From: Fimbriosthenelais zetlandica
Taxonomy: Eukaryota
Direction of reading: 5' to 3'
DNA: 64,000 bases
NCBI GenBank assembly: GCA_977030845.1
Contig: OZ365114.1
Span: 12,586,001 to 12,650,000, forward strand
Part shown: positions 1 through 64,000 of the stretch, in pieces
How the letters are laid out: every line of letters begins with the position of its first letter
How positions within the stretch are numbered: position 1 is the stretch's first letter
The notes under the pieces: generated by a model
Told to the model about the DNA's origin: nothing
Databases searched by the model: none
The model's input: the letters and a program-made list of their open reading frames with translations, nothing else
Program-made: the position numbers and the translations under genes

Positions 1-3000
1 CTGATACGTAGTTTTTTTTAAAAGATTTTTAAAGGATTGCAATTAGGGGGCCTAGGCAATACTGCCAGTATTTGCATCCCAGAGCTACGCATTTTGAGCA
101 GCTGGCAACTTTGCAACACACAACCTTTGGTGGAACGAAAAAAAAAAGAAGAAATGTCATAATAATATATTTGCCCTGACTTGACGACCTCTGGATGTCA
201 ACACGACATCATAGATCGTACCCAGACCAGTCATGTCCTCCTGGCGGATTCTACCAGCACTAACCACATCCTGACATGCGCAGTTCTCGCAGGCGGCCAT
301 CTTTGATCTCTAGACGGCGCGTCTCCGGGGACGTCACTAAGACTACTGGCAGGTCGTCAAACACATTTAATATTGATTGGCTGAGTGCCAGAACGAGGCG
401 ACCAATGACAGGGGAACATCCCATGAGGACTGAACCCGAGACCAGAAGGAAGTGAGGGAAAAGGAGGAGGGGGGGGGGGGGGGGGGGCAGTCCTGAGATA
501 GACATTCAAGTCTCGGACAACCGTGTGATTTAGTCTGGATGTTTCACACAAAATACAAGACCAATATTGACAAATTATTTTTAAAAAATTGTCAGTAATA
601 CCTAAGCAAGGCATAAAGAAAATGTCAAAACTTGTTTTGCCCTTGGGAAGTCCATTGGAAACAATATTTGCAATTTTCTCAGTATTCTCCAATCGAGCCC
701 AGTTTTGATTACAAATATGGACAACTTCTTTCTCAGATAATGACCCAAGAAAATGGCTCCGGAAGAGAACAACAAATGAAAGTACTGGTAATCATTCTTT
801 GTAATGCTCCTCAAAATAAGTTAAAATGGCCACGAAAACGGCGAACCCTAAATGATGGCATCAATCATTTCAAATGACTCAAAGAGGGGTTTGATGTGAA
901 GGGACAAGGAGCCACTTGTGGACTCAATTCAAACGCAAAGGGCATGAGATGGCTCTGGACAAGGCGATGACATTTGCTGAACAGTGTAAATTAATGGGGT
1001 GAACAGATATTAAATATCGGTTTCCCTAAGCAAAGTAATGTACTGTATACAGTTGCATTTAACCGGGTGAACAGGTCACCCTCTTCAATTACAGCTTGGT
1101 CTTTTCCAGATTTCTTTGGGTTTAAGAATCACCAAAGTAAACATTTTTTGATAAGTTATATTATATATTCCGAGATATTAAGAGATTAAAACAATTGCAA
1201 CCACTTTTCAACACAATTGAACTTTTGTATTGAATGACCAGTGGATCATTTGACCAAATGGTCATTTAGTATACAGTAATGTGACTGAAGCATTTGGTCC
1301 TTCTATTGCAACATTCTGCAGTAGTTTCTACAAAGATTTAACAGAAAGAAAGTTTTTCTCACACCTCCCATGCATGCATCAAAGGCATAGCGGAGTTGAG
1401 AACATATGGTTGGGATCCCATTGGGATCTCGATTCATCTGAACCTGTCACGAAGTTAGAATCTACACCTTGACCCCTGCACGACCTGAAACTCCATAAAC
1501 ATGGCAGGCATATAGAGTTGCTGGGAAAAACCAGGGAGAGAGAGGGAGAAGATGGGAGAGAGAGGGAGAGAGAAGGTGGTATAGTGTTTAGTGTTAGGAG
1601 AGGGACCACCAATGAAGTACGGTTGGGACAATCACGTTTTGTTCGCCTATGCATGGTTTTGAGAATTTGTTAAGGTTTCCCACAGCTTGAGAAACGCATA
1701 GAATTTGAAGCTAAGAGGGTTAATTAATCTAAGTTAAGGCCTGTCTGCCTTGATCCTAGTGCACATAATAATTGATTCACTAGTATCATTCTGAACTAAA
1801 ATTCGGGTTTTGAACACATGCCTTTAAGGTATATTAGGTCATATTTTAGGTCATCACTATGGCATGGAAATTACACTCATCTGAAAAAACACACACAGAA
1901 TTGCCTATAGGCCTAGAGATAATTTACTCGACAGATTTTGCATAAGGGATCGCGCATTAACCCAGATCCCCACTTGATTAACTCAGTAATACGCACTCTA
2001 TAATCAACTTCTCATCTTGTACCCAACTTGATGACTTACACCCGAGTTATAGTCCACTTCAATGAAGTTTACAAATGGAATTTAATAAGGTTACGTTGCA
2101 TTTAATGTGTCACATATGGTGTATATGGAATGGTCGATTATTGCGGTTATGTCAGAATACAAATGCCTCAGCAAATATTATGAACATGATTTGCCACTTC
2201 ATACGAATTCTGAACACTTTCAAAAAAAGAAGTCCTGAACAAAATGTGACTGGCAATGCAAAATGCAATCAGTGGAACATATCCATTGCACAACCAAAAG
2301 TCATCCATTGCTTTTGAATAGATATAAGACGACGGTTGTGCAATGAACCGAATGGTACAACAGTACCTGAGCAAAATCTGCAACCGCGATAGAGAAAGAC
2401 TATAATAGTAATTTTTAGGGATCTTTGCTTAGATAGAGGTATCTAAATGGGTCATCGGTTGAGTAGCTCACTTCATAGGCAGCTAAGTTATCAATGTTTC
2501 ACCAATAAGGCATGAATAATCATTCACTGGATGAGCAGCAGTGAGCAGATCAATAAAGAGACTAGCTCAGAGCTAGCGGCAAGCACAACTTGTGAATGTC
2601 AATAACATGACTCTTTTATATCATATGTGGACTTTCTGCAAACATCAACTGTTGGATCTGAGTGGGATGAGTCCGTAAATTAGAGGGTATAGAGTGTTGG
2701 ACTTGAATGTGCGGGGTTCTGGGTTCAGATACCCATGCAAGGATACTCCAAATTTGTAATTCTTTGATGCCTTGAGCACTGCAATAGATTTAAGTTTTGC
2801 AATTGTGTTGTGGCCAGCCGCAGCAGAATATATATGACTAGGTCTTCATATAGGCCTACTCAGAAACAACTGCAACGTGCAAGACCTGGAAGTGCCCAGT
2901 AAACAATGGCATTGATATTGCCGCTAGAAGCAACTGTATAGTGGAAGTGCTGAATCGGAAGTGCCGTATCAGCAAATGAAAGTCAGCAGTGCTTGCAAGA

Positions 3001-3509
3001 CAAAATCTGGTAGTCTGTTGTCACATGTATGGTTTGGAGTAACTAAGGGTTCCTGAGTTTGGTAACAAATAACTTTCTTTGTCAATAAAGTTGCAGACTG
3101 TAGGGAATTGGAATGACAAGAAGGAAAAGGGAATAGACAGACGGAAAAGAGGGAAAACAGTGACAAGGTGGGAGAACCAAAAGGGCACTTAGGTGGCGGG
3201 TGGGGATAGAAATTTACATAGAAATGGAGTGTTCTGCTTTTGACCTTTCAGTTCACACACATTGTGGGGGTGCCTGTATTGTGTTGTGAGCTATTGACCA
3301 GACGACAGAGGGTCTGGATGCGACGGTCAGCGTGGGGGATGAATATTTCAGATGTCCTTGCTGCCCCCCGCCCCTCCCCCGCCCCTCCCAACCACACACA
3401 CTGAGACCACCGGGAGCGAAGTCTCGTCCTGACCTCGCCCAGGCGAGATCTCATTTGGTTGAGAGACTGACGTTAGTGATGGATAGGTTGGACAGCGGGG
3501 GAATAGTAG

Positions 3510-3740
3510 TGAAAGGCTCGAGGGAAGAGGGAAGGAAGGGAGGAAGGGAGAGAAGGAGTGAATGAGGAAGGAAAGGATGATATGGATGAAGGAAGGATGG
3601 ATGGGAGGAAGGATGGTTGAAAGGAACAAAGGAAGGATGAAAAGAAGGAAGGAAGGAAGGTAGGATGGATGGAAGGAACGTAGGAAGGACGGAAGCAAGC
3701 AAGGAAGGAATGAACGAAGGAAGGAAGGCAAACGAAACGA
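3510..3740. repeat. Degenerate (GGAA/GGAT)n polypurine microsatellite
   Basis: Seen directly; generates spurious ORFs 3348..3731 and 3451..3702. Confidence 0.9.
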
Positions 3741-4722
3741 AAAAAGCAGCTAGCTCTGATGAAATAGAGAATCAGGTTGGAACCGGAAGTAGCTGAGAAT
3801 GATTAAGGTAGTATTTCACGTGGAGGCAGGAAGACGGATGATGGCCGCACTCAGACTTGACCCATGGTCAGTAAAGGTGAACTGTCCACTCTAACTGGTC
3901 AGCTCATATTTTAAATCTCCTTCTAAAGACCAGAGACAGGAGCGCCACCTGGGAGAAACAAGACCGGCCGTGGATGTATGGCTTCTCATCTGATTGACTG
4001 TAGGTAAAGGTGAGCGGTAAAATGACTGCTAATAGACTGGGTAATGAGAGAGATCTACATAAACTCCTAGCTGCTCTGAATGCGGAATCAAATATACAAA
4101 GGTCAATTGCATATAGCCACAGGTGGAAAATGTCCAAGTACATGTAGGCTATGTTCAAGAGCATCATTTTAGTGTTTTAAAATATTTAAATTTTCTACAC
4201 AAAATCAATTGTATACTATGTGTCATATCAGTCTAAGAATTAAGTATGCATAAGGTGAAAATGTGCTGCGCCAAATTCCATTAGAATACTTTTGAAATCC
4301 GCAAATTTGCAAATAATTTAAGCCTACATGTTGCAGATATTCTTTCATGTGAAAAAATTAATATTAAATCGTTCCTTTGGATATTTTAGTCAAGTTTCCT
4401 TCACATATTCGATGGCGGAACATATATAAGAGAATACTTTCAGCAGAGCCCACTTGGAAACTTGTTGGCAACTTGGCAACAACAGCAACCACCATTTGCC
4501 ACCCAGGGCTTGAGTTGCATAGACTATCTGTTTAACCAGGTACCCTGTCTCACCCCACACCCTGGTCCCATGTTTGTCTGTAAGCAGGTGCCATGTTTTC
4601 AGTCAACGTGTTCCCTGTTGCTCCATAACACTTTCATGGCTCAGGTTTTATAGGTGGTGGCCTGATGGGAAAGCTAAGTGTTATATAAACCTATAGACTC
4701 GCTATAGAGACTCCTGGCTTAA

Positions 4723-4914
4723 AGCGGCTCTATCACTCTTATTGGTGTAGCTCCACTGATTTTTCTGCATTGAAAGTGTTGCGGTTAGCCCTTGCGGCGG
4801 ACTTTTCTCGTGGTTGCTCCTTGTTCTTTCCAGCCTTGCTGCAGTTTTTTTTTACAATGGCATAGATTAACTTGTGTAACGCTCTACAAAGAAAAGATCA
4901 GTGATAGAATCGCT
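4723..4914. mobile_element. Kolobok-like MITE (192 bp)
   Basis: TTAA|AGCGGCTCTATCAC ... GTGATAGAATCGCT|TTAA: imperfect TIRs starting AG, TTAA on both sides. Confidence 0.8.
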
Positions 4915-6156
4915 TTAAGGCAATGCCTTTAAATGTTTTCACTGTTTGCCCTCACCCTATCCCAGCCCCACACTCGTCTCTCATATACACATGACTATAC
5001 CTGCCTCGCAACATCCACGGTTTGTCTGGGAAGCTGTAGGCGAAATATTTAGTTACCTTTTAAATATTTAGATCTTCCTAAATCTCTGGGTAATGCATGG
5101 TAATGTAAGGCAAATATAGGCGATGCCTTAACACTTCAACAATTTAATGTTAGGAATTTAAAGAATGTGAGCAATAAGTATAGGATAATTTTGCCTCATA
5201 TTCTATATTACAAAAAAAGAAAAACAATTTCCTGCTTTAATTTGGGGAAATTATTAGGAGCAAAATACTTTTCTCAGAAAAAGGGCATCAGTATTTTTTA
5301 TTAAATGAGATCACTCGATGGAGTTCCAGGTCGAGTGCATAATACAAAGCCTGCGGAAAAAGAGGACTAGCTGAGTCTTTTTTTCTTCTTCAGATCACTT
5401 TGAGTTCTTTCTACCTAATCGGGTTCCCTTTAGCAAAAAACTGAAGGAGGCTTTTAGGGTGTCTATACCGGTAGCAAATAACTATTCATGAAAAAGGTCT
5501 GAAACAAGTCCCCGGTCTCCATGTCGGCTAAAAAGGCTATGATTATTCATGGAAGAAATGCTAGTTCTCTCTCCCTCTATATCCTATTTATTTCCTCTTT
5601 GTCTCTCCCATGCACACACACTCACTCTCTCTCATGCAATCTCTCTCCCACCCCCACTGTCTCTTTCTCTTGTTTTCTTTCGTACTTCTATCTTTCTCTT
5701 TCTTTCTTCCCTTTTCTGTTTCGCTTTCTCCCTCCGTATCTCATTCCCTCTCTCTGACATCCGATAGCACCGGCAATCTTTCAAATATATTTTTCAAATT
5801 CATTTAAGCGTACATCGAAGAGATTGGCATCTCTTGAGAACTGGGAAAATATAGATCCGACAGTTCCGTCCTTGGTACTAGCCATTTCCTGTCGGGGACG
5901 ATATTACTACTCGTGAATGTGGGCGGGATCTTCCGGAATGGCCTTAGACAGGCAGCAAGCGTTGGTTTTGGGCTGTCAGACTGAGAGGGAGATATAGGGG
6001 AAATGTAAATAAAAATGGACTCAGCAGAGGCTCAGAGGGATTGACCACGTAAGGACTGACCGCTCAGGGGAAATGTACATCATTCGGACAATTGATCGCC
6101 TGGCTGAAAACAAGACTGGATGTCTACTAGAGAGATGCTCTAAACTCAGTCAGGCC

Positions 6157-6157
6157 T

Positions 6158-6205
<48 letters not shown>

Positions 6206-6378
6206 GGGGGGGGGAGAGAGAGAGAGAGATAGACAGAGAGAGGAAGAGATAGCCTAGGCCTACTCAGAGAAAAAGAGAGAGACGGGAGAGAGGGGTAGGG
6301 GGTAGGGAGAGGTCACTTATGCAGACAGATTGAGAGAGAAGGGGGAGGGAAAGGGAAAGAGAGAGAGAGAGAGAGAAA
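6157..6378. repeat. (GA)n microsatellite with an embedded long poly-G run
   Basis: Seen directly. Confidence 0.9.
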
Positions 6379-9300
6379 AGTATGGATCAGAAAGCATGCA
6401 TCTATTTGCTAATTAGGTTCAGTGTCAGAAATCCATTGCAGAAATCTCTTGCCGAGTCTAAACAGCAAATTCCCTGGCATGCGGCCCCCTTCCTCACCCC
6501 CTACTGAGTGGCTTCTAAAGCATTGCACTTCCGGTCGAACATATCCCAGGGTTCATCTGGATTCAGGATAAATCCAAGAGCGGGCAGTAGATGGCAGTTC
6601 AATCTGCCAGTCAATATGCACGACCATGTTGTTTTAACCCCCCACAGAACTTCCCCTCGACACCCTACCCCTCCAACCCCGACCACCACAACCATCCCAC
6701 ACCCTTCATACAACCTCTCCAGTCAATACCCGTATGAGAATGTATAGCCCTGGTAGCAAGGTCATGTGACAAAAGGGTCACATGAGTGACAGTTCCCATT
6801 ATCGCCCAATATAAGAAGCCATTGTTCTATCATGGGAGAAGACGGAGATGTGCTGAAGAGAGGGGGCCAGCCAGCCCGGTTATGATGGCTTATTGGGCCT
6901 CAGGATGTCAGCATAGAAGTATCATTTTTCATATTGAAGAACATGGAACTTTCAATATCGATCATACTTCATCTGAACTACTTTACAATCTAGGTTCATA
7001 GTTCACAGGATGAAATGGAAAGCGACATTATGTCTGTGTACGAATTTAGAATTAATATACAAGAAAAATGCACTTATCGAGTAAGGATTTGAAAATAAGA
7101 GTAGCTGGCTCCAGCCAAATTGTTCTGCTTCTCAGATCACCATGCTTTGACAAAATTGCAGAATTGATACAGACGCAGCATCAAATGAATGAAATGAAAC
7201 TCTCCTATTCTTTTCTTCTCTCTCTCCCTCCCCCTCCCCCCCCCCCCCTCTCTCTCTCTCGCCTTCTCTCTCCACATTCTTTCCACTCTCGCATCTTACC
7301 TCTCTCGCAGCATGTGTCCTCAGGCTTCAAGCTGCCTTCTTCTGTAATAAGAAGTCCCAGTTTCGAAGTGATCACATTTTTCCGCCCACTCTGAGTCTCT
7401 CAAAGTCTCTTGGTGTTTGACCTACTTTGAGTTGATCATGCTGACCCAGTTTTTTGACAATCAATCAAACACATTATCAAGTTAAGTGATAGCGATCTGG
7501 GCCAGCCGGCCCCTATTGATCACCTATCGATTTCTAGTGCATCCCCCATGGGGCAGAGCCACAAGGGGCCCTCGACACTACCTCACCATCCTCAATCCCC
7601 TCTCACCATCTAATGCCAAACACCACAATCCTCATTCACTAATCCATAGGCAAACTGGGTTTCAACATCGAATGAATGGCATTAAAAAGCCACAGAGGGA
7701 TTCAAGTCAAAAACTGGTTTAACTGAGGGTATTGCATAACTCCGCAAGCACTTGCAAATTTTTTCGCTTGAAAGTCAGAATGTGTGCATGTGACTAAGCA
7801 ATTGGAAGTGCCCGTAATGACAAACGTTTTTTTACAACTTATGATATCTTTCTTCTTTTCAAACTTCTATATTTCTCTAAGAGGCAGGGCTCGGGATGGT
7901 GGTGCACAGACGCCAAATTATCCCTCTTGGCTTGGGCCGTTTAGAAATGTCTACCCCTAAGCAGATGAGCGAAGTGGACCACAAAATAAATATCTATCAG
8001 TTTTACGCTTGTAATGTAATGGTGTAAAGTAATCACACTTTGTCTGCTCACTCAGATTTCCTCGTGCCGAGAAAGGTAATTTCAATTTCTGTGAAAAATG
8101 TACAAGGGCAGATTCCATTTGGCAGGATTGCGACTGCTTTGGCTTTCTTGTAACAAATGTGTGTAAAAAGAGGAAAAGAAAAGAAACCAAGTCGTTTAGG
8201 TGGCTAGACTACTTGAGATGTGACTCTACCGATTTCTTTCACAATAAAAGTCCACCTTTTGCTGCCCTAGTGGCCATGAAGGCCCATTCCAAATCCCACC
8301 ATGTGATCCTATCAGGCAACCAATCACAACGATCGTTTCATCTGGTGTCGGTCCCGGGGAGGCCGATTGGAAGGCGATCTCTGATTGGTCACAGTTGAAA
8401 GTAGGAGAGGGGAGCAGCCTTTCTGATTGGATGATGTGATCAAAGACAAGGCTGAACAAGTCTCGCAGAGTCTCGTGGGTCACGAGAACCGGGGAGATTT
8501 GAAGAGTTGTGAGAATTGGGCCGACGATAGGGGGTTGGGGAGTGGTGTCCAGGCCTGTGATTTGAAAGCGAGGGTGAGGGGAGATGGGATCTTGGTTTCT
8601 ATGGTTTCTGGAAATAACATCTCATAAAAGCAAAGCCAGACAACCAGGTTTTGATGCATAGCTAAAAGAAAGCACCAACTTTGGGGACATAGGCTATATA
8701 TTCATTTCATATGCATTCTTACAAGATTCTGCAAGCTGTTTAAGTGCTAGAAAATTGGTTTTGCGAGTGCTCTTAGGATTATGCAATGATCCCAATATGG
8801 CAAAGTAATTAAACTAAAAATAATAATATATAGTAAAAATTGGCTTCATAATGGACCTCAGTGGCTAATCTGACACGGCCATAGGCAAGATCTTTCCTTT
8901 GGCTCCTTCAATCAACATTACCAAGCTATCATCTGTACAACAAATGTCTTGACTGTAGGCACAAGTGTTTGAGCATATAAAACACAAGATGAGAAGTGAT
9001 GCAGTGAACAGACACCTGCCTTGGACAGCTCATTCTGAACAGCCCACCTTGTGATCCTAGGATAGCCCTGAATGAGCTGATGCTCTAACCACCTGTGTAA
9101 ACGCCTTACTGTTCTACTGTTTTCATTAATTCATTTTCAGCTAGTTTATTCTCAGTTTCCATAGCTCTAGGTTGTAGTTATGGGGTGGATCCACTGGATT
9201 TTCTGCCACATCTGCGCAAGTGTAACTGCACTAGTAGGGACTTGCGATTTGCGCGGGGTGCCTATTTGATGTGATGTTGCAGATATGACAGTTGAGGCCA

Positions 9301-10719
9301 TAGAAATGTCAGACCAGTTCTTCAGCTTGCAGAAAGAATTCCAAAAATATTTTCGGACTTCCAAGTGGGAAGCTTGTAGAATCTGGCGAAAAATTTATAG
9401 GAAAGGGATTATATGCACACCAGTTTAAACATGTTGGTGGAATATCAGTACTTGCGAGTGTTCCCGTGATTATGCAACAACCTGCGACCCAGAAGCCACG
9501 AGCCAAACTTCACCATGATAACCATCTCCACCAAGATCATAGGACACCATCCATAAACAAAATCCTTGTCTTGTTATCTTTCAAAATTTGGCTTAGTGGA
9601 GAGACTACATCATGATTCACCATTTATCAACCTCCTTCCCATCCAGCCCCCCACCTCTTGCTCATTCCTTCTCTCCTTCTTTTTCATCTGCCTCATCATC
9701 TCGTGCCATCATTTTATTTCGCCCCCTGTGCTGCTGTCTTGTCCACAGCTTCATCCGGGATGAGGAATGGGTCTCGTTTATCACTCACCACCACCCCGTC
9801 CATTAGCTCCCTGAATCACAGCCACCTCTTATTTATCAGCCTACCTGTTTGCTAATGTTGCTTGAATAATGGTCTCCATACATCAGTGAGACCTGTAGGG
9901 GTTATAGATAGATAGGGCAATGACTTTCCCAGAGGAGGACTATATGTTATATTATTACCCCCTCCCATCCCACCCCTGTATCAGCCCACCCCACCCCACC
10001 CTCAATATCAACACATAAAAGTGATGGTCAGGCTATATGCAAAGGTAAATGATACACTTTCTAATTCTTAAAGCGGCCCTATCACCGCAGTTGCCACGGA
10101 CCATGTTCTCTCCTTGTCAACATGGGCTTTCACTGTTTCTTGCAGTTGCTGTGAAGTAGGCCTATTAGAATTTGAAGCTGACCTTCCGGCCTATTCACTA
10201 GAACTATGTACAATGTATATTTAATAGCATAAGAGCATTTTCTCCCTTTTCTATTTCATCCTGAGGACATTACATATAGGATGGTCATTTCAGTTGCAGC
10301 CATGACAGGCCATTCCTACACAGTTATGGCTCCCGAAGGTCATAGGAATGAAACACACTAATCCGAGTGGGCCACTCGATCATCTTTCAAGTTTTTTTTA
10401 ACATAATCTCTCGTAATTCTCCGGACCTTTAAAGAGATTTTCTGAAAAGCAATTCTCCTGGGGGATTGATGGCTTTAGGGGAAAAAGCACGAGTAAATAT
10501 TTGATCTCTGAAGAAAGGGAATGGCAACGCGGAACCCCGACACGATCGGGGAACTGAGATCCAGATAAGATCCAATTATCTCTGTTCTAATCTTTCCACC
10601 ACTTAAAAGCTTGACCAGAAAAAGGCGGGAAAGCGATCCCACAAGCGAAAGACTTTCCTCCCTCAAATCGCTTGTCGATTGCCTAGCTACAGGGATTACA
10701 TTCCCTCAAACAGGGCTGG

Positions 10720-10810
10720 GTCGCCATGGAAACCACATGATCCTAACAAGTCGCCACCTGGTGTCATTGTTTGTCAAGAGCATGTCGCTCACTGTAAGAA
10801 GATGACGTCA
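10720..10810. promoter_or_regulatory. Canonical X-box plus full CRE
   Basis: GTCGCCATGGAAAC (10720-10733) fits GTHNYYATRRNAAC exactly; TGACGTCA at 10803-10810. Confidence 0.5.
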
Positions 10811-12387
10811 TATAGCATCACGGTGGCGTGGTAGTTTCTTTTCTTAAAGGGAGGCATGAAATACAAAGTCATAAGCCCATTGATGCAATGTACAATGTCT
10901 TCTTTTTTTCCTTCTGTCACTTTTTAAAGTAAAACTTTTAAATTTCTTTTTCATTTTGGGAAAATTAATGTTACTCATCAATGCGGAGATTTGCAGGTAA
11001 GATGGAAAATGACATTCACAAAAGACAGTTCTTGAGCTGAAATCCAGACGCAGTAATCATGGATATTATTGTTATTCAATTCATGGAAAGAACATGTATA
11101 CGTGTATTGTGAAAGCCAAAAACAGAATATCCGGTGGAGAAATATAAAATGTCTAGACGCAAAGTCTGCACTCGCAGCAGTGGTCTGCTTTTTCAAAAAA
11201 GAAGTATTGTATTATGAGTTGAAAAAGAGTACATATCGCATGACTACGAGCACTCGGATGGAGATCTATCGATTACAAAATAGTGAAAGAAATGTTCCAT
11301 GACATACATTTAATACGGAAAAAGCTTATTCCAACGGGGACGTTCTTCAGTTTGCGAATCAATATTGGATCAAGAAGCTGATAATTCTAAAGCCACAGGA
11401 AATGTATTCACCAAGGCTCCTCTCATTTTTGTTTCATATTGCGTCGTAACAATGCAGTTCAATCTTTGCTCTTTTAATCCCCACAAAGGATTTCTTCGAT
11501 GGTTTTCTACAACTTCCCCTCTTGATTCCTAATTCCAAGCCAAACTCCACCTTTACCTCCATGCCTATAAATAATTAACCGCCATCCATCTTTCCAATTA
11601 ACTCACTCAGACATTTCCTTCTCTCGACCACTTACCCTTCAAATGATCTTCCCTTGTGCCCTGCATCCTTCCCTCCAAACTAGTTCCCTTCTCACTCGCC
11701 ATTCAGGCTTACCTCCCTCTCCAACTTCTTCCTCTCCCTCACTAACTCGCCCAGCCTCCCTCCCACTCAAATTCTTCCCTGCTCCACCTCCATCCCAAAC
11801 TCTTCCCAAACAACTCCCACTCTGCCATTGAAACTGACGATATTGTGAAGGCCGTGTCATCAGCCACCCCCTCATTCCCCACCTCGTTCTCACTCACTTG
11901 TTCTTTTCATCAATTCATTCATTCATTGCTTAAAACCCGTCTTTGTTCCTCTCTGATGCAGGGAACAAACATGATTTTCTCTCTCACGGAAGCAACTGTT
12001 TCTTTCTCAAGCGAAAAAGGCCATTTGTGCAACAGTTAAATTCACTCCATTCTCCCCGTATCAAAAATAATTTGCCACGGCATTTTCTCTTCAAGACTTC
12101 TCTTTCGCTGTTTTTGAGGCCGTTATTCTTTTTCGGGGAGATTAAATGACTGAGAGACGGATATGTCGAGGGATGATGAAAAGTATTCTCAAAGAAAAGG
12201 GCAATACATCTCCTTCTTGTCAAACTACATGGAAGAGAAATGGCAAAATTTTAGTTTTCTTTAGTTTGGCTTAGTTTTCCCTCAGCAATAACTTCTTAAA
12301 TTTTAAAGGTTTCTCAGGAGGTAAGATGTAATCGAGGTTTCGATCATGTTTGCAATTAAATACATAACATATTCCTCCTGAATAAAT

Positions 12388-12944
12388 TGTGATGTATGTG
12401 GGTAACAGAATAAGATGATTCCAATGTGAAGTATATCGTAGTTTAATGTAGCTCTTATGATGTGTACAGTACGGTGTGTAAGATGAAGATGAGATGATGG
12501 AGAACTAGATGTTACTATGACGAAACTGAGATGAGAGTGAGATACTGAGATACCTGACAGAGGTGTACAGGACCTTATATAGTGGAGCTGGTGATAGAGG
12601 GGGAGCATGGCATCCCAACCCCTATCACTTACAATAGGTAACATAAACAATGCTATGATGCTAATTCCTTAGATCTATGCCATGCTGGCTTCAGGTGTGT
12701 GGATTACCACCAGCATGGCATGTCTGTGAAGCAGGGAAGACATACCTTAATAATTGTTATATAAACATAGAGTGGGGAAGCTAGGAAAACATAGACAGGT
12801 AGATTAATAAACATTACTGAATATGGCGACATGGATTATGATTGAAGGAAGACATAGTGATATTATAACATGCTACAAAGAGATAATTATTAAACCTAGA
12901 ATGACCATAGGGGAAGGTATAAACTGTGACACTTATCCGTGACA
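12388..12944 (-). repeat. 3' LTR (557 bp)
   Basis: Identical by eye to 15971-16527; minus-strand TATATAA at 12575-12581 and ATTAAA at 12442-12447. Confidence 0.95.
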
Positions 12945-14521
12945 TAATATCCCTGGAGGAATTAAAATTCACGACCTCCGATGGCGTGAAAATAGAAAGT
13001 AAGACTCTAAGTAATACATCGAGATGTTCCATTAAATGGATATAATAGTACAATGACCATTATAATTATGAATTTTCCCCGATTTTTTTGTTTGTTAAAG
13101 ATTTTTTGTGGGGAACGCCTAGGCTATTGCCCTGAAACATATATACAACGTATGTACATAGATTATCAATATGTACAAGAATAAGAAAAAGAGTTTATAC
13201 ACAAAACATATATGAAAGATAAGAATTGATTGATGCAGAAGAGATTAAAAATATGAGAGAACATGCATACAATGTAATATATGAATACTAGGATGAACAG
13301 ATCTCTTTTGAATGGGTGGTAAATGAGGCGCAAATTAGCCTTTGAAAATAATTTTAGGGTAAAGAATCAATTATATCAATGCAGGTTTGTAAGGGGAAAG
13401 TGGAATAGGAATATTTGAAATGGATTGAGTTTGAAGTGGAATATGTAGTATAGCAATAGTTCGAGAATGAAGTGGAATAAGTTGAATAGTAATAGGTTGA
13501 GAACGAAGTTGAATATAAGAGATATACATCGTAAATAGAATCACACTCAATCAACTGAATAAAATGATGAGAAATCCAAAGTCAGGCTAAAAATAGACCT
13601 GAATGAAAATTGGATATATTTGAAATGAGGATATGAATTGAATTGAATTGAGTTGAATGAAGTTGAAGTAAACCTTTACCATAAGGTTATGGCACCGTTC
13701 TCAAGCAGATCAGTATGCATAATAAGGTCTCTGGAGGTCAGTAGAAAAGCTGCCATACTTAGCAGAGCCTTTTAGAAAAACTACATACTGCTGGACAGTG
13801 CTCATTACCAGCAAAGGGGTAAAAAAAAAAATCATAAAACTGAGGGATGCCTTATTATGAAGGACATACACACTCGAATAATAGGGTAACAACCCACATA
13901 AGAGCCTGAAAAAGGCTTGAGAATAATTGAGGTGAATGATGGAACGAATTGATACACACTCAAATAATAGGGTAAAACCCACATAAGAGCCTAAAAATGG
14001 CTTGAGAATAAACGAAGCGAATAAGAAGTGAATGATTGAACGAATGAATGATTGAACATATGAATGAATGAATTGAATTGAGTGGAAACATTTACGTGCA
14101 AAAATGAAAGCATAGCTTCAGACAAAACTTGAAAATGCGCGCTTGTCGCGCTGGGCAGTGAAAGGGTAGCTAATCATTTCACTTAAGCCCAGTGCGTCAT
14201 GCTGCATGCAGGTGACATTCACGCCTATAGCCACCTGTCAGCTTTAAGTCTGAGTGATGAGACGAGAAAAATAAGAATGGATAATTAGTAGATAGAGCAA
14301 AAGTAGAAAAATTATACCTGCAGAAGTGAATTGTGGGAAGAAAATAATAATGAGATTTGGATAATGAAAACCTTTGAATTTTGACAAGATAATAAAGGGA
14401 GAAAAATGATAGACACCCATTGAAAATAGAGATAAATTCATACCTGAAAGATCATCTAAATCATGTACCAGTAACAATAAGCTTAAAATGCAATTGAAGA
14501 TCTGAAGTCCGTTGAATGTCT

Positions 14522-15828
14522 TTAGTGGGCAAATACTTGCTGGAAGGTGTTCATTTGATGTGGATCAGGAGGTATTGAAATGACTCCTGGTTGTCGATAT
14601 TGATACGAGTTCCTACGGCACATGTCCTGCCATAGTTCAAAAGTTTGAAGTGAAGGAGTTTGAAGCGGTGATGTCGAAGGAACTGTGTGAAGTAGTGCGA
14701 GAAATGGTGAAGGAGCTGGTTGAAGCAGTGTCGTCGATGTCGAAGGAACTGGTAGAAATTGTGCCAGTGAAGGTGAATGTGACACCTGAAATGGCGCCAA
14801 GGATGGTGCAGGGACTAGCTCAAGTTGAGCCAGTGATGATGAAGGAACTGGCTGTTGTTTATATAGTGAAGGTGAAGAAGGCCCAGTTTAACCAGGGAAG
14901 GCGAACGGACTGGCTGAGGTTGAGCCAGTGAAGGTGAAGGAACTGGCTTGTGTTGAGCCAGTGAATATGCAGGAGCTGGCTTGTGTTGAGCCAGTGAAGA
15001 TGCAGGAGGTGGTTGAGGTTGTAGTTCAGTTGGTTGAGGTTGAAGTGGAGTTGGTTGAGGTTGAAGTGGAGTCGGTTGATGTTGAAGTGGAGTTGGTTGA
15101 TGTTGAAGTGGAGTTGGTTGATGTTGAGATGGTTGAAGTGTAACTGGGGAGGCTGATTGTGAAGGGGTAGATTGAAGTGGTGCTGATGCAGGTGGTGCAG
15201 GTGTGTTCGTATGATTCGTGGCTATGTGGGAAGCTACTAGAGAAACCACTGCTGGAGAAGGTAACTGCGATTGTATGACTGTTGGTTGAGGTTGGGGCTG
15301 TCCTTGTGTGGGGGCAGATGTTGTGGCCTGTGTTGTCAAAGGTTGCGCAGAATGACTTGATGTGCCTTGTACTGGTTGATGAGTATAAGCTGTTAGTCGA
15401 TTTTGAAGCGTTTCAAATTTACTGTAAAGTGTTTCGTATTGTCTGCGCGATTCCTCTAGGCCTTGTTGCAGTACTTTATCCATGAGAGCCTGGAGTCGGT
15501 CCTCAGAAATTATGACACCTTGACTTTGGGTATTCTGACTGTTGGATCCATAATGCTGTTGATTCTCATTCCTCTGATCGGCATGATGTTGATCCTGATT
15601 TTGAGTGTCTGATTGGTTTTGATCTTGGTTCAGATTGACTTCTTCCTGAGTTGGCCCTTGGTTGAGGGCGTCTCTGGCATTTACATATGGCACACTATTA
15701 CTACTGCTAGGAATACTGGGTTTAGACATGACTGGTTTGGACACAGACTTTTTGAATTTTTGTGATAGTCTCCTCTGAATAGAGGGTTTCGCACCGGTCT
15801 TCAGACCACTTCTAAGTTCTAATGGCAT
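14522..15828 (-). pseudogene. Gag-like low-complexity ORF of the LTR element; 337-aa ORF (14815-15828) plus a frameshifted continuation to 14522
   Basis: First ORF after the PBS; begins MPLELRSG; coiled-coil-like EDRLQALMDKVLQQGLEESRRQYETLYSKFETLQNRL; 7-aa (QPTPLQH/P) and 11-aa (PSPSLAQxxPV) repeats. The 11-aa repeat continues in another frame after ~14885. No capsid or zinc-knuckle motif recognised. Confidence 0.6.
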
Positions 15829-15970
15829 TAGGATATAACCAGCATTTCAGAAGAATTGACTTACAGGTCAAGAAATGTGAAGCAATGCTTACACTGTATG
15901 TGAAGATGAATTACACTGATTGAAGATGAAGAGCGGTAGAGGTTGGAATCTTGAGGGTTTTCCACCAATT

Positions 15971-16527
15971 TGTGATGTATGTGGGTAACAGAATAAGATG
16001 ATTCCAATGTGAAGTATATCGTAGTTTAATGTAGCTCTTATGATGTGTACAGTACGGTGTGTAAGATGAAGATGAGATGATGGAGAACTAGATGTTACTA
16101 TGACGAAACTGAGATGAGAGTGAGATACTGAGATACCTGACAGAGGTGTACAGGACCTTATATAGTGGAGCTGGTGATAGAGGGGGAGCATGGCATCCCA
16201 ACCCCTATCACTTACAATAGGTAACATAAACAATGCTATGATGCTAATTCCTTAGATCTATGCCATGCTGGCTTCAGGTGTGTGGATTACCACCAGCATG
16301 GCATGTCTGTGAAGCAGGGAAGACATACCTTAATAATTGTTATATAAACATAGAGTGGGGAAGCTAGGAAAACATAGACAGGTAGATTAATAAACATTAC
16401 TGAATATGGCGACATGGATTATGATTGAAGGAAGACATAGTGATATTATAACATGCTACAAAGAGATAATTATTAAACCTAGAATGACCATAGGGGAAGG
16501 TATAAACTGTGACACTTATCCGTGACA
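15971..16527 (-). repeat. 5' LTR (557 bp)
   Basis: Starts TGTCACGG and ends CATCACA on the minus strand; followed by the PBS-like motif. Confidence 0.95.
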
Positions 16528-16758
16528 AAATTAGAAAAAGATCATCCCAAGCCAACGTTTCCTTCATGCCTTCCCCATAGAAAGACCAATTCCTCATTTT
16601 CCCCCTCCCTACATCTCACCTTTCTACCTTGAAAATTTAAAAAAAATCTCCGCAGCAAGTTGGCAGAATGTTTCTACCATACCTCCCCAATAACTCGCCA
16701 GGTGGTCATGAAGAAATGCTACCCCCTAGTGTCGCAATTATTACCTACTGCTCAACTA

Positions 16759-16770
16759 GCCACCTAGCGG
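16759..16770 (-). promoter_or_regulatory. CTCF core motif
   Basis: Minus strand CCGCTAGGTGGC = 12/12 to CCRSYAGRKGGC; E-box TCACGTGA at 16790-16797 nearby. Confidence 0.45.
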
Positions 16771-18134
16771 CCGACTCGCCAGTTATGTATCACGTGAGCT
16801 GGCAAATAGCCCACTGAATGACGCGCCAATCTTCATTTTGCGCCAGAATTTTTTTCACGTCATTTTTCATCAATTATGTTGTTCTTTCCTGAGATCTGTT
16901 TTGCTGAAGAGGAAAGTTCTGAGGACAATTATAAAAATTACTCGTTTAACTTCTTATAATTTTTCCAAGTGGGCGGGAGTTCTTTGTTTTTAATTCTTAA
17001 GTTTCAATCTATAAAAGGCTCGTCATGGCATTCAAATGTACCAAGACAGAAACTTTCCCGACAGAAATGAGAGATGTAAATACTGTATACATTTTTGATG
17101 TAAAATGTTATATATACCGTATTCTGAAAATTTATTCCAAGGTTGTTTCTTTTTTTATATCAAGGTTGGGACCATTTTCTTTGTTCGGACGGGGATGCTG
17201 AACAAATATTTATTAGTATGTGGCCTAAATGTTTTTTTAAAGAATGTGGCGGCCTGTTTGTTTATTTTTTCACAAAGCACAAGGTGTATGTCGTATGTCC
17301 TTCTCCGCACCCCGCATCATTGCTGACGTACCAACGCCCTTCTGCCAGCAGGGGGGAAATTTGCCACTTGTCTGGAAAAAAATTGCCATTTGTCATGAGC
17401 AACATTTCCCCAGATACCACCCCGGGGATTAGAGAAGACTTTCTGTACATAAATTGGTGAGATGATAGTGGAAGTATTTAGATATGCTATGTTTACGAGC
17501 GGACTCAATATCAAACGGTAGTAGGCATAATTATGTTGTTAGATAAGAATGGGTAAATATAGGGCGTAATGGTAATTCAAGATGGTGAATCTATCTGTAC
17601 ATGGGACAATGATGAATAGAAGAGCAAACATGATAAATTGAAGCGAACGCGAGGGAAACTGTTAAAGAAACTTGATGGAAGGAACCTGATTAACTGCCTG
17701 TATTAAAGAAAGAATGACAGAACTAGAGGGAGAAAGATAGAAAGAAGGACGGAAGGATGGATGACGGATGTCGAAGTATGTTCGAAAGGGAAGGATTTTT
17801 TTTAAGGATTTGCACAAAATGCACAATAAAATTGAGGCTTGGAAATGTAGCATCAGAGCTTAGAAAATACCGAACTTTACGGCTGTTGGAAGACCTCATG
17901 CAGTGGTTCACACTCCTTAAGCCAAATAAACATACAGAAACAAATAGCAGAAATGATATGGTCGGCTTATACGACGGATGAAAGGAATCCGGACCAGTCT
18001 ATGCTAGGGTCTACAATAATACTTTAGATATTCTATAGCCCAAAGCTAAAGCCAGAACCCCTCCCATCCCTCAACAACACATCTTATCCCCACCACCCCC
18101 TCCCCCACTAACTACTGGGGGAACTACAAGGACA

Positions 18135-18230
18135 TGACGTCACTAGGGGAAGGAGTTGGGGGGTTTCCAGGTAGATGACGTCATAATAATGTAATTCATA
18201 TATCCTTGCCATCTTCTGTTGCCTAGGAAC
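18135..18230. promoter_or_regulatory. Two full CREs plus a 13-bp X-box variant
   Basis: TGACGTCA at 18135-18142 and 18176-18183; GTTGCCTAGGAAC at 18218-18230. Confidence 0.5.
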
Positions 18231-21200
18231 CTGGAGAATGATACTTTATTGTTGGGCAGACTAGTAAATATAAGTATATGCCGGTGGGTCATTCTTTGCT
18301 GTTTTAGAGCCAGTTTGCTCTGCTAGTTGATATACAGGGAAGAGAAGCTGTGAGTGAGAGAGTGTGATTTTGAGAGAGAGGAAGATAAAGATACTCAGAC
18401 ACAGAGATGAGAAAGGAAATATAGGAGACTGAGAGAAAGCGAGAAAGAGAGCGGAGAGAGAGGGAGTGAGAATGTAGAAAAAGAAAGGGAGGGAGAGAAT
18501 GTGGAAAAAGAAAGGGAGAGAGAACTTTTAAAACATGTAATCGGAAACGTTGAACTGAATTCAGCAACCTAACATTGTGGCTGTAAGGAAATCAACTGTT
18601 TCAACAGTATAACCAATAGTAAACTTCAGCTTAACCAATACTTACAGTATGTCCTGTGCTCTACAAGTCTAACCAAGATCTCAAAAAGTCATCACCCTCA
18701 CCTGCAAAGACAAAAAATACCAAAGTTATTTAAGAAATTCAATTTAACAGGGCTCCTTAATTTGTCAATTAAGAATAAAATAATGGTTTGGCGACTATGG
18801 TTAAACAGTTGGCTACTTGAGGCACACACAGCAGTGTTACAAGGGTAGCCTAAAATGTGTGTATTACATATTCATAAGCATGAATGTGAAGCCCGAAACC
18901 CGTCATGTGCCCCGAACCCATAAAAAAGTACGCGGGGTCGAAGTACAAGACGGGCCTTAGCTTTTATACAGGCACCAGGCGCTCCGCTGTGTGTCCATAA
19001 GAAGGGTGGGAGGGGGGGGGGGGGGGGGGGTAGAGGGTCGGTAGGTAGTGTAATTGGAAGAGACACCGGGGTAGGGGTACGAGTAGAGCAGTGCATAAAA
19101 CCAGTGGAGTGTGAAGAGAAAAGCTAGCACCCAGCCTCGAACCCGCCACCAGCTGCTACCTTCACTACCACACCCCTCAGGCAGTGCTGTGTGTCTATAG
19201 CAGGTCAGGGGGGGGGGGGGGATTTGTTACTAATCGTAGCTGGTGCTGGGTTCGAGGTGCAGGACGGGTCTTAGCTTTCACACCTACAGACGCTCTGCTT
19301 TATTTTAACCTCGTTGGTCTATTGCAGAGGGAGTAGGGTGGGAAGCGGGGGGGGGGGGGGTAATAGTTTAGTTTAGCAACAAGCAAACCATTCAATTAAA
19401 CATTCATTGTATTTCACAAGCAGCAGGTAGAAAACTTCACATGTGGGGGGGGGGGGGGGGGGGGTAAAGGTAGGACATATGCAGTTCCAAACACCCCCTC
19501 CTCAACACTGCCCACTGGTCAGTCACAAGCAGTGACGCGTGACCAATCAGCCCCCAGATTAAAACTGTCTTTCTCATTTGGCTTTAATTTCCTTCAAAAT
19601 TCTAGAATTGACTTCCCTGACGCCTTGCCCCCATGGGGTCCATTTATTCAGTATGCCCTGGGAAGGGAAAGCTCCCAACAAGGATTCAGCCTTGTTTGCC
19701 TGTATTGACTGAATCACTCAATCAATCCGTCCGCTCGTTCCATGGTCTATTGAACCACTCATGAGAGTCTGGAGGCCATAATTTATGAAAACATGTGGCA
19801 TTTACCATCTGCCCAGTCTGGACCCCATCTCCTACTACCTTCCTTCACCCTGCCCCCTTAATACAAAAAACATAGGGCCGGCGTATGGATATCTTGTTTG
19901 GAATGAGTGATACGATCCACGATGATGTATGGGTCGGCCCTAAGGCGAGGCATAACACGCTGCCCTTAACAATGAGTTATGGGATGCATGGGGGCACAGG
20001 CAATCGTAGGGCTCAATGGGTTCTGGTTCTGGTTGGAGGGAAAAGGTGGCCACACGCTGGAGGTGTGCGTCCATGATGTCTTCAGCTGAAGGTTTTTCAC
20101 TGATATTTGAGGCCCATCTGACACTTAGCCTTTTCACTGGTGTTTGATCAGATGCATGTCTGACCAGGCCTGATTTTATGAAAACTTTAGGTTAAAAGAT
20201 TTTCGTTCTTGGCTTTTTCATTTGAGGTGAGCGCCAGGCGAACGGTTCGATCGTTTCTGTTTGGAAAACTGGGGTTTAAGCGAAATGATTATTGATAGTT
20301 CGCGTCTCAAAATCGGGCCTTTCTGACACTTCAGATGCCAGAAACATATTCAGAATATTTTGATTCAAACACTACATTTTCATCTTGTCAGTCGCACGCC
20401 TCCAGCATGGGGGCTAGGTAAAAGGTGAAGTGAGAAGGTGGGTATATGGGTAACTAGTTACAGACGATCCATCATGAGAGGGCGCTACAAAGACGTGATC
20501 AAAGCTGGCAGATGGCTGGGTGGGTGAGGTGCATGAATACATCAGGTGGGTATGGTGTGGAGGTATACATATAGTGGCAGGTGGGTGTGAAAAGGCAGTC
20601 CCGTGTATTGAGGTAAAATGCCCTTTATGAACAGGTCTCAAAAAATAAGGGGTCCGGACACCCACATTTTCCTGCCGGATGGTCATGATATAGTGGTGAC
20701 TGGATAAATAGAATAAATAGCCAATACTATAGTCAGAAGGGGCTATACACTTCAGACAGGAAGTTGTGGACTGAATAGGGTAACTGAGCTTCCTGTTTCT
20801 TATTCCATTGGGGAAAACAATCCACAAATTATACAGGTCTGGAGATTCCCAATGCGAGAAAAAGGCGATTGGAGTGAATGTGTCCATCGAGATAAAGTCG
20901 ATGCAATGCGCTGAAATTCAGCAATTATCTGCATGGCGAGACTGCAGTTTTTCAGTATTGAAAAAACAGTTATTAGGAAAACATGTAAAGAACAGTATGA
21001 TCACTGCAGTCCCTTGAGAGGATTGACTTTTTCTGGCAGGTCTCAAACTAATTAAGTTTGTTTACAACTTGACTTAATGAAGACTAACATTTAGCGCCAA
21101 TTAAGAGAGTGCTTTTTTAAATGTTGCTCATAAAATATCATTGCCAGGTGGGATAGTTAGTGGGTGCACTGAGGAAAATGAAATAAGATCTTGTGATCAA

Positions 21201-21740
21201 ATGGCTCTATCATTTTAATTGAAAATGGTCATAAAATATCTTCACCTCGAGAAAAATTAAAGCCATTGTAATCATAAATTTCATACAAAAATGTTTCAAT
21301 TGAAATACTTATTTGAAAATGGTTATTCACCCTAAATTAAACCGAGAAATTATATTAGATAAATTGATTTTAAAACATGTTATTTCCTATAAACATTCAG
21401 GGACACTGTACACTTTTCCATTAAAAATTATAGGGGAGGTCGATCACAAAATAGGCTCCAAGATCAGCACAGAGGACATCTTATCGAGTAGCAAAAGTAA
21501 CAGAGACAAAATGAACTCATACTTCAGATACTTTCCTCCCTAGTGAATATAATTTTTCGCCTCCTCTGTACCCTATACATCACTTTGCATTAGAAGTTTA
21601 TTCCTAACATTTCACCAGGTAGAACATGTGCCCACTTTTTCACCTGAGAAAGTGAGGAATCGTACAGATCGCTTTCTCAGCCAAAGGTTGTGTTTACGCT
21701 TAGTAAAACAAGAGCCGGGGGGTTTTGCTTAGGGAGACTG

Positions 21741-21754
21741 CCGGTAGGGGGCAG
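21741..21754 (+). promoter_or_regulatory. CTCF core motif
   Basis: CCGGTAGGGGGCAG = 12/12 core plus RS; immediately followed by CCAAT. Confidence 0.45.
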
Positions 21755-22052
21755 CCAATGAGGACTCTAGCCTGTCAGATTCTGGCATGTGGCCACACTA
21801 GGGAATGGTGGGAGGTGTATGTTTTCACTAGGTGAGAGACAAACTGTGAATGGTTGGCAGCGCGTGGCACAGAAAGCCACAGAAAATACTCACAACTTGA
21901 TTAGAGGAACTTTACTCTCTCAGTGTGGAGACTGGGAAACCATCAAGGCTATCAGTGTGAAGGCTAAGGCATTTTTTAGGTTTATTTCTCTCTCCTTAGT
22001 TTTGTCTCTTTATTATTTTGTCTTTTATTTTTTTCTCTTCTTTTCTCTTTCC

Positions 22053-22053
22053 T

Positions 22054-22117
<64 letters not shown>

Positions 22118-22119
22118 TC
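22053..22119. repeat. Perfect (CTTT)n microsatellite, ~16 units
   Basis: Seen directly. Confidence 0.95.
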
Positions 22120-22647
22120 CACCTTCCTTCCATTCTTTCAGTTCTTTCACAATACATGTATCTTCAAATCAATTTAACAATTTCTAACCCTTTGGAAAAC
22201 AGTGCCTCTATAACATCACTGATACAACATTTTTTCCAAAGTGAATTCAGACATTTCATTCTGCTTTCTAGAGTAAGACCTCTAAAATTCGAAATAAGAA
22301 CTCTAATTAAAAAATAAGCAATCATGAGACTTTAATAACCTTCACGAGGCCGGAATATTACGACCAAGTTATGAGGACATAATTCCACTAATAAAGACCA
22401 GCCTGTGGCAGTTCACGGGGAAACATCCATTGCTAATAACCAGGCAGATGCTACAATGTCTCTTTTTTATCCTGATCTGCCACGATCAGAAAGGAGTTCA
22501 TCAAAAGCAAGCACACCCCTGACAAATGCATGCCACTGTAAAAATCAAGTGAAAATGTAATAATAATTCTTAATTCTCGGTGAAATACTTGTTCACAGTT
22601 TGGATCTTGACAAGTCAACTAGAAATAAGCTCAGTCTGGATTTTTAA

Positions 22648-22795
22648 AGCGACTCTATCACTGATCCTTTCCTTTAACTAAAAGGCATTTATTTGGTTCA
22701 TCAGACATGTTCTGTCTTTTTTGCAGCACCTTTTAACTTTGTGTGACCTATGCCAACTTCCCAGCGTCATGGTAAAGCTGAGTGATAGAGCCCCT
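22648..22795. mobile_element. Kolobok-like MITE (148 bp)
   Basis: TTAA|AGCGACTCTATCACT ... AGTGATAGAGCCCCT|TTAA. Confidence 0.8.
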
Positions 22796-23582
22796 TTAAG
22801 CCAGCACCCAGGGCTGGTTGATGACCGGTGTTTTTTATGCTGGTTTTATCGGGGGTGGCTGGTCTCGATTAGAGCACTATTCCCAGAACAGGAGTTAATC
22901 CTGGCGGGACATTAAACGTGCAGGCAGCCGTATAGCTGGCCGCCAGACAAGTGTAGCCATCCACCGACAAGCATTAAATTGCTTAATTTGTAATAATGGC
23001 AGAGGAGTTGTTCACCCAGTGTCATTACCATGGGGTGCGGGAGTTGTAAAACTTCCACTTAGTCATCTAGACTTGTTTAACAGACTTCGTGATAGTACAG
23101 TGTAACTTCATAGGAGATTTAGTGGAAATCTTGACTTGAGAAGTCTAGATCTGTATTGCCAAGTATAAGAAGGCAGAGTGCAATAAGACATCAGAAGTAT
23201 AGGGGGTCAGTAGCTGCCATAACTAGGTCATAAATAAGCTGACACTGCCCTCTACCGCCACTAAAGTAATGCGCCAACATTTTGGCCCAACCAGAGGGCG
23301 ACATATGAAGTGCAGGGCAGTGGGTAATCATGGTTATAGGGCTCCTCCACTATCCCCCATGCAGTTACTCAAATTTGCGAGCATTTGTATATACATGAGC
23401 CCTCGCAACATAGTCGCTGGTAATAATTTGGATTGCACAAAAGGCGCATAAAAATGCATTGCACAAACCCCACAAAATAAGCTTGAACATTGTTTGTGTA
23501 ATGTGATCATCGTAAATATATTACTGACAAAATTAGGCAGATACATTTTCTAGCTCTATATAAAGGGTTGGGGTATTATTCG

Positions 23583-23892
23583 AGTCTGACCATTTCGAGG
23601 TCGCTTTAATGACTAGGACGCTTTAGTGAGTTAGATGGTCTTTAAGTGAAAACCCCCTTCAAATGTATCAACCCCTATAAACAAGTAAATTTCTCGGCAT
23701 ATAAGAAGGGCATGGCTAAAACTTTAGACATCAGATATTGTACGCATTATATATGAGTAGTCTGACCCATTTAATGGTCGAGTAGTGATATAGTCGCTTT
23801 AATGAGACGGTCTTTAAGCGAGAACCCACTGTACATATACCAACCCCTCTAGGCATGTACATTTTCTCGGCCTATAAGAAGGGCATGGCTAA
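23583..23892 (+). repeat. Diverged ~176-bp tandem duplication containing a MITE right end
   Basis: AGTCTGACC..GTCGCTTTAATG..GGTCTTTAAG..TTCTCGGC.TATAAGAAGGGCATGGCTAA at 23583-23719 and 23759-23892. Confidence 0.75.
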
Positions 23893-25129
23893 TACCCCTT
23901 CGGGCCATTGTATATGCGGGGAGGGAAGCCGGGCGATGCAGGCTTTGTTTAGCCTTGGGCTGGCGAGCAGCACTGAGTCAATAGGAGCAGATTAGAGGAG
24001 AAGCCACTACCGACTCTACAAAGATAACAAGAGAGGCCAAAGGACAACAGAGAGCAAGGCCACACATACACAAACACGGGCGCCACATGTTGCCTCACAA
24101 GACAGGCAGCATCCCATCCAATCCATTCATAAGCAGATTGTTCTATTTTGCTTGAATTGGTCTCGGCTAATTGGGGTTAATTCGTCCCCATTGAATTGGC
24201 ATTATGATGCCCCGGCAGCACTGAGGCAGCCGATGATCCGATAAGGCGATTCGCTGAAATTTCGCTTGGGACAGAAGCGGCATTATTAGAAATGTCGCCT
24301 GGGGAATGAAGATTAATTTTGATTGAGCTAACTTCAGGTGGAAGCCATCTCTACAAATAGATGTCTCATATGCGGGAAGCTATAAAATGAAATTTCTCGC
24401 GTTTCAATTTTAGGGCTAGTGTAGCCCTTCCATTATTTCAATTAGACTAGATTACATAATTCAATTAGAACTTTAATGTATTGATATTATTTTCATCACA
24501 GTTTGAATTCCACAGATTCATAACTCGCCGGATTGTGCCTCACAATTGTCCCATATTGTATAGCATATTCCTACTTTTTTTCCCGTAAAATGAATAATGA
24601 ATAATTCCTTTTTATTGAAGTGCTCTGTTACGAACCAAATGCCTCCCACTTCTCCATGTCCACAGGAAATAGCTCTCCGTCCGGACATAAAATGAATACC
24701 ACAGACTTCATTTATTACTGAAATCTAATATCATATTCATTTACCATTATTATCAGAGTACCATTTGCAATGATCCCACAGCACCCTTTCTATAGACCAG
24801 ACAGTCCCACGGGGAAACCCCACAATAGCATCGAGTGTTAATATGTCATATTGTAATAATGGGAAGCCCTTAAATCTCATGGAACCAAGGAGAAAGTTGA
24901 GCTGAGAGGAAATGTGAATAACAAGTACTGCCTCACTGGCAGGAAGGTATGTATATTGCATATAATGGATGGAATAATGTTAGTGTATATTGCAGAGTCG
25001 AGTGTTCTGTTTAGGCTCCCCATGTAGATAATTCAGTTCAGGGAATATAGGTATGCGGCTGCATTACAAAGTGTTACAACTAATAATATGACCCATTTCG
25101 ATGCGAGAAATGATACTCTCTTGAATTAA

Positions 25130-25323
25130 AGCGGCTCTATCACCGATATTTTCCAGTACAGAGAGTCATTGTTAATCCACCTCTCATCCATTGCTTGTGT
25201 TTATTTGCAGCACCTTTAATTAGCCTCCTCATCTCAAACAGAAAACCTGCATAAATCCATGAGAAACTCTGTTATATTGAACGACCAAAGTGGGAAGTTT
25301 CGCTGATCAGTGATAGTGCCCCT
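25130..25323. mobile_element. Kolobok-like MITE (194 bp)
   Basis: TTAA|AGCGGCTCTATCAC ... GTGATAGTGCCCCT; right TSD degraded (TTTT). Confidence 0.7.
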
Positions 25324-28300
25324 TTTTATTAACATAATCCGAGTAAAAGTGTACTCACAACATAACTTCAAATTGATTAATGCAACCATAATATTTATGC
25401 ATATTTTCAATATCAAATTTATGACAATGTTAGCAATGTTTGGACGAAAACATGTTTTCATATTTCACTGCTGTGATACTGTATCATACAGTCTCAATTC
25501 AAATGGTAACGGGAAACATTGATTTCCCTGGCGGACGGGTGGGAGGGTGGGTGCTTGAGTGGGGGTGAGGATGGGTGGGCCTGATCTGCAATAAGATTCT
25601 ATCATAATTCAACCACAATCGTACCTTAAATATCCCCACCCTGTAGCCTGAACCTAACCCATACGCTAACAATTTCTCACCATTTCTAAAAAGAAAAGAA
25701 TCCCACGCATGTCCCTCGCATTCATCCTACTCCTAGACCCAACCGAACCCCCTACCCCGCCCATTAATCCAGCCTAGTCCTCCAGACAGTCTGCTTTGAT
25801 CATTCATCTAGAGAATAGAGAGGGTGGGTGGGTGGGTGGGTTGGGGGGGGGGGGTATATTGACTGTGAACTCCAGACCTCCTCAGACCGCCTGCATGCAT
25901 GTACCTGAGTTTTATTATGAGGGGACCACACTAAGACGAACGTTGAGGAGATAACAGGTAAAAAAATAATTTTTTGTAAAGATCGTCTCGATCTTATCTC
26001 AGTGTTCCGATGAAAAATGTACCAGTGGTGGACGGCCTTAAGCCCTTAGATACAGTTTATGAATTCTATTGTGGTACAAGCATCACCTTTGTGGTAAATC
26101 ACAGTAGTAGCACAAGCGAAATTGCAGAAGTGGGGCTCCAGCTTAAGACTGGTGGATCTCCTATAGATAACCCCACCATCGGATCCATAACCGATGATAT
26201 AATTTAAACATGTTTAATATTATTTATCGCCTCAGTTCCAAGGGAAGCATCGACGCGTTGCTTTATTGGTTTATCGCGTTAGTGGTGCCCTGGCATTTGA
26301 ATAGACCAGACCTCAGCGGGCTTGATTTAATTTGACTAACATCATTCAGTCTCTGCTCTCTGTACTCCAGGGTCCAAGAGGGGAGATAAATCTCCTCCAG
26401 ATAGGCGAGGAAGCGGCCAGGCTGGGCCTCCTGTAGACAGATAGTGCTTAACAAAGCTAATTGTTGACCTTTAACAAAGCCTAGATAAAGAATGGATGGG
26501 CAGCCAGGTATAGAGCTTGACTATATGTGTGGTGAGGCTGGTGTAGTATAGTATAGAGCCCATTATAAGGCTCGGTTACACCGACTAGTGGCACGGTCAG
26601 AATTTCAATATTTTTAGGGCACTTTCAACCGTTATAGGGCATTGCATAGTGAAAATTATATGGTTCCATCGCTGGGTCTTTAAGGGCACCACGGCCTTAA
26701 ATAAGGGCACTAAGGCAATTGCAGTAGTGCCGTAGGCCAAATTCGATCCCTGTATTTGACCCCATAGCAGGTCAACAAAGTCTTTTTTCTCTTCGGAGAC
26801 TTTATTTGTTTAACCTTAAATGGGTGAATATTTGTTAAAGGCCAGTGAGCAATTTGTCTGTTATCTCAGGATAAGAAGGAAACATGCTGTCAGTGAATAA
26901 TAGATGCTCTTTCCCAAATGTTAACAATGGTTCATTCATGTAATGGGATTTTCAATTTGATTGTAAATCCAGAAAGTGTAGCCTAGCCCTTTATGGCTAC
27001 CTTGGAGAGTAGAGAATGGGGTGTCAACCTGGTATACAATATGTAGATAGTCGTACTATACTGTCAGTGTGCATGGTCACGCTTAGTGTACAACTATCTG
27101 GCAGAATTAAGCTTGCATAACAAAGACGATTCTTATGATAGTCTGGGGTGAAAATCTACATTTTCAGGGGCAAAACTGCATGTAAATCACAAGATGGTGA
27201 TGGCACCAGAGCTCCCTTTATTATACTGTATAGGCAGAGTTACAGGTGCTGCTTTAGCTGGGGCTGAATACAGAAGCAATTCCACTAATGCTGTGTATAG
27301 AATAAAGTCCATCTAATTAATTGCCATTAAGGCTTATATACTTATAAAATACAGAATGCATTGCAGCCTCAACTCCCCATTTGATTCCCATAGATATTAC
27401 AAATTGCTTCATTATCTTTTATCGTGTTTTTCTATTAACTGGGGCCTTGATCAAGTGCACGCTTCTCCCAAATAGGGAGAGTGAGATCTGGGTTAGCATA
27501 GAGCCATGAAGGTTCAAGTTCAATGCCCGAGTTCTCCAATCCCCTAAAAGAATCAAAGTCTACAATAGTTAATTTCATTTTCAGTTTTCCATTTCCTCAC
27601 ATTCGTACTTCCAACGACAGATATGGTATGTACATGTATAATTATTAATTTTATTAATAAATTATATTCTCGACATACATAAAAACGGTGGGAAGCAGGA
27701 AATTGAGAACATTGGAACCAAGCACCTTGGCTCAGGGATAGTATCTCCTGTCCTTTGGCAGCAAATGAACCCGAGATATGTGATGCAAGTTGCCAAGGAG
27801 GATCGTTGCAAACAAAACTAAGGCCTGGAAAATGAAACCAATCGCACAAATATAAAATGTGACATAAAGTGATCAATTAAAGGGGCTCTATCACTCCTCC
27901 ATTAAGTGTAGGCCTACATGAGCCATATTTAGTTAGCTCTGGACAATATTTTTATTCTATGCAGCAGTTTTTTCGCAAACACTAAGTCTTAGTTTCTTCA
28001 AGTTCTAGATAATTTTGAACTTGAACTTCTTGTCCCAGGTTCACGGACATAGCCAAAAGCACTGTAAACTTAGTGTTTTTGTCCTTGGACTTAATAGAGT
28101 TACATTGATGCTGGGCTTTAAATACCACAACACTTGAGACTCTTGTATGGCTGTGTCGGGAAGTTCAATAGAGGTTTGTTTCATCTGAGAGAGAGAGGTG
28201 TTAAGCCAAGTGTTATACAATACATCTCAGGTTCCAACTAGGACTGCCTACAGTCAAAATCAATAAGTCAAGGTGGGTAGAAAGGCAAGAGGACGGGTCT

Positions 28301-28328
28301 AGGTTCTATTTATAATCTGCTGGATGCC

Positions 28329-28660
28329 TTAAAGCGGCTCTATCACCTATATCTTGGATCACCTAAAGCGGATTTATCTCCAATATTTTGGCTCGCTTCA
28401 AGTGGTTCTCTCACCAATGTTCTCTCCCTTAAAGGGCTCTATCTCCAAAATTTGGCTCACTTAAAGGGCATACAGCTTTAGGCAAGTGGGCGGGTCAATT
28501 ATCTATCTATTTAAAGTGGCTGTATCGCAATTTTAGCTTGTTAACGTGGCACTATCATCACAATCTTGGCTTGCTTAAAGTCACCAATATTTTACAACTG
28601 GCAGGGGACTTGTCAACGATTTATGGTCTGCTACTTAACTTAAAGCGGCTCTATCACTGA
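28329..28660 (+). repeat. Degenerate ~30-35-bp tandem array built from the Kolobok-like left terminus
   Basis: About 9 units starting TTAAAG(C/T/G)GG(C/T)TCTATC(A/T)CC.. in the same orientation. Confidence 0.75.
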
Positions 28661-31600
28661 TATGTATTTTTAAAGTAAGGAGGGCAGGTCTAGGCCCTAG
28701 TTATATATATGCTCTTCCACTATCTGTAGAAAAATAGACCATGACAAGTTTCACTTTCTTATTTATTCAAGCTGTTCCCTTCCACTGATCGCATCTCGGT
28801 TCGGAAACATATAAAATAGATGGTGGTTTCTTGATTCCCCCCCCCCCCCCTTCCGGTCTATTATGTGGCTACATGGATGTATAACTCTGCCTACGGGTCT
28901 ATTGGTAAAGATATATCGAGCCATGTGTCGTTAAAAAGCAGCACAACAACAAGGCAACTGTGAGACAAAGACATTTCCGCAAGGACAAGTTTCCATGTCT
29001 TGTCATACTCATTCCACATGAGTGACCAACAAAGCTGGACAAATTCTCTTTCATTCCCAATACCCCTCCCGGCACTGAGTCTATCTGAAAGGTACCGTAT
29101 ACAGCCTGATAAGCACCCAGATCGACACACTAAATCTAATGCAGCCATTTTCCATTAACCGAAGCAACTGTCGCTTATACCGAGATGTCCTGTTGCCCTA
29201 AAATTATTATCTATCATAATTATTATGAATGAATATTTAATGTCTAACCAGCAATTTTTCAGCTATCTCAGGACGAGAAGAAAACAAGCTGTCAGGACAC
29301 AAAGACATACTCTTCTCGAACATGAGCGTCTTGAACATCAGTGCATGGGAAAGACATGGCTGGACTTTGATATTCCAGTTAGCAGCAGTGGAGACGGAAG
29401 AAAATTGGAAATTTACAGAATGTAAGGAGTGACTAATATTATGTTGCACTGTTGCATATTAGATAATTATATTTAGACCTTGGGTAATATAGGTTATAGC
29501 AGCATATTTCGTATTCAGATTGAATATATGTATGCAGATTATATCGATATGCAACATTTGCATTCAAATGCATATCTTTATGCATATCTATAAGCAATGT
29601 CATTTGCATTTTATCTTCAAATCTCCATGCATATCAGATATATTTTTTAACCATTTTATTTATCGCATACTCTTTAGCAATATAACTACATTTTCTGTAC
29701 ATTTTATAATAATTTAAGCACAAACACGTGTATTGCAGCTAATGTATATTTGATTGCATATATCTGGCCTAGAATTGTAAGTACCAGACAATACAATGCA
29801 GCACCTGTATTAGGTATTTAGGTGGGGGGAACACGTACAGTACCACCAAGCTGGGACTGTGTCTGTTTCATTTATATTGAACACAAGTGAAGAGCAAATG
29901 GGGATGGACAGGCAAGCTAGAGCAGCTCAGCGATCACTGAGCCAGACTGGTGTAAAGAAGGGCGATGGTGATCGATATGGCACAAGCAAGGCATAATGCC
30001 GGTATGTATGACGAACGACTCGAGGCCAGCCATCTATATGTATTGGTGTGATAGGTGAGATGAATATAAGTACAGAGGAATTTCATTAAAGCGACCAGCT
30101 TAAGGAGTGTACTAATTGTGCTGCTAACTGGGACATCAAAGGCCAGACATGTCTCCCACTGTCAGTGGTGAGAGGCATGTAAAAACCAAGTATTTAGTGT
30201 CTGGTGAGAGGCATGAGGGAGATATCATGACACAACTAAAGCATTTTAATTTAAGGGGGCATTTGGTTCATATTTTGTACCAATGGTACTGGAATATATT
30301 CTAGCTGAACCATGATTTGCAATAAAATCTGTAGTCCAAATTTATAAATTAAAGTAAATTTTTAGTAGGACTCTTGCAGTATAGATAAATGCAACGGTAG
30401 CCCAAATTTATCAATTAAAGTGCACTTTTTCTTTGACACTTGTCTTGCAATACATTATTTACATATACCGTGGCCAAAATCTATAGATTATGGTGTACTT
30501 TGTGTATGACTCTGGCAACAAAATGTGTAGGCCAAATTTATAAATTAAGGCCCAGATTGTGAATGCCTTGCAATATAATATGTAGCCCAAATCCATAGCT
30601 TATAGTGTACTTTTTGGTGCCAGCAACCAGCATGTATGGGTGGGACAGAATACCCACGTCAGGGCCCATCAACCACCCACATCCAAGTATTACAAGTCCT
30701 TTCTTTGACCCAGACACTTTAGCATTCAGGCCCCCAGCCCGGCTGATAAATAGGAATCAAGAGTAAGAGACGCATTGAGGCAATCTGGAGTGACAAGAGT
30801 GGGGGGCATTGACATGGCCTAATGGAAAGTCTGGGCAGGAGAATAGGGACGAACTATATGGCGTACACTGTACAGATTCAACACTGAAATGTTTAGCAAA
30901 TATACAATGGAAATCTGGTAATGGTGGAGCCCACTCAGTCCCAAGTCATTGTGTCTCGTGCGATTGTCTTTTGGAACTTTTACCTTGCGACTCTGGGACT
31001 AGTGCAACTATAAAATATATCGCGAGTCATCGCGAGTTGCGAGTCAGTCATATATATTGGATGGCAGACGATAGTTGCAACAGAAAATACATGAAAATGT
31101 CAACCAGAAAAAGTCCCATCGCAAGAAATCTGTAGACATGCCCCAAAACAGATAAGTTAGTAACCCTAACTCCCAATGTAACCCTGATTCCAAATTTAAC
31201 CCTCATTACCAATTTAACCCTCATGTCCAATTTAACCCTCATGTCAATTCAACCCTGACTCTCAAAGTAACCCTAACTCCCAATGTAACCCTGATTCCAA
31301 ATTTAACCCTCATTACCAATTTAACCCTCATGTCCAATTCAACCCTGACTCCCAAAGTAACCTTAACTCCCAATGTAACCCTGATTCCGAATTTAACCCT
31401 CATTTCCAATTTAACCCTCATGTCCAGTTTAACCCTCATCTCCAATTCAACCCTAACTCCCAAAATAACCCTAACTCCCAATGTTAGTGGGATAATGGGA
31501 TATTCACTATCGTTATGTGCACTCAATGACTTTGGATGTGCAAGGTTGGTTCACAGCTAATTGTTACAGTGTAGTGTAGTACAGTGTAGTGTGGGCCTGA

Positions 31601-31967
31601 GACGAGGCCAGGTTTTGATGGCATGAATGGGACAATGATAAGTCTGTTGTCTTGAAAAACAGATCAGTTGTGAAGCGTCTAAATTTAGATCTGAACCATA
31701 TTTCCCTCAAAAGTTCCTTGGTCGAGACAGCCTGACTTATAGCTATTCTTTGCTATCTTTCATATTTAAAATAGAATTCATTTTACTCTAATAAGGTGAA
31801 ACTAACATAACTTGTCTGCAATAAGAGGGAGGTTTAGCACTCATCACTGAATAATGATGGAGGTACTTTAATTAAGAAGTGGACCATTTACAACTGGTTT
31901 GACCATCCCTTGAGAGTGGAAAATCTACAGTACCACTGACTCATTGCTGATCAGTGATAGTGCCACT
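28644..31967. mobile_element. Candidate longer non-autonomous Kolobok-like element (3.3 kb)
   Basis: Left TTAA|AGCGGCTCTATCACTGAT and right ATCAGTGATAGTGCCACT|TTAA (16/18 inverted match). The two ends could belong to separate insertions. Confidence 0.45.
31161..31483. repeat. 18-bp minisatellite (YAACCCT + 11 nt), 18 units, higher-order period of 5-6 units
   Basis: Variants TAACCCTAACTCCCAATG, TAACCCTGATTCCAAATT, TAACCCTCATTACCAATT, TAACCCTCATGTCCAATT, CAACCCTGACTCCCAAAG recur in the same order three times. Confidence 0.92.
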
Positions 31968-32449
31968 TTAATATTATCAGTGAATCATGCAACAAGACGT
32001 TATTGCCAAAGCAATCCATATTCCCAGTCTGGTGCGAGTATTAGCTTCTATCTAGACTGTTGGGAATGTACTGATATGTGTTTACGATTCACAACTAATC
32101 TACCTCTCCATTAGGGATAATCATTGAGCAGGTTGTCTGCTTATCCGCGGGATTATCCTAGCTAATCTGTGTATGGATAAATCTGTCCATGATGACTAAC
32201 CAGTAGTAGAGATATGGTGGAGGCCAGTAAAAGTGAGTGAGCAAGCTTAGATATGGGGAGACGCTAGTAGTAGCTCCTGCTCCTTTTGCACCCATATCAG
32301 ACCGCCAGGAGGCGCATGTTTACACTGGAGGAAATGGGCGATAATGGGAGCATGTAGAGTACCCCCTCCAGCAGGCGATAATAGAGGGTGATGGACATAA
32401 TGCACAGGCTGGGTGCTGGTGCCATTTGTAAGGGGGAGAGAGGGTAGGG

Positions 32450-32770
32450 AAGAGACAGAGAGAGGGGGAAATTTTGACGTGCCACCTCATGTTGTGGGTG
32501 ACATGGCTCAGATAGAGAGAAAGAGACAGAGAGGGTGGAAGAGAGGGGAAGAGAGAGAGAGAGAGAGAGAGAGAGGAAGAGAGAGAGAGAGAGGGGGGGG
32601 GGGAGACAGAGAGAGAGAGACCAGGCACAGAGAAAGGAAAAGAAAATCCAAGAGAAACGCGAAGAGAAGAAGGCGAAAAAGATAGAATAGAAAACGCAAA
32701 CGCGAAGGAAAGAGTCAGAAGAGAGAGAGGACGGATAGGAAGGAGACAGGAGTGAGAAGCAGAAATGTGG
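32450..32770. repeat. (GA)n-rich polypurine tract
   Basis: Seen directly; similar tracts at ~33240-33490 and ~37610-37880. Confidence 0.9.
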
Positions 32771-35700
32771 AGGAAGAATGGGTAGGAGAGGCAATGGAAA
32801 GTAAGGAGAAAGTTCGGGGGCTGGAGAGGGGTTGTTAGAGGGCATGGAGAAGCAGGGTACGGGGATGTGGAGCATGTTTGCCTGATGAAGGAACATGTGG
32901 TGACAATATTTAGGTTTTATGGGCTTCTGTGTACGTTACTCCAGCTGGGAATGGAAATGTGAGAGAGTGAGAGTCTGAGAGAGGGAGGAGAAGGGAGGGC
33001 ACGAAACTAAATGATCAGGGATCGAAGATAGGCAAGTTTAGTTAGAAAATGTAAAATCTGTGTCCAAGATAAAAAAGAAATCCCAATTTGACCACATATT
33101 GCATTAAATTTATGGAATGTAAATTATGTTGAAATCTATGGATACTTCACTTTTAAATAAAATATTGGTTTCACATAAATGTTATATCTTCCTTAAAATA
33201 ATTATACATGTACATGAAATGGAGAAATTGGAGTGGCCTAGAGAGTGGAGAAAGAGGGAATGACACAGCCGAGAGACAGAGGGGGAGATGGAGAGTGAGA
33301 GAGGGGAAAGAGACTATCATTAAAGAAGGGGGAGGGAGGGTAAGTGAGAGAGAAGGAAAGTTAGTATTGAGGAAGAGAGACAAGAGAGTGAGACAGAGGA
33401 AAGGGTATATCATTATTCATAAGAGGTAGGGAAAGCAGACAGAGAGAATAGTGAGATGGGAAGAGAGAGTAGAGGGCGAGATGGAGAGTGGAGTAATCAT
33501 CATGAATTTTACAAGCCGGAGGCGTGCAAGCAGACATCCATCAGATGGTGGGATGAGGGCAGCTATAGAGTATTATACAGGCTCTGAGTGGAAAATTTAA
33601 ACCTACCATAGGTTCAAACTAAAGAGGATATATAACACCTTTACAGGTATAAAGGAAACTAACGGTGTGCGAAAAGGCAATAATTCACACTATGGATACT
33701 GTTGTTTCATTAAATTAATTTACAGTAAAACCTGATAGATTATTAGACAAAGCACTAGGCTGAAAACCACAAATTGTAGAGGTATTCTGCTATGTGAGCC
33801 TAGACTATAAAATTTGCTATATAAAAATCCCAAAAGAAAATTATTATTATTATTATAATATCTCTTTAAGTTAATCAGTACATGTGTATCTCATAATCCG
33901 GACAAATCTTATCACCAAATTTTCAGGCAATAATGCTAAACATTTGCAGTAAAACTTCCACTAGTGAACAGCTGTAAATATATGTCACAAGGACTGTCGG
34001 TTAGGAGAGAGTCGTGTCACCCGAGAATCTTTAAATCATCTCTCGTTCTTCAAAGAAAAATGGCCCTAAATTGTAATAACTTCAAAGAAAAATGGCCCGA
34101 GAAAAGCATAGGGATTATGCCAGGCTTCTTTCAAACTGAACCAACGGTGTCGGAGTGAAATAAATGAGGGGCCCATCTGCCACAGGTGTCGAGTCAGAAA
34201 TGTGTTAAATCCTTTGCAAATTGGGTGCATATCAATTACTATGAGTAATGGCGGGGGAATATGATACACAAACATTTTTTTAATTTGAGAAGTGAAAACT
34301 CAAGTAAGTATATCACATTAAACATAACATAGCATGGCTAATGATTACAAGTATAGGACGAAATATATAAGCTTGAAATATAATATGCCATGGAAGAATA
34401 TTTATGCCAAGGGTAACCATAAATGTATTTTAGTAAGTAAATAAACTATTGGATAGATTTCCAAGATCACTGTTCTTTCTTTTTTTTTTTCGATTTTTTT
34501 CTGAAGGGGGCGGGGAGTAAGTGAAAAGGGATTCAAAAAGGGGGGACCCCCATACAAACAAATTCCGAGAAAAACATGTATTTAATAGAATATTTATATA
34601 GGAACAAACCAGTGAACCTGTAAATCTTCTATAGATTTTACAGGTTTTATATACATCTAAATTAGAGGCTAACTATAACATCTCCCTGTCATGATCTTGA
34701 ATCACATCAAACTCACTGACCCACAAATTTAAATACCAGAGAGAAGTGGGTCAAATATTGGTAAATATTAATACAACTCGTGCCAATGTTTAGGATAGGT
34801 GCTTCGTACTAGGCCGCTGTAAACCACTAGAAATAATTTTCTTTTTAAAACTTGTTACAAATAAGAAATTTATTGATACAGTATTAAATTGATTAACACC
34901 GTTCCTCCCTCCCCTCCAAATTCTTCCACTTTTCCCCCAATCTCCCTTCATTCTCTCACTTCAAGCAATCACCCTTTTATGAATCCTTCTATCTTCCTCT
35001 CTCTGCAGCATCCTTTCCATTATTTCTCCTCTAGAGTCGAAAGTTTTATTTTGTTTTATTTATCCTCTGTTTTGATCCCTGGGTTATCTCGGTATTTAGT
35101 GGGGTTACCGGGGGGGGGGGGGGGTGATGAGTGAATGGGGTGGGGCTGTGGGTGGGTGGGTGGGGTAGAGGGTGTTCTGGTCGGGTCTCTGTTAACATGT
35201 GCAGCATGTTAAGCATGTTCTCTCCTTCCTGCTCCCTGCTCTCCCCCTCCTGCCCCCCGCGCCCCTTAACATCAATCTGTCCCCACTCCTCTCTCATAAA
35301 CCAAACCCATGTTTTAAGCTTGCCTGCTTCTGAAAGGGAAACCCCATAGTAGAAACAATCTCCAGGGCCTGGGGAATGCTACAAGTCAGGCCACAAAAAT
35401 GTGTGAATTATTACAATGGCCATTTTTCCCTAGTGATTACCAACGCCATCTTCACGAGGTAAAAAGGAGAGAATCTCATTTAAAAACAACAATGTTTGCT
35501 GGTTTTTTAGTCACACGAAATTGGTATTATGAGTAAAGCTGTTAAATGGGATGACATGTCTAAATTTTAAAGTATAAATCTTCACAAATACAATCAAAAT
35601 TTTATATTTGCATTTATTATATTTGGTTAAGTTTGTAATTCTGTACATGTAGTATTGCAAAGTCTGTTTAATTGACATGATATAATTTATAATATTGGTG

Positions 35701-36637
35701 CAATGCAACTTACAATTCATTGTGTTTTCATAAAATATAACTATATTATAAGCTGTGCTATATCCTTGTCAAATTAAAAATATTTTGGGTGCAATCTACT
35801 CTAACGCCTAACAAAAAGAAAATTACAAATCCTTATCATCCAGCGTATATAAATGAAATTGAACCGGTAATCCAATACCCGGTAAAATCCCAACAATTTA
35901 AAGGAAAGGCAATGAAACGTTATCTTCAAATGATACTATCCTGACGAGTGGGAGAAAATATTTCTTTAAGAATTTTCCATTAGTTCTACTCTGCCAGTTA
36001 CAAGCCTAGGGCGGCCTGGGGAGAATTAAAAACGTCCCAAACCAGATTTCCATTCATCATTTCGGGAGGGCTTTTTTCACACCTATCCCATTATCCGGAA
36101 TGGAGTTTTGTCTCCTTGTTCAATTTATAATGGATTAGAGGTCAAAATCCATCCCATTTTGCCAATAGCTGGCTCCTGGCTGAGGTGTTTTTTGTTGGGT
36201 GATTTTTTCCTATCACGTATAGGAGGAGAATTTGTAGGCTGTGTGGGGGTGTGGGCCCTGGGGCAAGGCTGGGGAGTGTAGGACGCTGGCTTAGAACTCT
36301 AAGATTATTGTAGTACAGTCAAGTCTAAGAATGCAGATGCTAAGTAAATAAGGAAGTACTGCTTTACAAAAAATTATCTTGTTAGAGCATGCTAGCAGGG
36401 GTTTGCGATTAAATGGATTTGTTAAAGCATAAGCCGGAATACTGAATGGATAATCTGATTGCCAGATTAAGAAATAATTCATTGTATACGTTATGTCGTT
36501 ATATATAACGGGGCAAAGTGAGGAAAATGTATAGCCTAAATCAGACATATTAATTTGACAAATCTGGGATCAGCAGATTAATAGGATGGTCTGATCTGGA
36601 CGGCATAATGGGGGTAAAGTTCGCTGTGTGATCCATA

Positions 36638-37480
36638 CCGCTATAACGAGGTGTGAGTGTAGACAGACTCACTATACTCTCTCTGATGAAGATGAGCTAT
36701 CTGGTCGTTATAACGGGGTGTGAGTGTAGATGAGCTATCTGGTCGTTATAACGGGGTGTGAGTGTAGGTGAGCTATCTGGTCGTTATAACGGGGTGTGAG
36801 TGTAGATGAGCTATCTGGTCGTTATAACGGGGTGTGAGTGTAGATGAGCTATCTGGTCGTTATAACGAGGTGTGAGTGTAGACACTCACTATACTCTCTC
36901 TGATGAAGATGAGCTATCTGGTCGTTATAACGGGGTGTGAGTGTAGATGAGCTATCTGGTCGTTATAACGGGGTGTGAGTGTAGGTGAGCTATCTGGTCG
37001 TTATGACGGGGTGTGAGTGTAGGTGAGCTATCTGGTCGTTACAACGGGGTGTGAGTGTAGGTGAGCTATCTGGTCGTTATAACGGGGTGTGAGTGTAGAT
37101 GAGCTATCTGGTCGTTATAACGGGCTGTGAGTGTAGATGAGCTATCTGGTCGTTATAACGGGGTGTGAGTGTAGACAGACTCACTATACTCTCTCTGATG
37201 TAGATGAGCTATCTGGTCGTTATAACGGGGTGTGAGTGTAGATGAGCTATCTGGTCGTTATAACGGGGTGTGAGTGTAGATGAGCTATCTGGTCGTTATA
37301 ACGGGGTGTGAGTGTAGATGAGCTATCTGGTCGTTATAACGGGGTGTGAGTGTAGATGAGCTATCTGGTCGTTATAACGGGGTGTAAGTGTAGATGAGCT
37401 ATCTGGTCGTTATAACGGGGTGTGAGTGTAGATGAGCTATCTGGTCGTTATAACGGGGTGTGAGTGTAGATGAGCTATCT
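36638..37480. repeat. 38-bp minisatellite, 19 full units in blocks of 5+7+7, each block preceded by a 27-29-bp interrupter
   Basis: Unit GATGAGCTATCTGGTCGTTATAACGGGGTGTGAGTGTA; interrupter GAC(AG)ACTCACTATACTCTCTCTGATG(A/T)A at ~36662, 36881, 37174. Confidence 0.95.
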
Positions 37481-38542
37481 AAAGCGGCGTGCCATACGGC
37501 CATAAGGCCGACATGTTGCTAATTATATTGATGGCAAAACTCGTAGAGAAGAGGCGGAGTTATCATCCCACGGCTGACTGATAAAAGATAAAGTCTCTTA
37601 ACCTTATAATGTGGGGAGAAAGGATGGGGGCGGGAGGGGAAAGAGGGATGGGATAGGGAAAGGGAGGGGATATATATGCCTGGGTTGTTGAGGGTGAAGG
37701 GAGAACTGGAAAGGGATGGGAAAGGCATGAGGAAAAGGGAGAGGGATATTGAAGGAATGGGGGATGGGGAGCGGTAAATGGGAGAAGGATACATAGGATG
37801 AGGGTGGAAGATAAGTGGATTGGATTATAAATGGAAATGGAAAGGAAAGTGAGTTGAGGGAAAGGGGGGGGGGAGAGTGCCGTGGGGGTTAAAAGCATTG
37901 CTTTAATTAAAACTCCCTTTCAATATACACATTTTTATGAGCCATTTGACATTTGTTCGGGACTACTCGTACTCATGGGTCCTATAACCTGTTTAGTACA
38001 TACAGCGCACCTTAATTAATTGAACATTTCCTACAATTCAGGACTTTAGTACTATCCAAGGATGGCCTTTGAAATGGCCGTTTTACTGCTAATTCACGTG
38101 GGAGGCTGGCTATGTATATCGATCCCCAGTTATCCGAGAACCCTTAATTGCTCTGAACGAAGGTAAATGGCCCAGACTTGAACATGCACAGAGGGGAAGA
38201 ACATGCAAGCATACAAACATAGTAAAACATAGATTCTATCCACGCGCTCCAATACACTGATGGGTTCAGATCTAATGGGGGAGGAGGGGAAGGGGGTACT
38301 CGTAAACAAATTGTTTTTTCATTCGTTTCGAGGAAAAATTACATGTTCTTAGTGAAAGGAGTATCCGACAGCACTTGGAATAGTATTAATAACTCCTAAG
38401 AAATGATATGATTGGCATTAAATGTTTTCTGCTTCTTCATGATCATCTAAGTTGGGGATCCGGAAATCTGTATTCTTCTTCAAGAAAGGGTACCTGTATG
38501 TGAAATTTTGATTTGCAGAAATTGTTTAAAATCCTTGGCCTA

Positions 38543-38650
38543 CAGTATAACCAAACCTTTATTACTGAACACCTCATAATAGGGAAAGCCTCCATACATT
38601 GAACACTCTTCCCCAGTCAATCAAATGTTCGTTATAGTGAGGTTTCACTG
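38543..38650. mobile_element. TA-flanked CAGT..ACTG MITE (Tc1/mariner-pogo-type ends)
   Basis: TA|CAGTATAACC ... GGTTTCACTG|TA; related degenerate right ends at ~23820-23832 and ~44075-44130. Confidence 0.6.
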
Positions 38651-39777
38651 TAGTGCAGATCGCCCCCTCAGACTGGGGAGTGAGGTAGAATGATGATGGA
38701 TGGGTGGCTAGACAACTTGACGGGCTTTGTCATTAACATCTTAAGAAAGGAAAAACACCGGCAAATATTATTCAACACATTGTTGTTTTAAGCTTGAAAT
38801 CCATAGGAAATGTCAAGTTTGGGCATAATTTGATCTTTCGAGTCCAAGGAAGACAGCAATTATTGCCTTGAAATTCTTATGCCAATAAAATATTTATAAG
38901 GGCATGGCAGAGTTTCCTCTTGAATGACCATTTTAGGGCATTAATGCAAGTCAAAATGGTACCCAAGGGCATCACAACATATCAAGATATCACTCCAACT
39001 AAATCAGTTTAAAAGAAGTCTCGTATTTATATGCCACATCTGACTTGATTGTCTTGATATTATTTTAAGAAGTCCCTGGTGATTTTGGGCTGTTGGGACA
39101 GGACTAAGAAAGGTCACAGTATTAAAATTCTGTCAGTGGAGGAATACATGCCGTAATGGATCATGACAGCAAATGTATACAAAGACACTACACTGACTTG
39201 TAAATGTTCACAGTCAGTCAGACCTCTGTTTTAGATCTATGATAATATTACAGAGTATAGGGATGGCCTGACAGTGCTTCTGTTCTAAGCTTGCCCCTGA
39301 AACCTTTAGTTTAGAGCCTTTGTTATTGTGGGACTGGCTATCATACAATCTACTTTCTTTTTGTGTAGAAACCTAGTAATCACGTTGGGGTCAACATTTT
39401 CTGTACCAAACCAGTGAAGCTATATTAGTCCTATTATAAATATCACAGACGTATTATTTATAGCCTAATGACTTCAGTCTTCACGTGGTGACAAGTCAAA
39501 TGACTGCCTAGTCTGCTGTTGCTAAACTGCAACCAGTGGTCACGCCTATGTCTGGACTACATAATATAGGAAAAATAGATGAGGTCTTCATTTAATAGTT
39601 TCTGAACCCTGTTTTTGAAACAGGAATTTTCATATTTATATGTTGTATTAATAAGAAAACCTATATGTTCTCCAGCAACAATGACTGGGAGACGGGGAGC
39701 TGTGCACCAACTCCCGGCTCCATCTCCATCCCAGACCACAACAACAACATACATTCACTCATTCATCCGCTACTTAC

Positions 39778-40140
39778 CTCGCTCATTCTCCAGCTGATTC
39801 CTTCAACATAACACACCAAAGCACATTGGCAGAAAACGTATCCAATCAACAGTAGATTCCCTCCTCCCGCACGTCAGAAGAGTGCTGAATTCATTCTCAA
39901 ACGGGGGTAAAACAGCCACGAAATCCAGCCCCGGACCGCTTGCCTCCGAGAAAGTTTTCTCTCTGACTGTCCGCAAGACGGAGTGGGTACGAGTTGCTGA
40001 ACGGAGTGGTGTCCTCAGGACACCAGTGCGATTAGGAGCAGAGTCGCCCCCACGCGGAAGAGGTTGGAACTTGAGGGGAAATACACAGTTCTGTAAAATC
40101 CCGTCACGAACATGGTGGAGCCACATGCGTGAATAATAGA
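39778..40140 (-). other. Candidate first exon of an unidentified minus-strand gene divergent from EFHC1 (codes Met-Ser-Glu before the intron)
   Basis: GC-richer leader, ATG at 39786, consensus donor GAG|GTAAGT at 39777; shares the promoter island with EFHC1. Downstream exons not identified. Confidence 0.4.
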
Positions 40141-40180
40141 TCTCGCGCTGCGCGAGAGTTTAGGCGAGGCTGGTAGGTTT

Positions 40181-40213
40181 GTTTACCTGGGCAACCAACG
40201 AGTCCCTGGCAAC
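40181..40213 (+). promoter_or_regulatory. Tandem RFX X-box-like sites upstream of EFHC1
   Basis: GTTTACCTGGGCAAC (40181-40195) and GTCCCTGGCAAC (40202-40213), each with a perfect GGCAAC half-site, ~90-120 nt before the ATG of a motile-cilia gene; a further TAGGCAAC at ~40641 in intron 1. Confidence 0.6.
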
Positions 40214-40299
40214 CACGTGCGGCAAAGACTACCCGACAACAACAAGCAGGTTCATTATCAAGCCTGGCAGTGTTGGCACACACACAAGGAACAGCAAAG

Positions 40300-43200
40300 A
40301 TGGAAGGTTTACCATTTCTCCCAGGCAATACTTTCAGAGACCCAACAGTAAGTCTTGTTCATTTGTAATATATATATTATAACTTTGGGTAGAGTGTCAA
40401 TGTACTGCAGTGCAGAGACTGCAGACTCGGCAGAACCAGTGATGTGTGTGTACTTGCAAAGGTGGTAGACCCTACTCACTACAGTAACTGCTGGTGTTTT
40501 GATTGGGTTCTGGTTGCCCGGTGAAGGCAAGAAGGAAAGAACTACAATCAAACATCTGGATATTGAACATTCTATTTTCTGAAAAAAATGTTTAATTATT
40601 ATATTTTATGGCGGACCCGGAGGGACAGTAGGCAGTGGGCTAGGCAACAACTTGAAAAAGTTGTGACTGTTGTTACAGTGTTACTGTTACTGTTAGATTA
40701 AGATCTAGCTAGTGTTTTAGAAATTGTTCACTGGGTCTCCAGTCTATTCTAACACTAACAGTTAATTCAATGTTGTTCACTAAAATTATTAAATCTGTAG
40801 CCTAGACTAAATTAAAGGTTAGATTTTTTAGAGATTGCTGATTGGGTACAACGTCTTTAATAGGCTATTTGTGAATTGACAATCCTGGGACTGAAAAATG
40901 GTAAAATTTTACTTTTCAGCAAAGTAAATATCATCGGAGCCAAAGTTTAGGATACAGAAATGGCTACGCCCTTCAGACACGCCCCACGGCTGGAATTGGG
41001 GGCGTGGCAATCCCCCAAAACGAGTTGTCGGAGGCGGAGCTAGATGAACTGGCCAACTATAATCCCACCCTTACTTATGGCCAGGCCAAACAGACCCCTC
41101 CCGAGGATTTTGTCCCCGCCCACGTAGCCTGGGACAAAAAGGTAAGTTCATAATATTTCTGAGTGTGTGTGAGAAAGAACTAATTATTTCATAGTACACT
41201 GATCGTTCATACAAGAATAAATCGACCTATTTAGAAATCATTCACCATTTTCATTGTCAATAATTATTAATTCATAATAATTTATTTTTCTCTGTAGGTG
41301 TTGAAGTTTAACGCCTGGTACAAGCAGACTGTCCATGAATCGCCCAAGGAACATTACAGAGTCCGCCATGTTAATATTTATTACTATTTAGAAGATGACA
41401 GTATCTCAGTGGTGGAACCAGTCATTGAAAACTCAGGCATGCCACAAGGTAGGCTTTAACAAATCATAAATGTGTGAAAGCTTAATGTTTTGCAATTAAT
41501 ATGCTTGAATCAAAGCTTGTACAATATGCTTGAATCAAAGCTTGTACAATCATGCTCTGGCATCAGCACGATGGTATACAAGCTTTAGTTTTAAGCTTAA
41601 GTGCAAGAACTATTTAATAATTAAATAATTGACATTTTAACTTGGTCATTATTTTGTTAGTAAATAATTTTGGTTGTTAATTCTCATGCAAATCTTGGCC
41701 AATGTGTCGCAAAATTTTCTATGTTTCTATGAATCAATGTTTCAAACTTACAGGAAAACTGATCAAGAGACAGAGACTTCCCAAGAATGACGTTGGCGAT
41801 CACTGGCACTGGAAAGACATCAATATTGGAACTAACGTCACATTCTATGGCAAGGTGTTCCACCTCAACAACTGTGACCAGTGGACCAGGGTAGGCATAT
41901 CTTGTCATTACTTGTAAACGAATGCCATAAATGGACGTTTTTATTGAAAAAAAAAGTAATAATATATTTTTTTAATATATCCGTTATTTATTTTTATGTG
42001 TAAACTCTTTAATATATTTTTATTTAATGATTATTGTGATTTAATTGTAATTTTGCAGGACTTTTTGGAGAGTGAGGGTATTGAGGTAAACCCGCCTGAG
42101 CCTGCCCCTGAGATACCCAAAGACCCATACACGGAGGCTCGCCGTGAAGCCGCCGCACCACGCACCTACAAAACAGCCTCCGACTTTGACAAACTCAGAC
42201 AGTTCATCAGCATGGACCGCAAAGTACTGCGCTTCTACGCCGCGTGGGATGACAGGGATAACATGTTCGGCGAAATGAGGCAATTCATCATTCATGTGAG
42301 TTTAATTATATTAGTATTCAAATGTGGATTTGACATTTTACTAAAAGAACATCGGAAAATAGGACAAAAATTAAAAAAAAAAAAAAAAAAGAAGAAGAAG
42401 AAGAAAAAAAAAAGTACTAGTACTATCGCCATCTCTTAGAAACAGTTGAATGGCAGTTACTGTAGAACCTTGATTACTGTTAAAATATGTATCTTTCTTA
42501 TGTTTCTTTGGATGTTATTTCTGGTATCTGCTTTATACATGTATGCTTAGTTACTAAGTTAGATTCTCCTTGTTTATATCTACAGTACTACTTGGTTAAT
42601 GACACGGTGGAAATCAGAGAGGTGCACAAAGCCAACGATGGACGAGATCCCTTCCCAGTCCTAATCACAAGACATAAGATTCCCAAGAACAGGTATGCGA
42701 GCATTAAATATTATATAAAAAGAGAAAGAAATTAAGAGAAATGGACAAGAACTTGGGAAAGTGTTGTTTCATAGTTGTTCCTTAATCAGAGGGAGCTATA
42801 TGCAACACCTCAAGAACTTGGGAAATGTCCCTTTTACCAATTAATAGACATGTGATAATTTCTATTTTTAGGTACCAAGTTAATTCCTCTTTCCCTGGAG
42901 TTGTCATGGAGTTGACAGACCAGGAAATCAAGGAATATTTCACACCCCGTGATTTTAATATTGGAGAGACGGTGACCATCTATAACCGTCGCTTCCTCAT
43001 CTATGAAGCTGATGACTTCACCAAGGCATTCTTCTACCAGAACTTCGGCGTCAGGGAGTTCAAGACAGTGGATGTCGGCGGCAACCTCGTTCCTCTTCCC
43101 AAAATGGTAAGTGTTCACACTTCTAAATTATTTGACACTTGAATTATTATAATAACTATGTTCAGTTGATTTGCAATATGTGAGAACGTGCCAAATTAAA

Positions 43201-45353
43201 GTATAAGTGGCATCATATCTGATATAAACACTAATATTATTGAATATACTGTACAACACTTACTTTACAAATTACCTTCAAACAATTGCCCATTGAAGTG
43301 TGACAATGATTTGATATTCTTCAAATCATGGATTTGTGTGTTTCTTTCCATGTCATTCATAAAGGAGGAAGTAAGAATAGTCATGGTCTTTCAATGGGGG
43401 AAATACATTATTCAACATGTTTATACATATGTTATCACCTTAACTCTTTTGAAATAGCCCCATGCTTAATTTGTCCACGCTTTGGTCCAGTGAATTGAAT
43501 TTGTATCATGTATGACGCACCTGAAATTTTAATCTAAAAGTACTCTATACCTTTGGGTGTTTTCATTGAAATCAAAATAACATTGTAAGGACACTTTTAA
43601 AGTTTTGAGATCTGTTTTTCTCATCACAGATCTTGCATTGTACTTAACACATTTCACAGCACAATGTGGTTTTCAACTGTTCACCATTTCCAATGTGCGT
43701 CTTTCCAGTGTTTACAGTCATATTCCTATTTCTTTATTTTGGTTTAGATGTTTTAATAAAGGGATTTTGGTGTGTTTTTTTTTTTAGGAAATTGCCCCAT
43801 ACAATGGTTTTGGATCTCTGGAGGACTCCCTCCAGTCCTGCCTCTCCCTCGTACCTCAGCCTCCCAAAAAGGACTTTATCAAAATGCTGGAGAACGATGG
43901 AAAAGTACTACGCTTCGAGGCCATTCTGGTGAGTCACACTTTGAAGAATGAGATTATAGAAACTCTGATCTCTATAGCTTAGTATAAGGGTTAGATTCAA
44001 ATTTTAATTACCTATCTTGTCTGGTCATATTGACCTTCTCAGGCTAAGTCATAGAAGTTTAAAATACCCTGCTGAAGCGACCACTTTTGGTCAGTCCCGA
44101 AAGTGGTCACTTTAGGAGAGGAGCACTGTACATTTCTCATGGAAATGAACAAACCCATCATTATTTAGTCCCACTTTATTAATCTTAACATTTGTCCACT
44201 GCAGGATTCACCTAAGCCTGAAGACCAGGGACGGAAGTTTATCATCTCGTACCGCCTGTCTGATGACATGATAACCATACACGAGCCTCCTGTAAGGAAC
44301 TCTGGCCGTATTGGGGGTAAGTTCCTGGAGCGGACGCGGGCCGCCAAGCCCAGTTGTCCCCCAGATGCCCCCGCCTTCTACGGTCCCAGTGACTTCTACA
44401 TCGGTGCCGTGGTCCAGGTCTTCTCACATCGGTTTGTCATCACGAACGCTGACGCTTACGTTCTGAAATACATGGAAGAGAACTCTCAGAAATTCCCAGG
44501 TGAGTGTTTTGTAAATTGGTTTTATTTTGGATAAAATTCAAAGAGACAAAGGATTTAAGAGACAAAAGGTTATTTTTGCTTCCAAATTGTCTGCCTTATA
44601 TTATGTGATAACTTTCGTAGATGATTTATAAAGGTATTCATAGCAGTGAAATAGACATAAATATATCTACAGAACTTGCATGCACTTACAAAGAATCCTT
44701 CTTTTCCAGTCTCCACCATCGAGTCATTACGTCAGAAGATTGCTGAGTGTCCGATGGAACCAGAAGATAATAGTCTGAAAGTTCGGCGGTCTCAGAACCC
44801 GGGTGAGCTGCAGATACTGGTGAAGGAGGTTAAGGGCCAGCTGAAGAAGATAGCCATCACAGCCAGTAATAGAAAGGACCAGATGTTCCTCGGTGTCGAC
44901 GCAGACAGACAAGGTTTTATCTCCAAGGAAAACCTCCGCCGATTGTGTGCTAAGCAACACCTGCCTGATGATAGTGACATCATTGATGCCGTGAGTATCT
45001 TTTATGTTAATAGTTAATCAGAGTTTGATATAACCCATTAGGGATTATCTAGGTCAGCTTGATCCATTTTCTAGGCTGGGCATTGGCTGGGAAGTCGGCT
45101 TTAGTCGCCCGTAAAGGTGCTGCCAAAATATGGGTTGTTAAAACTAGTTGAGTGGTGGCACTTAAAGAATGAAGTTCTGTTATTTACACTTTAATCTTTG
45201 TACTGTTTTGGCTTCAAATATAAAATATTTAATTCGAAAAGAAAAACTCAAAAATGTGACATTTTGTTTTTTCAGTTGGCAGCAGAGATCAGCCCCCATG
45301 ACCCTGACCACATCACCCTAGAAGATTTCCGCGTTTTCTTCGAGAGTGCATAA
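40300..45353 (+). CDS. EFHC1: EF-hand domain-containing protein 1 (Rib72/myoclonin-1 family; DM10 domains plus C-terminal EF-hand), 643 aa
   Basis: Exons 40300-40347, 40920-41141, 41298-41448, 41754-41890, 42059-42295, 42586-42692, 42872-43106, 43788-43928, 44205-44499, 44710-44990, 45276-45353; all GT-AG, phases consistent, 1932 nt. Peptides [90 protein letters not shown] and [12 protein letters not shown] match EFHC1 as I recall it; EF-loop [13 protein letters not shown]. Confidence 0.95.
41498..41547 (+). repeat. Perfect 25-bp tandem duplication in EFHC1 intron 3
   Basis: AATATGCTTGAATCAAAGCTTGTAC x2. Confidence 0.9.
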
Positions 45354-46428
45354 ACCCTATCGCACTAAGTCTTAACAAAAAATAAACAAAACTAGTCTGT
45401 GATCATCTAAAATCTATCTACACAATCTATTTATTACCTTCACTTCCAGTCACTTCTGACATGAAAGAAATGTTTTTAAAACAGATGTAGATGTTACATC
45501 TCTGATACAAAATAAATCAAGAATTGTAGCCTAAATAAAGCAAATTTTATGTACTATACTATGCTTCGAGTAAGCTTCAAAATTTAAAATAAAGATATTG
45601 AACTATAGTCTGTACTCTTATATTTTAAAGAAAATTGTATTTAATTTTGTTTTATTGAATAATAATTATTGTCTGAATTCCTTAATGTGTATGTCCATTG
45701 GATATGGTAGTATCTCGTTTGTTGGGAAAAGGTATGGAATTATTTGAAAAGTAATGGAATAATTTACATAATTATGAAAGGGCAAAACCAAGTATTGAAA
45801 GCTACCGTGATAATTATTTGTAAATAAAATCTAGTTGACTGGAGAAGAGAGAAAATGTATGGTGTACTTTTGTCATTTCACTAAATAAAATTATTTCATC
45901 CTCAAGAAATTGTCATTTACTGTATGTACCGGCACACAGTGACCTTAAGCTATGAGAGTAAAACATCACTCTTATTATCGAGCTATGTCAGTTTCGTCTA
46001 AACTCTTGAAATTTAATGACAATGGAAAGCACAAATATCGAAAGATTTCAACACCCAAAAAGCAAGCCAAAACAAAACTTAAAAAATAAATTTGACTTGA
46101 GTCAGATCGATCTTTATTGATAATTCGTCGAGTTTAATAACTTGTTTTATGATACACAATTTGATGAATTTGTACACATCACTGTGCACATGTATTTTTA
46201 CACACCACAGCGCTCTACAGTATCAAGTAGGCCTACACCATCTGTAGGGAATGGTCCTTAGAATCAATGGATATAAATTATAACATGTATACAATTAATT
46301 TATATCTTTTGATTCATGATCACTTCTCTCATATAAATATAATTGATGCCGCAATTTGTAATCTAAACATCCAGGATATAATTCAACATTGGCCCAGAAT
46401 AAATTTCTAATATTATTCACATAATACA

Positions 46429-46618
46429 CAGTCGAGTCTCACTAATGCGACCAACCTTGGACTGTGGTCATATAGATACTATATGCCTGCATTAAATAAC
46501 GGGATGGTCGCTTTAGTGAGTACCTTAATAGTGTTAACACTTTTGGTTCTGCACAGGTATAGTGGTTCAATATCGTGATGGTGGCTTTAACGAGGTGGTC
46601 GTTATAACGAGTCCACTG
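46429..46618. mobile_element. CAGT..ACTG MITE between the EFHC1 and GTF3C2 3' ends
   Basis: CAGTCGAGTCTCACTAATGCGACC ... GGTGGTCGTTATAACGAGTCCACTG|TA, with internal GGTCGCTTTAGTGAG subterminal repeats. Confidence 0.55.
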
Positions 46619-46992
46619 TATTGATATTAATTCATCAATAAACCACTTTTAATGCATGTATGAGTTAACAAAGATATTAATATTTCTTAAATGTTTGACA
46701 GAAACTTATCTGGATAACTTATGGGGACAAGATGCACTTTAGGGTCTTGCATGGACTATTTAACAGCAAAAACAAAATTATTCAGATTTGTAAGTTCCAA
46801 CATACAAAAATCACTGGATATGTTTGAGTATACTTAACAAAAAATATTCAAGTTTGTTCTCGACTTGTGGTTTCAGTTTAATTGTTATCCCAAATAAAAT
46901 ATAATGAAGATGGTTAATAATAATACTAATACGAGGTAGGTGGTAAACCTAAGTTTCTTGATCCGCCTTTGAATAATATACGGTACCAGATC

Positions 46993-49900
46993 TTATGACG
47001 TCAAATCATCGACGTCATCTTCCTGGGGGCATCCAGTTTGATTGAAGGCCCAGGCCACAAAGTCACACTCACGCTGGTTGGAGAAGAGGGGGAGGTGGAT
47101 GAGACGGACAAGGCCCGACTCCCCACCCACCGCCTGCCACAGGTGGCTGCCCAGGTTAGGGTTCCATTCAACCTAGGGGAAGGGAATAACAGAATGAAAA
47201 TCAGTAAAATCTGGACAAAATGACTATATTGTGTATTTCATTTTTAATGCCTTGTTCCCATAATCCTCGGTTCCTGAGTTTGCATGTTCTTTTAACACAA
47301 ATTGATTTTATTCAAAAGGTGTTATAATGGTGCCTAACTAACGCACTTTAAAAAAGTGCGTTGCGATGGCCCCAGATAAGAATTTCCCTTCAATTCTCCC
47401 TTTAGAATGATACTTACTTTATTTTGGGAGGACAGTAGAGGCCATAGCAAATCTGGTTTTAAGTCTTTAGCAGTGCTAATCTTAGTGCCTTTGCGTAAAT
47501 CGAGATTTTCCTGAAAAAAAGAATTAGAAAATTTACATTTACCAGGCAATGAGCTTCTAAACTTCCCACCTAGTGTCTATCTCTGTTAGTCAAAAGTGAT
47601 TGGCCTAGTGAATTCCCATTAAACTAACCATATTAGCATCACTGAAGACGAGAGTGTACAATTCCATCATTTCTTGAACACTTGCGGGCCGCACTTCAGT
47701 TGTGACTGAGTCCATCTTTTCCATGACTTTCTGTACTGATGATAGGAAGCTGTTGCTATGGCTCTCCGCAGTCTCTGGCCGGGCCTTGCTGGGTGTGGCC
47801 GTCTCTTTATTTTGTGGAGCGTCCATCAGGGGGTGGCGACAACGCGAGCAGACGGCGGAAGTGACGTCACAAACGTCATGTAATGGCGTCTCACAGCGAC
47901 ATGGTTCTAACGGTTCACAGTCCAGTCTGTACAAGACCTGGAGTAATGGAAATACAGTGATAAATTAGATGTTACAAGATGAAGAAACTCCGGAAATGAT
48001 GATTAGATGTATTTTCTTGTATAATCTTCTACTATATTGGTCTAAGCTGAAAGCCAAAAGAAGAGGAAAACCTACCATTCGCCTGGATGTGAAGGACTTG
48101 TGATTCTTATGAACAGAGAGAAGGAAGGGTAGAAACATTCCTTCCACAGTGCCAGCACTGTCCACTGAAACCAGGGTGTTCAGCCAGTCGGAAAAACTCA
48201 GATCCTGAAACAAAAATGTGTAGTGTAATGTGCAAATCCTCAAGCTCTCCAATTACTTTCATGGTTGCCTTTTCTGTGGGATAAAGTTCCCATGTGAGCC
48301 ATGCTTTGAGCAGCTTATCATTTAGTTGCCCTGACTGAAATTATTCATCAAAATATCCTAATAGAGTGCAGATCTATGGTCTTGAGATGCCTTCAAAATA
48401 TATGAAAAAAGGAGGCATACTTACATTAATACAAGCATTATGGACCGTCAATGGCCGGTTTTGTAGGCCAAAGTACCCAGCATCGAACAAGTAGACAGCA
48501 TTGTGCTCCAAGCTAGAAGGATGGAGAAATCTTATTAAATGATGTTATTAAAAGCTTGGTTCACTTTGGTATTACTACGCCTATACCTTTGGAGAGAACG
48601 AACAGCTGTATTCAAAACCATGGATCTTTGGACTTGTTAAATATTTAAAATTCAACAGGTGTTTAAATAATTAAATTTCCCTCACCTATAACAGTTGTCA
48701 CAACCGCCCATTGTGACTGGCCAGTGGAGGGGCCAGCAGGCTGTAGTGAACTCTGATTTTCCGAGAACATTCACTGGTAAATGGAGATACTCTGTGTTCC
48801 ACACCTTCATAGACCTGTAATAGATGGTTTGTTTGTTTGGTTTAACATTTATTTTACGTACAGTCAACAATTTCACTGGCCTCAAATTCAAGTCAATCAA
48901 CTGCCAGTGCCCCTAGCCAGCCCCCAAAAGAGTTTTTGAGGTGTTGTATAAGCCTATGGCTCCACCTGGAACAATATTACACTTACCTGTCTTGACTGGT
49001 AGTGGTAAAGAACTGCGGCCTTCTCTGGTTGACAGACACAGTGGTGATGGCTCCATGCTGAGCATTAAATGTCATGGCTGGATGGATGCGCAAGCCGTCC
49101 TTAGTCTCTACCCGGAGCAGCGGCGACGTCGTGCCAATGTCATAGATGGCGACTATGCCGTCAACGTACCCAGCAAATATACGTGTCGATCCGTCCAAAT
49201 ACTGCCAGTCAAGACATAAACAAACCTCTAATTTACCTGCAAAAGATCGTATTATAAGTTAAAGTTAATACAATAAAGGATTTTTCTATAAAGTAGCAGA
49301 CACTAAATTTCAAATTTAGCAGTCTAGGTCAGTTTGACAAATTGGTTACATAAATATGTTACTCACTGTCCATAGTAGCTGTGTAGGGCACCAGGGTAAG
49401 GGCAGGATCGACACTGAACACTGAAAGCTTGGCAGATTTGCCTACACCCAAACTACTAGGCTTTGGAATACTGAAAGGGATTACATAGAACAATTCAATT
49501 CTGTTCCAAAAATGCATAATGTTTCAAAGGAGGATAATGCATTTCAAACTTTCTTGCTAGATTCTGAAAGCTTTCTGAAAATCTGGATTCTCCAGTGCTG
49601 CAACGAATCCAATAATTGATTATCCAATTATCATCATTGTCTTACCTGTATATTTTTATTTTACCAGAGCTGGTAGCAACAGCCAGGAAGCCCAGTAAGG
49701 GTAGGTGTGAATCGTCAGCATCGTAACTGCGGCGCGGGCACCACTTCATGTCCCATACAGGCCCGTCTGGTTCCACCAGTACTAGACTCAGCTTCGGTGC
49801 TTTGGCTAAGGTCCTGTACAATTATAATTTCCAAAATTCAGATTCAAAATATTCACTGAAACGACCAAACTAAAACTTCAAGGGGTAGGCTCCACTGAAA

Positions 49901-52900
49901 CGACCAAACTAAAAATTCAAGGGGTAGGCTTCACTGAAACGACCAAACTAAAACTTCAAGGGGTAGGCTTCACTGAAACGACCAAACTAAAACTTCAAGG
50001 GGTAGGCTTCACTGAAACGACCAAACTAAAATGTCAAGGGGTAGGCTTCACTGAAACGACCAAACTAAAACTTCAAGGGGTGAACTTCACTGAAACGACC
50101 AAACTAAAGTTCAGGGGGTGGACTTCACTGAAACGACCAAACTAAGATTCAAGGGGTAGACTTCACTGAAACGAACAAACTAAGATTCAAGGGGTAGACT
50201 TCACTGAAACGACCAAGTTGCTAAAGCAGCTCACTAGGAAATCATCCCCTGTGACAAGTACTTTACCAATATTGGTGAGATTTTCATTATTACTTTGAAT
50301 AATTATTCTGAATACTTACCCGTCTGTCATGGTACCAAAGGCCCAGAGTTGGATGGCTGCGGGTGAGGGGGAGGCCTTCATGATGCTGTGATGTTTGTCG
50401 TACAGTCGGTTAGCGTATATAGCCAGGTACTGGTTAGACATGATGCCATCACGGCGAGGTAACCAGGCCATGGACCGCACAGGCCCTCCGGCATACAGGA
50501 TGTTAATATCTGTAAATATTAGCAGTTTTTTAAGGCCTTCCTCCATGCACTTCTGCAGTTTAAGATTAGTTATTCCTGTTGGTTTTTGTTGTTCTGGAAG
50601 TTCCAATAAATATATTTTTGAAAAATGACTTACCATCTGTCGTACTGCCGAAGCGGGGCAAGTATTTGGCCTCACTTTTAGTCTCCCCTTTCTGGTCTTC
50701 AAGTATCTTCCGGCAGAACCAAGGTGAAAACTCTGACTGAGGTAAAATCTTTTCCGATTCACTATAGAAAAAGTATGGTCAAATTTCATTAGATTGTTTT
50801 AACTGGACCCGAGTAGCACAAGCCATAAAGCCATGAGCAGTAATGTCGGATACCCTGTAAAAGCTAAGATAAGTGATCAGATGGAGCTGGTTTCATTGTG
50901 TTCTCACCTATCATCCAGCCTCCTCCAGTCCTTGGCCTGTGTCCTCCAGTTGTTGAAGAGTGTCATGTCTGTTTGTTGGTGGTTTGCTCGCCAGTTTAGC
51001 GTCCAGCTCAGTGTATGTACCAGCTCTAGTCGTTCCTGAGCCCCAGCTCCAGAATGTCGACGCTGAATGCTGGCTGAACGTACAGCCCTGCCCACCTTAA
51101 AGTTACGCTTCTCTGTGAACAGACGAAACAGACCAAGAATGAATATTTCTTTAAGTTATAGTCAGCAGTCAGTTATCTCAGGGTGAAAAGGAAATTCTTG
51201 TAGGGCCAAAAAAAGTTGGCCAAAATGATAATTCTTACTTTTCTTTGGTGTTTTCTCTAATTCGCTCTCATCCCAGTCAGAATCCTTGTTGTCAGATTCT
51301 GCTGCAGCTGCAGCCTCTGCTTCTACTTTGAATTCGATGTCCTCCTCAGGTTTGACATCCTGTAATAAAAAAGTCACATTGAAAATGTCACGTCACGCTA
51401 GATAACGCTAGGCTTGTCTGGACACTTTTATGTATACTTATAGGGACAGAGAAATAAGCTTACCCAGTTATGTTTAGCAGCATGGTTGATAGCCTCCTCC
51501 TCTGTCGCTGATCTGTCTTTACACCGTGAACACTCGTAGTAAGGCATGTACTGAGGTCTAAACTCACACACAGGGTAATGTGCTACGATGCCCTCCAAGC
51601 ACTCAAACACTTCCTTACACTGAATTACAAAGCATGTCAAGAAAATTTCAATATAAATGTCCAATCAAATTATTAGAATTACAGGCCACCTTTCCGAAAT
51701 ATAGTTTTTTGTAATTGTAATGAAAATATAGGCTTTTAGGTTTTTATAGGTATTCCAAAAGAAATATCATTGGGACGAAGACAATTTTGTCTCAAAAACA
51801 TTAACAGAATGTAGGAAAGTTTGTGAATAACTCACATTAAGAAAATGTAAACTTACCATAGTGTAAGGACATGAGACCTCTTTAAGGGCATCAATATCTT
51901 TTTGCCACTTTTGTTTGAAGTATTTTGTAACTGGTTTTAATCGAGCTTCCACTAGTCTGTACTTGCCCTAACAGATATAAAACACATTACATTCGTTTTC
52001 TTTGAAAAAGATACAATTCCAAATCAAATCTGTTCGTACTTAATGTAAAAATACAAAAAGAAGTCCTTACTGGGGCTTTCTTCCCCCTTTTCGGAGTCGC
52101 CTCTTGTACTGCAGTCCCTGCTGAGGCACTGGCTTCAGGTCCCATTTTCCTTATAAAAGTCTGAATGTTGTTTCTTGCTCTGTGAATACAAAATATATTT
52201 AAAAAATTTAGGTCTATGTGTGTGGAAGGTTTATCAAGGTTTAGCATTCAATGTTATAAGCCATTCACTAAATAGTAAACTTACTTTGCCGCTGCAGATC
52301 TACTACACCTTGCACTTGCATCAAGACTCGTATCACTGATGTTCTGATCCTGGAGGACTGACCAGTCTGCTAAAGGGTTGTGGATATTATCCATGGAGGT
52401 ATCCGGATCGAGGACAGCCGAGGTCGAAAGCAATAAACTTCCATCACCACCCTCCAACCTGCCAATTCATTTATAGTTTTTTTAAGTTTTATTTTCTCAC
52501 AACTTCACAGAAAGTCAACGCCAATTCAATTCTCTATAGGTAGCCAACATGGCTTTTTTGTTGTGACATATATATTTAGGTTTATAATTTCAGAAAGGTT
52601 GAAATAGTTTAATTTCCATTATAGATTCATCAATCAGTTGCATAAAAGAGTTGCATCAACGTTAGCATCTTAATTATGGCATCTTAACCTACCCAGTGCC
52701 ATCACTGCCTTCTGGAGCCATTGAGCATTTCTTCAAATGTGTAAGTATAAATCTTTTGGCAAACACCCGTCCACAATAAGGGCATGGCATATGATTAATC
52801 TGAAACATAATCAACATAAAAACAAGCTAAATAGCTGATTCAGGGAGTTGCTTCAGTTGGTCCCAGCTACAGCCAATCGGACGATTACGAACGGTTGGAT

Positions 52901-54938
52901 ATGAGACCGTTTAAAAGTTGAGCCATTCAAGAAAATGAAAAGAAAAACTTACCATGGGTATTCCTTCTGGAGTGCAGACCTGTGGTAATTTATCTGTAAT
53001 CTTGCCTTTCCTATGGCTCCCGGGCTTCCTTTTATTAGGCTGAGGCGTCGAGGTCGAACAAGGGAGCGACAAGTCCAAGGCATCACTTTCCAGATCCAAT
53101 ATACTACCTTTAGTTTCAAGGCCTATGGACGGTTCACTTTGCCCCTGTTCAGGCTCAGTTACCCCTTTGAGCCCTGGGGGTCTGAGAGTGAGCTTTTGAC
53201 TTCCTATGTATTTTTGAGGTAGGATTTGGATGACTGACTCACTCATCTGGGACAGGGAAGTATCGGTCTCTCCCTGTAATAGTTCTGATTGATCTATCTG
53301 AACCTCATCAGTCTCTAGCCTCATACTTTCACTTTCTGTTTCAATCACCCTCTGAGGCATCCTACCCTTTCTCTTTCTCTTGGGCGGTCTCCCTCTTTTC
53401 TTTTTCCTAGGGAGTTCCCCATCCCCTGGGGAGGTTTCCCTCGAGCCCCCGACTTCCCCCTGACCCCTGTCTCCACCCTCCATGGAATGTGCACCTTCAG
53501 AAACATTGCTCTGTATATCAGCCCCGTCCTCTTCTGTGTACCTTCTCTTCGGGGGTCGCCCTCTCTTCCTCTTCCCTGTGGTCACCGCTCCCTCAGGAGT
53601 CGGGCTGATGCTAGGTCCACTCTGTACACTGACTGGGGTGGTGGACCTCGACCTCCTACCCCTCTCTGAACCTTCCACGCTCACTGGGGTCCGGGACCTA
53701 GCTCGCCCCTTCTTTGCCTTCGTCTCTGTTGGCATGTCCGTATCAGGAAGGCTAACTGGTGTGCTAGCCCTCGACCCACGACCAGTCCCTCTAGTGACCG
53801 ACCCATCCCGACTAACTGGAGTGCTTGACCGAGACCTACGTGCCCTCTCTGACCCTCCCTCAGTAACAGACCCATCTATAGGTTTTATTTCAGATTTCCC
53901 AGACCCCGTCTCGGCCACTGCACCCTCAGTCACCCTCTTCTTCTGTGGACGCCCTCCACCTTTCTTCTTTGACGCAACCTCAGCTTTTCTCTTCGTTCCC
54001 CCTTCCCCCTTGGATGCTCTTCCCTGAGCCCGTGAGGCTCGCCTAGAGAGCCCTCCTTCTTCCCTCTCTTCCCCGAACATGTCCACCAATGAGGATATGG
54101 CATCTTCCACGACACTTTTCGTCTCTGTGCCCACTTCAGGCGTGCTTAAGGAAGCCAGCAGTTTGTGGGTCGTTTCTATGGAGGTTTCCTCCTTGTAGCC
54201 ATCAGGTAGGTCTACTTGGTCCGCCCTGGCAGATCCACCTTGGGCTAATGGGGAACCCACAGCGGTCTTCACATGTCTTCTTGTCCGTCTTGGGGACTTA
54301 CTATTAATGAAAAAATGAGGTAAGTCTCAATTTTGAGTGAGCTCTGATATATGGCAAATATTATGAAACTAAGACACTAGTTAGGGACAAGTTGGCAGCA
54401 ACCCAATTCTCCGCTTTTATTCATTTTTCAAATTCCCTGATTTTTCGGTAACTATTTTTTATAGAAAAAGGGTAAACTATTTCTCTGACTCCTTGATTTT
54501 CCAGCATGGCTTAAAGCCGCGCTATGGGGAGACTCCCTGTACAAGGAAATGATCAGTGATAGAGTCCCTTTAAAACTTTAAGACAAAAGCCCACTTACTC
54601 CTGTCCCTGGTTTGCTGTAGCAGCGATGACTCGCACCATGGTACCAGACGTTTTTGTGACATAGCCGCGCCCACTAGATCGCTGATGCACTTTGTATACA
54701 GTCCTCGGAGTGTATTTTTTATCCCGCAATGGAGTAAAATCATTTTCTTTAATGTACTCAACGGTGATCTGCATGAATGTAGGAAGAATATTATGTGGTT
54801 ATTTGAGGAAAATTTTGCGAAATAATTATTTTTTTTACACATCAAAATGAATGAAATCGTACTATTTAAAAAAAAATGACTTACCTCTGTGGGTCTCGAG
54901 GAATCAGATCCCTCTGTAGACGCTTGTTTGTCTGCCAT
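46993..54938 (-). CDS. GTF3C2: General transcription factor IIIC subunit 2 (TFIIIC110)-like WD40 protein with long AT-hook/zinc-finger N-terminus, ~1440 aa
   Basis: Coding exons 5' to 3': 54885-54938, 54599-54768, 52953-54300, 52693-52799, 52285-52458, 52071-52179, 51857-51967, 51464-51619, 51239-51359, 50908-51112, 50634-50761, 50320-50509, 49646-49813, 49367-49470, 48987-49236, 48686-48814, 48425-48512, 48076-48204, 47629-47937, 47418-47510, 46993-47172; GT-AG, continuous frame, 4323 nt. TFIIIC110-type motifs: YAGGPVRSMAWLP..QYLAI..IQLWAFG, GPVWDMKWCP..LGFLAVATSSGKIKIY, VEWNPNLGSHLWQAVGGESGLVRL. Confidence 0.88.
49852..50216. repeat. 39-bp intronic VNTR in GTF3C2, ~9.4 units
   Basis: Unit TTCACTGAAACGACCAAACTAAAACTTCAAGGGGTAGGC, with variants clustered by position. 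Confidence 0.95.
54515..54569. mobile_element. Internally deleted Kolobok-like remnant in a GTF3C2 intron
   Basis: TTAA|AGCCGCGCTAT ... ATCAGTGATAGAGTCCCT|TTAA; left end degenerate. Confidence 0.45.
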
Positions 54939-56059
54939 GCTTTTTTTCCCTATTAGATGGGTCTTCTATACTTCAGTCTTCATGAATGAGCCTATAGCAT
55001 TCTTATCCAATCTGAAATGAATAATAGGCAGGTCTACTGGTAAGCTAGGGGGTAGGCCTAGATGGTATTTAATAAATTTAATCAATTTAATCAGTTTTCA
55101 AATTTATAAATAAAACTATTTAAAAAAAAAAATAGGGCCTACGGTACCAGGTAATTCACAAATTATTTAGTAGTTTATATATCCCTATTTTAGCCTAGCC
55201 TAGTACCTAGATCAAGATTTAAAATTGATGAAAATATTACAAATTTAGGTCAAAAATATTTTTATAAAATAAATCTGTTTAAATATTAATTGTTGTCATA
55301 TGACTCAAACATTTATATAACAGGTATTCAATGTGAAAAAGTATTTCGTGCAACATAATATTATTCCAATGTGCAAAAATTATAAAGGTGACATGACCGG
55401 GATTCGAACTCACGACTCACAAAGCACAGATAGTAGGCCGCCGCATGCATCGATTCCCAGAGAAGACACGGGATGTCAACGACAACGTGGGTTCGAACCC
55501 CCCGGGGATGGCAAATTTCAATGCAGAATTTTGAGGAAGGCTAAACATTTAGGGCTTGTGCCCGTCCTTTCTTTATACACAGTTGCTTAAAATGGGTGAC
55601 TCTACGACTGTCAAGTGACAAGTCAAGACCTAAATTATCGATAAATAGATTCTTGTCGTATACATACAACTACAAGATTTAAAAAAGCACCTACTTTTTC
55701 CGTAAATCTTCAATGTACGACCATATATAGTAGCACGGGGGATGAAATGTAATTCTCGCATTGATATTAGTAAATTCCAGTCAACGTGGGGAACGCACAG
55801 AAGTGGAATTCCATTCTGTCAACAGGCAAAAACAACCGTCATGTACCAATGGCGGTTCGATCCGACGACCCTCCGCTTACCCCAAGTCTCGGACACACCG
55901 TGAACTATTTTACCTAATTATCTTTTATGTATCATGAAAAGGTTAATTATTGCTATATTAATAATGATAACATGTATTTATTATGATATGCAATACCTAA
56001 TTGGACTGTAAACGTATATTTCAGTTGGAATTTAAGTTTTGTATTGGTTAGTCTCGCTT

Positions 56060-56370
56060 CAGAATCACGTGACCAAAACAAGATGGCGGCGCCCATGTAG
56101 CGGGAAACAAAGCATAAATTTGTGAAAGAACCGGTGTATTTGTAAATATTCGTGAGTATTCCCATCTTTGAGTTGCAATTACCGTTTCTTACCAGTAGTG
56201 ACAATGACCAAGGAATAGACTGGACCGATTTTGTTAGCAAATACGTGGTAAATCCTTCGTAAATTACGTTTAGATCGGCTACTCACCGACACCGTCTCGG
56301 TGCCGGCTTCGGGTGACGGGGAGTCCGGGGCCTCGTCCCCGTCTCCTGCCCGGTCTGTTAGATCTATCTT
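56060..56370. promoter_or_regulatory. Shared head-to-head promoter region of GTF3C2 and MED30 with candidate non-coding first exons
   Basis: E-box TCACGTGA (~56065), YY1-type AAGATGGCGGC (~56080), + donor GTGAGT at 56152, - donor GTGAGT at 56286-56281 ending a GC-rich stretch. Confidence 0.55.
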
Positions 56371-56619
56371 TTAATCGAAAGTTTATTCTCTTCTGCTACA
56401 ACTATAAACTGTTGAAGTTAGCTGCTAGGCCTACAACTTAATAAGTGAGCTCAGGTCTAATTTTCAATATATAGAATGTCACATTCTCTAACAATTTGTG
56501 TTACCTTACACAATAAATTCATAATCAATATTGAATATCTCCTTGAGACAGTTGAGTGAACATACCTTTTAAAATCCACTTATCTACTTCAACACTTTAT
56601 CAAATCCAGAGTGAAGATT

Positions 56620-57783
56620 ATGGCAGCTCCTAATCCGTCGTCTGGGATTCCCCAGCCCAGGATGTACCCTCCTCCAGTCGCCTCTCAACCCCCAGCAGCT
56701 CCACAACAACAGCAACAAGCCCCACAACAACAGCCCCCTCCGCAACAGCCACAGCAGCCAACACACATGTCCTCCCCGACTAAAGATGTCAACACTATCG
56801 CCTTCTGTCGGATAGGTCAGGAGTTCGTGCAGGACATTGTGCAAAAGACTGCGGAGATTTTTGGCATTCTTAAAAGTATTCAGGTAATTATTAGGCTACT
56901 AAATTTATTGAACACCTGATGAAAAAAGAATTTTACAGACCCGAGCTCTTGAAATTCTACTGAGGTTTTACTATATATTTTAGTATGTCTTTAAGTTTTT
57001 ATTGATTTATTTTGTATTTTATTTTTCAGTTGCCGAATGAGGTCAACCAAGGACTACCGGCTTATCAAGAACGAAAGAACAAATTGGATGAGAACATTCG
57101 CAACGTGACTCTGACCTTCAAAAAACTGAGGATTGTGTATGACAAAGTTAACGAACAAACTACACCACTCCACCATAAACCTGTTGAGGTGAGGATATAT
57201 ATCAGGAATTTTTTTTAAAAATAACCTTATTCACATCTATCTATCATTTCATCCCTCCAACTTGCCTTGCCAACTATCACTGTACTGCCTTTATGTTAAA
57301 TTAAAAAAAATTATGCCCAAATTTTACAATTTTAAAAATTAATAAATAAAACTAATTCTTTTTTCAGGATATGCTTCCCATTGAGGAAAATGGAGAAATA
57401 CACGGAGACCGGCCCAAGCAAACAGAGGCCCTGAAATACGTGAGTGAAGAACACAGGGAAGTGGTGGAGGTAAGGGAAATACTAATTTGAAATTATTCCC
57501 AGTAGAGTGATCTCTATTGATCTACTAAGTCTTGATATTTTTTAATAATTAATTTAAAAGCGATACAGAATAAAATTAATCCATACAAATGAAATATCAA
57601 GCATCGAGAGGTTAAACAGGTTCATATGGCTATATTAAATTTCCCCTATAAAAATAGTCACATTATCATAATTATTTCTTGCAGCAACTGGAGTTACGTA
57701 ACCGACAGTTAAAAGAAATTATAGATCAACTACGTACTATCATCTGGGAAATTAACACTATGATGGCCATGCGAAGAACGTAG
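56620..57783 (+). CDS. MED30: Mediator complex subunit 30, 207 aa, with P/Q-rich N-terminus
   Basis: Exons 56620-56883, 57030-57188, 57368-57469, 57685-57783 (all phase 0, GT-AG). DVNTIAFCRIGQEFVQDIVQKT..QLPN and NRQLKEIIDQLRTIIWEINTMMAMR match MED30 hallmarks; AATAAA ~160 nt after the stop. Confidence 0.95.
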
Positions 57784-58146
57784 CAGAATAATTTCTTTCT
57801 CCTGCTTACTTGTTTTTTTCTCGTACGTGTTCTGTGCTTAAATGTTATACGTTAAATGTTAAATGTTATTATACCTATAATACTTACTGTAAATGTATAA
57901 TCTGGTATATGGTATATTTATAAAGTAGTAGTATCATACCCCCAAATAAACTATATACATATATCCTCGAAGTAGTCTACTATCTTTGTAAATGAGTTAT
58001 TACATAAAATTAAATTAATGCAAACTTGAAAATTAGCATGGGATCCCATTTCCCGTAAAAGACCACAGGGAACCATGACGAATTTAAAAAAAAATATTTT
58101 CACCTTCAGATCTTATTGGGAAACAATGAAAAAATAGTGTTTGTTG

Positions 58147-58208
58147 GAGTATGCCCATCATCGTGTGTGTGCCCATCACCCTGGGTATGCCCATTACCGT
58201 GAGTATGC
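58147..58208. repeat. 18-bp minisatellite, ~3.4 units
   Basis: GAGTATGCCCATCATCGT / GTGTGTGCCCATCACCCT / GGGTATGCCCATTACCGT / GAGTATGC. Confidence 0.75.
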
Positions 58209-59451
58209 AACCAAACATATTTGAGTTGATCTAATAATCTGTCTGATATAATAATCTCTATTATTTAGATCCATTGCTATGATTTTTACTAAATGTTATT
58301 GGCCAATATAATCATGAGTGATATGGAAATTGATATTTTCCTTTTTGATGAAAGAGGGCAATTTATAGTAGAACCATTTCAAACGTTTATTTAACTGTTG
58401 ATTATATAGATCAAACACTTTAACCTCAACTTTTTACTCATCTACATATTCCTTTTAACCCTATTGGTTTCATCTTGATGGTTTCGGTTTTGGTGGTTCA
58501 GTATTAATTGTTCGGTTAATTGGTTCTCGCCATGAAGATAGCCTTAGCAGCTGGCATGGCGTTAAATCACCATTTATTAATTCGTTCATTAACAACATTA
58601 ATTTTATTCATCAAATATAGAAATAACATTCAGTGAGAACATAAATTCACAATTTTCCTAATTAGTGAAATCTGAGTCAATTAATATGTAATGTTATGTA
58701 ACCTGTTGCATAGATTTTACGGGATATTCTCCTTGGGAGAAATTATCAAATAGAGAAATCAGAAATGCTCAGTTTCATGCCAAGCTCCATGATACAACAA
58801 AATGTGTGCACGTTCATATGACCTTTCAAGAATTCTTGATTACGTTACAATAAAATAAAGTGTTCTGATCATATAAAGTGAGGTATATATATTATAATTA
58901 TTACTAAATTAGTTTCCTATATGTTGATTGTGCGTCAGTAGCTGCTGCTGCTGTCTCGGCCTATAAGTATAATTATACCTTGCAAAACAATAGTTTTGCG
59001 GAATTCTTTATTTCTATTGATTGTGCTCGTCCTGAAAATTGTGCAGGGTTAGATTGTTCAGTAATTTTAGTATCGGGAATGACGTTAGTCCTGTTGTTCC
59101 ATTATTTGGCCAAAGATGACCAGGGTGTCATGCTCAAACTCAGGGGATGAAATAACACTACCATTCAACAACTCTGTAAATAAATGATACATTTGGTTAC
59201 TATTTGAGATTATAGCTTGATGACCCGGTGGGACAGGGGGCGCCTTATCTTGTGCGTTCCCATTGTTTGGCAGTTCTAATCCTGTGCTAGAAACACATCA
59301 GATATTCATTCATACTACACTTGTTAGCATTTCTACTGATGCTCAGATAAAATTCATTTTGTTGAGAGTGGCAGATCAAAACATTCCCAGAAGAAGGTGT
59401 TCGATTTTGAGACAATTTGAGTTAGAATGGAAAGATTATGTTTGGGGAATA

Positions 59452-62443
59452 TCATGTAGTTGTTGAGCTGAAGTTACTGATGTTGCCCATGCTGAGTCGG
59501 AGCTTGTTTTTCACCTTAGCATTAATGACGGGATCGCTTCCACCCATTTCCGGTTCCGGTAGGTCCAGGATGGTTTTAGTCTTCTCCAGATCCTCGTCTT
59601 CACTGTCTGTTGTTAGCTTCTCTATGCCCATGTCTGGTAGTGGGGGCTCGCTGTGAAAACCAAAAGAATACACTTTACTTTAACTGAATATTTGGATTTT
59701 AAATGAATAGATTCAAGAGTTAAAGGGGCAGTATCACTGACCACCCATGCGAGTTAAGCCCTCCCATATGATGTCAGTTAAATTGATTTTGATTCATGGT
59801 GTTTGACCCAGATTCTAGGTTGAGAAAAGTAATTGGCTGGGAAAATTATTGTTAGAAATATTGATAAAAACAAGTATCTGGTGACAGATGTTGGACGGAA
59901 CTTACCCATTCACTACCTGGTCTTCTTTAGTTTTCTCAGGGAATTCGAGAGGGGGATCTGGATTGATATCTGAAAAAGAAAATGGCGAGATAATGGCTGA
60001 CATTACCTTGAAATGTATACCTGATATACACATGATTGTATATATATTGACCTAAAAAGTCATTTAACAGCCAATAACTAATATATAAAGCCCTGAAGGT
60101 CCTTCCATTGAAATGAAATTCGTCTTCATTGACTTTATCTATGCAATGATTCATTTCTTATATTAGTATCATGCAGCTAAAGTACAATAAGAAAATGAGA
60201 AAAAATATTATAAGCATTTTACACGCAACTGAATCTGATATTAACAAAATACTACCATCATCATCCAGGATGACGCTCCAGCGTTCCTTCCTTCTTTTCC
60301 GAGTGAATGAAGCCCGTAACTTGGCTTCAGTCGAATCAAACTTCCCATCCCAGTCTGTGTCTAATGTTTTTAAGTAGCGTTGGATCTCCAGCCTCCAGAT
60401 CATTCTACAAGTGATTGATTTAAAATGACCTCTCTGTAGGGAATACAACTGAGGCAGAAGTAGGAACATGAAGACCACAGCTCCCTTAACAAGTCCCTCA
60501 CTTGAACGGTCCCCCGTCATGGACGACCGATAAAGGGTAATGGATGTCATTATGACTGCTAGATAAACTAGAAAGAGAAATAACTTAACTGTGAATGTCC
60601 ACACAGCCTTTCTGTTACTAATTAGGTGTCTACAGATTTTAAAATAATGCTCTACCAACAAAGTGGGTCTTTTCTCCTGCTGGAAAGTCACCAACAATGT
60701 GTTGAGAAGTCTTGGCGGTAACTTTTGGATGCGGTTGACGGTTTTGTCAACTTCCACATCCTCTGTGTCTCCTTCTTCCTCGGAGATTGATTTGAAAGCT
60801 CGGAGAGATTTGTTTTTGAAAACATTCCACACCGTGTATGCTTGGATTGTCTCTTCAGTGTCCAAAATTTCTGCTTGGAGGATTTCTTTGATATCGATGT
60901 AAGGCTGGGAGAACTGTTGGAAGTTGCCATAGACATGGAACAATGTCATGGCGATGGCAACGACCCAAGGTGTCAGAATATGTATATAAACAATGACAGC
61001 TAAACAGACATGAGCCACCGCCTGAACAAGAGGGTAAATCACCCCAGACACAACGGCTATACCCACACAGAAATCCGCCAGCTGAAAACCAACGGCCAAG
61101 ACCAGGCCAATCACAGAACGCCTCTTCTCGTTCTTCCCTTTTTTGTCCACGTCTGCCAAATATCTCTGAAAATCTTTCGGGGGCCCACGATGAAAACCAA
61201 TTACGAAAATAAGAACGAGGAAGAATTCTATGGCGAGTGCTATGTAGATGCCAATGAGGATGAAAAGCCCGAAGGTCTTGGTCCAGTAACCTTTTGTACG
61301 CCACCAGGCCAGTGGTACTGAACGAAGGTTGAGGGAAATTTCCTCTCCGTCCTTTAAGAGGTCCAACGTTTGCGAGTCTGCTGAGTATATGAGTGGAATG
61401 AGGATGACTGAGACTAGAGTGAAAATTAAGAGGAAAAACACGTATCTGCAGATGATCACGAACCTCCCTGTGTGGAAGGTAGCACCCAGGATCCGACCGA
61501 TCTCAGCCAGGGCTATCTTACCATCAGTCCGGAGTAGGTCCTCATCACTCACATGTACCCATCTCTTGGCATCTGAAGGCCCAACATCCAGAATGTAAGT
61601 TCTGTAGTTTGAAGGGCTATGTCCGAAGTAAAGACCAAGCCAATCCCAAGTTTTGCCTTTCCAGGCGTACAAAATGACTTGCACCCTCTTGGTTGTGTAC
61701 AGTTTGATGTATAGGCCCATGGAGAGCAGAATAACGAAGGCTAACATGGCTTTTTGATGGTGTTCGTTGACCCGTTTTATGATCACACCCTCAGAACATT
61801 TGTCCCTTCTCCGATCATCCGATGCGATGCACCTCCAACCTACGGCAGTGAGTCCTTTCCTGGCCTCCCATATGAATGATGGATAGGCGTAAACGCTCCT
61901 GCACAAAAAGTCATGCCCGGGTTCTCCACCAATGTAGTTGACCATCTCCATACCAGGTGGCCAAATGATTTCAGCGAGAATAGAACGCACAAGAGCATCT
62001 CGCTCTACCCCGGTAGCATAACTGAAACAACCCCCCGGGTCTGACATCTGCACATCAAGGTAATATTCCTGTAATGTAAGCAACCCCAGTGACACAAATT
62101 TATAGTCCATGGGTAGGTCCAGGATGTAGCTTCCATAGCGCGAAACCCAGATCCATGACTTTGGATCGAAGGCATGTTCCTGACCATTGGCCTGCATTTG
62201 GGCAGATGACACCTCAGGATTTACCAGGAGATTGAATTTTATGACGTATGCCTCCTTGACATTCTTGAAGTTGTAGAATTTTTCTTTTAGAAATGCTAAA
62301 TTGGTCACGTTTATATCAGTGCAGTAAGAAGTGGTGTTCTGCATACATGGTGTTACAATTGGCCTTGGTGTACTTGCTTGAAAGGAACTTGCAGTAGTAC
62401 ACAGGACTAGAAGAGTCCTGAAGGCCAATGTTAGTGGATCCAT
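59452..62443 (-). CDS. Uncharacterised multi-pass membrane protein, ~816 aa (signal peptide, Cys-containing ectodomain, ~7 TM segments, acidic tail)
   Basis: Exons 60256-62443, 59906-59969, 59452-59650 join in frame (phase 1, then 2) via GT-AG. A pyrimidine-rich acceptor at 62459-62460 just upstream of the ATG implies a further 5' UTR exon. Hydrophobic N-terminus and seven or eight hydrophobic stretches. Confidence 0.85.
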
Positions 62444-63219
62444 TGTTGGATGTTTTGTCTGAAAAAAAGAAGAAAAAATTCAGTTTAGCCTAGTGTCCCG
62501 AAAGTATTCTTCACAAGGCACAGCATAATTAATACTTCTGAGCACATTATAATTCTTGAATGTATATGAATGTATATTTTATCACAGGATTTTTAAGTTT
62601 ATTACATTTATTTGTTTCATATCCAAAATTCCTTTAATTTATTTATATAATAACATCCACCTGCACGATCGCCTCTTGTTTTCACACCCAAAATAACTTA
62701 TACTGAGTCTATGTACATTTACCATTCATATTAATGTGTCGCTTAGTATTGACTGAACATTAAGAAGTACTTTATTTACTCAAGTTCTCTATAGAGTGTG
62801 AGTGTGTGGGATGGGTCACTGTGCTCATAATACAATTTTTGTCTAGGATTTCTAGACAATTTCATGTCTGTGAGATGAATGAAACTTGTATTGTCCCCTG
62901 GTGTTAATACCCAAGATGATCTGGCTGGAAAGGTCCTAATTTGAGATAGAAGAGACAATTCATTATTTAAACGAATGTAGGGCTAAAGTATTACATTTTG
63001 AATTGACGTCGCGGAGTTTCAGTGCTAGTCTGATACATTGCCTAATCCTGAATAATATGCCTCTCTCTGTTGGAATGTTTGTGCTTCTATTTACCTCCTA
63101 ATCTGGGATAATCTTTCTCCCTATACTTTCTCTCTGGGTACGATGATGCAAGAGTTTTCTGAATGTGCTTAAGTTGGAACCCAAAGGGAGGGTAAATATA
63201 ATGTCCGTGATAAGTGGGG

Positions 63220-63385
63220 AAGGCGATGGAAAGGTGGATGGATGGTTGAGCGATGGATAAATTTATGAATGAATTGATACTTGACGGATGGATTGATGAA
63301 TGGATAGATTGATGGAGCTTGGAAGGTGGAACCCAATGCTTCTTTATGCATGGGTTTGTGGACAGATGGATGGATGGGTAGTAGG
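63220..63385. repeat. Degenerate (GGAT)n microsatellite
   Basis: Seen directly. Confidence 0.8.
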
Positions 63386-64000
63386 AGCTTTCAATGGGAA
63401 AAGGGACATTTGGCATAAAGTGAACATAATATAGAACCAACAGTTGGATGCTGCCAGACAGGCTAAATAAAGGTCCTGGGTGTAAGGGTGGTGGTAAATT
63501 TACCTATCCCCTACGCCCACATATAAAACATAGCAAGGTTAGGAAAAGAGGATGAGGGGTGAGCAAAGGAAAAGGACAAAGTAATTAGATACATGGAACA
63601 CTGCAGTATACATCTAAAACCTCTTATTTCTGCCAAAATGTTTAACTAGCCAAGACCAATCTAAGCAATCAAAATAAAGTGCAGACACTTCAGAATTAGG
63701 CCTACCCCATGTGAAAATACGAAATCCTTAGAACTGTTGTCACGCAAAGAACAGCTTGCCTTGAGACTCTGGGAGAAAGTATGATTCCCAACCTATTAGC
63801 GAAGACAGTCTGAGGGTCTATAATTATGTACAATGTGTATCTATACTGGTACATGTGTATATTAAGTAGGTAATGTTACGCACAGACTACCCTCACATGT
63901 ACAGTAGACCTGTATTGAGGGGGACATTAAAGGACTTGTCATCCACGCTAAATCTAGGTGAAGTAGAAGTAATTAAAAGCCCACCACTCAAGTTGGATCT

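What the first reader, a model, noticed from the sequence alone, without database searches (positions are those of the whole stretch)
51464..54300. TFIIIC110 (GTF3C2) joined to a ZNF512-like zinc-finger/AT-hook module: possible ancestral fusion of two genes that are separate in vertebrates
Seen: ahead of the WD40 region the spliced ORF carries AT-hook cores (KRKRGRPPKRR, KKKRGRPPKRKRK, GRPQK), a C2HC finger CPYC-x11-H-x3-C, the motif RSAAAKARNNIQ, a second C2HC finger KWQKDIDALKEVSCPYTMCKEVFECLEGIVAHYPVC and a C2H2 finger CSRC-x12-H-x3-H. From memory (verify): human ZNF512 contains RRSAKIAVYHLQ followed by [36 protein letters not shown], the same KW..DI......CP...C..V......G..AH...C pattern. 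ZNF512/512B use atypical C2HC fingers for heterochromatin targeting. Human GTF3C2 (~910 aa) lacks these fingers, and I recall GTF3C2 and ZNF512 both lying on 2p23.3. Inference: an ancestral TFIIIC subunit carried its own DNA/chromatin-targeting module that later split off as ZNF512, which would link TFIIIC insulator function to heterochromatin.
Basis: partly seen in the sequence, partly recalled or inferred. Interest (0 to 1): 0.8.

Follow-up and report, generated by a model that had tools for sequence, protein, structure and literature searches.

The report
TFIIIC110 gene with ZNF512-type fingers
This invertebrate's gene for a core RNA polymerase III factor (TFIIIC110/GTF3C2) still carries the AT hooks and zinc fingers that vertebrates keep in a separate gene, ZNF512 (right next door in fish), which points to the origin of the supposedly vertebrate-only chromatin proteins ZNF512 and ZNF512B.

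Summary
All the motifs are present, and they lie in one minus-strand gene. Nineteen GT-AG exons (54300-46993) give one open frame of 1356 aa. Its order is three AT hooks, a lone C2HC finger, an 'RSAA' motif, a C2HC+C2H2 finger pair, a linker and the GTF3C2 WD40 propeller.

- All 15 invertebrate GTF3C2 orthologues mapped (arthropods, molluscs, a bryozoan, echinoderms, amphioxus, two unnamed) carry fingers ahead of the propeller, and most show the motif. None of the 14 vertebrate orthologues does, hagfish included.
- A profile built only from invertebrate GTF3C2 finger regions scores a teleost ZNF512 at 185 bits, collinear over three finger pairs plus the motif. It scores the window's region at 69 bits.
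- In three distant teleosts, znf512 lies immediately 5' of gtf3c2 on the same strand, 2-6 kb away.
- Teleost znf512 shares four phase-0 intron positions with amphioxus GTF3C2.
- The correction: both vertebrate genes keep the RSAA motif. The history is therefore better read as tandem duplication with reciprocal domain loss than as a clean split.

Caveats: no RNA runs were listed for this genome. The window's own fingers are diverged (Pfam ZNF512_C2HC 22.6 bits, below the cut-off of 27; no pairwise ZNF512 hit).

The parts
54885..54938 (-). Tentative first coding exon (ATG, 18 codons, GTAAGT donor)
   Evidence: Sequence reading. Joined frame is open. No homology or RNA support.
54599..54768 (-). 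Tentative second coding exon (170 nt, ends in phase 2 and fits the acceptor at 54302/54301)
   Evidence: No Pfam hit. Unsupported otherwise.
52953..54300 (-). Large exon A: disordered, basic and serine-rich region with three AT-hook cores (53960-53934, 53573-53541, 53405-53367)
   Evidence: RGRP cores found by pattern. Orthologues also carry AT hooks.
52693..52799 (-). Exon B: lone C2HC finger CPYC-x11-H-x3-C (52784-52725). Probably the remnant of an upstream finger pair.
   Evidence: Pfam zf-C2HC_2 E 0.0024. Position relative to orthologues' pairs 1 and 2.
52071..52458 (-). Exons C (52458-52285) and D (52179-52071): RSAA motif SRSAAAK|ARNNIQTFIRKM, split by a phase-2 intron inside the K codon
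   Evidence: The motif aligns with invertebrate and vertebrate GTF3C2 and with teleost ZNF512. The same intron position and phase occur in amphioxus GTF3C2 and seahorse gtf3c2.
51464..51967 (-). Exons E (51967-51857) and F (51619-51464): tryptophan-led ZNF512-type C2HC finger split by a phase-0 intron (CPYTM|C), followed by a C2H2 finger. This is 'finger pair 3'. Both exons are phase 0 to 0, so they could be skipped in frame.
   Evidence: Pfam PF21276 E 8.6e-5, profile positions 2-37 of 38. Orthologue alignment. Profile score 69.3 bits.
50634..51359 (-). Exons G, H, I: acidic linker and the conserved pre-propeller segment (DW..L..SE...LP...S), also present in vertebrate GTF3C2
46993..50509 (-). 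Exons J to S: GTF3C2/TFIIIC110 WD40 propeller and C-terminal segment, with stop codon at 46995-46993
   Evidence: model. Exon M against human GTF3C2 8cli_C 585-650, E 2e-4. BLAST 177-257 bits to named full-length GTF3C2 orthologues.

Best explanation
The window holds the orthologue of GTF3C2 (TFIIIC110, yeast tau91). This is the WD40 subunit of the B-box-binding tauB module of the RNA polymerase III factor TFIIIC. The gene here keeps the ancestral bilaterian layout.

Layout: ahead of the propeller, one polypeptide carries a DNA-binding arm. The arm is made of AT hooks, C2HC+C2H2 zinc-finger pairs of the kind now named after ZNF512, and a short RSAA motif between the pairs. This species keeps three AT hooks, one lone C2HC finger, the motif and one complete pair.

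Likely function (inferred): the propeller sits in tauB next to the B box, as in the human structure. The arm adds contacts to flanking DNA or chromatin, and possibly self-association, as the same finger pairs do in ZNF512B.

History: in the vertebrate stem lineage the gene, or its 5' half, was duplicated in tandem. The upstream copy kept the fingers and has no propeller; it became ZNF512, and ZNF512B is its paralogue. The downstream copy lost the fingers and kept the motif and propeller; it became GTF3C2.

Shown here: the gene model, orthology, finger homology, collinearity, shared introns, adjacency in teleosts, and the absence of fingers from vertebrate GTF3C2. Inferred: expression as one mRNA in this species, DNA binding by the arm, and the order of evolutionary events.
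For: One gene:
- 19 GT-AG exons give one frame.
- The finger pair lies between the RSAA motif and the pre-propeller segment, both of which vertebrate GTF3C2 also has.
- Single alignments span motif, fingers and propeller in Chamberlinius, Branchiostoma, Anneissia, Antedon, Vespa and Megalopta.
- The phase-2 intron inside the motif is shared with amphioxus GTF3C2 and seahorse gtf3c2.

Ancestral layout:
- All 15 invertebrate orthologues mapped have fingers ahead of the propeller. All 14 vertebrate ones, including two hagfishes and two sharks, have none (names).

ZNF512 kinship:
- Pfam PF21276 is the top hit for the window (E 8.6e-5).
- Amphioxus pair 3 scores 39.6 bits against a cut-off of 27.
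- Starfish PF21367 scores 28.6 bits.
- The best PDB hits of the starfish region are ZNF512B and ZNF512, and ZNF512 is the best PDB hit of the invertebrate profile.
- The nearest ESM Atlas clusters are 'Zinc finger protein 512'.
- Seahorse ZNF512 scores 157 bits against amphioxus GTF3C2 in one collinear stretch, and 185 bits against the invertebrate-only profile across positions 7-263 of 271.
- In a tree, ZNF512 falls within the deuterostome GTF3C2 finger regions (support 85/91).

Gene-level descent:
- Four phase-0 intron positions are shared by teleost znf512 and amphioxus GTF3C2.
- The order znf512 then gtf3c2, on the same strand and 2-6 kb apart, is seen in Hippocampus, Paramormyrops and Synaphobranchus.
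- The two genes lie in one 417-kb interval in man (PMC2570409).

Duplication rather than a clean cut:
- ZNF512 carries SGRVKRVSAQVAIFHLQEIASEE. Human GTF3C2 carries [24 protein letters not shown].

Function by analogy:
- ZNF512B has four C2HC+C2H2 pairs that are needed for DNA binding and oligomerisation (PMC11602157).
Against: - No transcript evidence for this species: no RNA run could be listed.
- The window's finger pair alone does not hit the solved ZNF512/ZNF512B fragments (E above 0.4) or seahorse ZNF512 by phmmer.
- Its Pfam score (22.6 bits) is under the curated cut-off. Its C2H2 finger does not hit PF21367.
- In the tree it sits on a very long branch.
- The intron inside its C2HC finger is one codon away from the one in seahorse znf512 pair 3, and amphioxus pair 3 has none there.
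- Teleost znf512 lacks the phase-2 intron in the motif.
- Adjacency was seen only in teleosts. The shark, bowfin and bird look-ups gave no answer on the upstream side.
- No non-bilaterian orthologue, no tunicate and no cyclostome ZNF512 was examined.
- My seahorse ZNF512 model has 578 aa against the 594 aa of the annotated gene.
Confidence: 0.8

Rival explanations
1. Clean gene fission. The ancestral finger-plus-propeller gene was simply cut in two in the vertebrate stem, with no duplication. The 5' half became ZNF512 and the 3' half became GTF3C2.
For: The order and orientation in teleosts (znf512 immediately 5' of gtf3c2, same strand) are exactly what a fission leaves behind. ZNF512 is collinear with the N-terminal half of invertebrate GTF3C2.
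Against: In invertebrates the RSAA motif lies between finger pairs 2 and 3. After a single cut it could end up in only one product. Both ZNF512 and vertebrate GTF3C2 have it, in very similar form. Vertebrate GTF3C2 also shows what looks like an internal deletion of pair 3 between two retained segments. Both hagfish GTF3C2 proteins carry two copies of the motif, which fits a duplication.
Confidence: 0.1
2. The window holds two neighbouring genes, a zinc-finger gene and GTF3C2, that were wrongly joined by reading open frames. Alternatively, the main mRNA starts downstream and lacks the fingers.
For: No RNA evidence is available. Exons E and F are both phase 0 to 0, so they could be skipped without breaking the frame. 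Merged gene models do occur in this family, for example the Patella 'mucin-2' model.
Against: There is no stop codon, and every junction across 19 exons has a consensus splice site. The fingers are flanked on both sides by segments present in human GTF3C2. The intron in the motif is shared with amphioxus and fish GTF3C2. The same layout appears in all 15 invertebrate protein models mapped, which come from several sources, NCBI among them.
Confidence: 0.05
3. The likeness to ZNF512 is only the general likeness of C2H2/C2HC fingers. There is no special kinship, or the fingers were acquired independently.
For: The window's fingers score under Pfam's cut-off and give no pairwise ZNF512 hit. In the profile search of the PDB, generic C2H2 proteins follow ZNF512 closely.
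Against: Teleost ZNF512 and amphioxus or profile GTF3C2 align collinearly at 157-185 bits across three pairs, the linkers and the motif. They share intron positions. The genes are adjacent in teleosts. ZNF512 families rank first in Pfam, in the PDB and in the ESM Atlas.
Confidence: 0.02

Closest known systems
Human GTF3C2 / TFIIIC110 (PDB 8CLI chain C; yeast tau91/Tfc6)
   Same: WD40 propeller, RRAA motif and pre-propeller segment. By orthology, presumably the same place in tauB beside TFIIIC90 and the TFIIIC220 winged helices, with DNA contact downstream of the B box (PMC11811891).
   Different: Between residues 115 and 430 of the PDB chain, the human protein has no zinc finger and no RGRP AT-hook core. 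None of the 14 vertebrate orthologues has a finger. The window protein is about 450 residues longer at the N-terminal side and carries a Cys-rich insertion in exon Q.
ZNF512 and ZNF512B (vertebrate C2HC+C2H2 pair proteins; Pfam PF21276 and PF21367; PDB 2CTD and 2GQJ)
   Same: The same finger grammar: a tryptophan-led atypical C2HC finger followed by a C2H2 finger. The same RSAA motif ahead of the last pair, and the same order of parts.
   Different: ZNF512 and ZNF512B have no propeller. ZNF512B has four pairs and a NuRD-binding motif and is described as vertebrate-specific (PMC11602157). The window protein has only one complete pair plus one lone C2HC finger. Its fingers are too diverged for a pairwise hit.
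Invertebrate GTF3C2 models: Branchiostoma lanceolatum 'GTF3C2' (P0046), Acanthaster planci XP_022103592.1, Anneissia japonica XP_033100677.1, Haliotis asinina XP_067665899.1, and hymenopteran, millipede, barnacle and bryozoan models
   Same: The same overall layout: fingers, RSAA motif and propeller, with AT hooks in most. The window shares the intron inside the motif with amphioxus. Its CEFRPQ junction between the two fingers resembles the arthropod form.
   Different: Deuterostome orthologues keep up to three complete pairs. The window keeps one and a half. Identity is only about 25-31%. Most of these models are annotated only as 'uncharacterized protein', and I found no paper describing the layout.

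Membership tests
GTF3C2 / TFIIIC110 (tau91) orthologues | C-terminal WD40 propeller homologous to that of human GTF3C2 | tested here: met
   Exon M against 8cli_C residues 585-650, E 2e-4, best PDB hit. BLAST 177-257 bits over 400-840 residues to the full-length proteins named GTF3C2, from fish, sharks, hagfish, amphioxus and insects.
GTF3C2 / TFIIIC110 (tau91) orthologues | Conserved RRAA motif and pre-propeller segment upstream of the propeller, in the same order | tested here: met
   Alignment of 18 species. Human sequence shown. The phase-2 intron in the motif is shared with amphioxus and seahorse.
GTF3C2 / TFIIIC110 (tau91) orthologues | Assembly into tauB with TFIIIC90 and TFIIIC220, and a role in Pol III transcription | not testable with these tools
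   Needs biochemistry. Inferred from orthology only.
Pfam PF21276 ZNF512_C2HC finger | Score at or above Pfam's gathering cut-off (27 bits) | tested here: inconclusive
   The window's spliced finger scores 22.6 bits, E 8.6e-5. It is the top family and covers profile positions 2-37 of 38, but it is under the cut-off. The amphioxus finger at the matching place scores 39.6 bits. A profile of invertebrate orthologues scores the window at 69 bits and teleost ZNF512 at 185 bits.
Pfam PF21367 ZNF512_zf-C2H2 finger | The C2H2 partner finger matches the ZNF512 C2H2 model | tested here: not met
   No PF21367 hit for the window's C2H2 finger at E up to 1. Starfish pair 1 does pass (28.6 bits). PF21367 matches the C2H2 of pair 1 in the starfish, and the window has no pair-1 C2H2.
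ZNF512-type finger pair (architecture) | Atypical C2HC finger directly followed by a typical C2H2 finger, as described for ZNF512B | tested here: met
   C-x4-C-x12-H-x3-C, then 11 residues, then C-x2-C-x12-H-x3-H. The grammar is described in PMC11602157.
ZNF512-type finger pair (architecture) | Significant direct pairwise similarity to vertebrate ZNF512 or ZNF512B | tested here: not met
   The window pair against the PDB: no ZNF512 hit, best E 0.46 to an unrelated protein. Seahorse ZNF512 phmmer does not report the window model. The link is by profile and through orthologues only.
ZNF512 / ZNF512B gene family (stand-alone finger proteins) | A protein made of finger pairs without a propeller | tested here: not met
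   The window protein continues into the GTF3C2 propeller. It is the GTF3C2 orthologue and should not be filed as a ZNF512 gene.
AT-hook motif | RGRP core flanked by basic residues; Pfam PF02178 | tested here: inconclusive
   Two textbook cores (KRKRGRPPKRR and KKKRGRPPKRKRK) and one weaker core were found by pattern. Pfam reported nothing for the exon. The crinoid orthologue's AT hook scores 17.0 bits against a cut-off of 17.4.

The most novel reading that the evidence does not exclude
ZNF512 and ZNF512B are the detached DNA- and chromatin-binding arm of TFIIIC110. The RSAA motif, kept by both lineages, would be a docking element for a common partner, for instance within TFIIIC/tauB. If so, vertebrate ZNF512 proteins would still work at TFIIIC-bound sites (tRNA genes, SINEs, extra-TFIIIC sites). 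Vertebrates would have turned a built-in module of a Pol III factor into separately regulated subunits that link those sites to heterochromatin and NuRD.
Probability: 0.2. Interest if true: 0.8.

Novelty: new variant of a known kind. Interest (0 to 1): 0.68.

Why it matters
TFIIIC110 has been studied in yeast and man, where it is described as a propeller with a disordered N-terminus. The data here indicate that the ancestral animal protein also carried AT hooks and up to three ZNF512-type finger pairs, and that most invertebrates still have them.

This gives ZNF512 and ZNF512B an origin. The literature calls ZNF512B vertebrate-specific (PMC11602157). These proteins appear to be paralogues of the N-terminal half of GTF3C2, born by tandem duplication and reciprocal domain loss before the vertebrate radiation.

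Several questions become testable:
- What does the finger arm do for TFIIIC in invertebrates (extra DNA contacts, clustering of tRNA genes, boundary function)?
- What does the shared RSAA motif bind?
- Do ZNF512 proteins retain any functional tie to Pol III loci?

It is also a clean, datable example of subfunctionalisation by domain partition.

Tried and rejected
- RNA evidence: two searches for RNA runs (the 4.8-kb stretch, and the large exon alone) listed nothing.
- Single exons E and F against the PDB gave only chance hits, such as apolipoprotein A-I. The finger is split by an intron, so it must be spliced before searching.
- Word-index protein search with the starfish finger region found only the query itself.
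- The same search with an amphioxus plus human-fragment alignment was swamped by low-complexity words. It returned only a Branchiostoma floridae fragment. Full-length ZNF512 could therefore not be fetched that way. It was obtained from teleost loci next to gtf3c2 instead.
- My brute-force exon search for seahorse znf512 gave wrong models. It was replaced by a homology-guided model of 578 aa, against 594 aa annotated.
- Exact spliced mapping on the amphioxus locus failed because the locus differs from the protein record. Junctions were read by hand.
- I hoped the window's intron inside the pair-3 C2HC finger would be shared. It is not present in amphioxus pair 3, and it is one codon off in seahorse znf512.
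- Look-ups for Mustelus and Amia found no record. The catshark gene range was too long. The tinamou contig ends at the gene's 5' end.
- B-box-like strings upstream of the gene were checked as tRNA or other RNA: nothing by ARAGORN or Rfam.
- The organism could not be identified. The closest fragments are unnamed.
- A paper on TFIIIC subunit similarities (PMC514540) concerns the B-block binding (largest) subunit, not TFIIIC110.

Full report
**What is in the window.**
The region lies in an animal genome with short exons and GT-AG introns. On the minus strand I built a gene model of 19 exons, labelled A to S, running from 54300 to 46993.
- Every junction has an AG acceptor and a GT donor.
- The frame stays open for 1356 codons and ends at a TAA at 46995-46993.
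They would give 1440 aa. Nothing else supports them.
- The neighbours are a MED30 gene diverging upstream and a DM10/EF-hand (EFHC-like) gene converging downstream. The gene is therefore bounded on both sides.

**Check of the observation.**
- three AT-hook cores in exon A;
- a C2HC finger in exon B;
- RSAAAK|ARNNIQ joined across the C/D intron;
- a tryptophan-led C2HC finger split by a phase-0 intron between exons E and F;
- a C2H2 finger in exon F.

Downstream, exon M has human GTF3C2 (PDB 8CLI chain C, residues 585-650) as its best PDB hit, E 2e-4. The whole model gives 177-257 bits to the full-length proteins named GTF3C2.

**One gene or two.**
No RNA runs could be listed, so the argument is comparative.
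- A search of 1.84 billion representatives with exon M, and a word search with the starfish propeller, brought in orthologues. These come from echinoderms, amphioxus, molluscs, Hymenoptera, a millipede, a barnacle and a bryozoan, plus 14 vertebrates (names).
- Single BLAST alignments of the window model run from residue about 516-526 (the RSAA motif), through the fingers, into the propeller. This holds for the millipede, amphioxus, two crinoids and two Hymenoptera (a wasp and a bee).
- In a multiple alignment, the window's finger pair lies between two segments that vertebrate GTF3C2 also has. Upstream is the motif (human [24 protein letters not shown]). Downstream is the pre-propeller segment.
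- The motif is interrupted by a phase-2 intron at the same residue in the window, in amphioxus GTF3C2 and in seahorse gtf3c2.

Two neighbouring genes joined by mistake cannot explain fingers embedded inside GTF3C2-specific sequence.

**Distribution of the fingers.**
A pattern map and an alignment of finger regions show a common plan in invertebrates:
- AT hooks in most;
- up to three pairs of a C2HC finger followed by a C2H2 finger;
- the RSAA motif between pairs 2 and 3 (seen in most);
- then the propeller.

Deuterostome invertebrates keep up to three pairs (the starfish two). Arthropods keep about two. The window keeps a lone C2HC finger plus pair 3. None of the 14 vertebrate orthologues has any finger, including two hagfishes and two sharks. 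Eleven of them show the motif under at least one of two patterns. The human sequence printed from the PDB confirms this for residues 115-430.

**Are the fingers of the ZNF512 kind?**
For the window itself the evidence is at profile level.
- The spliced pair has Pfam ZNF512_C2HC as its top family (E 8.6e-5, 22.6 bits, profile positions 2-37 of 38). The curated cut-off is 27.
- It gives no significant hit to the solved ZNF512 or ZNF512B fragments.
- It gives no hit to a teleost ZNF512 by phmmer.

For the orthologues the evidence is strong.
- Amphioxus pair 3, which lines up with the window's pair in the alignments, scores 39.6 bits.
- The starfish C2H2 finger passes ZNF512_zf-C2H2 at 28.6 bits.
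- The starfish finger region has ZNF512B (2GQJ, E 1.7e-11) and ZNF512 (2CTD, E 6e-8) as its two best PDB hits.
- A profile of 14 invertebrate finger regions has ZNF512 as its best PDB hit.
- The nearest ESM Atlas clusters are 'Zinc finger protein 512', recorded from chordates only.

**The decisive link came from gene neighbourhoods.**
- The locus of seahorse gtf3c2 shows a 594-aa gene immediately upstream, on the same strand, 2 kb away. That gene carries PF21276 and PF21367.
- The same arrangement is found in Paramormyrops (4 kb gap) and Synaphobranchus (6.3 kb gap). These represent three deep teleost lineages.
- I rebuilt the seahorse protein from the locus. It is 58% identical to the human ZNF512 fragment 2CTD, so it is znf512.
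- It aligns with amphioxus GTF3C2 in one collinear stretch of 157 bits (residues 138-463 against 289-598). It scores 113-123 bits against crinoids and 90 bits against the starfish.
- A profile built only from invertebrate GTF3C2 finger regions scores it at 185 bits across positions 7-263 of 271. That span includes pair 2, the motif and pair 3. The same profile scores the window at 69.3 bits over the motif and pair 3.
- Teleost znf512 and amphioxus GTF3C2 share four phase-0 intron positions:
  - four residues before the C2H2 finger of pair 1;
  - after that finger;
  - inside the C2HC finger of pair 2 (C-x3|G-C);
  - two residues after the last cysteine of the pair-3 C2HC finger.
- In a tree of finger regions, ZNF512 falls with the deuterostome GTF3C2 sequences (support 85/91). 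The window sits on a long branch near arthropods, and that placement is unsure.
- In man the two genes lie in one 417-kb interval with ten genes between them (PMC2570409).

**How the split happened.**
The teleost order and orientation would fit a simple fission. However, ZNF512 has its own copy of the motif (SGRVKRVSAQVAIFHLQEIASEE in Paramormyrops), very like the one in vertebrate GTF3C2. In invertebrates the motif lies between pairs 2 and 3. A single cut therefore cannot leave it in both products.

I read this as a tandem duplication of the gene, or of its 5' half, in the vertebrate stem, followed by reciprocal loss. The upstream copy kept the fingers and has no propeller. The downstream copy lost the fingers.

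Hagfish GTF3C2 has no fingers, so the loss predates the cyclostome split, unless hagfish lost them independently. Both hagfish proteins carry the motif twice, which fits a duplication but is not proof. ZNF512B would be a later paralogue. That last point is inference.

**How it probably works.**

The N-terminal arm combines two elements. AT hooks bind the minor groove of AT-rich DNA (established knowledge). The finger pairs, in ZNF512B, are required for DNA binding, oligomerisation and chromatin compaction (PMC11602157).

The most likely role is extra anchoring of TFIIIC to flanking DNA or chromatin, and perhaps bridging between bound sites. This is inference. All eight zinc ligands of pair 3 are kept in nine orthologues across four phyla, which argues that the pair is functional.

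**Novelty.**
Full-text searches found no paper that links GTF3C2 and ZNF512 other than as neighbours at the GCKR locus. They also found no paper describing fingers in invertebrate TFIIIC110. ZNF512B is described as vertebrate-specific. The protein models are public, mostly labelled 'uncharacterized protein', and the amphioxus record already carries the Pfam domain. The facts are therefore latent in databases, but I did not find the reading in print. Earlier notes of this scan hold nothing on it.

**Limits.**
- No transcript data for this species.
- The organism is unknown.
- The window's own fingers are diverged.
- Adjacency is shown only in teleosts.
- No non-bilaterian, tunicate or cyclostome ZNF512 data.
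- My seahorse ZNF512 model differs by 16 residues from the annotated length.

Noticed in passing
window 49852-50216: A 39-bp unit repeated 9.4 times (93% matches) fills much of the intron between exons J and K of the GTF3C2 gene.
   Followed up: partly
window 56611-57218 (+) and 41000-45400 (+): The neighbouring genes are MED30, diverging from the GTF3C2 5' end, and a DM10/EF-hand (EFHC-like) gene converging on its 3' end. Neither matches the fish or human neighbours of GTF3C2.
   Followed up: partly
window 55400-55560: Strings resembling tRNA T-arm/B-box sequence (ggttcgaaccc, gagttcgaatcccgg) lie upstream of the TFIIIC subunit gene. ARAGORN and Rfam find no RNA gene there. They are probably decayed tRNA-derived repeats.
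   Followed up: yes
window 47629-47937 (exon Q): The propeller carries a Cys-rich insertion (DCEPLEPCRCETPLHDVCDVTSAVCSRCRHP), followed by a low-complexity stretch. There is no Pfam hit. In the orthologues this part of the alignment is variable or broken.
   Followed up: no
P0037 (Myxine glutinosa) 257 and 521; P0056 (Eptatretus burgeri) 251 and 504: Both hagfish GTF3C2 proteins carry the RSAA/RKAA motif twice, about 255-265 residues apart, with no fingers between. This may be a trace of the 5' duplication that gave rise to ZNF512.
   Followed up: partly
L002 21154-28861; L004 6165-15090; L003 32459-34789; L005 38586-39627: In seahorse and tinamou, gtf3c2 is followed by a cation-efflux (ZnT-type) gene on the opposite strand, then a PRK/UPRTase (UCKL1-like) gene. 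The other two teleosts show the first of these. From memory, unverified: human UCKL1 lies next to ZNF512B on 20q13.33 and SLC30A3 lies near GTF3C2 on 2p23.3. That would fit paralogous regions left by whole-genome duplication.
   Followed up: no
P0023 (Patella vulgata 'mucin-2', 3357 aa): This public model appears to merge a GTF3C2 orthologue (fingers at about 2480-2550, motif at 2605, propeller to the end) with a long upstream part. It is probably an annotation merger.
   Followed up: partly
window exons E (51967-51857) and F (51619-51464): Both finger exons are phase 0 to 0 and multiples of three (111 and 156 nt). Skipping or losing them would leave the frame intact. That gives an easy route to a finger-less form like the vertebrate one.
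   Followed up: no
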